From contig CDMY01000164.1 in the NCBI GenBank assembly GCA_001179505.1, positions 116,852 to 180,851 on the forward strand: DNA of 64,000 bases. The letters are read 5' to 3'. Under the pieces are notes generated by a model. It saw only the letters and a list, made by a program, of their open reading frames with translations. It was not told the DNA's origin and did no database searches. This DNA comes from Vitrella brassicaformis CCMP3155 (taxonomy: Eukaryota; Protista; Chromerida). Made by a program: the position numbers and the translations under genes. Of this stretch, positions 1 through 64,000 are shown one piece after another (position 1 is the first letter of the stretch; each line of letters opens with the position of its first letter).

Positions 1-1285
1 GCATGCCCGTAGCACCTGTTGGGCAGCCAGGGCCACTCGGACACCTGCAGACCATGAGAGGGATCGGGTATGTGCATGAGCCTTTTATGGAATCAGTACA
101 GGAGTACCGGATTGGAATCAAGCGGCTCCAGGTAGGCAATCATCACACATAAGAGGTCTTATCTGTGCGTGTGCAGGCACCAATGGTGTCCTTCTCTCTT
201 TGGTTTTAGGGTGTGCTCACGTCGCGTGGCTGCCGCAAGGCGTTGACGAGGCTCGACGTGGAGATCCCGCCATTCGAGAACCACCACAGCCTCTCTGCCC
301 TCCTGGATGTCGACGGGTTCGTCAGCACCTGCTGCGCGCGACCCGACGTCCCCGTCCCCACCACCGTAGAGAAGTATGCAAGCTTCGAGCTGTCACTCTT
401 CTACGCCGATGACTTCCCCGCTCGCCCATCCCGCTTCATCAAGACGGCCATCCAGGAGGCGGCGAAGCAGGCGCGGTACGTGACCTACACCATCAGCCAG
501 CAAGACCTCACCCACCCCGTCGACAGCCCCAGCCAGACGACGATCGACATTGTGAACAGCCTTTCATTCGACAAGGCACATATCGTGACGGTCGAAAATG
601 CCCGTGGCTTCGTTCCCCTTCCCGGCACCCCCTCCCGAGCTTCCGCCATCATCGAACACCTGCAGCAGTTCCCAACGGCCGAAGACCCGTGCAGTCTGTG
701 GGTCAGGAGTAGTGTGGGCGGTACTCCGGGACGCCTGCTGGCGCAGAAGATGCCCAGGGAGGTCGGGACCGTGCCGTTTGATCAAGATGAGAGCAGAGAG
801 GATAGACGCCTTATGCTGGAGGCGCTGGGGGAGGGGAGGGAGGTGCGCACTGTCCGTGTGGGTCATTGGAAGGGGGATCCGATCAGTCTCGCTCACCGCG
901 GGCCCTTTGAAGGGTGGGGGTCGCCAGGATCGCCAGCTATTCGCGACATACACATTGACTTCTCAGGTATGCTGCCGGGAGGGCAGTGAGTGCGCCTTTC
1001 GGTTCACTTGTGTGTCCTTCCGCCTTGTCTGTGTGTCGTCATTCAGTGTCCGATGAGCTGGAGCCCCTTGCTGCTGCCGAGCTCGTCCGCGACAGCCTGG
1101 CAACTTTGCTCAATGCTGGCGTGCGCGGCCTGAGGCGTGTGGTGGTGTTGCTGCCGATGCAACACGACCTTGACGGCGCCATTCGACAGCTGCTTCCCGA
1201 CAAAGTGGAGATCGGCGACTTCACTATCATCACCGATCCTCGGCGAACTCGGTGGACAGTGGTAGAGGCACATCGTATTGGCTGA
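1..1285 (+). CDS. 3' part of a lineage-specific multigene-family protein (paralog of 14617-17290); exons <1-131, 210-966, 1047-1285
   Basis: GT-AG introns 132-209 and 967-1046 join one open frame (..PVAPVGQPGPLGHLQT..KRLQ/GVLTSRGCRKALTRLDV..IDFS/VSDELEPL..AHRIG*). It aligns with 16812-17290 (PVAPAGQPGPLRHLQT..RRLQ/DVLTSRGCRKSLTRLDV) and the intron position is shared. Confidence 0.8.
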
Positions 1286-1499
1286 TGAGAGGGTGAGAGA
1301 GACAGACAGACAGAGAGACAGACACTGTCTTGTTTGTCACTTTGTCCATGGCACATGTGTGTGTTGTGTGTCTGCATGTGTGTGTCAGGCTGTCTGTCTG
1401 CCACCCAGCTGTGTGATGTGAGTACGGCCGCGGAGAGAGACTTTCGTGATGCGTGTGTGCTCACGTTAGTGACAACTGGATGGATGGATGGATGGATTT

Positions 1500-2920
1500 G
1501 CGTGTACATTCAGACGGACCTGACGCTGTGCGTCAACTGTGCCTGCAGCGATTGAACTGCTTTCGGTTTTCCAGAGACATGACGCATAATGCATGAGAAT
1601 GGGCAGTCAGGAGTCTGTTGTCATCAGACAGCCACCCTCCCGTCGGCGCATGCGCACCCAAAAGGACAAGGCAGCAGAGAAGCGCACACACAGGAAGGCC
1701 ACGACGAAGCCACGGGAGCACACCATGCACCGTCTCGTTGTTCGCGTTGTGTGTGTGTGCGGATCGATCTGTTTGGCACTCACACATTCTGCACACACAA
1801 GTCAGTCAGTCCATGTCGGTCGTCTCTTCACCGCAATCACATGAGCATCTGCATCACACCTTCGCTTCACTGTGGTCCGCTCGCATCGCATGAAGGTGTC
1901 AGTCAGTCAGTGAGTGAGCCAGCAGTCCGTCCGTCCACACAAACACAGTGAGTGCACGCCTCAGCCGTCTGACACCGACCGACAGGCAAAGGCAGACAGA
2001 CGGAGTTGTCGAGCTCCTCGGAGGAACACACACACACAGATACGCACAGATATGGTATGTGTTGGCAGCCGGCTAGACGGGGAACGAATCGACACCGACG
2101 AACATACGCACACACACATATACGCCGCCAGCAGACACCACTTAGATGGGCGAGTGAATGCACTCCCACACAACACACACACACACAGTCTCCCTCCCCA
2201 TTCGCCTGTGTGTGGCCCATTGCACTGTCTGGCGTCACGCCAGCCGACCGATCGGCAAAACTGCAGTCCGCAGCACAGCAGATCTGAACGAAATTCACAC
2301 CACACACAAGACAGCAATATGTCATTGATGACGTGCTCTGGTTGGCAGGTCTCAATTGTGATGCCGCGCCCACTCACTCACCGCTGCGCATGGATGGCCG
2401 GATGACCGAAGGCCCGCAAGGTGGTCGCCTTGCCACACAGAGTAGGTGTGTTTCAGCCCATTCACCATCTGCACAACGCCAGCCAGCCATTGACACACAC
2501 CGATGTCCATTGAGAGCATTCATGACACCAATAGAGAGACGTGTGTGGGTGCTGACTGACCGGCCTGTGTTGGCTGTGGTGGTGCTGTCCTCTTTGGCAG
2601 GCTCAGGCGCACCACCACAGGCCTGGCCGTTGGCCATCACCAAGGAAGCACAAAGGCCAGACAAACAGGTCCTCTGCACATCCGCTCATGAGCCCATCAA
2701 ATAGAGCCCACGGGTCACTCCCACGTCCAAAAGGGATGCCATCAAGAGAACGCAGTGCATGGAGTGGTCCAACATACGCAGGGATAGTGAATGGGCCGCC
2801 AGTGTGCCCGCTCTCGATGGGAGGCTGTGTGCATGTCGGCTCACTTGTTGTCTGTGAGGCTTGCGCAGCCGCCAGAGTGAGAACTTGAGCAGTTTGTCCA
2901 TGTCCAATCCATGCTGCCGG
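1500..2920 (-). CDS. possible multi-exon gene of unknown function
   Basis: Minus-strand donor/acceptor-like signals flank short open segments (MDKLLKFSLWRLRKPHRQQ; RTCLSGLCASLVMANG..). No recognisable domain; boundaries are uncertain. Confidence 0.25.
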
Positions 2921-4290
2921 GTGGCCACTGTGCCAGCTGAGCTGACGGCTGGCTCCTGCAGAAAGGCGCCCTTTGCAGCAGCGGGGCCATGTGAGGCGAC
3001 ACAACGTCAAGGAGTGGAAAGGGATGAATCGAATGGCCTTTTCTCGCTTCTGTCCTCCTCCCTGTCTGCTGGCCGTCTTAGATCTTCGCAGAAACGGCCG
3101 CCCTTCTCTGCCTTTCTCAGCGGCAAAACAGATCGGAAGCTCGCAGTGGCGGCGAGGGAAGGAGGGAGAACAAGGACGCCAACAGCTTCGTTGATAGGAC
3201 CACTGCCCGCGGCTGATCGCATCTGCTCTCGAATGTGGTCATCGGACGGAGTGTTGAATTTGAAATGAAAAGGGATGAAGGAGAATCCCAAATGGCGGCT
3301 TCGAAGGGCCCTTCTGATGTTCTTCTCCGCAAACCACAGCGATGCTGGCAGCCATAACGTGTCAGTGACTGTTCGGCAGCACGACGGCGGACGTGGCTAC
3401 CCCCACTCAGCAGTCAGACGTGGCCTCCGAGTCGGCAGGATGGTCTTCTTGGCTCTGCTTCTCTTCGTCGCCCCTTTACTTGGCTATCGGCGGTGGCTGG
3501 TCCGGCACAATGGGACGACAATGCGCAGCGGCTCATCGTCAACAGCATCTCTCAGCAGCAGCCTCGGCACTGCACTCATTGCATCCGGGAGATCGCCTCA
3601 ACACAAAAGGGACGCACTCTCGAGCTCCCACGCCCCGACACCCCGACCACTGCTGCAGTACTTGCTCTCCTGGCTGTTTCAAACACAAAAGCCAGACGAA
3701 CAGGTCCTCTGCACATCCGCTCATGAGCCCATCAAATAGAGCCCACGGGTCACTCCCACGTCCAAAAGGGATCCCATCAAGAGAGCGCAGTGCATGGAGT
3801 GGTCCAACATACGCAGGGATAGTGAATGGGCCGCCAGTGTGCCCGCTCTCGATGGGAGGCTGTGTGCATGTCGGCTCACTTGTTGTCTGTGAGGCTTGCG
3901 CAGCCGCCAGAGTGAGAACTTGAGCAGTTTGTCCATGTCCAATCCATGCTGCCGGTGGGCCCTCTGACAGCTGGGCTGACGGCTGGCTCCTGCAGAAAGG
4001 CGCCTTTTGCAGCAGCGGGGCTCTCCATGTGAGGCGACACGTCAAGTCAACGGAACAGAAAGGGATGAATCGAATGGCCTTTTCTCGCTTTTTTACTCCT
4101 CCCTGTCTGCTGGTCGTCTTAGATCTTCGCAGAAACGTCCGCCTTTCTCTGCCTTTCTCAGCGGCAAAGCGATCGGAAGCTCGCAAGGAGAAGCAAGGGA
4201 AGGAGGAAGAAAAGGAGGAGGGGCAGGACCACTGCACGCGGCTGATCGCATCTGCTCTCGAATGTGGTCATTCAACGGAGTGCGATGATA
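2650..4290. repeat. local tandem duplication (period about 1035 bp) containing copies of the GT92 upstream/5' region
   Basis: 2650-2920 recurs at 3685-3955. 2925-3620 matches 7875-8580, and 3950-4290 matches 7875-8215. Confidence 0.9.
3275..3739 (+). pseudogene. 5'-only duplicate of the GT92 gene (TM anchor and start of stem, no catalytic domain)
   Basis: MKENPKWRLRRALLMFFSANHSDAG..RSPQH is near-identical to the first ~110 aa of ORF 8240, then switches into repeat-derived sequence. Confidence 0.85.
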
Positions 4291-4443
4291 TTTGCCCCGT
4301 GGCTCTTCCTCTATGGCGGCAGATCTGATGCCGGTGCGCAGCACATTGCCCATGAGGGCACAGAACACCGACACAAAAAGCACACTGTCCGTGCTGTATC
4401 TGTGTGGCTGTGCTTTGTCAGGATATAGAGCTGCCTGGATCTG

Positions 4444-6304
4444 ATGGCGAGTAGCGGAGCAGGACCAACGGTGAGTGAGCACCCATACGTGATGACCACA
4501 CAGCATCCATTGGGTACGTCACGTGGGCCGGGGTGTGTGTGTGTGTGTGTGTGTGTGTGTCAGTCGGTCCCCAGCAGGTGTTGGTTGGCGGGCTTGCCTG
4601 AGGATGTGGAGAGCTAACTGCTGGCCTCCCTCACGGCCGACGACTGCGGCCAACTCCGGGCCTCATCCAAGAGCGTTGGCTGCGAGCTGATCAGCGAGGC
4701 CTACCTGACGGACCGACTCGACGCAGCTATCCGCGAGAAGGGCCTCAGTGGAGTGCTGACGTACCAGAAGCGCTGCGAGACGGTCCTGCTGCTTCTGCTG
4801 CAGTGGATCGCGGCCATTGTCAGAGGTGTTTTCACTGTCGTTCAAGCTGCCGTGGGCCTGAGCGCTCTCAGCGTCGTTTATAACCTCATCTTCCTCCGTA
4901 CCCGCGCCCTGATCCGTCCACCACCGATTGACTTTCTGCTGCAGCCGCTGGATGCATTACCGTGGATTCAGTGGAGCATCAAGCTGCTTGTCAAGGGGAT
5001 CATCAAGCTGGCTGTCTCCTTTCTTACCTGGGTCGTCCCGCCCCTCGTGGTTGAAACGGTCGTTCGATTACTGGGAGAGGCGTCCTTCATCGTTCGAGCG
5101 TATAGGCAGTGTTGGGTGGCGTTTGGTGACTTAGGCAACCTTCTGCGGTCCGTCGCTCGCTCTGTCAGGAGCGGGTTGCGTGTGGCGCTGGCGATCGGCA
5201 GAATAGTCCTCGAGTGTTTTATGGCGCTGCTTCTCATCGATGGGATCCAGATCACCTGGCTCTGGGCCAGCGAGGACTTTTTGGTGCGGCTGGGAGAGGA
5301 GATACTGGTTCTTGGACAGCTGGGCGTCCCCCCGCCGCTCATCCCTGTGGTCATCCGATGGCTGCGCTGCACCTTGTCGCCGGTCTGCTTGGTCATAATA
5401 TGCCGTCTAATCTGGAGTGAGCTGACGCATGTGCTGCTGCCAATCGACAGCAGAGTGGGGTATCTGTTGCGGCTGCTGTACGTGATCGAGGAGGGCGGCT
5501 GCTGGGACCGATGCGTGTCGCTCATCCACTACCTCAGGAACAGCAGCCGCCTCCCCTCTCTGCCCATCGTCATCACGGCATACGATCTGCAGCAAACGGG
5601 CGGCCGAGCGGTGTTCAGCTCGCGACCACAGGCGGTCCGTCAGTACTCGCTATTTGGCCACCGTCTCTCGATCATTGGCCGGTGTGTGGGTCTCATGTGT
5701 GTCAACGGCCGCGACTATCTGGGCGGCTCAGCAGACAGCGATGCGCTGACGTACGTCAGCATCGATTTGACTGATCGCGACCCGCCGACCAAATGTGAGC
5801 AGAGCAGCAGGGAGAGCAAACACACACATGAGGGGGACGGCGGAGAGAGAGGTGAATGAACGTGTGAATCGTTTGTTTCGCGTCTGCTTTCTGTCTGCAG
5901 GTGGCAGGGACGTATTCTCTTCCTTCACGGACGCCATCGTCTTCCTGGGCGATGTGTACAGCGGGATGGACCCCCGGCTGCGCCCCCACTTCACCCACCC
6001 AAGTGAACTCATCACTCCACCTCCCACCCAGTACCGGCTCACGGAAGACATCATACTGCACTCACGGGGCAAGTGGAATGGCTGCCGCAAAGCGGGCGCG
6101 TGGTGGGTCAACAACGCAAATTTGCTGCGCCATTCGGCGACCTTCATTCTGTGTGGGGACAAGGCGGCTGATGAGTTTCTTGTCTCCGTCGACCAACGTC
6201 TTCAGATCTGCACCACCGAGCCCCCTGTGGCTTGGAAGCGCCGCCCAGATGAGCGTTACCCTCGCACAGCCGCACTCATCCGCGAGAAGGTGGTGGCCGC
6301 ATAG
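4444..6304 (+). pseudogene. lineage-specific F-box-like/multi-TM family gene with a premature TAA at 4615-4617; exons 4444-4470, 4564-5794, 5901-6304
   Basis: ATG 4444, introns 4471-4563 and 5795-5900 (GT-AG). The F-box-like N-terminus LAGLPEDVES*LLASLTADDCGQLRASSK is in frame with ORF 4753-5859, which has hydrophobic segments. Confidence 0.65.
4534..4560. repeat. (GT)n microsatellite upstream of an intron acceptor; a similar tract lies at about 10178-10201
   Basis: Pure GT dinucleotide run followed by CAG. Confidence 0.9.
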
Positions 6305-8239
6305 CGGGCGGCCTTCTGCCTATATAGGGGCACAGAGAGGGAGGGGGGCGGGGGTAGGTGAGTGTAGGTGAGTGGGTGAGGGTAGTGCGAGAAGGAAGTG
6401 CTGGTTTAAGTCTCTACTTGTGCATGAGATGGTGCACGAATTGGGTGCAGCGGTTGTGTGTTCCGGGCTGCCTTTGGACAGACAGGCAGACAGACAGACA
6501 GTGCAGCGGGTGGTGGCCTTAGCAATCTGGATGATCTACTTGAGTAGAGAGGGCGGGGAGGGGCGTGTGCATTTCTGTTGTGATGCTTGTTCGTTCGTGG
6601 GACTTTTTGTGCATCAATCGGTTCTTCCGGTCGCTCTAGCTGGTGAGGCACATGCCGACTCACTGTGCATGCACCCATGGGGCACATTCGAATTAATGTC
6701 AGTCACCGCATGGCCTTCCTTCTAGCTAAGCCCATCTGTCCACCAGATGCCGTTGTCTTCGATCGTGGACGGTCGTGTGGTTCTGACTGATTTATGGCTG
6801 CGTTGCTCCCGCTGACGTGGACATTCACTGCCTCCCTCTCCATGTCAGTCAGTGTGTGTGCGTGCGTCTGGATGCTGTAAACAGTGAATGGCTGGCTCGT
6901 CGGCCGCATGGCATGGCTCCTGCCATTTGGATTGTTTCTGCCAGTACGTCGCTTGCGATCACGTCTAAGATATATTCATTCCGAAGCCGACTTACTTACC
7001 ACCAACCAGCTGCTAGCACACACAGCACAAACACGAGACACGGACGATCACATGACACAGCCTCGATCAACGCACCGATGGGCGGAGGGCACCAAAGGCG
7101 AACATGGGATAAGCCTGCAGGCCGACGCACACGCACACACACACACTGAGAAAGAGAGACGTGTGCGTGCGGCATGAGAGGCATGACATGAGTCGATGGG
7201 CATGGTCACTGACTGGCCTGATGGTAGATGTATGTTGGTGTGTAGACAGGCACTGTCATGGCGGTCGGTGTGGGCGGCCATATCACTGTCCTGTCGACAC
7301 TATTCAGCGCGGGTACCTGCACAAAGACATCCCATACAAACAAAGGTGACAGCGATGTGATGATCAGTGGGTGGTCCCCATTGGCTGCTCGTGTGTTACA
7401 CTCCACACCTGTCCACTGGCCCAGGTTGGGGGGGAAGCCATCTGACTTGGCCAGGGGGTGGTGGGCCTGGCGGTGGCAGACCACGCATAACATCAGCAGC
7501 GTACGGCACCTGCACCCACACAGAGACACAAGTGGGTCGGTCAGCCATATGTGCAAGTGTGGCCGCCGTGTCTCTCACTGCTGCCTGTGGATGAACAGCC
7601 TTGGGACTGACATGGTGAATGGTTGTCACAAAGGGTCGGCTGTGTGGGCCTGGGGTCTTCTCCATCTCTGCACTCGGCGCCGCCACTCGCAGATCCACAC
7701 CACGCTGAACCTGAGCTCGCGTGGCATGTCGGGCCCTGAGCAATGACGCCTCAAGGAGATGGGTTCAGACATACAGGCCGCTGATTTGCTCTTTGCGAGG
7801 CGCCGAAACAGACCGAATTGATGACCGCAAAGGGGCCGAGTACACCTCCTGGCGCACTTGGCAGAGAACTTGAGCCGGTGGGCCACTGTACCAGCTGGGC
7901 CGACGGCTGGCTCCTGGAGAAAGGCCCCCTTTGCAGCAGCGGGGCTCTCCATGTGAGGCGACACGTCAAGTCAACGGAACAGAAAGGGATGAATCGAATG
8001 GCCTTTTCTCGCTTTTTTACTCCTCCCTGTCTGCTGGTCGTCTTAGATCTTCGCAGAAACGTCCGCCTTTCTTTGCCTTTCTCGGCGGCAAAACAGATCG
8101 GAAGCTCGCAGTGGCGGCGAGGGAAGGAGGGAGAACAAGGAGGCCACCAGCTTCGTTGATAGGACCACTGCCCGCGGCTGATCGCATCTGCTCTCGAATG
8201 TGGTCATCGGACGGAGTGTTGAATTTGAAATGAAAAGGG

Positions 8240-10318
8240 ATGAAGGAGAATCCCAAATGGCGGCTTCGAAGGGCCCTTCTGATGTTCTTCTCGGCAAACC
8301 ACAGCGATGCTGGCGGCCATGACTTGTCAGTTACTGTTCGGCAGCACGACGGCGGACGTGGCTACCCCTTCTCAGCAGTCAGACGTTGCCTGCGAGTCGG
8401 CAGGATGGTCTTCTTGGCGGTGCTTCTCTTCGTCGCCTCTTTACTTGGCTATCGGCGGTGGCTTGTCCGGCACAATGGGACGACAATGCGCAGCCACACG
8501 TCGTCATCAGCACCTCTCAGCAGCAGCCCCGGCGCCACACTCATTGCATCCGGGAGATCAGCTCAACACGAAAGAGGCCCAGATCGTCACGGTGCTGCAA
8601 CGGTCGGGTTGTCGCTGCAAGGAGAGGAGCTGTCATTCGTCGAGGGCTTTGTCACGACCGACAGGGCATCGGAAGGCGACTGGCAGGCCCTCCCCATCCC
8701 CTCTGAAGCGGCGAATCGCAAGGGCTATCTGTACGTCTATCGGGCCTACTGGGACACCCGCATGGCCGAGCCGTCGGTGCGCATCATTGGGATGGCTCCC
8801 CTCAATCGCACGGGGCCGCTGGCGGCTCTTGATGACCTCAAGTGTCGGCTGAAGACGGCTACTGGTGATGGGGAGGAGGGGCAGACGATCGTCGACACGC
8901 CGGCGGTGACAGAGCGGCTGCCTGAGCACCACAACAAGACCTATGCGGCGCATTTCTTATTCTGTGGTGGCTCGCCCGCTGTGAGGGCTCCTACTGAAGT
9001 GGAGCTCTTCTTTGACCTTCCGTCCTCGAGCCGTATTGAGATGCCGGTCAGGTGAGAATGACGTCATGTGACCACGTAGGTCGGCCCTTATTTGTCTTGT
9101 TTTCTGCTTGCTGCAGGATTTTGTATCCCTTGTCAGGGAGTGAAGCCACGCCAGGCTCGTCACCGCGGGAGCTCTCTGTGTGTGTGCGTCCCTGGTGGGG
9201 CGTGCCCAAGACACTCACACGCCATCCACCAGCCACCGGCGAGACCCCCGATGCATCGCCGTCAGCAATGGAGGTCTACGATGATGCAGACGCGCTGACT
9301 GAGTTCGTTGAGCTGTGGCGACTGCTGGGGGCGCGGTTCTTCACCTTCTATGAGAGTGCGGTGCCTGTGAGTGGTGCTGTGGTGCGGCTGCTGGAGCACT
9401 ATGTGCGCGAGGGGCTGCTTGAGGTGGTGCCCTATCGGCTGCCGAGTGCAGTCCTTCCCTTCTATGAAGTGTGGGACTTCGCGCAGAATGCCCTCGTCCA
9501 GGACTGCTACCTCAGGCGAATGGACAGCAGGTGGGCGACATGAGAAGGGCATGTGTGGCCACCTGCACAGCTGCCTATCTGATTGTTGCCAGATACCTGG
9601 CGCTCGTCGACACAGACGAGTTCATTCTGCCCAGTGATAACGCGACAGTGTCGCCCGGCCTCCCCCCTCCGCCCCTCCCTGCCCTCCTGGACTCCATCCG
9701 TGCCCAAGAGGTCAATGCAGGCAATGGCGCCGTCGGCGCATTCCGCTTCTACACTTATTTCTTCTTCACCGAATGGCCGACCGACGGGCTGTCTTCGCAG
9801 TTCGCCACCCAGAGGTTCACCCGCCGCACTGAGCTCGCCGGGCTGATTGGGAAGCCCAAGAGCCGCACCAAGTGCATCATCATGCCCAGATGAGTCGCCA
9901 GCATGGTGAGTTGGCTACGGCAGATGGAGAGACTATAGGGGAGAGGCCATCCATCGTGTCTGTGTTTGGTTTGTGTGTTTGGTGGGGGATGTTTGCAGGG
10001 TATTCACAATCCGCAGAAGATGCTGGGGAGGCGGCGGAGCATGATGATGCCGCCCACTGTGGCCAAGCTGCACCACTACCGCAGTGCCCTCGGGGCCGTC
10101 GACAACAACTCTAAGAAGACCGACTTCACCGTGAGCCACCACTGACCCACTCACTCACCCTTTTGGCACCGATGGATGTGTGTGTGTGTGTGTGTGTGTG
10201 TCAGGATCTGTTTGAGGCCCCGCCTGTCACCGACAGCCAGGCGCTCAAGTATGGCCGGGCACTGCAGGAGGCCGTGACCCTGACAAAGAGGGCAATGGGT
10301 AGGAGTGGGATGGGATAG
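8240..10318 (+). CDS. glycosyltransferase family 92 (DUF23), type II membrane protein, with an in-frame TGA at 9891-9893; exons 8240-9051, 9117-9530, 9593-9905, 9999-10130, 10205-10318
   Basis: N-terminal TM segment and GT92-type motifs LSVCVRPWWG, FVELWRLLGARFFTFY, QNALVQDCY, YLALVDTDEFILP (DxD), KCIIMPR*VASM/GIH, KLHHYR. All introns are GT-AG and phase-consistent. The exact start Met is uncertain. Confidence 0.85.
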
Positions 10319-11328
10319 CGACAGATGAGTGTGTGGAGGATCTGTTGCGGGCTTGTTGCCCTCTCACTGAGTCATGTGGATATCTCTGTGCGTATGTGTG
10401 TCTGTGCATATGGGAGGGCGTGCTGTGACGCACACTGCCACTGTGTCGATACCGTGATGAATGTCTGACCCTCGAGGACTCTTTCGGTGCTGGCCACTCC
10501 AATGACCAGTGAATTCCTTAGTTGCAGCTTCTGGTCACTGCTTCGTTAGCGTTGAAGATGTCTGTCGGTGTGCCCGTACCTGTATCTTTCTCTGCGTCTC
10601 TCTCCCGCTCTCTCTCCCACTGATTTGGATGGCTGCTCCATCGGGCTGCTAATGATGTGAAGGCCACACAGACTGACCAGCCCTGGCTGCCTTATATTTG
10701 TGACGACTTACCGCACTCTGTCTGTCTGTCTGTCTGTCTGTCTGTCAGGTGCGACAGCCCGGCTGTGGTCTGCCCGTCTCTCTCCGTGTGGTTTGTTGCC
10801 ATTCATTCGCATCGACGGCGTGGCTCTGCTGTTTGCCTTCGTGCCACCTGCACATGAGGCATGCAGCAGAGCCACGCCAACGAATGGATGCGGGATGCCC
10901 CACACGCCACATATTCATCTGCAGACCAGACCGGCTGTGTGGGTGGGTGGGTCATGACTGTCGATGGACGCTACATGCCTCTGTGTGTGAAGGACCGTGT
11001 GTATCAAATGAGCATCGAGATGAGAGTGCGTCGGTATTGTCTGCACAGCCTCACACACGGAGGCATGCGACGCGCCACACACATGGAAGTCCGTCGATAA
11101 AGGGATAGGTTCCATCGGCTGGCTATAGACATGAAGACACACACATTGATAGAGAGAATCCTCTGCGATCGCTTAAATGCATCCGCCGCCCCCAGTGGTC
11201 TGATAGAGACTGTGTGCACACCGACAGCCAAAAACGAGTCGCCCCCTTCCATATACACACACATGGGATGTGTGTCTGCACCGGCGGCGCTAAAGCACTC
11301 GGCCATGCGACATGTCAATGCAGCGCTA

Positions 11329-13906
11329 TCACGTCGGCCGTGAGTCCATCATCAAGGAGGCGACGGCACTCACCCACTGCCACCCAGCAGATGGCTGAAC
11401 ACACACAGAGAAAAGGATGGGAGAGGCGGACGCACCGTTCATGGTGTGTGTGTGTCTTCCTTCTTTTCCCCTGACCTGCAGTGTGTAGATCTCCAAATCG
11501 GCGAGTGTGAAGTTGAAGCTGGAGGCCAGCCTGGCTTCGCCCTCGTTGGTAATGGTCCCGACGTACTTCTTGTCGGCCGGCAGCTCCTCCTTCTTCACCC
11601 ACACCTGGCAGCTGCGAAGGTCGCCTGTCGGGCGGCGATTGCCGATCCCCAGCCACAGGCGGCCCTTGGCGATGCACACCTTGGCGCATGGCTCACCGTC
11701 CTTGTCCGTCACCGCCCCCTGTCTGCCCGCTACCGCCACGACCTGCGCCTTCTTGGGCAGGTCGATCTTGGTGATGCCGTCGCCCTCGAACGCGCCACGC
11801 ACCGAGAAGAGCGACACAGCGCAGGGGGTCGTCTCCTCGCCAGTGGGGTCGGCGGGCGGAGAGAGTCCGCCCTCGATGTGGGCGGCGATGATGGGGCCGC
11901 TGGGGTCTTTGAGCAGCAGCAGGAGGTCGGTGGCGTCGCCGACATTCTTGAACATGGCCTCGGGCTCCCAGCCGTCACGCTCACCCCTGACACATAGACA
12001 GACACACACCAAAGCAGCAAAAGGATATGATTCACGAGTCACCGACAGCCTCCCTGTGATCGGTGGCTGACTTGTAGAGTAGTTGTGGCGTCGCATCCGT
12101 CATGCCGGTCGCGTCGACGAGTGCTCGGAGGCCATCCGCAGAGAAGATGGGGTCGGCCGACACAGCACTCCACACCTGCACACAGCCAGGAGAAGCATCT
12201 GATGATATCCCTAGCCACTTGTGTGCCCTCTGGTCGGTGCCTCGCTGACAGACCTGGAAAAGCTCCACTCGCTGGACGGCGACGTCGTGGGTCTCAGCAC
12301 CACAGAGGCTCGCGGCCTTGCTGCTGATGGCCTTGCCCACAAAATTTCCTGTTGGCCGGCAGCTCCTTCTTCTCCACCCACTGATAGAAGCGGAGAAGGT
12401 CGTCAGTCGGGCCGCCATGCTCGCCCCGCCCCAGCCACAGACGGCCGTCAGCGATGGCCACCTTGCCCCGTGGCTCACCGTCCTCCTCCGTCACCGCCCC
12501 CTGTGTGCCCGCCACCACCACATGTTGCTCGTCCTGTGGCAGGTCGATCTTGGTGATGCCCTCCTCAAACGCACCGCACACCGAGAAGAGCGACACGGGG
12601 CACTCGAAGGCCAGCTCAGATGTTGGGTCGGCCGGCAGGTGCAGCTTGGTGTCGGCGAAGACTGCAATGGTGTTGGTGTCGTCGCACTTGATGACGAAGA
12701 GGAGGCCGCGGCGCCCCACTACTTGCGGCGCCAGACTCGCATACGACGAACCGTGCAGCGAAGTCCTGACACACACACCACACAGCCAGACGTGCCGACG
12801 AATGCTTAGAGAATGGCGTGATGTCCTTCATTTGTCTGTTCTCACTTGAAGAGGCAGGCCATCTTAGGTTGTTTCTTGCCGATCATGATGAGGAGGGTCT
12901 GCATGACGGCGTTGGCGAGGATGTTGGGGTACATGGCCTCGAGGACGCCGTACATCTCACTCACACGCACCAGCTCATCCTGGTCGGCACACGAGGGCGG
13001 CGGGACAACGGCGCCATCGGGGGAGAGGCGACACCGACGAGCGAAGTCGACGATCCTGAAGACACCAACAGACGAATAGATGAGCTCTTTTGTTGCCTCT
13101 GGTGGTTGTCTGGGTGCTTACAGGTCGACGTGGTGAGCACCCACACCGACGATGGGAGTGCGACCATACCTGCACACAGGACACAGAGGAGAAGGGAAGC
13201 CAATGATCACCACACCTGCCTCTGTCATCTCCTCCTTGCCTTTCTCACTTGGTGAATCGGTCGTTGAGTGTGTCGCAGTCGGCCAGCGTGGCATCGGTGG
13301 TCGCCAGTGTGCGGCCGCCGACAGTCACACTGAGCACCTCCGCCCCTCCTCTGCCGCCCTTTATGGACGACTTGATGAAGGCGCCCATCATGTCCATGAA
13401 GCTGCGGAATGCCGATTGGCTCTGGCTGTCCTCAGTCGGTTTGTCGATGGCGATGGGCGACTCGGCGAAGAATATGTCGTGGTAGAAGGGGATGGGCTGC
13501 ACGGCGTCGAACGTCTTGATCTCGTTGACCCACCCATGCATCAAACGGCAGAGCTTCTCCGACAACCTGACACACACACAACCAACACACACACAACCAA
13601 CACACACACAGAGCAGTGAGTCAATGAGTGAGTGAATGAGTGTCATTGGCTGCATGCTCCCATCGTCCCTCACCATATGAAGTAGAGTGGGTCTGCGTCG
13701 ATGAAGATCGTCCCGTCGGCATCATTGAGCATCCACTCGTCGAACCGGTGCAGCAGCACCGCCACACACGTGCCCCGCAGCCCCTCGCGCAGCAGCATGC
13801 CACTCGGGAACACCATGACATAGCCGCCGACGTTGATCTGCGTCACGCCGCCACTCATGGTGCCTCCTGTGGCCTGGCTGCTGCCGGTCGATGATGACGC
13901 CTGCAT
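11329..13906 (-). CDS. BTB/POZ (T1-type) repeats plus two TLDc-like domains; one apparent +1 frameshift at about 12341-12344
   Basis: QINVGGYVMVF..IFIDADPLYF and LSVTVGGRTLATT are BTB/T1 starts. LLYK/GERDGW and CLFK/TSLHGSSY are TLDc starts. Two homologous domains share the segment SLFSV.GAFE..ITKIDLP..GRLWLG. Confidence 0.8.
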
Positions 13907-14616
13907 GCGGCGAGAGAAGCAGATGAATGACGAGACGATCTCGTGCGCTGCTGGTGCTGGCGACGCAAAGCACTCTCGTGTTGGAGATCAGGGAAGCGAG
14001 AAACAGCCTCTTTGCTTCACGAGTGAAGTTTTGAGCTTGCGCATGCGAGCTTGGATTTCTCGCGCTCTTCCTGACGCTCTCTCTCCTCTCGCTGTGTACT
14101 CCAAGGGCTTGCGGCATCATCAGTCGACTCATCTGGTGTCGCAGATTGGTTGGATATTCATCGCAGAGAGGCCATGGCTGACAGGGCGATGAAGGTGAGC
14201 GAGGCAACAGGGTGAAGCAGTTTGGTTGCAGAGGCACACTGACTGGCTGTGATTGTGTTGTTGTTGCTGTTGTTGCTTGCTGCCTGTCAGACGCAGAGGC
14301 GCGGCTCGGGAGAGGAACGAGATAAGCCTCCTCGATAAAAAGCTCCACTGACAGAGAGGCCATCGTCCACATATTCTCCTCGGCAAATCTCGCTGGTAGG
14401 AGCACATGGTTTATGACGAGAAATCACGCCGTCAGTGATGCATGCTTGTGTGCTCTTCTCGTCAGCCGTGTGTGAGTGACGCCATGGCAGCTCCAGCTTC
14501 ATCTTCATCAGCTGATCCGCCTCAGGCAGAGGTGACTCAGCACAGTAGACACAACAACCCCATGATGTGCAAATGAACTATTCATTCCTTTGGTCGTTCG
14601 TTCGTTTCGTCAAGTG

Positions 14617-17290
14617 ATGGAGCACTCGGCGAGCGGTCGTCACCAGGAGGGCACCCGTGTGGTGCTGCTGTCGAGCACCAAGAGGGCTCCCACCGACGAC
14701 TATGTGTGGGTCACGGCCAGAGTATATCGCATCGACCCACATGTGGTCTACGAGAAGGAGGGCACTCTGCACGAGGGAACGGCGCTCCACATGAGGGAAG
14801 TTGGCGGATGGCGGGAGGAGTTCAAAGTGGTGGTGCCGCACCAGACCGACACGCACACAAACCCGAACCCACAGCCACCCGTGGTAGGTAAACACACCTC
14901 AACAAAAAAATCCCTAAACCACTGCTTGATGCTTCTCTTTGGTGCGTGTCCGTCTGCCTTGCTGCCTATGCGAAGGTGTGGGATGTTAAAAAGAAGGTAC
15001 ACGCACACAAGCAGCGACACACGACACACACAAATGATGTCAGCCACTCTCATGCCGCCTTGTTTCCCTTGGTCATGTGTCTGCCTCAGGCACCTGAACG
15101 CTTCGGCGAAGACATCGTGGCGTCACTGCTTAGCTTCATGACCCCTCGCGAGCTGTCGGCCCTCTTCCCACCCCCTCACAGCACCGAACCTGCAACGAAT
15201 GCGATCCCCGACGAGAAGTCTCGCAGAGAGAAGCCCATACTCAGAGTATCTCGCAAGTCAGTGAGCAGAGGGGAGGGAACTAAATGCCTAGAGCGATGTA
15301 CCCACTTCTTCTCCTCTGTGGTCTTGTCAGCCGTCTCTCATCCGTTGGCGGCTCTGTCGGCACCGATCCACCCCTCCCGGCCATCACATCGTCTCCCGCC
15401 CTGCCGTCGACCAATGGCGGTCCGCTCTGTGCGGGTGCCACCTTCGGACCCCTCAAGAAGGGCGAGACCATGGCGGCATCGAAGGAGGACACAGCCAGCA
15501 GGGTGCTGCCGGGTGCGGCATCGCTCCCCTCTCCGTTTGGCGGACAATCTCTGATCGGCACATCGACGGGAGAGGGGGGCCTGTCGAGTGCTGCGGCAGC
15601 TGCGTCATCAGCCGCAGCCATACCCACACCCAAGCCAAGCACCGACGTGCTCGACGGCCTAAGGGGCGCCCCTTCGCCCGCCTCTTGCGCCGGGCCCACC
15701 ACCACCACCACAGCCCCAATGGACCGCTTCGGTGGCAGCATCTTCGCGCCTGCCAAAGCAGCAACCACATCACAGTCGACAGTCACACCCACCAGCGGTC
15801 CATTCTCGTTCGGCAAGGCATCCACAGGGGGAGGAGGTAGTGATCTGTTTGGTGCCGGAGCAGCGTCAGAAGGTGGCTCTCTCTTCGGCGAAGTCGGGTC
15901 GAGTGGCAGCGGCACTGGCAGAGGGAGTCTGTTTGGCCAGGGAGGGGCTGCCACGGGGACGGGTGCCATATTCGGCCCGTTCGGCGGCAGTATCTCTGCG
16001 GGCACCGGTGAGTGACATCAGGGGGCACCACAGACGTCACCACAGATGGATGGCTGAATGGATGGATCAATCTCCTGCTGGCTGCGTATGTGTGCGGACA
16101 ATCAGGTGTGGCGGCGTCATCTGTCTTCAGTGGAGCGTCATTCTCGACTGGCGACAGCCTGTCTGGCGGTGCGGCCTTCGGGCAGCAACGACCCGGCGGT
16201 GCCGCACATAGCAGCCCCTCCCCCATCTACGCGGCCGCCCTTCACCAGCAGACCCACATCAACATCGACTGCACCACCGATGCCGACCGTCACTTCTGGG
16301 AGAGTATGACGCCTTTGGAGGCCTTCCAGCTCGGCAAGCGACTACCCAACTTGACAGCCCTCAGCCTTGTGCAGCCACAGAGCGACCGGTTGTGGTGTCT
16401 GGACAGCATGATAAGCATCGTGGAGGGCCATGCGGACGGGCGGCGCGAGGCGTGCGTGAAGGAGGGGCAGCACCACACGGCGAAGGGCAGTCTGGAGACC
16501 ATCGACTTCACCACCACCCCCATCAGCACCAGCAGCACCACCAGCAGCGTGAAGCAGCACCGTCCCCCGATCCCTCCTTCATTCGCCGCCCCACGACCGA
16601 CCCTCCATGCGCTCAGGGCCATCACAGGAGTCGTCCAACAGCACAGTGTGCTGGTCCACACGTGCTGGAAGATGCCTCCACTCGAGTATGTCGATCAGGA
16701 GGGGTGGGATGCCGACGAGCTGGGCCGATTCATCAGGTCGTCCTCCTCGGTGAAAGAGGTGGGGGGCTGTCGGTGGACCTGGGGGGAGTGGGCGACTTTC
16801 CTTGAGCACTTCCCCGTCGCACCTGCTGGGCAGCCAGGGCCGCTCAGACACCTGCAGACCATCGGGATGATTGTCCGTGAGCGTGGCCGGGACACAAATG
16901 AGAAGCAACTGGCAGGAGTCAGGCGACTGCAGGTAAGCAATCATCACACAGCAGAGGGCTCATCCATGCGTGCACAAACGAATTGGTCCTCTCTTTCTTT
17001 CTAGGATGTGCTCACGTCGCGTGGCTGCCGCAAGTCACTGACACGGCTGGACGTGCAGATCCGATCGTTTGAGAGCCACGACAGTCTCTCTGCCCTGCTC
17101 GCTGTCGATGACTTGATCAACAACTGCTGCGTGTCGCCGGACGTGCCCATCTCTGTGAGATCGTCTGGCAGCTACTTCGACATGTCCCTCTTCTACGCCG
17201 ACTCATTCCCCCCTCGCCCCTCCCCCTTCATCAGGACGGCCATCCAGGAGGCGGCACGGCAGGCGAAGATGGTGTTCTACACCATTAGTC
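14617..17290 (+). pseudogene. lineage-specific family gene (F-box-like motif, FG-rich low-complexity exon 15331-16007), 3'-truncated at about 17290
   Basis: Multi-exon frame from ATG 14617 with F-box-like PERFGEDIVASLLSFMTPRELSAL. It is homologous to the gene at 1-1285 until AIQEAARQAKMVFYTIS, after which the sequence becomes a repeat also found at 20173-20220. Confidence 0.7.
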
Positions 17291-17949
17291 TGTTGAAGTT
17301 GCTGTGTGCCGAACACACACCGTGGTCAGAAGGATCAGACGGAGCCCTCGAATCTCGCCTTCATTTCGCCCTCACGCCAACAGCATCACACAGAGGTCCG
17401 CATCAGAGTCCACATCATCAAGAGCACGGCAAAGAACAGACAGAGTCCGGGCTATATACAACCGGGAAAAACCTTGCTGGTGACGGGCACGCTATCGTCT
17501 CCCAGCGCCAGGGTGGAGATGGCAGGCACATCTCCCTCCGCTTCAGCAGCACTGCTCTACTCGTACGCTACTGTGCGGCGACAGGCACGTCCTCTCTCAT
17601 CAGTGGCTCATCAGCAAAGAACTGCGCAAGCAGAGGCAGCGAGGGGCGAGAGGAAGAACAGCAAAGAAAAGCCAGGCAGCATCGCAGAGCGTTGGGCAAC
17701 GGTCACACAAAACAACGCACACAAAGCTCGCCAACTTAACATAGTCTTGGTGGATTATAAGGTCGGCTGGAGTGTGTGGCTGCTTTTCTGGTTTTCCTGC
17801 CATACCCCCGCGCTCTTGAGCCGTCCAGGTATAAAGCGCTGTTGCTGCTCACAGATGCCACAGAGAACTCTACGCCATTGTTGGCGGTGCAGCTGCCAAG
17901 GGATCCGTAGGAGCTTATTTACTCTGACAGCGACTTGGATCACGTGAAT

Positions 17950-20900
17950 GTGAAGTGTATGTGCATGTAAGCGGAAGCTGTGTCTTGTAGGGCCTTGCTG
18001 CATCCTTCCGCATCGGTCTCTTCGGAAAAAGACAGATTCTGCACAGTTTTTTCACACACGGATATCGTCGGGAGGCGAACCGGAGCAGGGATTTTCCTTG
18101 CTGAGCCTTGCTGAGGATACCTTTCTGAGGATACGGATGTCTCGGTTCTTGCGGGTCTCTTCCTGGGAGGATTCCGTCGATGGGAATAGACGCCTCGCAG
18201 AAGGCAAGGATCGCTTTGGTAGGGGGAACGTTTTCGAGCTGCCTGCCTGGTCTGATGTTGCAATGAGCGATCTGCTGGAGCATGCACGGTTGGCGGCCTT
18301 GTAGTTCACGGCTGGCCGCGATTTTGTTCGTGTCGCAACTGACGCTGCCTGGATTTCATCTCTCGGCCGATGTCTGTTCATTCATGGATGTTCTTATCAA
18401 TCCACGTGCCGTACACTCGCCGACGCATCCATTGACCCTTTCCTCATGTACAGTCCGGCCGTCGTTTCTTTGTTGATATGTCTCACATATTCGAGAACGG
18501 ATTTCGAAGCCGAGGCAGCGCAGCCTTGCAAAGGCTCTCCCTGTTGGTTCATCAAAGTGTCGGCTTTCCGTCAAACCTCCACTTTCTCTCCTTGTTAGGC
18601 CTTTCTTTCGTGAAGTGCATAGGCCTTTACACAAATAGGCAGAGCATCTTTCTCCCTCTCTGCAAACCCCAATCATCGCAACAAGCCGTGTCTCAGAGTG
18701 TCTCAGCCGACTCTGTAGTTAGTCACACCATGTGTGTGACTGACAGAACTGAGATCGTGGTACGGTAGAAGACACTTGGCACTTGACAACGACACACAAA
18801 GAAAGGCTCAGGCAGAGAACACTGTGCACCCAGCGTTTTTGACATGGCTCTGGCCGGGGGTGGCACTCAAACGGAGGCCGAGCGGAAGCACATGCATGGT
18901 CCAAAAGAGCAGAGCGGCATGAAGTAACCCCTGACGGTGATCCACACGCTTCAAATCCACAGAGCTGGGGGAAGAAGAAAGCGAATTCATCCCGATTCAG
19001 GCAGACCTAACAGAGTGGTGTGCTGCCGATGACAAACAGCTGATGGAACATCTGACCTGTTCGAAATGGAGGCTCAATTTTGAAGCGATAAGGATATAGC
19101 CGATGGCCAACAAGAAGGCAGTACCGTCTTGAGAAGATCTACATGAAAGACTGGCAACTGAGCCCCTCGAGGTGGTGCGGCTGCTGGACGCCGGCATGTA
19201 GTGTACCCCCGGGCTCTCGAACTCCTCCACGTGAGACCACCGACTAGCAGCAACCAATGGCGGTCGTCTACCCACGCCCATTTTAAGGGGGCCGTTTGAT
19301 GGGATGCACGCTACAGAGATAGCATTTCGTCGATGCACTGAAGACACTTTCTGATGAAAAGACACTCACGATTTCAATCGACAAGCACAAAGACAGGCAA
19401 GCACAAACACACAAACACACGTACGAGTCACACACTTAGCCCTACTTAGCCCAGTGACCATGGATTGGTTTGCGTGTGGCTTGGGTCGACACAACTGTGC
19501 AAACTTTGAGTGGCTAGTCCTCGATGGTCGCTTGCGTGCCGACAGAGCTGGGAGAGGTGGATCATGATTTGATACGTTCGTGTATTTAGGCGCACGTGTT
19601 TAGGCGGCTGTGTAAAAATTCGGTGGCTTTGAGCGATGGCCGCTTGTGTGAACACAGCATAGCGAGATGTATCACGCATTGACACAATCGTGGTGATGGA
19701 GGATCGCAGCTATGTCAACTTTCGGTGGCTGGTTCCCTTTCTCAAAACGGCGCAGGGCCATGGCCGCTGGCGTGCAGACACAACATGACGAAATGTATCA
19801 GACATACATGCTTTTGCATCGAAAGCATCACAGTCCCGTGAGAAATCAGCAGAAAACGCCGAATTCCGTGGAATCGACACCAGTTTTCGCCACTTTTTGC
19901 GCCAACGAGAGAACGCAATGCAATTGGAAGCAAACTCGTCTCTCGCAGTGTCCGTGCGCATATATTTCATCAACCAGACCTTAATACGTGTGCAAGGCGA
20001 TTCCGGTTGAGTTGGCGATGAGCAAGTTTTCAGCGGCTATGGTCTCGTTTGCGGGGGCGAAGAGCGACGGCCGTTCGCGTGCGAACAGAGCGAAGAGCAG
20101 TGTGCAGTGTGCCGTGGACAATATATTGTTTGGCTTGGGTTGATGGCCGTGTAAACTTTCGCCCTGCTTCTTTGTTGAAGTTGCTGTGTGCCGGAACACA
20201 CACCGTGGTCAGAAGGATCAATCTCTGCCGTACAAGCCTTTACGCAAGGCACGCAACGCACGAGTCCATCATGGGCATGGCCAGCCCGCCAAGCAAGACA
20301 CGCACGAGAGCTGCCAACGGTCACCGGGAAAGCACGAAATAGAGAGACAGGTCTGCAACCCTGCTATCAAAACCCAACATTCTTTACGACGAAACGAAAA
20401 GCCATTAGCGCTTGCGTGTGAACACAGCGTAGCGAAATGTATCATGCATTGACACAATTGTGGTGATTTGGGTTGACGGCAGCGTCATCTTTTCGGTGGC
20501 TGGTCACCCCGTTGAAGCCTCCTCCCTTTGATTTGAGTTCTTTTTAAATTACTCCCCTGAATTTAATTTTATTTGAGATTTTTTGAAATTACTCCTTTGA
20601 TTTTTTGAGGGGTTTGCGAAGTTTTAAAATGGAGATGGCTGGTTTGGAGGCGGCGTAGTGAAGAGGGTTTAAACGTGGCTAAGACAAGCCTCAAAATAGC
20701 CTTTCCTGCCCCCCTTCTAAATATTTTTCGCCGGTTTGCCGGTCTTAAAATGTTTTTCGGCACATTTAGGACGTTTTAAAAATTGCTCGATCAGAAGAGG
20801 AGGCTTCAACGGGGTGTGGCTGGTTCTCGTTTTCCACAGAAGGCAGAGGGATGGCCGCTTGCGTGAGGACAGAGCAGAGGGAGGAGCACTCACACACAGA

Positions 20901-20990
20901 CTTGCGCGTCAAACCCACCAGAAACCCGAGAGAAAACAGCCAGAAACCGATTTTCCGGGTTTTTTGCCGTCGTTTTTCGCGACGATACAC
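17950..20990. repeat. left arm of a long degenerate inverted repeat (partner 25190-28110)
   Basis: Blocks at about 18100, 18350, 19020, 19700, 20050, 20400 and 20850 match, reverse-complemented and in mirror order, blocks at about 28000, 27750, 26120, 25800, 25550, 25350 and 25200. Confidence 0.85.
20505..20816. mobile_element. non-autonomous hAT-like MITE (312 bp), 20-bp perfect TIRs, 8-bp TSD TGGCTGGT
   Basis: TIR CACCCCGTTGAAGCCTCCTC at 20505-20524 and its reverse complement at 20797-20816. TSD at 20497-20504 and 20817-20824. The empty site (single copy) is in the opposite arm at 25338-25345. Confidence 0.9.
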
Positions 20991-22204
20991 AGAATAATGT
21001 CGAGTAAGTGATCATCTGTGCCTAATATATGTCACATTTGAAGCATTCTGAACCCCGGCGGGAAGGTAGGCCGGGATGCACAGCTCTAATCTGTTTCCTT
21101 TTCTGATGCGTGTCACGACCCAAGTTGAAGTATGCCTGCGTCAAAAACCGCAAGTATACTTTAGCATTCAAAAAACTGCCACAAACCGGTGTTTTCTGAT
21201 GCCAGCATTACTCATGAACTAAAGACGCTGAGATCTCCTGCTTGTGGGCATACCTACTACCACATATGTATACAGCGAAAACCCTGGCGTCTCGTTATCT
21301 TCGAATCTCGTGTGCCACGGGCTGGCTGGCCTAAAACGACCGGGCTTTTTGGTCAGTGCACTCTCATGGCGTACCCTTTCATGGCCGCGCAAAATGGTGC
21401 ACTTTTTTTGCGCCGGCGAGCGCTCGTCAAGATACGAAGCAACTGATTGAGGAGCCTTCTGAGACACGGCTAAGCGAGAAACAGAGGTGCTTTCCTTACT
21501 GGTGATGAAGGCTGCAAAAGGAGAGACAGAAAACTCGAGGCCAGGAAGAAGGGCTGTCCATGGCTGAGTTGTGTGGTATTACGTCGTGTAATAAGAGCGT
21601 CGCTCTGGTTGCATTTCTCTAAGACTTCCCGCGGCTCACTTGTGCTTTGATGGACAATGACACTCGTTCCGGACAAAAGTGTTCGTTGCGTTTCTTTTCG
21701 GCGTGGAGTTTGGAGGCTCTCTTGGTTGATTGAAGCTTTTGTGTCCCAAACAATCGAGGCTAGGTTAGGGCAAATGTCTTGTCAGAATGATATCTCGCGG
21801 CGATCAGGGGGAGCCCAGCTGTGTATGTTAGTACGCGTGTGCGAAATGCTGCCTGCGGTAGATGGATGTCGTCTGAGAGAGAGGCGGACCCCATGGATCC
21901 GGATGCACCTTGCAGAACGGTCCTTGCTGGAGCCCTGCCGTTGATACGGACAGACGGTGTCTCCCTCGTCCAGCCCTCGTCCCAGGGATACGCCCTCGCT
22001 AAGGGAATCTTTCGAAATAGCTACAAGGATTGCTCTGGCGGAGACCGCTTGGGGGCGGATTCAAGGAGGTCCAGGGGGGCTTCCCGTGCATAAAACACGC
22101 TCGCCGTTACAGTGCAGATAAATAAGTCAAAGTCCGTGAATGGATGCGTTGAAATGAAAGGGGGACGACCAGACCGTGAATCGCAACTTACGAGCCGCAT
22201 TCCG

Positions 22205-23141
22205 ATGATGAAATTCATCTTCTCAATGGCACAGGCAGTACTCGTCCTTCTTCTGGTGTGGTTTGCTGGATTCTCCGCAGGGCGATGTATGCGCGCGTCA
22301 GGCAAGAACGTGACACTGTCCCGCCACCTGCAAACCAGTCTCACCGCTTCACGGGAGGCTTCGCATGAGGGGCTGACAAATTGCAAACAACCAGGTTTAT
22401 TGACTACACAGAAGAAACGAGGACGGAATGCCCGCCTGTCGTGCAGGCCTCTTTGCGCTGACATTTGACGACGCACCAACCGACAACTTCGAGCGGATGT
22501 TGGATGTGTTGAAAGACCATCACGTGAGAGCAACTTTGTTTGTCGTTGGGGAATACCTCCGTGACCCTGAATCTGTTTCGCTGCTGAAGCGCGCCGAAGA
22601 GGAAGGTAAGAGACCAAGGAAACCAACATGCGCGCATTTTGCCTGTGCGTCCTGGAAGGACATGTGATCGAGAACCATTCATGGGACCATTCCCGTCTCT
22701 CCGAGTTGAGCGATGATGAGATCCGACGTCAAATCGAACGGACCGAGAAAATCTTCCATGAGCAACTGGGACATGGGAGCCGGTATATTCGAGCGCCATA
22801 GTGAGCTCATAATCTCTTCTTTCAGCCAGAGTACTATGTCCCGTGACTCTCTGTGTCCTTTCAGTGGGGACTGTGGCAATTTGATTCCAATAGCCGATGA
22901 ATACGAATTGACAGTTGTCGGCTGGTCTGTCGACTTGGATGTGAAGTCGAAAGAAGATCGTGGCACAGTGGAATCTCGGCTTTCTGATGCTGAAGATGTT
23001 ACGTCCTCGCAGATCTGCCTGATGCACGATTCAACCCATATGTTGGAGACGAAATCTATCGACGCACTCCCGGAAATTATCCAGCTTGTCCATGACAAAG
23101 GATATAAGTTTGTGACCCTAGAGGAATGTCTCAAAGGCTAA
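22205..23141 (+). CDS. secreted polysaccharide deacetylase (CE4/NodB homology, chitin-deacetylase-like); exons 22205-22394, 22447-22605, 22659-22800, 22865-23141
   Basis: Signal-peptide-like AQAVLVLLLVWFAGFSAG, then CKQPG/LFALTFDDAP (motif 1), NHSWDH (motif 2), RAPYG (motif 3), LMHD (motif 5) and C-terminal GYKFVTLEECL. Three phase-consistent GT-AG introns. Confidence 0.92.
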
Positions 23142-23632
23142 GGGCTTCCAACAGAGAGACACAACATGTTCTCTTTCTGTTTGCAATGTCATGAGAGAAG
23201 GAAAGAAAAATCTTAAGAACTTAAACGCATACTTTAACTTTGTCAGGACACGCATTCAGGAAAAAGACTAGAGCTGTCGTGAAATACGGATGCAGAGTTT
23301 TTGTCGTTCTCGACAAAGTTCAATCCTAAATTAGTGGGTGGAAGTCCAAACCGCTCGAATCTGAGCCCCTCGTGAAGGAACAGTCCGTCTGTCTCTCAAT
23401 CATTCATTTTCCGAAGAGACTTGATATTGACATAATGTATCTCACAACGATTCCCGCCATCTACTCATGCCCATCTATCGCCCTGTTGGAAAGCCTCATA
23501 TCCATCCACCCTTCTCTACTATCTACGCATCGAAATCCCAGTCTGGCTGGTCAGTGTGTTGGTCGCAATTCCATCTACATCCACTAATCTACACCATACT
23601 CTGTCTGCTCCGACTCGGAGATGCGCCCCCAC

Positions 23633-23670
23633 CACCCCGTGGGCCTCCTCCCTTGGATTTGCAACGGTTC
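23633..23670 (+). mobile_element. degenerate left terminus of the hAT-like family
   Basis: CACCCCGTGGGCCTCCTCCCTTGGATTTGCAA resembles the termini at 20505 and 58792. Confidence 0.6.
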
Positions 23671-23776
23671 CTTGTGCGGCGTGTAGTACTGCAGAAACTT
23701 GCGCGATGCTACTGGGCGGGATCGGTTCCTCCTCCGCTTGAGCCCCTTTGACTCTGCGTGCTCATGGGACTGTATT

Positions 23777-24076
23777 NNNNNNNNNNNNNNNNNNNNNNNN
23801 NNNNNNNNNNNNNNNNNNNNNNNNNNNNNNNNNNNNNNNNNNNNNNNNNNNNNNNNNNNNNNNNNNNNNNNNNNNNNNNNNNNNNNNNNNNNNNNNNNNN
23901 NNNNNNNNNNNNNNNNNNNNNNNNNNNNNNNNNNNNNNNNNNNNNNNNNNNNNNNNNNNNNNNNNNNNNNNNNNNNNNNNNNNNNNNNNNNNNNNNNNNN
24001 NNNNNNNNNNNNNNNNNNNNNNNNNNNNNNNNNNNNNNNNNNNNNNNNNNNNNNNNNNNNNNNNNNNNNNNNNNNN
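23777..24076. other. assembly gap (300 N)
   Basis: Run of N. Confidence 1.
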
Positions 24077-24680
24077 AATACGAATTGACAGTTGTCGGCT
24101 GGTCTGTCGACTTGGATGTGAAGTCGAAAGAAGATCGTGGCACAGTGGAATCTCGGCTTTCTGATGCTGAAGAGGTTACGTCATCGCAGATCTGCCTGAT
24201 GCACGATTCAACCCATATGTTGGAGACGAAATCTATCGACGCACTCCCGGAAATTATCCAGCTTGTCCATGACAAAGGATATAAGTTTGTGACCCTAGAG
24301 GAATGTCTCAAAGGCTAAGGGCTTCCAACACAGAGACACAACATGTTCTCTTTCTGTTTGCAATGTCATGAGAGAAAGAAAAAAACCTTAAGAGCTTATA
24401 CGCAGGCATACTTCAACTTTGTCAGGACACGCATTCAGGAAAAAGACTAGAGCTGTCGAATATATGAAATCCGGATGCAAAGTTTCTTTCCTTCTCGACG
24501 AAGTTCAAAAGGAACAGTCTGTCTCTCAATCATTCACTTTCCGAAGAGATTTAATATTGACATATAATGTGTGTATTCTCAACAACGATCCCCGCCATCC
24601 TCAAATCCATCCATCGCACTCTTGCCACATATCCATCCACCTCTTCTCTACTATCTACAAGGATCGAAATCCCAGACTGG
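24077..24680 (+). repeat. second copy of the deacetylase last exon (24077-24318) and its 3' flank
   Basis: YELTVVGWSVDLDV..ECLKG* repeats 22900-23141 with a few substitutions (EDVTSS vs EEVTSS). The flank differs by several indels. Confidence 0.9.
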
Positions 24681-24681
24681 C

Positions 24682-24830
24682 CACCCCGTGGAAGCCTCCT
24701 CCGATTTTTTGAGGGGTTTGGGACGTCTTAGAAAAAAAGATGGGGGGGTGTGGAGGGGCGAAGCACCCCGGGTTTTCGCCCGTGGAAAATGGCTCTTGTT
24801 ACCGCAAGAGATTGAGCCCAACACACGAGA
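24682..24830 (+). mobile_element. truncated copy of the hAT-like family
   Basis: CACCCCGTGGAAGCCTCCTCC terminus plus internal sequence matching about 58895-58995. Confidence 0.7.
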
Positions 24831-25189
24831 TCGAGCTCTGTGTTGCGGCCGGTCTACAGGCAAGATGTGTGGGTGGTGTTGGGACCGGCCCCCTTCTCTG
24901 GCACTATGGAGCTACCCGGTGGACTGACGACGATGAACCTGCAATGCATACGACAGCTCAGATCAGTTTCACGAATCTTGCTCTAAGCTGAAAGCTGAGC
25001 TGGAGGGTGCTTATGCAGCCCCGATTTGAGTTTTGCGGCCTCCGACAAACCAACTTTTTTTCTCCGGCAAACCAACTTTTTTTTCTAGGGGGTCTTTTCA
25101 AGATCTGTCTTCGGATATCTGTGGAGGGGGTCACCGCGAGGAACGAGTTTGCTTCGAGGTTCAAATCCGGTCACTCGTTTGCGCGAAAC

Positions 25190-28110
25190 ACGGCGGCAAA
25201 AAACCCGGAAAATCGGTTTTGGCTGTTTTCTCTCGGGTTTTTGGTGCGTTCGCCGCGCAAGTCTGTGTGTGAGTGCTCCTTTGTGTGCTCTGTCCTCACG
25301 CAAGCGGTCATCGCTCTGCGTTTCGTCAAACACGAGAACCAGCCACCGAAAGTTGACGCTGCCGTCAACCCAAATCACCACAATTGTGTCAATGCATGAT
25401 ACATTTCGCCACGCTGTGTTCACACGTAAGCGCTACTTGCTTTTCGTTCCGTCAACAAGAAGAACCAGTCACTGAAAGGTTACACAGCCATGAACCATCA
25501 GTCACACAATGCATCGTTCACGGCACAACTGCTTTACGCTCTCTTCGTACGCCAGTGGCCGTCGCTCTTCGACCCGCAAACGAGACCATAGCCGCTGAAA
25601 ACTTGCTCACCGCTAGATCCACCGCAATCTCCTTGCACACGCTTCAAGGTCGATCTGGTTGATGAGAATATATGCGCACAGACGCTGCCAAAAAGGAGTC
25701 TGCTTCTAGTCGCAATTGCGCTTTCTTGTTGGCGGAAAATGTGGCGAACATAGGCGAACACTGGTGTCGGTTACACGGAATTTGGGCTTCTGCTGATTTC
25801 TCTCGGGACTGCGATGCATTCGATGCAAAAGCATGTATGTCTGATACATTTCGTCATGTTGTGTCTGCACGCCAGCGGCCATGGCCCTGCGCCGTTTTGA
25901 GAAAGAGAACCAGCCACCGAAAGTTGACACAGCTGTGGACCTAAATCAGCACGATTGTGTCAATGCATGATACATCTCGCTATACTGTGTTCACACGCAA
26001 GCGGTCAGCTTTCATTACTCTTGTCAAAAAGGAGGAACAGCCACCCGAAGTTCACACAGTTGTGTCGGCCACCGAAAATTTACACATTCCCTCGCGTTTT
26101 TTGACACCGAATAGATGTTCAGTCAGCTGCTTGTTATCGGCAGCACACCACACATCAACCTATCCATTACGTTGGCCTGCATCGGGATGACGCGACAGAC
26201 TGTGGCGTTTGCCAGTGATGTGGCGAGGGATCAGCAAGTCACTGAGTGTGAACGACAGTGACATCGACAATCTCTCTCTCGAATGAATCTTCGCCGAGAA
26301 GTGGCTCAATAAGTGTCAAAGGGCCTCTGCGGAACAAACATCGAACGCACTTCTTGAGCTGACGATGACTTCTCAATTCATGTTCCAACTTACTATGGTG
26401 CGATTTGGTTCTTTGACATTGCTAATTGTGTCTCCCTCCCTCCCTCCCTCCCTCCCCTCTCTCTCTCTCAATGATTACAGTGGGCCTCGGATAAATGGGG
26501 CACGGCCCAGGTGTTTTATATAGCGTTTTTCCCATATATCCGTTGTCCCATTTAAGCGAGGCAATGCACACGCCTTCTGCTTAGCCGTCTGAGTCACCAG
26601 TGCATCGCAGCAGGCCACCTGACTCGCCTGGCGTGAGCTTGGCCCGGAAAAAAGAAAAAAAGCAACCCGGCCGGCGGCGTGGATGAGGAGAGCGAGCAAA
26701 GCAAGTGCTTGAGCGTTGCTTGGGCGAGACAGACAAGCAGGAGTGATTCACCGGCGAATGAGTGATGGAACACGACGAGCTATCGACAGATTGAGTGATG
26801 GAATGTCCAGAAACACTCATGAATCATGCAGAGACAGTCACTCACCACACCATCACACCTCTTACCTGCTTACCACTATCCTCCTCTGCCATAGTCTGCT
26901 CGGCACTCATCTCTCGCTCCCCCTCACTCACGAATGATGAATGATTCACTCATTCTTCTCAAATCACTCCTTCTTCTCAGATCACTCAAATCACTCAATG
27001 AATGATTCGCTGTCGAAAGCTTGAAGGTCGAACAACGTGGAGAAGAAGCTCATGGCTGAGCAGAGAGGAGACAGACGGTGCGATGATAACGTCTACGGTT
27101 CTCGAGAGAGGCGGAGAAACTCTCGAGACTCTGAGTAGCCCTCCTCACTCCGCTGGTGGGGAGGGCCGCAGGTGGCCACCTGCTCGTCTGACGATGGTTT
27201 TCGAGTCGCTCTCTCACTGCAAATGCTATGATGTGCTCAGAGGCAAGCCATTCATGGTGCTCCGCGGCTTGTTTGCTTCGCTGCTTTTCGTTTGCTTGCT
27301 TGGCCCCACTTTGGCGGCCCCGATCTCGGCTCTTTATGGGCGTTTGACGGTAAAATTCAATTCACAGTGATCAGTGAGGCACGCTGGACCACATGCAGGT
27401 CATTGCGACTTCTCACAATGAATGAATGTCACCGGCTTCGACAAACGCGCAAAGTTTACATCGGATAAATGGGATTTTCCCATATAACGATTTTCCCATA
27501 TAAGCAGGGTCCCATTTATCCGAGGCCCACTGTAGACACCTGTCTTATTGACGCTGTCCAATACTTTGGTTTGAGGCCCTCTGGCAGCTAACTGAAGCAA
27601 CTGCAGCCATATTTGGGTTGAGTCCACGAGACATCAATGCCACATAAAAAAAAAGACCGCCGCCAGACTGTACGCCATTAGGATGGGGTAAATAGGTGGA
27701 TGCTCGCCGAGTTCATGGCACGTAGATTGATAACATCCATGAATGAACAGACATCGGCCGAGACATGACATCCATGCGGCATCATTCCAACAAAAATGGC
27801 GGATCAGTCATGAAAGACAAGGCCGCCAACCGTGCATTCTCCAGCAGCAGACCAGGCAGGCAGCTCTCTAAGGCGTCGCAGCCCTTTCCCAATATTGCCG
27901 TCAGCCAGGCGTCTCTTCTCCCCACGGGCGTATACGTAGCACTTGCAACAGCCACCGGCGGCATCCCCTCAGCGAGAGATCCGAGGCATTCATATCCTTG
28001 GCAAGGCTCAGGCAAGGAAGAATCCGGATCTGTGGGGTCCGCCCCCCAGTCAGCATTTCGCACCCGGGCCTCATTCTGACGTCAAGGCCCCAGCCTAGCT
28101 TCGGACATTC
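25190..28110. repeat. right arm of the long degenerate inverted repeat, interrupted by a Tc1-like MITE
   Basis: Reverse-complement matches to 17950-20990 in mirror order. Confidence 0.85.
26478..27532. mobile_element. non-autonomous Tc1/mariner-superfamily element (1055 bp), 22-bp perfect TIRs, TA TSD
   Basis: TA|CAGTGGGCCTCGGATAAATGGG..CCCATTTATCCGAGGCCCACTG|TA, with subterminal CCCATWTA repeats and no transposase ORF. Confidence 0.9.
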
Positions 28111-29889
28111 GACACACAAAGGGAAGCTCCAGTTAACAAAGAGATGCTCCAACTTAAATGTTCAAACGCGGAAACAAGCGCGGAAAACAAATGCAACCGA
28201 CAAGAACCGAAACCTTTCCTCCGTCAGCACCAGTCAGCACAACTCACCTTGCACAAGGGCGGAGATGAAAGACCACAAGGGCGGGGTGTCTGTGATGCTG
28301 TCTTGAGCTTGCTACTTCGTCCTTTGACGGCCAACACATCGCCTGGCTTCGGAGACACGTGTGGATTAGCGTTCGTACAACATTCCACACCGCTCTCTTC
28401 GCTTCCATCATGCATATTCCTCTACTTCCCCTCTCTTTACCGCTCCGGCTCAGGTGAAGGGCGATGGATGCAGCATTTTCTGCACCTCCCGTAAGCGGTG
28501 CGGTTGGCGTAGGTTGCGTAAGAGTGCTCGCTGTCCCGCCAAGTGTACCACTCGTTCATCGTCGATCCACTTGAGGCGCTCAACGAGGTACTTGTGAGCT
28601 ATGTGCTCTCGTGTCGCAGCTGCTAACGCCCCTTTTCTTGAAGGGAAGCAAGTCTGGGCTCACATGATATATACTGTGACCCTTGGGTATTTATACTTTA
28701 TTAATCGCCGAATGTTCCGATGTAGGGCCATTGTAGGCAAAGACGCCTAGGTCGGTCGGCATACCTAAGCAGAGTACCTCTATCTTCCGCTTACAAAGCC
28801 CAATCATCGCTCACAAGCCGTGTCTCAGACGTCTCTTCAGTCAGATTGACAAAATAATCCATTCTTTTTACTCATGTCCAGCCACTCCTTCCAGCCTGCC
28901 ACCACAGAAAGGCACACGACATGTAAGACATACATGAATGAATTCAAGAACAGCGAGACGCCGGGGTTTTCGCTGCATATGTATGTCTTATAGGTATGCC
29001 CACAAGCAGAAGATGCAACCGTCTCCGCTGCATCTGCCAGAGGGAAGTCATCCTAGATGCAGCACTGTGGATGGGCTAGTATAGCATGCAGAAACCTGCG
29101 CAACACACTAATAGATGACGGGGGATGGAGAGAGACGAATTTATGCATGCAGGTAGCCACTACAGCGGGAAAGAAAAGGACTAGAGCTGTCGTGTGCATC
29201 CCCCGGCCCACATACCGCCGGGGTTTCGAATGAAATGGACAATCTCATCCCCAGCAAAAGCAGAGGTAATGGCTTCGCTCCCATTGCGCTGGCAACTCGG
29301 AGTTCTGCGAGGAGAATTCAGCAGCAGCGGTTTCAGGAGCACCCTAGGCGGCCTGACGGCCAGGTCAACCGTGCCATTAGATGAGTCAAATGGAGATGAA
29401 TGCCTCTGAGGATTGTTGCAAATATACAACGCTTTCGGCGGGTAGCCGGACGGTTCTGCATGGGCTGAGGAGATAGAGGCTTGTGGCTTTCTTCACGTAT
29501 GTATAGCCGAAACGATATCTTCGGAAAGTCCTCGCTCGGTTGTAAACCGCCAGTGATGATTTCGGGAGCCGCCTGAACTTCACCACTCACCATGATGTTG
29601 ACAGTGTCCTCTAATCCTTGACGGAGATGACAAATGGTGAGTGGTGATAGTGATGCGACGAATGTATCCCTTTCTCGTATGTGAGGCGCACTTCATCGTC
29701 TTGTGTTAATAAAGCATCCTGCTGCACATACCTGCACGCCAACAGACACAAGATGCAGGTTCAGATCACCGTTGAGCGTGTCAGCCCGTGGCCATCGTCG
29801 ATGAAAAAGGTTTGGGGTTTGAGGTTATGAGCGCCACGCTAAAGTTTTCTTGACGGTTCTATCCGCGCATTGGGCCCATATGAAACAAC

Positions 29890-31270
29890 GCGTCCGGCAG
29901 ACAAACCGTTCGATCACGATCGTATGGAAGAGAAATCGGTACCGGTGTTGTGTTGCTTGCAGTACTACACACACGTCAACGTGTCGAGAAGCTTCGTGTT
30001 TTTCGTCACGTTTTGATCAGTGTGATTGAAAATTCCCTTGAGATGTTGGAATGATGTGTCGGCCCGGAGATGGATAACCTCGGCTATAGCCTAATTGGTT
30101 TCTCAACAGAAGAAACTCGCGCTTGCGGGTAAAACGAGGCAACAGGATCATACTCATCTCCAAACGAATCATCGCCATCCCTTATGTCCTTCTTGGGTGC
30201 CTCTTCGCAGGTCGAACTTCTGGCGGTTGACGGAAGAGATCCCGTCGACTATCATGTGGTGGATAAACTTCGAATATGCGGTCACCATCGATTGTCTGCT
30301 GCTTCACCGCTTGACGCCGCAGCCTCTTCTCACCGCTCCCGAAGCATCGAAGAGGTGCAGGAGCGAGTCGATGGTCGAGCCTTTCGTGTTATCTGCAGCC
30401 ACACCGGTGTTATCTGCAGCCACACCGGTGTTATCTGCAGCCACACCGGTAAGTGCCGCCAGACACAGCAAAATAAGCCTTCGCGGCTTTCATGACGGTC
30501 TTGTCGATGCCGCTCTCGCGGGTCAGGCACACATTCGCAATGACACGATGTACTTGTTGTCCCTCAGGTCTTTGTAGTGGTTCAGCAAGTGGATGCAGAT
30601 AATTTGGAACGCCCGCATCTGCTCTTCGTTCAATCGGTAACTGTTCGCCCACAACGGAGAAGGTGTTGTCGTAGACCGTCTCAGGCGGCTTGAATGCGGA
30701 CGCCGGCTGCGCCAGCAGTCGAGTGAGATCGGTGGTATTCATCGAGTGACCACCGTGTGTGAAGAGATTCGACTCCAAGAGAAGCTACTCACTCAGAAGG
30801 CTTGCTTCATCTGACGTGGCGCGGCTGTGGCCGATTTCATTTACCTTATTGCGTTGCTGGTGCAGGTCATCGTTGGGCTGATCCTGGCGGTTCCCATTTG
30901 ATTGACAAGCCGATTGACCGTCATCAAGGGCAGTCGTCGATAGCCCCTTCAACAGGCACATCCAATTGTATCCAGCGATGCATTGATATACTTCGCGAAC
31001 GTCTTCAACACGGGCGCAGCAGGAGCGGCAATAGGGGGATGGGGTGGCTTGCGTTCTTGGTGCAGCCACTCTGAATACCTGCATGTTATCGCCACGTCTG
31101 TCGTCAAGATCTGCATGTTTTTCGAGCTCTCGCCATTGTTGCATGCGTCGGTGTGCTTCTCGAAAACACTCGTGCTGTGCATGTCTCTGTGACGCATAAT
31201 TGAACCACCACTTCGCACGCTGCTTTCGACCCTCGCCCAATTCGCGGCCCGGGATGCCCACGCAGTGGGT
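29890..31270 (-). mobile_element. decayed PIF1-family helicase, probable Helitron remnant (copy 1)
   Basis: MCLTRESGIDKTVMKA (decayed Walker A), LTGVAADN..KGSTIDS (motif Ia), MIVDGIS (decayed Walker B). 30470-31270 matches 55960-56730, and 29890-30010 matches 54700-54825. No Rep nuclease domain was recognised. Confidence 0.7.
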
Positions 31271-31384
31271 GCCCCTTACCCGGAATATGAGGCTCGAGTT
31301 CGGGGGTCTAGGGCGTTCGTTAAACGACTATGTATTGAGGAAAGGTTTGAAGCCATTCTCTATTCGTCTAGGCATCGCAGCGAC

Positions 31385-32097
31385 ATGAATCTTTTCCAGG
31401 TAACGAAGCGAGTGATGAGCCTCTGTTTGACTCACTCGCTATCGGTGGATATTTCTTCCTGCAGGCTCGGTCACTTCTGCTCTTCTACTGTCTTCAAGAT
31501 GGGCCTGCATCCGACGCGCTCCTCCCCTCCGTCCTTCCGCAACGTCGACGACCAAGCGCGATCAAGGCGCAGCTTAACTCACCTCGAGACTGCAGGTGCA
31601 AAGGAATTTGCTTGGCTGTCGTCGCTGCCTGGGATGCAAGACGTCGCTCATCTCGGATGGCCAAGCCATCTCTACTAGCCTATGCTGCCTTCTGTCCCCC
31701 CTCCACCATCCTTCAACGCTTCCACTTGTCCACGTCCCCGTCTGGCCAACTTTCCCCTCCGTCCCGCCTCCCTCTTGTCTTCTCTGCCTCCTCCAGCATG
31801 CTGCCCGAGTGCGACGACCACGTCGGGTCTTTCACTGTGGGTGATAGGGTGCGGGTGATAGAAAGCACCGTGGTTTTGTGGCACAGGCCGGCGTTCCGCA
31901 AAGAGGGCTTCAACCCGCGTGGCTTGGTGGGGACTGTAGTGAGGGTCCGCAACGAACAGAGGCTGACCGTCACTAAACCGCTAGTGGTCAAGTTCAACGA
32001 ACCGCCATTCTCGGCACATTTTTCCTCAGACGAGCTTGAGCTGATCAGCACTAGCTCAGTTGATGAAGAATGGAAGACTGGAAGAATGGGATACTGA
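31385..32097 (+). CDS. ftrV: ferredoxin-thioredoxin reductase variable (alpha) subunit, nucleus-encoded with an N-terminal extension
   Basis: VGDRVRVIESTVVLWHRP..FNPRGLVGTV..KPLVVKF..FSAHFSSDELELI follows the FTR-alpha pattern (VGDRVRV..V.H.P..F...G..G.V..P..VKF...F.AHF..DE..LI). The 5' model (ATG 31385, intron 31400-31464) is less certain. Confidence 0.85.
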
Positions 32098-32365
32098 GTT
32101 GTCCAGTATTCCAACGTTGCGCCATCGCATCCGAATCATGTTTGATGGACATTTAGGTTGTGGATGGGTCGTGTGTTTGGGTTGTGTGGTTCGGCTAAGC
32201 GCTCAGTGCGCTTTGTTGAGTAGATACATGAACGGGCGAGGAAGTTCGTCTCAGCATCAGTCCATATCAAGCGTCCTCCATGCATGTCTGCTGAATCAGA
32301 CACGTAGGACATGTACATGCATGTAGATGCATTGCAAGTACAAAATTCTGCCTTGTGGGTTGATA

Positions 32366-32760
32366 CTGTGAGGGTCGGATAAGTGGGACACGGCTCAGGG
32401 TGTCATTTGCCGTTTTTCCCATTTATCCGTTCCCATTTATCCGACCCAAGTTCACACGCCTTCTGCTTGTCCGTCTGTCACCAGGGCACCGCAGCAGGCC
32501 TCCTGACTCGCCTGGCAGCCGTCGAGCTTGTCGAGTAGCCAGACTCGAGCTTGGCCCGGAACAAAAAGGGGGAAAAAGGCCGGCGGCGAGGATGAGGAGA
32601 GCGAGCGAAGCAGGTGCTTGAGCGTTGCTTGGGCGAGACAGACAAGCAGGAATGATCACTGGCGAATGAGTGATGGAACACGACGAGCTATCGACAGATT
32701 GAGTGATGGAATGTCCAGAAACACACATGAATCATGCAGAGACAGTCACTCACCCCACAC
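32366..32760 (+). mobile_element. truncated relative of the Tc1-like MITE
   Basis: TA|CTGTGAGGGTCGGATAAGTGGG terminus. 32440-32760 is highly similar to 26560-26850. No right TIR was found. Confidence 0.75.
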
Positions 32761-32949
32761 CAACACACCTCAATCGATCTCTAAGTTCGCCTTTTCACCA
32801 CTATCCTGCTCCGCCATAGCCTGCTCGGCATTCATCTCTCTGCTCGGCATTCATCTCTCGGCATCATCTCGGTCATCTCTCGGCGCCCTTGACCGTATTC
32901 TCTCGTTACTTATCTGATCAACGGCCGGACCCATCCGCATCACACACGC

Positions 32950-33900
32950 GGAATAAATGTAATGGTGCTGACTGACCTTGACTTTGTAGGTGTTAGCTGT
33001 GTTGGATGGGATGCGCTCCCGGTATGCTGGCGGGGGATAAGCCGAAAAAGGCCCCCTCACATGTGAGTGTGAGTGTCACATGTGAGTGTGAGTGTCTTGC
33101 TAGTGGTGAACTCCCGGCCGTTTGGCTCTCGGTCGCCAGGTGCAGGGTGGCCGTCCGGGTGCCGCTCTTGGACGGGATGCAGCGGACCTGATGAAATAAA
33201 CAGCAGACCACCCAACACAGACCAACAGACGGACGAGCAGACATCAGGTCACTGGGTGTGGTAGGTCTGCCCTTTGGGCGAGACGGTGACTATCATGCCC
33301 TTGGGTGGCAACACTTCAAAATCATTGGCGTGGTCTCCCGTCACGTCTTGCACTTGCACGGCCAGGACGCCGGGGCCACTGTTGGCTATGGGCACCTCAA
33401 CAGCAGGGCTGGGCACGTGCACAGCACTCTTGCCCACTGACAGACTCGCAGGCAGAGCCGGCGACAGACTCGACCCGCCCAACGCCAGCAGCCGCAGGGA
33501 AGAAGTCACACCGCTGCCGCCGCTCTGGATGTCCAGCGTGGCCCTGCATACATGAAGCCAAAGACAAAGAATACGGCAAAAAGGTGTCTGGATGGATGGG
33601 TGCAACATACCCGTATTGGCCGGCAGTTACAGCGTCGACTTCGACTGTCACATCGACTGTGGCGCCCGCTGCTACTGTGGGCGTCGCCAAGTACGACACG
33701 GCGTTCGTCAAACCTGCCGTCATCTGCACTTATACATGTCAGGACACCCACTTCTTCTGCACTACCATAGACAGACAGTCAGTCATTTGGTGGATGGCTT
33801 ACCTGGAGGATGGCTGACCGTCAACGGTCAGGAACGTGTCGTTTTCAGAGAGCAGCAGGACCTCCTTCTGGACCTCTTTGTAGGATAAACGTATGAATCC
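32950..33900 (-). CDS. multi-exon gene with Ig-like beta-sandwich repeats (ASPM-SPD-2-Hydin / choice-of-anchor-D-like)
   Basis: Exons TVAAGATVDVTVEVDAVTAGQYG/ATLDIQS and VPIANSGPGVLAVQVQDVTGDHANDFEV../VRCIPSKSGTRTATLHL show the I.N.G...L.V...F.V..V...P...G...A.L pattern. Confidence 0.5.
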
Positions 33901-33949
33901 ACAGACCAGTGTCTCAACAGCGAGTGTCTGTACATTCTATCAGCATCAT

Positions 33950-36900
33950 GAGCTACAGTCAACACCCCTCACTCGCTCTCTCCCCCTCTTCCTCCTCTTC
34001 TTCGGGCGCTCACTATTATCTCCGGCGGGCTGCTCTAACTCTTCCCCCTTGCCGACAAATGTGTAGTGCAGCCTCTCCATGGCCTGCCGGCAAGCGATGG
34101 CCTCCTGCTTGGCCTTCTCAACGCCGTCGGGGTCGTTGACATTGATGAGAAACGAGTCCCTGCGCTTTCGCTGGCCGGCTCCCGCCATATGGCCACCCAT
34201 TGGTGCTTCCTCTTGTCGTAGCTGACGCCCTTGACGCCGCTCTGGTGCTCAGCCCGCTGCTGCACAGACGCCCGACCGCGACGCTCCATCTCGAGACGGT
34301 GCTGCTCAGCCATCGCCTTACATACACACGCATACGTACAGGTGCATCATGAGGCTGGCAAGAGAGAGCATGAAGTTCAGCCGATTAAGTGGTTACCTTG
34401 GCCTTGTCGCCGTGATGCTTGACGTAGAAGCACTTGGCCTGCGGCTTGCCCTTCTCTCCTGCCACTGAGCCACCCAGGCCTGGTCCTGCTCGTGCCACCG
34501 AACACCCCTCACATCAGACTGGTGTGCTGCAGCAAACCCACACACATATGAACACAGGTGTCGCTTTTCCGTCCCTCTCATTTGCTCACCCGCGACGTGG
34601 ACGACAGTCTTTCTGGTCTTGGCCGTCCTGCAGCGGCAGCGCCCCTCCTTGCCGTGTAGCATGCGGGAGTAATGCTATAATCGTGACACACCCACAGGGA
34701 CGAAGCAATGCTGTGTCCTTTCTGTCGTGCTATATATGCATTCACCCACCTCCTTCCTCCACTCGGGGAAACCCTCCACGCCACGAAGAGGCAAAGCGAG
34801 GCAACCGTAAAACAAAAGGTGTGGCTGAAATTCTCACCTCGCTACACAATGCACGATATGCCTCGGCCGTCAGCAAAGATCTGAGTTGCCTGCAAAAATC
34901 AGAGAGGACATAAGTGTGTGTGCATATGTGGTTATGTGGGCTCCTTCTCTCACCCCTCATTGCGTGGCTTGACGTGTATGAAGTAGAAGTCGGAGATGGC
35001 CATCCAAGCGTACCGCAACACCAGCTCGCGCCTGCTGTCGACCAACGCCGCCTTCAGCCACGCCGCCAGGCCTACTGCGCGCTGCGCCACAGAATACAGT
35101 ACACATCATGGCACATCAAGCGAGTGTCTGCGGTGCGTACCCATAGATGATGGGTGTTCGATAAACGCTCGAGCTCGGTGGCGGTGCAGATGCAGGAGGT
35201 CCTCTGAGTTGCCTGGATGGCTGAGATGAAACCGATGACCTCCTGCACACAGACACGGAAAAAATTCAACCAGATCAATCGATGTCACCTGCCACCCCAC
35301 CTGCTCTTCGATAGCGCCGCCCTCTTAGGTGTTGAGGACGCCGTCGAACGAATCAATGTGGGGTGGCAGTCTGTGTCGTGCTTCTACTTCAGGTACTTCT
35401 TGATGGCCTCGAGACGCTCGAGGGGGTCGGCTATCTCGATCAACTCCTTGAGGGCCCGCACCCCGTCCATCTCGGCATCCGCTAAGTCGGGCACGTGTGG
35501 TTGTCCGTGTACGGGTACACTGAAGTCACAAGGCACACAATGAATGAATATGAGTGGGTTGATGTTGATGGGTCGTTTGGCTCACCGCCTAGGATCTTTG
35601 TGATGACTTGTCCGAGGCGCATTTGACGAGGTTGAACGCATCCTGGCCCTCGGACTCCATCAGCAACCCGTTGTCGCGGGCGGTCATGTACTTGTCGTGC
35701 GTCCTGAGCTTGCCCCCGTCGTGACTATACATCCTGAAAAAGGAAAGAGAGAAGTCTGACTGCGGCCAGCCCTATGAGTTCATTCCTTACCGGCCATACG
35801 GTGCGTGGCGCTCTTTTGGCTTCTTGTAGTAGTCGTCCGTCGGCCTGGACAGTGGATCGATGTAGTAATACCACTTGCCGTCACGCCCATACTGGACACG
35901 GACATAGAAATCAGGTAAGTTGACTGGCAGAGTCAGTGACGTGTTTACCGCTTGAAAATAGAGGACGGCTGGCAGTACCTTCTCCTCCTGCAGCAGACGC
36001 CTTTTCTCCTTCTCCTCGTTCTTGGGCATGTCCTTGACAAGGTCGTCGACGAGCTTCTGCACAAACGTCTCCGTCAGAGTCGTGAGGTGTGGCCGCGTCG
36101 GAGTCGTCCGGAGCGTGTGTTTGTCGTCCCTGACGTCTGCCTCCACGCTCCGCCACATCGCGCTCAAACGCTGCCGTGTCCTCTCCAGCCTGAAAGACAA
36201 AGAGAAAACTCCCCAACGGCCTGAAAATCCATCTTCCCGCCCCGCAAAACCCCCATCTACCTCCAGCACTTTCATCTTCACCAAACGGCTCTGCCGATCC
36301 GTCCCGAGGACGTCGCTCACTGTCACCAGCTTGGGCATCTTCTCTACCGTTGCGTCACTGCCCTGAATGTCGAGGGTGACGGGCAGCGGGTGGTCTTGCG
36401 GAGGGACGGATGGCGCGTCGTCCTCCTTGCCGTCGGATGTGGCCGGCGAAACCGAGGGACATCTAAATGCCCTCCTCTTTTGCGGTCCCCTCTTCTGGTG
36501 TGGCACCCCTCTGCTCGGCATCTTTCTCTCCCTCTGCGCCTTCCTCTCCTTCTCGTCGTCTGCCTCATGGCCGTCCTCCCTCTCATGCCGCATGGCTTCC
36601 GCGATCTGCTTCTGCGCTGTTTGCATGGCATCCGCACAGCGCTGCTGGAGGAGGCTCAGCTGTTGCAGCGATGGGAAAGGGGCTGCAGCCATGGGTGGCG
36701 CAGGACCTTCTGGATGGTCGGTGCTCGGAGAGGGTGCGAGCACCTCAGGGACGGCATCCGGCTCCTCAGCAGATCCCTCTTCGTCTTCGGACGGCCGGGA
36801 AGACGAGGATGAGAGGGATCTGATGGCGCATCCCCATAATTGAAAGCCGGTAGATTCGCTGAAATTAGCCATAGGCAAATAGAACGATAACAATCAGCTT

Positions 36901-38400
36901 TGAATGAATGGCGTTGGTTCGTCATGCACTCGCCCGTCTTGCACTTGTCCGCCCAGCATTACACATGCGACCTACTGCTGACCGACAACAGCTGCCTATC
37001 TACACACAGTGCAGCATCTGTCTATATCACCACCCTCACGCAGCCCTCCATCGCTGCGCGTCCTCCTCTCGCCGGACACTCGCCATCTGACTCACACACA
37101 CAAACGGACGATGAGCGGCATTCGCCCTCTTTCACCTCGACCGTGAATTCCCTCATCGCGACGAGGCGGCGCGTCGCCTCCCACATATCTATCGACCATG
37201 GCTGGACTCGTCGGAAATCGACGTCCTTCCCCGTTGAAGCACACGCGCTGTGGGCGAACATGCCTGCACGAATCTGGCCATAACCACACGCCTGACAGGC
37301 ACACCCACATGCCAATGCACGCGAGCACCCTCCTGCCCGCTCGGCGCTTTCTCTCACCGGCAATGAATTGATCTGCCACGGCCAACGCCTCAATGCGCAA
37401 TGGCATCCCCTTCGCAACCTGCATGAACACACACGCACAATGGGAGATCCGTTTGTATTCTCGGCGTTCTCTCCCCTGCCTCCATCTGGTCACCTCATCA
37501 GTGATCTGCACCCTCAGCGAGAGCTGTCGCTGCTGGCCTCGCTCCTGACGCTTCAGCCCATCAATGTTGCGACTCCGTTAGCCATTGGAACACAGATCTG
37601 CCGACATCTGCGCCGAAACGAAGAGAGGGACAGATGGGGATGGATGAGGCAACGGGAAGAAGGCCAAGGCCGCTCGTTGTGAGGAGATGGAGGAAGAGGG
37701 CGAGAGATAGATGGATGGATGAATGGACGGCAGGGAGTGGCGGAGGCGGCCTGTGGTGTGTATAAGCCGCTGATGAAGTCACGATTCCCCGAGTCCAATC
37801 TGGGGTAGGGCCTGGTGTGAAAACAGAAGTGGGTGCAAATTCTCTGGCCCCAGGGAGACATGGATGGTGCGAGCCTTAAAAGATCGAAGTAGATCGAACA
37901 TCCATGGTAAAAAAGACTCTGTGCATACTTTGAGTGAATCCCATCCATCCATTTTGAGTTTCCCATCATTTCCAATCCATCTGACGGCTCCTGCCCTCCC
38001 TTGCTGAGTGCTTCGGGCGCCGATACGGCAAGCTCTTCGACGTACGTCTTTCCTCTAGAGATCTCTGTCCGAGCCGGTTGCCGGCAGGAGGTAAGACGCG
38101 GTCGCTTCTGGAGGACGCTCTGGTGGCGGGTTGACGGTTGCCTGCCGAGAGGTACCCCGAGGGAAGAAAGGAAGGCTTCTGGTTGTTCTGTTTGTGTTAG
38201 ATCTCTCAGCAGGTGAAGTGTGTGTGGGGCTGTCATCATCCTCCTGCCCGTGTGGTCCTGCGAAACGTCGTCCTGACCAAGATCTGCTTGGTTCGAAGCC
38301 TCCCAAGGACCTGAGCGTCCCTGCACGTCGTGTCTCGAGCGTCCAAGCCAAGCCCGTCCCCTCTGCTCTCTTTGTCCTTTTACTCCCCTTTCATTTTGCC
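33950..38400 (-). pseudogene. decayed multi-exon gene ending in two AP2 DNA-binding domains (about 34405-34530 and 34050-34250)
   Basis: QSDVRGVRWHEQDQAWVAQWQE/KGKPQAKCFYVKHHG and SGVKGVSYDKRKHQWVAIWRE/GQRKRRDSF..AKQEAIACR are AP2-like, and each is frameshifted. Upstream exons include ORF 35787-36893 and contain stops. Whether all exons belong to one gene is inferred. Confidence 0.7.
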
Positions 38401-39338
38401 TTCCGAGCACACCTTGCTGTTACCAAAGCAACCGAACCAGTCGACCACCCATCACCTCAAACCAGCCCTGGTCAGGCACCACTCAATCGCTTGACGCTCG
38501 CTCTCCTCTGAGGGAGGTCAGTTCGTGTACGTGACATTGGACACATTCGTGGCCGTGTTGCTCATCAATTGCTATCAAATCAAGTGACATAGTCGCACGA
38601 ATCGCTCTCTCTTGTGTCTCGAACCGAACGTGGTCTCACACCACCCTATTCGCGACACACACCACAGCATCCACACTCGTGTGCACCCCTCAAACGGCCA
38701 GCAGCATCCAGCCCTGCTGTATAATCGTAGTCGTCATAGTACTCATCGTCGACACCCGCCGAATCCATCGGCACCTCCGCCGAATCCAGATGATCTGCTC
38801 CTCCATCATACCCTCTAGCTCCCCCGCACACTCCCGGCCGTCACTGTCCTCCATAACCTCATCTTCAGAGCTGCCAGGCTGTCCCATCTCTCTCATTGCA
38901 TCACTAGCTACATCAGACGGGCTGTCGTAGTCGGTGTCGATGTATCTTTGATTCTCCATAATATTATTCTATTATTATTTTCATTTCTATTTTATTTTAT
39001 TTTATTTATTTTCATTTTATCTTTATTTATTTATTTTTGCGTCAAGCTGCTCAGCGAGGACAGATCAGTGTGTATATCGACACCTGTGAATGGATCGATG
39101 GCCCTCCTCGGCCCTCCTCGCTACATCTCGGCCCTCGGTGTCTTGTCAGGCCATATGGCCATATAAGGCCATAACGATGCTAGGGGAGGTCATTGCGGGC
39201 AGATCTGCGGCTGTACAAGGTCAGAGGACCCTCCGATGACCACCGCACTCTCACACACATCGACGTGAAACGGACGGAGTGGGTCGGTTAATAGGAGATA
39301 GGAGATAGGAGCTGGTTGATGCAATTGACACGGTTGTT

Positions 39339-39924
39339 GTGACCCACTCCTTCGGAGGCGAGTTGACACCCACCGAGCCCGCCTCTCCGTACGAGCCAAC
39401 CGCACCGCTCGTCGACCCCGCCATGCCACCTCAGCAAGATGCCAACCCATCTCCGCCTGTGGCCAGCAGCAGCGCCACATCTCCGCCACAGGACGCCGCC
39501 CCGAAGGCAGCAGCGGCACCCAAGCAGGCCCCGCGCAAGCAGGTGCTCATATGCCTGGGCGACTACCCTACGCACCTCGATATGAACAGTCACCCAGGAA
39601 GCGTAGGGTCACCAAGGAAGCAGAGAAGGCGGCACCCAAAGGCCGTCACCAAGCGGCAGGAGATCTTCGAATTCGCCAACAGCAGCAGCAGCAGCGGTGC
39701 CAATCCGAGCAAGAAGAGGGTGCGTGAGGAGGAGGGAGAGGAGGGGGAGGGAGAGGATGGTGCCAAACGGCGGCACTACGACAAGATGCGCGGGACTACA
39801 TAGCGTCCGAAAGCTGCGCCTCCTGCACGTTGTGAAGGGACAACAGGAGGGGGGCGACAAGGACAAGTACCAGGTGGACGTCGACTTCGGCAAGCACGGC
39901 GACAAGAAAGAGGAGGATCAGTGA
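39339..39924 (+). pseudogene. low-complexity Pro/Ala/charged ORF of unknown function, interrupted by a stop
   Basis: ORF 39339-39803 and downstream coding-like sequence (VRKLRLLHVVKG..KEEDQ). No recognisable domain. Confidence 0.3.
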
Positions 39925-40139
39925 ATGTCGGTTGGTTGGTGTGTTTAACGCATCCATTGGTGTTTGTGTCAGTTCCGCCGGCACCGTCCAGACCGCCTCA
40001 TGTGTCGAGTTCCTCAAGTACTACACGACGCACGGGGGACCTGGCGGCAAGACACCCCTGCAGCGGTACGCATCTATAGGCAGATAGATCTCCATCCATC
40101 ATTTCTCTCACTCCATGACACATGTGTATGTATTGCAGT

Positions 40140-40337
40140 TGGGAGGAGAAGCATGGCGGAGGCGGTGGCGGCAGAAGTGGCGGCAGAGGTCGTGGCGGGG
40201 GGCGGTCGCGGTGCCGGTCGTGGCGGTCGTGTCGGGGGGGCGGTCGCACTTTGGCGGTGACGGAGAGCGTCCGCTCTCCACGCTCGACGAGCCGCGCAGG
40301 ATGCACCACACGAAGAGGTTCTGGGGGCTTGAGTAGA
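40140..40337 (+). repeat. RGG/Gly-rich exon-like segment, related to 57760-57950
   Basis: TATTGCAG|TTGGGAGGAGA..GGRSGGRGRGGGRS is shared with 57760-57950. Confidence 0.65.
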
Positions 40338-40466
40338 GAGGGCGAGGAGGGAGGGGTGTAAATGGACACACCATCCATGAGTAACAAAACAAGCGACCAG
40401 CCAGCCTTCGAATACGTTGGATCTATGACAACGGTAACTTGCACTTCTACAACATTCATCCTGCCT

Positions 40467-42192
40467 TCAGTTCCTTCGCTCAAAACATATGTCCCCATAT
40501 CTTCGCTTCTCCCACTTGCTAGAGTTGTTGACATAGACGAACCTCGTGAATTTCTCGGCATTCCACTCCAACTCTGTGGTTGGAGGTGGTGCATAAAGGG
40601 AGTGGACCAATAGGGGCGGAGAAGTGGCAACGAATGATGCAACATCGCTGCTACGGGAGAGCTTGTTGCTGTAGTCGACATGGACGTCCTGCTGTAGCGT
40701 CGCGTTCAGGGTACCTGCTTTAACGTTCTCGATAAGGCTTCTGAAAGCCTGCATGCGTGTCGTTGGGACAACAAGGGGGAAGATCTGAGACGCTAGCGAC
40801 GCCGTTTTGTCAGCTGTTTCCGACAGGTGTTTCCCAGAATGAGGCAGAACGACTGCGTCGCTGGGAAAAGCCGACCGATAGGTTTTTAGGAATTCTGCTG
40901 CGTCTGCCTGAAACCACACTGAGGGGCTGAGAATAAGATAAACATCACCATTGGAAAGACTCTCGTCGGCTTCTCGACTCTCATTGTGGCCCCGCGCCAT
41001 TTCGTCGTGCACAGCTGCAAGAGCTTCCAAAGGGTCTTGCACAGACAAGACAGATATGGGGATACCGAAAGGGAAGCATGCTGCGTGAGTCAAAGCAGTG
41101 GTTTGGCAAAAGTGCTCCATTTTTGAGGCAGGGACGACGCTATAGATGTGCAGTTTTTTCCCTTCAGAATATGGGACGCCGCAAGTACTGAGAGCAGACA
41201 GATGCTCCAGTTTTTTTGTACGCTCTTTTGTCGCATGAGTCACATGCTGTGCTATTTGGCCTTCCGTGTAGATTCCGTGATGAATGGTCCCAAAGGCGTT
41301 ATCCTGGAGAAGGCATAGATGTTTTTGCGTCTCCTTAGGAAAGAGTGCCATGCATTGTTCGCTCGGGCATGTTCTACTGATGTTTCGGTCAAAGACGAGC
41401 TTTCTTGGATTTCCAAGGAGGGCACGATTGATGGACTTGCTATCGCTGCTTTTGTCGACACTCAGATGGTTTTCAATGGCCCTCTTCAGGAGATTCCTTG
41501 AGAACGCGGTGTTTCTGACGATGAATGTACCGGCGCAAATGAATCGGGAAGACCCCCGGCCGTCCGAAAAGAAGATGGAGTCTTTGTTAGGACACTGTTT
41601 GAATATCGACTCCAAAGAAATGTCGCAGTCCATGATGATAACATCCGCATCTTTCCACACAACAGTTTGATATCCCTTGTCTAAGAGGAGAGACACCAAT
41701 TCCAATTTCCGCTTCTTTGCGGACGCCCGCGACAGAAAGAATTGATGAAAAGCCGTCGATCGCGACATATAGGAGAGAGAAGTCATTGTGGTATTCACCG
41801 TAGGTTCTCGCGTGTCCATAATCAGTGTATAGCCCCATTTCTGAAGGACCGTACAGAAATCAAGTCTTGTTGGGTGCGTGGCTCGTGCGAACCTGACAGT
41901 ATCGCTGCAAGAGTGTCAAGCTGTTTTTCCAAGCAGCTGCGTCCTTTTTTGTGGTGTTGTACCAGCTAATTGTGACAATGGCAATCATTCCAGCACTTCC
42001 ATGTCCTGGAATCGCCTCGATTTTATCTGCATCAGGCACGTCCTTCATGAAATACTCCAGCATTAGCGCCGGCGAATGAATTCGGGGAGAAAGCCCATGA
42101 GACGAACTGTGATTGTCCCTCCTCGAATGCAACGACAGAACACCACCGCAGAACAAAGGCCACAGCGGGAAAAAGCATACAACGATTAACAT
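40467..42192 (-). CDS. glycosyltransferase family 34 (GMA12/MNN10-like) with a long C-terminal extension
   Basis: Hydrophobic N-terminus (MLIVVCFFPLWPLF), LQRYCQ/KWGYTL, K.KLELV..LL..YQTVVWKDAD (DxD), ICAGTFIVRNTAFSRNLL. Two short GT-AG introns near 41900-41690. Confidence 0.75.
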
Positions 42193-42596
42193 TCCAGGAA
42201 AATAGTAAATGTGGGTTTGGGCGGAACTCGACTCTGAAAAAAATCTAAGAGCGACGGCCCAACAAGCGAAGGTTACGCTGTGCGGCACCCGGTGAATGGA
42301 CGGCTGTGCCGCCGCTATGGCAATTTGACTTCGTTTATCGTTTATCAATTTAATACTCGATACACCGAAGAGGAAATATGAAGAGACGGACAACCCGCGC
42401 ATCGCTTCAGGCATGGAAGTGGATACATGCAAGGAAAGTCCCCTACCTAATCTCCTTGCGCCCTCCATCTAGGCGCTCATGGCTGTTTGGTGTGGAGTCA
42501 CCCCTCTCCCGCTGGTCTGCTCTCGACCGCCATTGCGTCTCTGTCCTGCCGACCCATCATCTCCAGCCCCTCAGGTATGTTTACGTGACTCGTGTG

Positions 42597-43637
42597 TGTC
42601 GCGCCATAGCATGTCGCTACCTATATGATTGGTCCTTGGTTTTGGCCCATCGTATCCACGCTATGATTTGATGGTGTTGATGCGATATTGGCCATGGCTC
42701 AGTGCAGTGGGCCGAGCTCCATGCTACCGTTACACGGTGCCTGTAGCTCGCAGTCTACGCTTGACCATGACGGACACCGCATCACGCCTGGACCACGTGC
42801 ACAGCGTCACAGGTATGTACACGTGCACCGCATGAGCTCTACTACACACCCGCACATCGCTTTCCCATGTTGGTTGGCTTCAGTGTGCCCTCGGTGCGTG
42901 TTCGTTACGTCATGCGGATGGATTGCCATTGTTCGGTCGTCGTAGCTCATACGCCGGTATGCATCTACACTCTACCTGCTCGATGAGCCACGACCATGCG
43001 CACCACTGGCTTGTATGGCATCTCGTGATGTGTGCAGGTTGGTTTGGTTGTATCTATGGTCTTGGTTGTTTGTCGGGTCGCTTGGGACACACTTCTCGCT
43101 ACTGCTGGTATGCTCACGCACTTGTGGTGCGGATCATCCATCCTATCACTGTCTGTGTGCCTCCGGTGGTTCAGGTTGTCGTGTGTCGTGGTGCCTGACG
43201 GGTTCACACTTACTGCGGGGTGCGCATCCATTGTATCTGGTACGTCACCTCCACACACACGCCTTATTGCGTGGCACACACCATCCATCTCTCTCTCTGT
43301 GTGGGCGTGTGGCTGGTGGTGCAGGGTGCTGGGGTGTTGGTCGTGTCGTGTGTTGGTTGTCTGGGTTGAGCACACCACCACACCTCCATCGGTATGTTAC
43401 TCGCACCACCCCTCCCGCCAACACTACACCTATCCTGTCCATCCTCACCTCTGGTGTGTTCGGCTGGTGCTGTTTGTGTGGTGTGATGGTGGTGCAGTAT
43501 TGTGTTTGTGACCTTCGTTTGGACCTCTGCGTGTCTTCGATTACATCATGCCGCTGACCGCTGACCGTTGATCCGACCGATCGGCACTCACGTCACGTTC
43601 ACCCACGGCATACACATCGGCATACCGATCATCGACA
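42597..43637 (+). repeat. 5' LTR (1041 bp)
   Basis: Direct repeat of 51256-52289 with about 15 substitutions and one 7-bp indel, counted by eye. Confidence 0.97.
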
Positions 43638-43684
43638 TGGGCGCAGCAAGCAGCGATCCCTGACCATCAACAACGAACCAGACA

Positions 43685-46457
43685 ATGTCGTATCAGCACC
43701 CAACCCCACCAGCCACAGTGCCACCAGCGAACGACCGTCAGCCTGGCCAGCAGACGGCTTCGTCCCGATCCCTCGCACCCCTGATGAACGTCGCACCCGT
43801 ACGAGGAGTGCAACAAGCCTCCCCAACACCAGTGCCGACCCAGGAGGCGCGGCAAGGACGGTATGCTGTGGCGGCGTACCCATACGGTGCATCGACGTCA
43901 CCTCAGGCTCCGGTTGCGACAGGGCGATCCCGGCTCTCTCAAGAGCCTGCCCAGGGGTCAGTCAGTGAGGTCATCGAGCGGTTTCGGCAGGGCCTCCAAG
44001 GCCGCACGTTCCAACGCGCGGAGCTGGAGAGCCTCTACCACATGCTCAACCACACTTATATGGACGGCGGACCCATCCAATCCGCAGACCTTCACGCTGG
44101 CTCAGGGGCAACCACGTACGCAAGTCCAGCGTGTCACGGCGGGCGGCGAGCAGACAGGAGGCTCCGGCGGCCTCCGCTCGCACGCTCACACATACGGTGC
44201 GCCGGGGGGCATGGCGGGACAGCCCGACACCTTCGTCATCCCCATCGACCACCAGCCCCCTCCCCCACCCACCCCACCCCCAGACCAACAGCGCGCGTCC
44301 TGGTGGGCGCGAATGGCCAACATAGGCGGTAGAGCATTTGCCAGCAGTCAGACTCCTGCACACGCGTCGGCGAACGCGTCAGCCCCTCCCCAACACGCCA
44401 CCACCGACGACTCTGGGCCCTTCTACTCGCCAGAGACACCGGCGACGGCGCCGGTCTACCATCCATCCGTCCGGGCAGACCCGGAGACGGCGAGGAGAGC
44501 CAGAGAGAGCGTGACGGTGGGCGCCACCCACCCAGGGGTGGACATGGCACTCGAGGACATTGAGAGGGCGCTGGCGTGGCATCTCGAGCGGCAGGTCCAG
44601 GTCCAGGGGGAGCTCGAGAGAGCCTACCAAGACCGAGGGCATGAAGGGCAGCGCAGAGAGAGGCTGGCCCAGCTCCACGAGATGAGTCGTCAGATCGGAC
44701 AGGACGTCGAGACGAGTCGGCATCGACGCATGGAGCGCATCCAATACCTCAGCGACCAGGCCCTGCAGGCCGGGCAGCCGGGGGGGGACGCCCATGTCGG
44801 GGCAGGGGGACAGACTGACGGTGACCCACTCAGCGGCAGCGGCGCCATCCGGAGGCGCCCAGCAGCACAACACCGGCCAGCCCCCGCCCCACCACCACCA
44901 CCACCAAGCCATGGTTTGGCGCCACTTCTGCCGCAACCGGCCCCAGCGGGTGGCCGGCGAGCGGGCACTGCACAGCCTCTGAGTGGGAGTGCGGCTGCAT
45001 CTTCCGTCCTGCCCCCAGTGGAGGGGAGGGCGGGAGGCGGCCAGGGGCAATGTGCACATGGCGAAGGGGTGGATGGGGAGGCATCGCGTGGGCAGGGGAC
45101 GGGGAGCAGCCACCGGCGCTCGGCGTCAGAGCACCCTGACCCACACGATGGCTCTCGGCGCCAAGGGCGTGGCGTCGAGGTGGACAATGCCAGTCATGGT
45201 GTTAGAGGTGATGATATGGGAGGGAGTAGCGTGACCTACCGCGGTGCTGACTTCTCGACACATCGCAGTCCGCAGAGGAGCACAGACGGCCACCCGCGGC
45301 CCCGCAGCACCTCACGGCGTCGCCACAAGACGGCTGAGGAGAGGAAAGAGGAGAAGATGGACTCGGAGTTGAAGCTGCCGGCACTCCTCGAGTACGACAA
45401 CAAAGTCGGCGGCAAGTGGCACCGGTGGAAGACGCAGGTCGAGATCTTCTTCACCTACTACCTGGAGCAGGAGAAGGTCCTCACCCAGGGTCCCTGTGGC
45501 AGCGACAGCCCGGCAGTCCAGAAGGCGCGGACGCAGCTGTTTGGCCACCTCCACAACCGCCTTGACATGACGATCTGGGCTGCCGTCAAGTCCATGATCG
45601 GCACGGAGGCCCTCCTGGCCAAGAACGGCACGGCGGCGTGGCAGGCACTCCAGCAGTGGATGGAGCCGCGTACCGAATCGTATCTGGAGGAGCTGCACAA
45701 GAAGCTGAACACCCTGCCCAGGGCAGCGACGGCCGAGCTGGCCGCCATCCAGATTCGGGGGCTCGAGGCGGAGATCCTCGAGGCGGGCGGCCAACTGGAC
45801 TTGGACCCCACTCGCCTCCACCGCTACATCTGCACGATGCCGGACAACATGCTGCCCGCCATCCAGCACATCAAGACCGTCAGGCATCAGCTCAAGGATG
45901 TCTTCGAGCAGCAGCGCCAACAGCTGATGGCCTGCGGGATCGCTGTCCCCGATAACCATCCGGTGGTCCCTGACCTGACGCTCGAGTCCCTCGCTCAGCA
46001 GGTCGAGAAGCTGGAGAAGGAGCCCAACACCAGCCTGGACCACCTGCACATACCCGGCCTGACCAGCAAGGCGAGCAGCACGCCGAGTGGGGCATACTTG
46101 GCCAACAGCAACAACAACAGGTCAGGTGGGGGCCAGAGCGACCAGCACAAGGGCAGTAGCGGTGGTGGCGGCAACAAGGGCGGCCAGAAGGGCAAGAGCC
46201 GTCCCTCTGGGTCGGCCCCGGAGGGCAAGATGTTCGCGCCGGTCAAGCAGAAGGGTGACGGCGGAGGCCAGCAGACGCAGCAGGGCACAGGAGCGTCAGC
46301 GTCTGGTGGGGGCAAGAAGGAGAATCCACCGGGGCACGGCAACCACGAGAACCTCAAGAAGCCCACGCCGGCGGAGGCAGGGGTCACTCAGGTTGAGTAT
46401 AGCAAGAGGTGTGCGGAGGGCATGTGTCCGTATTGCGGCAAGGGCGCCCACGAGTAA
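43685..46457 (+). pseudogene. copia gag: long low-complexity N-terminus, UBN2-like core, broken zinc knuckle
   Basis: Overlapping ORFs 43685-44332 and 43863-46457 imply a frameshift. KWHRWKTQVEIF..AAWQALQQWM..LEELHKKL is the gag core. CPYCGKGAH ends at a frameshift. Confidence 0.8.
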
Positions 46458-49400
46458 GTGCTACACGTATCGGGATTACCTCCGCAAGAAGGGCAAGGAC
46501 ATCCCCAAGACGTGGGCTGCCAAGCAGTGCGGTGGGGGAAAGAGCAGCGGTGGTGGTGGTGGTGGTCATGCCGTCAGACTGGCCATCATGGACGAGCCGG
46601 CACCGCCTGCAGCCTCCGACGACACGCCGACACCACCCCACCCACCAGGGCCGACCCCCAGCACCACCCCGGACGAGTCAGCATACTACACTCGCACGGA
46701 GCTGACGGCCGGCACCGACTTCTCGGTCAAGGGCAAGCTTGGCTTCGACTTCGAGAAGGACCATCTGCAGCTGCCTGACCTGGATGAGGACGACAAAGTC
46801 ATCTTGCTGCTGCAGGACGGCAGCCAGTACGTTGTCATGGACGGCGGCGCATCGACGCACATCTTCAAGGACAAGAGGTTCCTCATCCCTGGCTCAGAGC
46901 GGCCCACTCCGGGACTCACCATCAAGACGGCACATGAGGGCCACGACCTCAAGATCCTGTGCAGGGGCGAGGCCATCATCATCGTCATCGACAAGAACGG
47001 CCAGCACTTGCCGATGAAGCTGGCCCCGATGTACGTCGCTCCCGACTGCCCTGCCACGCTCATCAGCGAGCGTCAGCTGCATACAAGGGGTGGTGGTGTC
47101 CACAAGGTCGCGGGGGAGGCCGACCAGGCCTACCTCTACTGGCATGTGATAGGCATCGACGGCATTCGGCAGACCCGTGTCGTCCCCCTGGACTGTGTGA
47201 CTGGCGGATATCGCTTGATGGTGCGGCCGTGGACAGAAGACGACGACAAGAGGGCAGAGGAGATGGCGGCGTACGTCACGGTGGGCGATTCCATGGAGAC
47301 GTCATGGGATGTGCTGCTGGCGGGTGGGGGCCGCACACATGATGATGATGTGAGCTCGAGCGACTCAAGCGACGGCGAGAGTGATGGTGACGGTGCGGAC
47401 GGGCTAGACAGGGACGTGTGTGAGGCTGATGGATGCGAGGCTGATGCGGGCAGACAGCTATCAGAGGTGATCATGACCAACAAGGAGCGAGAGAACCTCC
47501 GCAACGCCTTTGAGCTGCACAAGTGTGCCGGCCACAAGGGCTTCGACGCGCTCTTGAAGCTATCGAGAACCCTCCGTGGCGCCAAGCCCGTCGACAAGGT
47601 CGCCTGAGGGGCCAGCTAGGCACCCTGGGGTCAACAGCCATCCTGGTCCTCGTCTTCGTGTGTGCCTACTCCAGCTACACGGTCTCCTACTCGGCCAACT
47701 ACAAGACGGAGGCGGCCGACATATTCAGGCACTTCCACCGAGAGACGAGCATCATCCAGGAGATCAACGGCCCCATCCGCGGCATCTCCGTCGACCCAGG
47801 CAGTGAGCTGTGTGAGCCCAACGCCCCGTTCGGCAAGGCCATAAAGGAGCTCGGCATCGAGGGGCCCATCGTCACGCCAGCCCGCCGACACGAACACCAC
47901 GGCAAAGCTGAGAGGGCGATTGGCGTCCTGGGCGAGATCGGCCGGACGGTTCCGGTGGCCAGCGGGCTGGACGCCACCCACTGCGGCCAGTACGCCTGGC
48001 AGTATGCGGTGCAGACCTACAACATGACGGCACTCGTCAAGCACAACGGGCAGACACACACATCGGAGGGCTGGTGCTTCGAGGGCCGCGACCCGCACGT
48101 ACACCACCTCCACCCCTTTGGATGCAGCGCGACCGTCCTCATCCCCAAGGAGCGTCAAGGTCATCGCCTGTAGCCTCGGGGGGAGGCGGGGGTGTTTCTG
48201 GGCTTTGACCCCGACAACAAGGACACTTCACTCGCATCTATCGAGGCATCGACGTCAAGTTCGATCACTTCTTCTATCCCCTCAACCCATCCCCGTATCC
48301 AGGGCTACGTTTGTCGGGAGCAGTGAGTCGGGTGGGGGCGAGACGTCGACTCGCTTAGGGGGTGCTGCTGGGGCGGACGGAGACACCACCCAGCAGCAGC
48401 AGCAGCGACAAGTGCAGCAGCCCCCATCGCAACCCGTGCAGCTGAAAGTAGCGGAGCGACCTCAGCGAGATAGGAGGCCTCCGGCACGGCCCTCGGACGA
48501 GGGATATCAGTGGCATCGCCCCGCAGCCCCGCCGCGACAATCGACACCTCGCTCTCAGCAGGACGGCCACCCTGCTGCTGGTGTGCAGATGGAGGAGGAG
48601 ACCGTGTCGGGCGGGGTGCAGCCGGACGGCGAGAGCCGGGCTGCTGTTGATAATGCTGGTGTCGAGGCGGGTGAGAGCCCAGCCGCTGAGCCCGTGCCTC
48701 AGCAGGGGCGTCTTGGGGGCGAGGGCGCCGAGATAGTCGTACGCGTAGGGGTGGAGGAGCTCAGCAACACGGCCAGCAAGCCACTAGCGCAGCCCTCTCC
48801 CATCCAGCCGTCTGATCAGACGGCCGTCTCACCCACACCACCACCCCCAGCGGCTCCATCTCAGACTGGTGACGCCCCCCACAACCGCAGCGACGTGTAC
48901 TGTGCCGAAGGCAACGAGCAGCCGGCCGAGTACAGGGGCAAGGCGTTCAACAAGTGGATGCTGCCATGCCATCCCATGTGGCCATGCACCTACAAGAACC
49001 TCACTGCCTACCAGCGGCCGCGGGTTAAGGAGCTACGCCGCTACCTGGCTGCAGCGGGCAAGCCGGCATGAAATGAGTCACGGCTGAGGGCACAGGCAAA
49101 GAAGGAGTGGAATGCAGCCGACCAGGCGAGACGGAAGATGGGTGTGGAGGAGGCGGAGGCGGTCTACTTGGCCGCCTGCTGGGGGGCGGAGGAGGCCTAC
49201 GTGGCCACCAGCTTTGGGGTCGGGGAGGACCTGTCGTCTTCCGCTGACCCGGCTGCTGACGCCGTGGATGCGGCTTTGTCCGTGGGCGAGTTCGGCGGCT
49301 CCACTGGCACACCACTGGATCGTCAGCTGCTGATCCTTCGGGCGCAGGAGGCCGACGTGAGTGTGTCTGACAACGACTACGCCAAGTGGATGTCGAACAT

Positions 49401-50931
49401 GAAGGTCACGCCGTCAATCATCAGCAAGATGAGCCCTGAGAACCAAGAGAGGTTTCGGGAGGCGGATGCGGCAGAGGTCGAGAAACTCGAGCAGCACGAG
49501 ACGTACATTTGGCGCAAGAGACGTGAGGTCCCCAGAAGCTCACAGATCTTCCACATCTTGGCTGTGAGAACGACCAAGGCCGACGGGCGGCCGAAGACAC
49601 GGCTTGTCATCAACGGCAGCCAAGACGAGCGACAGCACGAGACGCTCTATGCTCCCACCAGCCGCACCGCCACGGTCAAGCTGCTCATCGCTATGGGCCT
49701 CGCCAAGGGCCACGACACAGAGCAGGCCGACGTCGAAAGCGCCTTCCTGCATGCCTCTATGCCCGAGGAGCAGCAGCCCGTCTTCGCTTACCCGACGGAC
49801 GAGATCCTCGCCCGCCACCCAGACAAGAAGAAGTACGAGGACATCCTCAACGACCACTTCGTTGATGTCCTCAAGCGAGAGGGCTTCAGCCAGTCAGCGG
49901 TGGACAAGGGGCTGTTTTATCACGAAGCCAGAGACCTGTACATCAACCTGTACGTCGATGACGCGCTGCTGATGGGGCCGCCGGAGGGCAGGGAGTGGCT
50001 CAAGGAGCTGCTGGCGAGCCAGTTCAAGATGAAGTGGCTGGGCCGTCCACGGCTGTTCGTCGGTATGGAAATCGAGTACACCACCAACGGCGTCATCATC
50101 CATTAGACCAGCTACGCTAACAAGATCGTCGAGGCCTTCCTGCCCCCCAACAGCCGGCCCGTCACCACGCCGATCGCCCCCGGCATACACATCGGCACCG
50201 AGCCGCTTCCTTCGGACGAGGAGTGGGAGCACTCACCCCTCCGCAAACTGCCCTACCGGCAGGTTGTTGGATCCGTCCTCTACCTGGCCACCGGCACACG
50301 GCCTGACCTCCTCTACCCAGTGAAGGAGCTGGCCAAGTGGATGTCGAGATGGACCCAGGACGACTACGATGCGGCGTTGCGTGTGTTGCGGTATGTGAAG
50401 GCTCGCCCGAGCCTCGGGGTGCAGTTCGACAAGGGCGGCGACCCCACACAGCTGGTGGGGTATGCGGACGCGTCATTTGCCGATTTGGCCGACAGGCGAT
50501 CGACGTCTGGATGGCTCTGGCTCTATATGGGAGGCATCGTCAGCGCTCAGTCAAGGACGCAGCCGAGAGTGTCCACCTTAATGGTGAAGGCCGAGTACAA
50601 GAGCGTCTCTGAGTGCGCCAAGGACGGCGATGCCCTCGCCAACACCCTCAAGACCATCAACGTGTCCGTGGCGCGGCCGCTGACGCTGTACAGCGATGGG
50701 ATGGGGGCCTGCTACGTTGCGTCCAACAAAAAGGACAGCCGCCTGCTGCGGCATGTGGATGTGCGTTACCACCACGTGCGTGAGCTGGTGGGGGACGGGC
50801 TGCTGCGGGTGGTGCACATCGCTGGAGCCGACAACCCGGCTGACATCCTCACAAAGCCGATGGACCGCGCCACTTTGGAGAAGCACCTGCGGACCCTGAA
50901 GATGGTGCCGGTGCAGCCGAGCAGTGAGTGA
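46458..50931 (+). pseudogene. copia pol: protease, integrase, RT and RNase H, with frameshifts, stops and deletions
   Basis: VMDGGASTH (PR), LHKCAGH (pre-IN), VDPGSE..HGKAERAIG (IN), QADVESAFL..LYVDDAL (RT), YADASFA..RRSTSG..HVDVRYH..NPADILTK (RH). There is a TAG at 50104-50106, and the K.LYGLKQ..R.W segment of RT is missing. Confidence 0.92.
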
Positions 50932-51255
50932 TTGTCTTCATCAGTTGGCCTTTTATGTGTGTCGTGGGTGCATATCGCATGTCGCTCTCGGTCACCCATG
51001 GTGGGCTGCTGGGTGTTTGGTTCATTGGGTATGTTTATGTGTGTTGTCATACATTAGTGTGGCATCTTATGCATCATTCATGTCCATTCAGTGTGGTGTC
51101 CATGCTGGGCTGATTAGGTGCCTATCCACTGCATGTGGGCCTAATCATTTTCGCCCTTTTGGTTGGTTGACAGCCAAGTGTTTTTCACTTTTATGTGCGC
51201 TTGGCTGCCATGTACTCACTCTCGTTTGGCTCGCGTGGCTACATGGGGGTGAGGG

Positions 51256-52289
51256 TGTCGCGCCATAGCATGTCGCTACCTATATGATTGGTCCTTGGTT
51301 TTGGCCCATCGTATCCACGCTATGATTTGATGGTGTTGATGCGATATTGGCCATGGCTCAGTGCAGTGGGCCGAGCTCCATGCTACCGTTACACGGTGCC
51401 TGTAGCTCGCAGTCTACGCTTGACCATGATGGACACCGCATCACCCCTGGACCACGTGCACAGCGTCACAGGCATGTACACGTGCACCGCATGAGTTCTA
51501 CTACACACTCGCATATCGCTTTCCCATGTTGGTTGGCTTCAGTGTGCCCTCGATGCGTGTTCGTTACGTCATGCGGATGGATTGCCATTGTTCGGTCGTC
51601 GTAGCTGATACGCCGGTATGCATCTACACTCCACCTGCTCGATGAGCCACGACCATGCGCACCACTGGCTTGTATGGCATCTCGTGATGTGTGCAGGTTG
51701 GTTTGGTTGTATCTATGGTCTTGGTTGTTTGTCGGGTCGCTTGGGACACACTTCTCGCTACTGCTGGTATGCTCACGCACTTGTGGTGCGGATCATCCAT
51801 CCTATCACTGTCTGTGTGCCTCCGGTGGTTCAGGTTGTCGTGTGTCGTGGTGCCTGACGGGTTCACACTTACTGCGGGGTGCGCATCCATTGTATCTGGT
51901 ACGTCACCTCCACACACACGCCATATTGCGTGGCACACACCATGCATCTCTCTCTCTGTGTGGGCGTGTGGCTGGTGGTGCAGGGTGCTTGGGTGTTGGT
52001 CGTGTCGTGTGTTGGTTGTCTGGGTTGAGCACACCACCACACCTCCATCGGTATGTTACTCGCACCACCCCTCCCCCCAACACTACACCTATCCTGTCCA
52101 TCCTCTCCTCTGGTGTGTTTGGCTGGTGCTGTTTGTGTGGTGTGATGGTGGTGCAGTATTGTGTTTGTGACCTTCGTTTGGACCTCTGCGTGTCTTCGAT
52201 TACATCATGCCGCTGACCGTTGATCCGACCGATCGGCACTCACGTCACGTTCACCCACGGCATACACATCGGCATACCGATCATCGACA
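51256..52289 (+). repeat. 3' LTR (1034 bp)
   Basis: Follows the PPT and ends in ..ATCGACA|GTGTG. Confidence 0.97.
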
Positions 52290-52702
52290 GTGTGACAAAC
52301 CACCCCGTGTCGCGTGAAAAAGTGAGCGAAAGTGATGAGCTACACGCTGCGCTGCCCGAGTCGTCTGTCCCCTTCCCCTTCAGTCGCAGCGGCTGATTCA
52401 GCCGGGCACCGGCTGAACGTGCGCCAACAGGCGTCGGCCGCGGCAGCGTCTGCGTCTGCGGTGTCTGCGGTGGCCAAGGCGATCGATGTTCAAGACAGTG
52501 CCGTTTGTCAAGGACATGGAGGCTGGTGATGGAGGAGTTCCGTTTCCGGGCAGCCTTTTCCCATCAGGCCACTCCACTTGGCGGGCCCGATGAAAAGGGT
52601 TGAGGGCGACAGCGCCACGCAGCAGGGATATGATATTGGCTACATCCATCGGGGCCCGTGCCGTGTGTGGCGAACTCAATCCTGACGCAACGGCCATTCT
52701 GG

Positions 52703-54477
52703 TCACTCCAGCGCTCTCGTTGATTTTGGATACTCGAATATGTCCCATGGTGCAGGTGGCTCTTCCCTTCCATGATCGTCGTGTCGCCTCGGCATGCTCG
52801 CTGAATCAGGCAGCTGGTCCAAACACACTTTACCTAAGTGCCCCCCGCGGAATAGCTGCAAGAAAAAGCGACAACCTGCATGCGTCAGGGTCATCGAGGG
52901 CAGAGACAGCATCAAGGACCCAATCGTTACATTTGTCAGTAGTTTGTTGCGAGGATACCTGCGAGCGGGTCCGGCACTTTGTCAGGTCTGACCATCTTAA
53001 GGGTCTGCGCCGTGAAGGACGATATCTGGTTGGTGCAACGACAAGTTGGCAAGTGTCACCCGTGTCGCTGTTTGATTCTTCCTTACGTATTTTATGTCAT
53101 CAGAAGGTCCTGTGAGCCCCAGTACGTCGACATAGCGGTATAGTCGCCTGCAGTTGAGCTGATGCAGCACGTAATCAGCTGAACACGAAATACTCACACG
53201 CCACCGCCGCGACATACACCCTCGTGCAGTCCAGGCGCTCACCAATATACATTTCGCCGGCCCAGTAGTCGAGAATTGAACCTGGCAGGATAGTACGACC
53301 AGAATACTACATGGTTGACGAACGCCCTGTAGTAATGCGACCTAATGCAGCCATTTTCAAGTTGGTCTCGGGGTCTATAGTCCTGTGAAAGCGGCACACG
53401 AAGGCTATGGTGCTACCACTCGTGACTTCATGACGTAAGGGTTCTGTCCTGCTTCACTTTTTGAGTGTGATGCCTGGCGTGTCGATGCAATAGATCCTGG
53501 GCTTGTTGGAGATCTGAAAGAAACCTGACATAAACGACAGCCAGCCCCGACAGGGTTTGCTACGCATGCGCATTACTTATGTTTCTTCTGCCTTCGCCTA
53601 CCAACGTCTTTTGTCACGCCCGGCAGAATTCCCACAGCCGACTCGGTACGCCCTGGAGGCAAAACGAAACAGAGGGATGACAGCTCTGGCATGATTTCCG
53701 GCCTGCATGCTGTCAGCTTACGAACGTCCTTGACGATCTGGTTGCCAGGCCTCCCATACTTAGCGGCCTGAAAAAAAAAAACTCCTTACTCGCATGCGCG
53801 TCGCTGTCCATCTGTGTGCCTCACAGCGAAGGCAAGCCTCTTGAGAGAGTTGATGACTGTCGATTTGCCGGCATTGGGCACCCCACACACCTGACTCACA
53901 GACATGAGTAGAATACACAACTGTGTGTGCCTAGGTGCATGACTACCATGACCCATATGCCGATCGTCTTGTAGTCTGGCCGTATGTGCTTCACGGCCCA
54001 CTCGTGAACCTTGGCAGTGCCACGATTGGTCGACGCACTCGTCAACACGCACTAGAGGGGGCGAGCAGGGGGAGACAGACAGCACACAGAATGCATCCAG
54101 CATGGAAGGCGGGATTTGATCGATCTACCGGAAAGCCAGCGTCCTCGATGATCTCCTGCGCCCTCTGCAAACACATACAGTACGAGGGAAGCGACACCCG
54201 TGTTCGTCTTGGCCCTTACATGAGCAAGTTTCTCGGAGACGAGATCGACCTTGTTAAGCACAATGAGCCTCTTGATGTCCTTGGGGATCTGCCTGGTGAA
54301 CTGATAGCTAGCACTCGTGAAGGGCGCCCTGGCGTCCCGCACCTCCACGACAAAGTCGATGAACTTGAACCGCTTCTCCATCTTGACCCTCGCATTCGCC
54401 ATGTGACCCGGATACCAGTGTATCACCTTGTCGTACCTGAACTCTCCGCGCGGCACGAATGCTGGAAAGCGGTGCAT
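52703..54477 (-). CDS. MTG1: circularly permuted ribosome-biogenesis GTPase, YlqF/RbgA family (mitochondrial MTG1-like), multi-exon
   Basis: WYPGHMA..IDFVVEVRDARAP..LNKVDL (G4), CGVPNAGKSTVIN (G1), VGILPGVTK (G2), IDTPG (G3) and C-terminal FRGGHLGKVCLD, across GT-AG introns. The MTG1 assignment over a plastid RbgA rests on the F.PR..F N-terminus. Confidence 0.9.
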
Positions 54478-54699
54478 GATGCGAATTTTTGCGCAATGAA
54501 TCAATCATGCTTAGCTCGCAGTCCCCTCGTGCGTGTGCCTGCTCGTATGTTGCCGTCGTTCGCAGCGCATTGCATATCCATCCACCTGTTCGCTGCCTCT
54601 GCCCTCCGCGTGCTGCTTGTTGGGTGTCCGTGTTGCATGTCGGGTGCGTCCGCGAATTGGGCTAGTGCGCATTTGCGTCTTTAAGAAACAACACGTTCG

Positions 54700-56730
54700 G
54701 CAGACAAAACGTTCGATCACGATCGTATGGGAGAGAAAAGGAAAACCGGTAGCGGTGTTGTGTTGCTTGCAGTACTGCAGACACGTCAATATGTCGAGAA
54801 GCTTCGTGGTTTTTTGTCACAGTGAACGTTAAACTGATGTACCCTAAAGCGATAAGTCATTGAAAAAAGCTTGGCCGCAGTCTGTCTGGGGTGCTTCCTT
54901 AAACCGCTGCTGCTTGATCGCGCTTGCTTCCCGGAGAAGGTCAACGAACAAGGGTATCTCTGGGCGCGAACTTCTTGAAAAAGCAAGATCCATAACGGAA
55001 GTAAGCATCAACTGACTGAACACACGAAACGCGCCAGTTTGTGGTGGATGGATGTTTCTTCTTTGTCCGGTCATGCAGCTTGTTGAGCTTGGCCAGCTCT
55101 TCACGCAGGCAGTCAGGCCATTCTTGCCTCAGCCACTTCTCATCAAAGTCCCGCGCAATGTGGAGGCCTTCGAGGGACGTCACTCTTGGCAGCTCCACAT
55201 AGATGGCAAGAGGAATCGTTGCCTTCGTCTGGTAAGGAGGAGGGTTGAGATCCACCGTTACCTCCTTNNNNNNNNNNNNNNNNNNNNNNNNNNNNNNNNN
55301 NNNNNNNNNNNNNNNNNNNNNNNNNNNNNNNNNNNNNNNNNNNNNNNNNNNNNNNNNNNNNNNNNNNNNNNNNNNNNNNNNNNNNNNNNNNNNNNNNNNN
55401 NNNNNNNNNNNNNNNNNNNNNNNNNNNNNNNNNNNNNNNNNNNNNNNNNNNNNNNNNNNNNNNNNNNNNNNNNNNNNNNNNNNNNNNNNNNNNNNNNNNN
55501 NNNNNNNNNNNNNNNNNNNNNNNNNNNNNNNNNNNNNNNNNNNNNNNNNNNNNNNNNNNNNNNNNNNAGATCCACCGTTACCTCCTTGAGGGTCTTGCCT
55601 TGCACCTTCCAGACAGTGCGACAGAAAGCAGGGACAATAGGAAGTTGAATACGTTTGACTTTCCGATTGATAGGCGTTGATGTGAGGCCAAGGAAGCTCT
55701 TGCTGAGAGGGAAAGAGCGCACAGCTGGTGTCAGAGCTGTGTACGGGTTCGGTCGTGATCGTTCTCCATCAGCCACATGCCGAAGGACGGCCGTATGCGG
55801 ATGGGCTTCGTCAGATGAGGACAGGCGGGGGGGAGGGGAAGCCCGTGAGATGAGTGTGTCGGCTGTTCTCGAACTGCAGGATGACCTCCGCTGGATCTGC
55901 AGCCACGCCCGTAGCTGCCAGACACAGCCAGTGTCTGCATTGCAGTTCAGCAAAATAGACCTTCACCGCCTTCATGACGGTCTTGCCGGTGCCGCCCCCG
56001 CGGGTCAGGCACACATTCGCAATGGCGCGATGTATTTGTTGTCCCTCAGGTCTTTGTAGTGGTTCAGCAACTGGCTGCAGATGATTTGGAACGCTGACGG
56101 CTCGCCCACTGAACAGAGAAGATCCTGTCGTCGACCGTCTCGGGCGGCTTGAATGCGGACGCCGGCTGCGCCAGCAATCGAGTGAGGTCGGCAGCACCCA
56201 TTGAGTGACCACCGTGTGTGAAGATATTCGAAGAGAAGCTACTCAGAAGGCTTGCTTCATCTGACGTGGCGCGGCTGTGGCCGATTTCATTTACCTTGTT
56301 GCGTTGCTGGTGCAGGTCATCGTTGGGCTGATCCTGGCGGCTCCCATTTGATTGACAAGCCGATTGGCAGTCACCAAAAAGCAATAAGTTCACATCCAAT
56401 TGCATCCAGCGATGCATTGATACACTTGGCGAAGCAGGTCTTCAACACGGGCGCAGCAGGAGCGGCAATAGAGGGTGTGTCTTGTGTTCTTGGTGCAGCC
56501 CTCTGAGTACCTGCATGTTATCGCCACGTCTGTCTTCAAGATCTGCATGTTTTTCGAGCTCTCGCAATTGTTGTCTGCATGTTTTTGAAACTCCCGCCAT
56601 TGTTGCATGCGTGGGCTTCTCGCCAACACTCGTGCTGTGCATGTCTCTGTGACGCATAATTGAACCACCACTTCGCACGCTTTTTTCGACCCCCGCCCAA
56701 TTCGCGGCCCGGGGTGCGCACTCAGTGGGT
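54700..56730 (-). mobile_element. decayed PIF1-family helicase, probable Helitron remnant (copy 2)
   Basis: CLTRGGGTGKTVMKA (Walker A), LAATGVAA (Ia), RIQLPIVPAFCRTVWKVQGKTL (V), IYVELPRVTSLEGL (VI). Internal deletions and frameshifts. Confidence 0.8.
55268..55567. other. assembly gap (300 N) whose flanks overlap by 20 bp
   Basis: AGATCCACCGTTACCTCCTT occurs at 55248-55267 and 55568-55587. Confidence 1.
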
Positions 56731-56832
56731 GCTCCTTACTCGCAATGTTGTAATGTGGGGTCAGGCCGACAGAGGACTTGGCCGTCAGGCCGCCTAGGGT
56801 ACTCCCTGAAACCGCTGCTGCCCTCCTTTCGT

Positions 56833-57475
56833 GGGGGACGCAACTCCCACTCTTTATTACACAGGGGACGCACTTATTATCGGCCATGTATAGTTAACGG
56901 CTGGTCGTCAGGCCTTCACAAAGTCGCAGCCGAAAGGGCGTAAGGAGCCCTATCACATGCCCCGCCTGAAACGGGACTCATCGATAATAATTGGCAGGAG
57001 AGGCCATTTTACACTGTCCCGACCGGTGATATATGTGACACATAGTAATTACAGAAAAGTGAGTGCTGCTCAATAATAATGTAGGTATTGTATTAATCAC
57101 TCAATAGTACAGTACTCAATAATACCTCGGCTGTATTGTAGTAGTTTAGAAATAAATAAAGCTTGTCATAGGGATTATTACGAGAAAGCCCCATAATTAT
57201 TACAAAAAATACCCCTGGGCCCTGGTCGGGCAGCTCATTCGCTAATATTCAGGGCACCTGTGCCTGCTTTATTAAAGCCATCGGGACAGTAATAAATCTG
57301 GTTCTCCTGCCTCAATGATTATCGATGAGTCCCTTTCCAGGCGGGCGTGTGATAGGGCTCCTTACGCCCTTTCGGCTGCCAGACTTTGAAGGCCTGACGA
57401 CCAGCCGTTATCTATGAGTACATGGCCGATAATAAGTGCGGTCCCCTGTGTAATAAAGAGTGGAATTACGCCCCC
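56833..57475. mobile_element. foldback/MITE-like element with about 190-bp imperfect TIRs and an AT-rich spacer
   Basis: 56833-57025 is the reverse complement of about 57280-57475 (GGGGG..CCCCC termini). No TSD was seen. Confidence 0.8.
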
Positions 57476-57759
57476 TTGACGCCACGTCAGCACTCACTTC
57501 ATCATCCCCTGAAACCAGTCACCCCTCTCTCTCACACTTTACCCGCACGTATAGAGAGGGCGGTGGCGCGATAGCGCCTCTCTCTGCCAGGGCGGTGGTG
57601 CGAAAGCGCCTCTCTCTGCCGGTTGACTGCCTGTATCTCCCGTCTTTCTTGCTTCCACACACAGACATTGAAAAAATTCATTCAGAATTCCACAAGGCAT
57701 TTCGCCTCCCCATCTGCTCTGCGATGGCGCCGCCACAGGCGCAACCCCTCCAGCACCTC

Positions 57760-58170
57760 GCTATTGCAGTTGGGAGGAGAACATGGAGGAGAAGCGTTTG
57801 GCAGCCTTCAGGTGCTGGCGGCAGAGGTCGTGGCGGCAGAGGTCGTGGCGGCAGAGGTCGTGGCGGCAGAGGTCGTGGCGGGGGGCGGTCGTACTTTGGC
57901 GGCACAGGGGGGCGCCCGCTCACAACACTCGACGATCGCAGCGCAGAATGGCCCAAACCAAGTTGTTGTTCCAGAGCCCTTGAAGATGGCAGATAGCTTG
58001 ACACCATCCGGGACCAGCCACGGTGTAGACAGTGGCCTCCACCTCGAGACGGTGCTGCTCAGTCATCGCTGCCTGACATGCATACATATACACATTCAGG
58101 TGCATCATGAGGCTGAGAGAACAGAGCATGAAGCGCATTCGATTCAGTGGTTATATTGGCCTTGTCGAGG
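57760..58170. repeat. composite fragment: RGG exon with 4x15-bp repeat (57817-57876, plus strand) next to an AP2-gene exon/intron fragment (58040-58170, minus strand)
   Basis: GGCGGCAGAGGTCGT x4. 58040-58170 matches 34285-34420, including the intron. Confidence 0.8.
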
Positions 58171-58791
58171 CCGTGCTCCGGAGAGAGACAGAGACAGACA
58201 TGGAGACAGCACTGACTGCGCCGCACAGTTCCGCCACACCGACCTGGCAGCTGGATCAAAGCGACTGTAGCCCTCGAGGTCGGCGGTTCTAAGAGGCAAA
58301 TGGCGAAGGGGAGGCGCATTTTTTCCAAATCCCTAACCGATACGGCGCGCGTGTGTCTGTGTCCCTGTTGCATGTACCCTTTTTGCCTCCCCTGACCATC
58401 ACCATTGCTTAGACAGAGCCCCACAGGGACGAGACATGTCCAGCGACGCTGTACTTGCAGCCGCCTGCGATTGCAGAGTGTGCAACTCTCAGCACCGAAG
58501 CATCAGGGAAAATCCCCATGAACGGAACAATCATTGACTCCCATCGTGATACAGGAGTCCCCCGAGTCTCCCAAGGTATCTATCGGTTCATTACGACGGT
58601 GATGGCTCTGTGTCAGCCCACAGCAACGTGAGCGGAGATCAGGGAGAGGAGGGCGTGCCAATGCGTCGGTGCCTGCCCCTGCGGGTGGCTCATGTCGAAC
58701 GGCGGAGGGCCCGTCCATCCTCTTTCCTTCATCCTCCTCCTGCTGCATCTCTGCTAAGGCCTGTATGTGCCTGCATTTTGAGTCGTCTGAA

Positions 58792-60048
58792 CACCCCGTT
58801 GAAGCCTCCTCCCTTTGATTTGCAATGTTTTAAAATTGACTCCCTCTTTTTTATTTTTATTTGCGAATTTTTAGAATTACTCCTTGGATTTTTCGAGGAG
58901 TTTGGGACGTCATAAAAGAAAAGATGGGGGGGATGTGGGGGGGGCCAAGCCCCTCGTATTTTCGCCCGCGGAAAATGGCTATGTTTAGTGCCGAAGAATG
59001 CGCTCGGCACATCCCCGAGACACAGGAAAAATCGGGGAGAATAGTTGATTGGTTGATTGATTGATTGGTTGATAAATTGTTGGTTCATGTACGTATCATC
59101 CCCGACTGTCTGTCTCTGTGAATGAATGTGATGCCTCTGCCGACACTGTCTGGCTGTTTGTCGGTATGAATTATGTATGCATGTCTCTAGGTTTTGTGTG
59201 TAATCTTATGTCTGTCTTATGTGTGCGTGCGTATATGTGTGCGGACGTGTGAAGGCAAATGGACTGTGTCGACAATACAAACGAGTGTTATTCAGTCCGA
59301 TGTGTGAAGCATATTGGTTTGTGAGAGAAGAATATGGCAAGGAAGATGTGGTTCAAATTGTCTGTTCAAAGTCAACAGAGGTACGTGAGACTGCGATATC
59401 AACAAGATGCAAAAAAAAAACGGGATGGCTCCGCACCGTCGCCTTGACATCTTAGCGTCCACGGGTTGCAGCCAAATTTTTTTATTTTTTCCCCTCTTTT
59501 TCTTCTTGGCGGTTATTGGCGGCTTTTAAAACATGTTCCTTGTTTGTTGTAATTTCTTTAAAATTTCTCCTCGATTTTTTATTTATTTGCGTTGTTTTTT
59601 CTTTTCTATAGCTGATTCCGTTGCGGTTCTGCTCGGACACGTCAAGACGTCATTTTGCCGTCACGTTGCGTGTGCTCCAGCAGATCTCGAGGTTGCTCTT
59701 CCGATCTCAAGCACGCTCCCAACCATCATTCACGAGGCAGTCAGAGTCAGCGCATCAGTGAGTAAAGCCAATGGGCGCGGTGAGCGCTTCTAGGGAAGGG
59801 AATCTCTCCCAACCAACCTCACTGACTCGCCCTGCTTCAAGCAACATAGCTTGGAAGCGAACAGAGAAAAACGGCTAGTAGCAAACCCTGATCGGACGCT
59901 TCTTGCCCACTGGGCGAGCCACACAGCAAAAACGTCAGGCCCGGTTGCATTGAAATAAATTTATGCGGTTTGCCGATTTTTTTAATATTCGGCACATTTG
60001 GGACGTTTTAAAAAATGCGCGATCAGGGGAGGAGGCCTCAACGGTGTG
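58792..60048. mobile_element. longer (1257 bp) non-autonomous member of the hAT-like family
   Basis: Same CACCCCGTTGAAGCCTCCTCCC left TIR. The right TIR has 2 mismatches. TSD CGTCTGAA/CGTGTGAA matches 7 of 8. Subterminal sequence matches 20505-20816. Confidence 0.85.
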
Positions 60049-60170
60049 CGTGTGAATAATGAAACATTGGAGTCACACGAAGTCTTTGTTAAGGTACGGT
60101 ATGTCTGGGTCACACGTGGATCCGCACGCCACACATGCATGCCCAGCTTGGACAGCTCCATCCGTCTAAC

Positions 60171-60343
60171 ATTTTCATCCATTAATGGTGATGTTCGACC
60201 ATGCTTCCTTGTTTGGTGATGAAAAGGCTTGGACAGCTCCACGACCTTTTCATCCATTAATGGTGATGTTCGACCATGCTTCCTTGTTTGGTGATGAAAA
60301 GGCTTGGACAGCTCCACGACCTTTTCATCATTAATGGTGATGT
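60171..60343. repeat. 75-bp tandem repeat, about 2.3 copies
   Basis: ATTAATGGTGATGT recurs at 60181, 60256 and 60330. Confidence 0.9.
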
Positions 60344-61070
60344 CAGCATTCAAAATCCATAACCGTCCGTTGTGTAGATGGTGTGCACTCTGCAAGTGCT
60401 CCACCGCCTACCCAGATTGTTCCAAAAACGATTTCTCCATATATGCATTGATACACTCGCCACGTGTACGTAAGCCAAGCCCGCCCCCCGTTGCCGTCCG
60501 TCCTTATAAATCCAGTTACCGACCGCTCTCACACTTTCTCATGCTCTCATTAGCCGCTGTACGCCCCTCCATGATGCACTCTCTTCGCTCGTCGCTCGGC
60601 TCTTAGCCGAGCGCACACAGAGCAGTGTAAGACCCTCTCGAAACTATATATGCATCACATCATCAACATACTCGTTATACGTTATACACCCCTTCTAGTG
60701 ATATCCTCCGTGATTGAGCCGTCGGCTCGATGGCAGCATCCCTGGCAGACTTCGGCAGTGACGGCAGACCTATGGGCAGACTCCCCGTCAGATGGGCAGG
60801 CCCATCTGACGGGTGGAGGGAAGTTGCTCATCATGGCGCCCTCGCCTGTGGCTTCGGCCTCCTCTGGGCCGGCAGGGATGTTGTCAGAAAGTAGAGAGGG
60901 GTGATGTCTCCGGAGGGAGCGGCCTTGCGGTCTTGACGGCGAGAGTTGAAGTACCTCTGGGGCAGGGCAGGAGGCTTGGATGCTTGCTTGTTGAAGACAA
61001 GAGGGAAATCGAGAGCGATGATTTTGTTCCGACCAGATGACGCAGAATGGGCGGAAATGACGACCTGAAT

Positions 61071-61140
61071 ATTCCCATGGGAATGACCATTCCCGTGGGA
61101 ATATTCCATTCCCGTGTGAATAATCCATTCCCGTGGGAAT
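61071..61140. repeat. array of four 14-bp palindromes ATTCCCRTGGGAAT, period 18-19 bp
   Basis: Copies at 61071, 61089, 61108 (one mismatch) and 61127. Confidence 0.9.
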
Positions 61141-62031
61141 AATAGCCTGGCCGGCCAGTCATTTTTTCTCGGCCAGGGACACAACACTGTCCTGAGCGGC
61201 CACTCAACCCGCACGCACCATTGATCCTTTTTATTTGAAAAATGAGTCATAACAGCCGCATTTGCCTCTTTGAATCAGTAAAAGCGGAGGCTACAGCGAC
61301 ACGTCGCCATCACCTTCGAACAGAACATTGAACAAATGACTGTACTTATGTCGCCGTGCTTCTGGCGTGCGCCAGAAGCGTAATGTTGCATGTCTCTGCA
61401 AAGCGTCTCACAGCAAACAATGCCACACGTCAACCGGCGTGGTGCGAGGCCTTTCTGCGGCGAGGTATTTCGGCATGGTGATGTTCTGCATGTCAAGACC
61501 AAACTTCCCTTCTTGCTCCTCCTTCATTTTTACAGCAGCTGTGCGCTTGATGTCGTCTGTCAGAACCTAGTTGTGATAGGTTGCCTGTTGTGATGTTCTT
61601 TTGTGTGAGACTTCTCATTCATGATATTGGAGCCAGCTCCTGTCCGTCGAGCTGATGAAGCACCACGCGTCCCAAGTGGCGAGTCGTCACAAGGCGCGGC
61701 GGCCGCCAGAGGGCCACGGAGGGCCAGCGCGTTTCTCGAGGACTTCGTCTTCGGCGGGGCACACAGGCCACACACCAGCCCCTCTTCGGGGCTGTGAGGT
61801 GGGTGGCTCGATCTCAGTGCAGTGTGTATGTGTGTATCGTGATGCATGTCTCACGCTTGTTTGCAGTGTCGACATGTGAACTTCGTCCCCGCTCAAATCT
61901 TTACACACCAATGCGCATGATAATCTTATGCATGTATACATGTCGTGTTGTAGCGTTTGCAACTTCTTTTTTTTTATTCCTTACTCCCAGCATAACACAG
62001 GACAAGATAAGTCCTCCTGACACTCTAGCAC

Positions 62032-64000
62032 TCAGCCCCAGACTTCCTTCTCGGGGCACCTCGCAATTGGGCATTCCGTTATGGGCAGAACAGGCAACTT
62101 CTCACAACTCGAGGGATTTTGACAGGTGACATCAAGCGCACGAATGCCCGAATAGCTCGTCGAATACCGCCAAGCACGGAGAGCGTTGCCGGTGGAGGGA
62201 CACACGCGATTGACTTCCCTGGATCCAAAGACAGAGAGATGCAGCTTGTATGCGGTGTTGTGCTGCTCACTCACTGGCTTACCCCGAATCTGTCGCGTCA
62301 ACCAATCGAGGAGACGCAATACTCACTAGATACTTGCCGCCCGCCAGTCTCTGGCAGGATGAGACGAAATCCGCCCGTGTGAGGTCAAACTGGAAGACCT
62401 GCTCCGTATCAGCCACCCAACGACTCGGATCTCCATATGGTCTCCCGTACTTTCGAATCTCCGGCGTCCGAAACTCCTGCCATAGCAAAGCAGGCAAAAG
62501 GGAGAAATTCACTCGATATTCAAGACCCTTGCATGCCCATGTCAGCACCTGACAACAGCTTCCCTCTGCCAAACACCCATTGTTCAGCAGGACGAAGTTG
62601 CGCGTCGGCGACACGTCACATCTCGCCTCCTTGATGGCACCGAGCAAAGTTGTACTGAAGCGAATGTCATTGAAGCTCCACTTGGCACTGTGGCTGGTGT
62701 AGAGGACGCGATTAGCGTCAAACGGGTCCGCGCGATAGTTGAAGGGACGGCCATAACGGAACAGAAAATCGCCTTTGGATGTGGCTGCCTCGGCGGTGGT
62801 GATGGAGCGGTCGATTACGTAGATTTCGCTTGTGTGACTGATGAGACAGCGCATAAGAGCAGCAAAAGGACAGCATAGAAGAGACAAAGCGTGACGCTCT
62901 CACCGGGACGATATCATGATCTGGTCCAGCTGCTCGTTGTAGTCGAGTGAGTTCCAGTGAAGCCAGTCCACTGAAATTGAAAAGCTTATGTCCCTCGCTG
63001 TCACGGGCGGGATATTGATATCCAGTCTGTAGTAGTAGTCGTCTGGATGGTCGCAGTAAGGGACGTAATTGTCCTTGCTCCGGTCAAAATCCTGGACCAC
63101 AAGAGCGATACAGAGACAAAGGGGGAAGCCACACACTTACCTGGATCAGGTGGTCCCACATTCTCCAACCTGCCAGTGCACGACAGAATTTAATGGCAGA
63201 CAGCGTGATTTACACAAACATAATTCTGCTGTGGTGCCTCTCATCCTATACTTACGCCACACTTCTTCTGCTGATTTCTTGCCGACCGGCGTGACCTCGA
63301 CGATCTCCTCTGTCAGAAGATAGCCCGACTTGTTTTGGTTGTCTGGTACGTCTCGTGCAGGGTCGCGGCCGGCCTGAATGGCCTCAGCGTAGTCCTTGAC
63401 GACCCACAGGAGGTACAAGATGTTGCCGTTCGGCAGCTCAATTGCCTCGTGGTGCTGAATGGCGACGCGCCCCCTCTCGAATTTTGTGGTGTTGAACTCC
63501 CACTCAATCTGTATATATAAAGGTGTATGTGTGCATCTCTTTCGTCAGTGCAGTTTCCGTACCTCATCGTTGTGATTGACCATTTGCAGGATGCCAGCGC
63601 GCCCACCGTACGGGAAAACCGGATCCTGACGCAGAGGGGGCCGAGTGATGTCAGTGGCAGCCCGAAGGAGCCAGCCATTCCTCATGATGGAGGCTGAACC
63701 AGACGCCGGCGGACCAGCCGCTATGTTGAAGGTCTTGGCGACGCACAAGTTCGAATCATAGAGATACGCCACGTTGGTCCCGAGGGGCGCCCACAAAGTC
63801 AGCTGGTCCATACCTTTCCCTGGCATGCTGCCTCCACGTCCGGTGTTCTCGCTGAGGACTGATAATACTGAGGCCACACAAAAAGGCAGCCGTTCCATCT
63901 GTGCCAGTCCTATGGCATGTGCGGTCATCTCTGTGCATGGCTGACCACCTGATGTGTTGGAGGTGAGGTTGCCCTGATGCATGGAAGTATCCACGTCATC
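62032..64000 (-). CDS. aryl-sulfate sulfotransferase (ASST-type beta-propeller), multi-exon, 5' end outside the window
   Basis: RNGWLLR..YGGRAG../IEWEF..QHHEAIELPNGNILYL..EAIQAGRDP..EIVEVTP..VWR/WRMWDHLIQ/DFD..DIN..DWLHWNSLDYNEQLDQIMISSR/HTSEIYVID..GDFLFRYGRP..SHSAKW..LLNNG..CQRL..RAWRY. Five phase-consistent GT-AG introns. Confidence 0.88.

Follow-up and report, generated by a model that had tools for sequence, protein, structure and literature searches.

The window, a 64,000-nucleotide stretch of the Vitrella brassicaformis CCMP3155 genome, carries a genuine, spliced nuclear gene of eight exons and about 543 codons. Its product is, judged by profile and motif matches, a member of the aryl-sulfate sulfotransferase (ASST) family. 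Most likely, with a probability of about 0.6, this is a functional gene of prokaryotic ancestry that encodes a secreted β-propeller with predicted PAPS-independent ASST activity. The enzyme would enter the secretory pathway, take up the sulfuryl group of a phenolic sulfate ester on the histidine of its TSHSAKW motif and hand it to a second phenolic acceptor in a ping-pong mechanism that needs no PAPS. In the Vitrella lineage, the prokaryotic ancestor gene would have acquired introns and, at a later stage, been duplicated to give a paralog.

Gene structure, splicing and the 5' end

The eight exons are read on the minus strand from 64000 to 62032. They were scored one at a time with a profile built from 35 ASST proteins; E2 and E4 were not used in selecting its members. 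The features, with profile positions and scores, are as follows.

63949..64000, minus strand: exon E0, truncated by the window end (frame and splice model; junction seen in contigs)
63868..63948, minus strand: intron 1, 81 nt, GT..AG (spliced out in X1, X2 and X7 contigs; GT..AG also in L083)
63563..63867, minus strand: exon E1, divergent first propeller blade (profile 37–108, 11.2 bits)
63509..63562, minus strand: intron 2, 54 nt, GT..AG (contig junctions; E1/E2 junction also in the partial protein P0202)
63256..63508, minus strand: exon E2, HHE...LPNGN motif, His codons 63454-63449 (profile 113–184, 51.4 bits)
63170..63255, minus strand: intron 3, 86 nt, GT..AG, interrupts an Arg codon (contig junctions)
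63141..63169, minus strand: exon E3, 29 nt, WRMWDHLIQ motif with a subfamily-invariant His (profile 186–194, 10.3 bits; column H191 100%)
63092..63140, minus strand: intron 4, 49 nt, GT..AG (contig junctions)
62904..63091, minus strand: exon E4, DWLHWNS, His codon 62959-62957, Asn codon 62953-62951 (profile 195–245, 44.2 bits)
62838..62903, minus strand: intron 5, 66 nt, GT..AG, interrupts the codon equivalent to Arg374 (CG|T) (contig junctions)
62549..62837, minus strand: exon E5, SEIYVIDRS...GDFLFRYGRP...TSHSAKW...LLNNG, His codon 62692-62690, Asn codons 62584-62579 (profile 247–302, 75.1 bits)
62477..62548, minus strand: intron 6, 72 nt, GT..AG, in frame (contig junctions; junction common to the paralog protein P0002)
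62283..62476, minus strand: exon E6, divergent blade, SSCQRL motif (profile 366–386, 3.8 bits; extent from P0002 and a contig junction)
62219..62282, minus strand: intron 7, 64 nt, GT..AG (contig junctions)
62032..62218, minus strand: exon E7, final ASST-domain strand (LRAWRYSTSYSG), then Cys-rich tail and TGA stop at 62034-62032 (profile 422–446)
61883..62031, minus strand: 3' untranslated region, minimum extent (spliced X1 and X2 contigs extend to 61883)

All seven introns (GT..AG, 49–86 nt) are precisely absent from contigs of three public runs (X1, X2 and X7) and are retained in a fourth run (X3). The original prediction was right to call the introns spliceosomal, but it had counted only five. 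The reading frame is unbroken through all eight exons and, because of this and of the colinear, abutting match to the ASST profile, the gene model lies far beyond chance. Intron 6 is in frame and therefore a 202-aa open reading frame reads through it. The first two bases of the codon split by intron 5 (62905-62904) form the end of exon E4. Two other exon boundaries were rejected. Reading 64000-63563 as a single exon is incompatible with the contig junctions, which reveal the additional 81-nt intron inside it, and a donor for exon E6 at GTGAGT (62326) is ruled out by the paralog protein P0002 and by contig junctions that place the exon end at 62283. The Cys-rich C-terminal tail that had been pointed out earlier is found in exon E7, with five Cys in 62 residues and the same Cys positions in the Vitrella paralog on contig L001.

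The start Met and a signal-peptide-like stretch belong to the ~45 codons that lie beyond position 64000; this upstream part was read in two related contigs. One of these (L084), from the 2015 Vitrella assembly, is 98.6% identical to the last 651 bases of the window, and the other (L083) derives from an environmental relative. A partial CCMP3155 protein (P0202) has the identical E1/E2 splice and identical residues. In both contigs the first in-frame Met upstream opens the sequence MMAILVVL[IV]G. It continues in L083 as FLIGSASA|AP, with a hydrophobic core and small residues at -3 and -1, while L084 has an N gap at this place. The signal peptide was called by inspection of these contigs. The recovery of the 5' exons, which had been suggested as a check, thus yields a product that begins with a signal-peptide-like sequence and is predicted to be secreted. 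The sequence past the predicted cleavage site has a stretch rich in Ser, Thr and Arg that could represent a region similar to a transit peptide. In the public 2015 annotation the gene is missing, as it is interrupted there by a contig end and an assembly gap.

The gene is under purifying selection. The window differs from the environmental relative by 37 synonymous and 18 non-synonymous codon changes (8 and 2 in the catalytic exon E2, 8 and 1 in E5). The divergence amounts to 4.1% in exons and 7.6% in introns, and every GT..AG pair is retained.

Family membership and active-site residues

The exons map to the family profile in a colinear and abutting manner (37–108, 113–184, 186–194, 195–245, 247–302, 366–386 and 422–446), and the split codons of introns 3 and 5 fall at the omitted profile positions 185 and 246. 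Ten profile relatives from an exhaustive search were tested and all ten carry PF05935 and PF14269 above the cut-off. The Pfam check put forward with the original prediction succeeded in part: colinear PF05935 matches are found for E2 (positions 92–126, 12.6 bits) and E4 (positions 170–193, 19.7 bits), but no exon reaches the cut-off of 24.2 bits when scored separately. An Atlas search with exon E2 retrieved ASST clusters at 0.93, with a fungal cluster among the top matches; the search with exon E5 was uninformative (0.87, unrelated propellers). The NCBIfam search gave no match, and phmmer searches of the PDB with single exons gave chance matches only. The length and the profile coverage of 37–446 are compatible with a complete propeller, the family fold being a six-bladed β-propeller. 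On these alignments, the gene product is an ASST family member (PF05935/PF14269) whose exons are each homologous to a large prokaryotic extracellular subfamily.

The profile aligns to E. coli AssT (pdb entry 3ELQ) with the published numbering. The roles of His356, Asn358, Arg374 and His436, which in E. coli AssT hold and transfer the sulfuryl group, have been described (PMC13426309; bioRxiv 10.64898/2026.10.08.757629). The sulfo-histidine His436 is aligned with the histidine of the profile motif QHD, and the histidine of TSHSAKW in exon E5 occupies this column (H294), which is His in 100% of 176 proteins. His356 and Asn358 correspond, via the profile, to residues of DWLHWNS in exon E4 (NWAHVNS in 3ELQ), in columns that are 100% and 99% conserved. 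An Arg, encoded by the split codon CG|T, follows 18 residues past the His356 equivalent, the same spacing as for Arg374 in EcAST. This match is weakly diagnostic because the column varies within the subfamily (71 His, 59 Arg and 22 Pro among 176). Both histidines of the HH[DE] motif are present in exon E2, in columns conserved to 100% (H125) and 99% (H126) in 168 family proteins. The HHE motif is likely equivalent to His252 of EcAST, with a compatible spacing on Pfam and profile coordinates; an N-terminal sub-profile aimed at His252 found no match in the PDB that would give a residue-level alignment to EcAST. The segments originally proposed as ASST signatures (QHHE, WLHWNS and SHSA) are all present, in E2, E4 and E5, and both the family assignment and the candidate catalytic histidines are upheld by the colinear matches and by the alignment of the His356 and His436 equivalents to 3ELQ.

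A distinctly less probable, though serious, explanation is that the protein retains the ASST fold in an altered role. The secreted propeller would then have lost, or never possessed, aryl-sulfate sulfotransferase activity and could use different substrates or a different chemistry, or have a binding function instead. In favour of this reading, the uncharacterised subfamily has invariant histidines of its own (WDH and IDHS), which are absent from E. coli AssT. Furthermore, several near-invariant subfamily residues are changed in the Vitrella copy (H256R, 98% His; N276R, 99% Asn; G283D, Q293S and D127E), the first and last blades have diverged, and of the 91 columns conserved to at least 85% only 66 are kept. 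On the other hand, the equivalents of His356, Asn358, Arg374 and His436, the Asn of NNG and both histidines of HH[DE] are all maintained, as are 18 of the 20 columns conserved to at least 99%, and the excess of synonymous changes in E2 and E5 indicates purifying selection on the catalytic exons. These observations favour the sulfotransferase reading.

Distribution and origin

Genomes of at least 596 prokaryotic species, from many phyla, contain the subfamily. Among 8,000 scored candidates, 7,891 have E ≤ 1e-10; those that could be named or typed are prokaryotic and many of them carry T9SS or dockerin tails. An exhaustive search of 1.84 billion representatives, a library whose eukaryotic proteome content is not specified, returned only Vitrella-like fragments below E=1e-10 and, apart from these, nothing nearer than E=1e-8. 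A broad eukaryotic distribution had been named beforehand as evidence against a transfer; this search found no close relative outside Vitrella-like sequences. A prokaryotic origin of the gene is likely because the subfamily is widespread in prokaryotes and close relatives outside Vitrella-like sequences are lacking. Exon-by-exon identity ranking gave no consistently nearest phylum, with roughly the same distance between the gene and every prokaryotic phylum. The proposed lateral acquisition followed by intron gain is supported as regards the introns and the prokaryote-dominated distribution, but no donor lineage stands out and PF14269 proteins also occur in fungi.

One further contig with eukaryote-like features (L085) contains an intron-split member of the subfamily. 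Its intron positions differ from those of Vitrella, and a shared eukaryotic clade was rejected on account of its identity ranks (107th, 130th, 10th and 165th in four regions). Another candidate for a eukaryotic copy (L087) was rejected since its segments follow one another directly, with shifts of frame but no gaps, which points to sequencing errors in a bacterial gene.

Vertical inheritance of an ancient eukaryotic ASST-like gene, lost from most lineages, is improbable as a substitute for prokaryotic transfer. It would fit the common occurrence of PF14269 ASST-like proteins in fungi, the fungal cluster that ranks high in the Atlas search with E2, the intron-split gene on L085 and the near-equal distance to all prokaryotic phyla. 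However, the exhaustive search gave nothing below E=1e-8 apart from Vitrella-like fragments, the nearest relatives are prokaryotic wherever they can be named or typed, and bacterial proteins are at least as close to the Vitrella gene as the L085 gene, whose introns lie elsewhere. Prokaryotic ancestry is therefore preferred.

The gene is integrated into the host genome: its seven introns are spliced, two Vitrella assemblies and the environmental relative contain it with frame and splice sites intact, and the Vitrella paralog (P0002; L001) shares two intron positions with it. That the stretch is contaminating bacterial DNA, the product of misassembly or a dead pseudogene is hardly credible given this integration and the predominance of synonymous changes, even though the family is overwhelmingly prokaryotic and the gene is broken at a contig end and N gap in the 2015 assembly. 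Among the larger open reading frames of the window and of the upstream part of L084, Pfam scans revealed neither sulfur-related genes nor any others that were informative, and Rfam gave no match at 58–64 kb of the window.

Significance and comparison with known systems

Recent reviews treat PAPS-independent ASSTs as essentially bacterial enzymes. If the proposed function is correct, a chromerid alga, a free-living relative of apicomplexans, would gain sulfate transfer between phenolics outside the cell, where PAPS is absent. This may bear on the chemistry of the cell wall or sporangium and, Vitrella being a coral-associated alga, on how members of the coral holobiont interact. A eukaryote-adapted ASST from an uncharacterised clade may also be of interest for biocatalytic sulfation. 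The value of the finding is limited because fungi are already known to have ASST-like proteins and because the function, including the alternative sulfation chemistry proposed at the outset, is only a predicted one. A more speculative extension, which we regard as doubtful, is that Vitrella drew on two or more separate prokaryotic ASST lineages to assemble a set of extracellular enzymes for PAPS-independent sulfation. In that case no eukaryotic member of the large T9SS/dockerin-type 'WDH' ASST clade would have been recognised before the window gene, and the clade would have reached other marine protists on separate occasions (the intron-split gene on L085/L086). By recurrent ASST transfer, microbial eukaryotes would then gain the ability to sulfate phenolic compounds of walls or exudates without a cofactor.

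Eukaryotic propellers that resemble ASST are known as fungal Arylsulfotran_2 proteins (PF14269). None of these is named among the nearest sequence relatives of the Vitrella gene, and its per-exon Pfam matches are to PF05935, in contrast to PF14269 in the fungal proteins.

The characterised ASSTs belong to clades other than the WDH/IDHS subfamily and match its profile at only 52.8 bits (3ELQ) and 33 bits (9KF4). AssT of E. coli CFT073 (pdb entries 3ELQ, 3ETS and 3ETT; ASST clade 1) is a member of the same Pfam family and is likewise exported, in its case to the periplasm; its His356, Asn358, Arg374 and His436 are conserved in Vitrella. The relationship is nevertheless remote. E. coli AssT is a dimer with an N-terminal β-sandwich domain, lacks WDH and has an insertion of ~18 residues before His356, whereas in the Vitrella protein the propeller directly follows the signal peptide and a short linker. 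The ASST of Streptomyces sp. (clade 14; pdb entries 9KF4 and 9KF6, for which no describing publication has been found yet) consists of one propeller domain and, with 472 aa, is of similar size. Its similarity is weak, with a profile match at E=2e-7 over positions 192–402.

The nearest relatives are found in the prokaryotic extracellular PF05935 + PF14269 subfamily, with 35–55% identity in E2, E4 and E5. Examples are proteins from metagenome-assembled genomes of KSB1, Planctomycetota, Verrucomicrobiota, Myxococcota and Thermoplasmatota (e.g. P0088, P0075 and P0199). The motifs HH[DE]..LPNGN, WDHL.QD, DW.H.NS..LDQI, SEI..ID.S.TT.EAA, GD...R.G.P,.H..W, NNG and QRL are common to these proteins and the Vitrella gene. 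Compared to the prokaryotic proteins, the Vitrella gene has seven introns, a eukaryotic signal peptide (by inspection), the exchanges H256R, N276R and Q293S and divergent first and last blades. Its Cys-rich C-terminal tail takes the place of the T9SS (Por_Secre_tail) or dockerin tail of the prokaryotic subfamily.

Exon structure and splicing of the ASST gene

On translation, the minus strand of the window between 64000 and 62000 shows long open stretches, mainly in a single frame, that are broken by short segments with GT..AG ends. The gene of the PAPS-independent aryl-sulfate sulfotransferase (ASST) family has eight exons here.

Exons of the ASST gene in window coordinates
E0, 64000-63949, minus strand, truncated at the window end
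E1, 63867-63563, minus strand
E2, 63508-63256, minus strand, contains QHHE
E3, 63169-63141, minus strand
E4, 63091-62904, minus strand, contains WLHWNS
E5, 62837-62549, minus strand, contains SHSA
E6, 62476-62283, minus strand
E7, 62218-62032, minus strand, Cys-rich tail and TGA stop (62034-62032)

The frame is intact over every exon junction. The exons in the window amount to 1,497 nt (GC 0.56) and the introns to 472 nt (GC 0.49). The three motifs and the Cys-rich C-terminal tail of the original prediction are located in E2, E4, E5 and E7, respectively.

Contigs from four public sequencing runs (X1, X2, X3 and X7) were aligned to window 61500-64000. The seven predicted introns (81, 54, 86, 49, 66, 72 and 64 nt) are precisely absent from the contigs of X1, X2 and X7; those of X3 retain them, like genomic DNA. 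All seven skipped segments read CT..AC on the plus strand, which is GT..AG on the gene strand. Spliceosomal GT-AG introns had been predicted correctly, but their number is seven instead of five. The record for X1 and X2 says just "RNA? (a guess)". The intron-less contigs of X1, X2 and X7 are best explained as transcripts. As they extend to 61883, the 3' UTR comprises at least 149 nt.

A dispersed repeat (61584-61870) lies just past the 3' UTR, with very high contig depth and many loose ends in all four runs; a second copy, 85% identical, is present on another Vitrella contig (L001, 4459-4688). Two tandem repeats separate the ASST gene from the next gene: 60172-60343 (75-bp unit, 2.3 copies, 98% matches) and 61071-61143 (19-bp unit, 3.9 copies). 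An ORF at 49138-50103 (plus strand), inside a block at about 44-50 kb that is GC-rich and AT-skewed, encodes a reverse transcriptase domain of the Ty1/copia type (RVT_2, 69 bits) and is therefore probably a retrotransposon remnant. No Pfam match was found for the big ORFs adjoining it.

Family membership and active site

Family searches were performed exon by exon. On Pfam PF05935, E2 (12.6 bits, model 92-126) and E4 (19.7 bits, model 170-193) are colinear, each below the cut-off of 24.2 bits. A 202-aa ORF (62282-62887), the natural read-through of in-frame intron 6, served as a further query. A word search retrieved two protein matches only; an exhaustive HMMER search against 1.84 billion representatives retrieved 55 proteins, with a best E-value of 1e-8 apart from three Vitrella-like fragments. 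The HMMER matches are mostly confined to the first 57 residues of E5. All ten matches tested exceed the cut-off for both PF05935 and PF14269, and several of them carry T9SS sorting tails or dockerins.

Profile A1 was built from 35 relatives of the PF05935/PF14269 type. E1 to E7 score 11.2, 51.4, 10.3, 44.2, 75.1, 3.8 and -0.9 bits at positions 37-108, 113-184, 186-194, 195-245, 247-302, 366-386 and 422-446, respectively. Two split codons coincide with the unoccupied positions 185 and 246. Because E2, E3 and E4 were not used in choosing the members of A1, they independently confirm the predicted family and splice model. Atlas, a cluster-matching resource, groups E2 with ASST clusters (score 0.93). 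The claimed family identity is supported by these results.

Profile A1 aligns with E. coli AssT (3ELQ) at E=2.6e-13, consistent with the published numbering: DW.H.NS...SSR contains His356, Asn358 and Arg374, and QHD the sulfo-histidine His436. The sulfated His436 is surrounded by His252, His356, Asn358, Arg374 and Thr501, and three histidines are strictly conserved through 22 ASST clades (PMC13426309; bioRxiv 10.64898/2026.10.08.757629). In the window gene, the equivalents are His and Asn of DWLHWNS (His356, Asn358), the split Arg codon CG|T located 18 residues beyond that His (Arg374; column 246, variable across the subfamily) and His of TSHSAKW (His436). By spacing, the asparagines of NNG match Asn421 in the enzyme from Salmonella. 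The two histidines of HH[DE] are kept, in columns conserved to 100% and 99% among about 170 family proteins; judged by spacing, this motif is likely the His252 equivalent. For a dedicated N-terminal sub-profile, no PDB match was found. The candidate catalytic histidines of QHHE, WLHWNS and SHSA sit in conserved family columns.

In the window copy, the family residue is preserved in 18 of the 20 columns with ≥99% conservation, in 35 of the 46 with ≥95% and in 66 of the 91 with ≥85%. Substitutions in this copy (profile column with window residue) include H256R (98% His), N276R (99% Asn), G283D, Q293S and D127E; several more are located in the first and last blades. By these residues, the copy is divergent within the subfamily. 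The substitutions, together with a subfamily that has no assayed member, speak for an altered or lost activity, the main alternative to a working sulfotransferase; we consider it unlikely but of real weight.

The 5' end and a probable signal peptide

The environmental contig L083 (ENA ERZ893784) spans the entire gene with 93% identity, and L084 (CDMY01000767) matches the last 651 bases of the window with 98.6% identity. In both, the frame of E0 is open upstream to the first in-frame Met, so the window lacks about 45 codons of a coding sequence of about 543. The opening is MMAILVVL[IV]G in both. L084 is then broken by an N assembly gap; L083 continues with FLIGSASA and APESRG, which gives a hydrophobic core, and positions -3 and -1 are taken by small residues. 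Retrieval of the 5' sequence thus yields a signal-peptide-like start, and the encoded protein is very probably routed into the secretory pathway. A plastid-type bipartite leader is a minor possibility: a Ser/Thr/Arg-rich stretch follows the predicted cleavage site, but numerous cysteines and N-x-S/T sites suit secretion better.

The gene is disrupted in the 2015 Vitrella assembly by a contig end and an N gap within E0 (L084 5637-6660), which is why the databases searched contain no full-length protein. The annotated CCMP3155 partial protein at the end of CDMY01000767 (P0202) has the same E1|E2 junction and identical residues; together with the match of L084, this independently verifies Vitrella brassicaformis as the organism. 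Its 5' portion is mis-modelled, as a start in the wrong frame (MAQMTWILPC...) precedes the correct E1/E2 reading.

Origin, constraint and function

The subfamily is very large and prokaryotic in every case that could be named or typed. A value of E≤1e-10 was attained by 7,891 of the 8,000 candidates that were scored. It is present in at least 596 species genomes; carriers are KSB1, Anaerolineae, Bacteroidota, Planctomycetota, Verrucomicrobiota, Actinomycetes, Myxococcota, CPR groups and Thermoplasmatota archaea. The window exons, used one by one, all retrieve one shared set of proteins (summed scores 120-155 bits). All 80 named loci share 35-47% identity with the window gene, and no phylum is consistently the nearest; no eukaryote names occur among the 20 hit clusters whose source names were checked. 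This distribution supports acquisition from prokaryotes, presumably followed by intron gain and duplication; it does not single out a donor.

The predicted intronised lateral acquisition is made likely by the prokaryotic distribution, with two caveats. Fungal PF14269 clusters exist in Atlas, and two independent metagenomes (JGI 3300045300; ENA SOLA22) contain an intron-split (GT..AG) gene of the same subfamily (L085 347-2580 and L086 72-990; GC 63-65%). Bacterial proteins are at least as close to the Vitrella gene as this intron-split gene is, and its introns lie at other positions; this suggests that ASST genes entered different protists separately and not as one eukaryotic clade. Vertical eukaryotic descent is unlikely. 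A bacterial ASST gene adjoined by a TIR-domain gene, on a low-coverage long-read contig (L087 3405-4649), has frame shifts without gaps between segments and is probably disrupted by sequencing errors.

Compared to L083, the window gene diverges by 4.1% in exons and 7.6% in introns, and all seven GT..AG pairs are conserved. Codon changes are 37 synonymous and 18 non-synonymous; the catalytic exons are quietest (E2 8 and 2, E5 8 and 1). Contamination or a pseudogene is effectively excluded. A Vitrella paralog on CDMY01000797 (P0002, L001 1-700), cut off by the contig end, has a shorter E6, retains the Cys pattern of the tail and has identical E5|E6 and E6|E7 intron positions. Judging from these shared positions, at least these two introns are older than the duplication. 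An environmental version of the paralog (P0003) is also present.

These comparisons establish a real, spliced and constrained gene of the ASST family with a predicted signal peptide and the catalytic histidines present. We infer that the Vitrella protein would transfer sulfuryl groups to phenolic substrates without PAPS, in a ping-pong reaction through a sulfo-histidine, within the secretory pathway or extracellularly. ASSTs are well described and ASST-like proteins are known in fungi; the Vitrella gene adds a member that is unannotated in public data, from a clade without a characterised representative.
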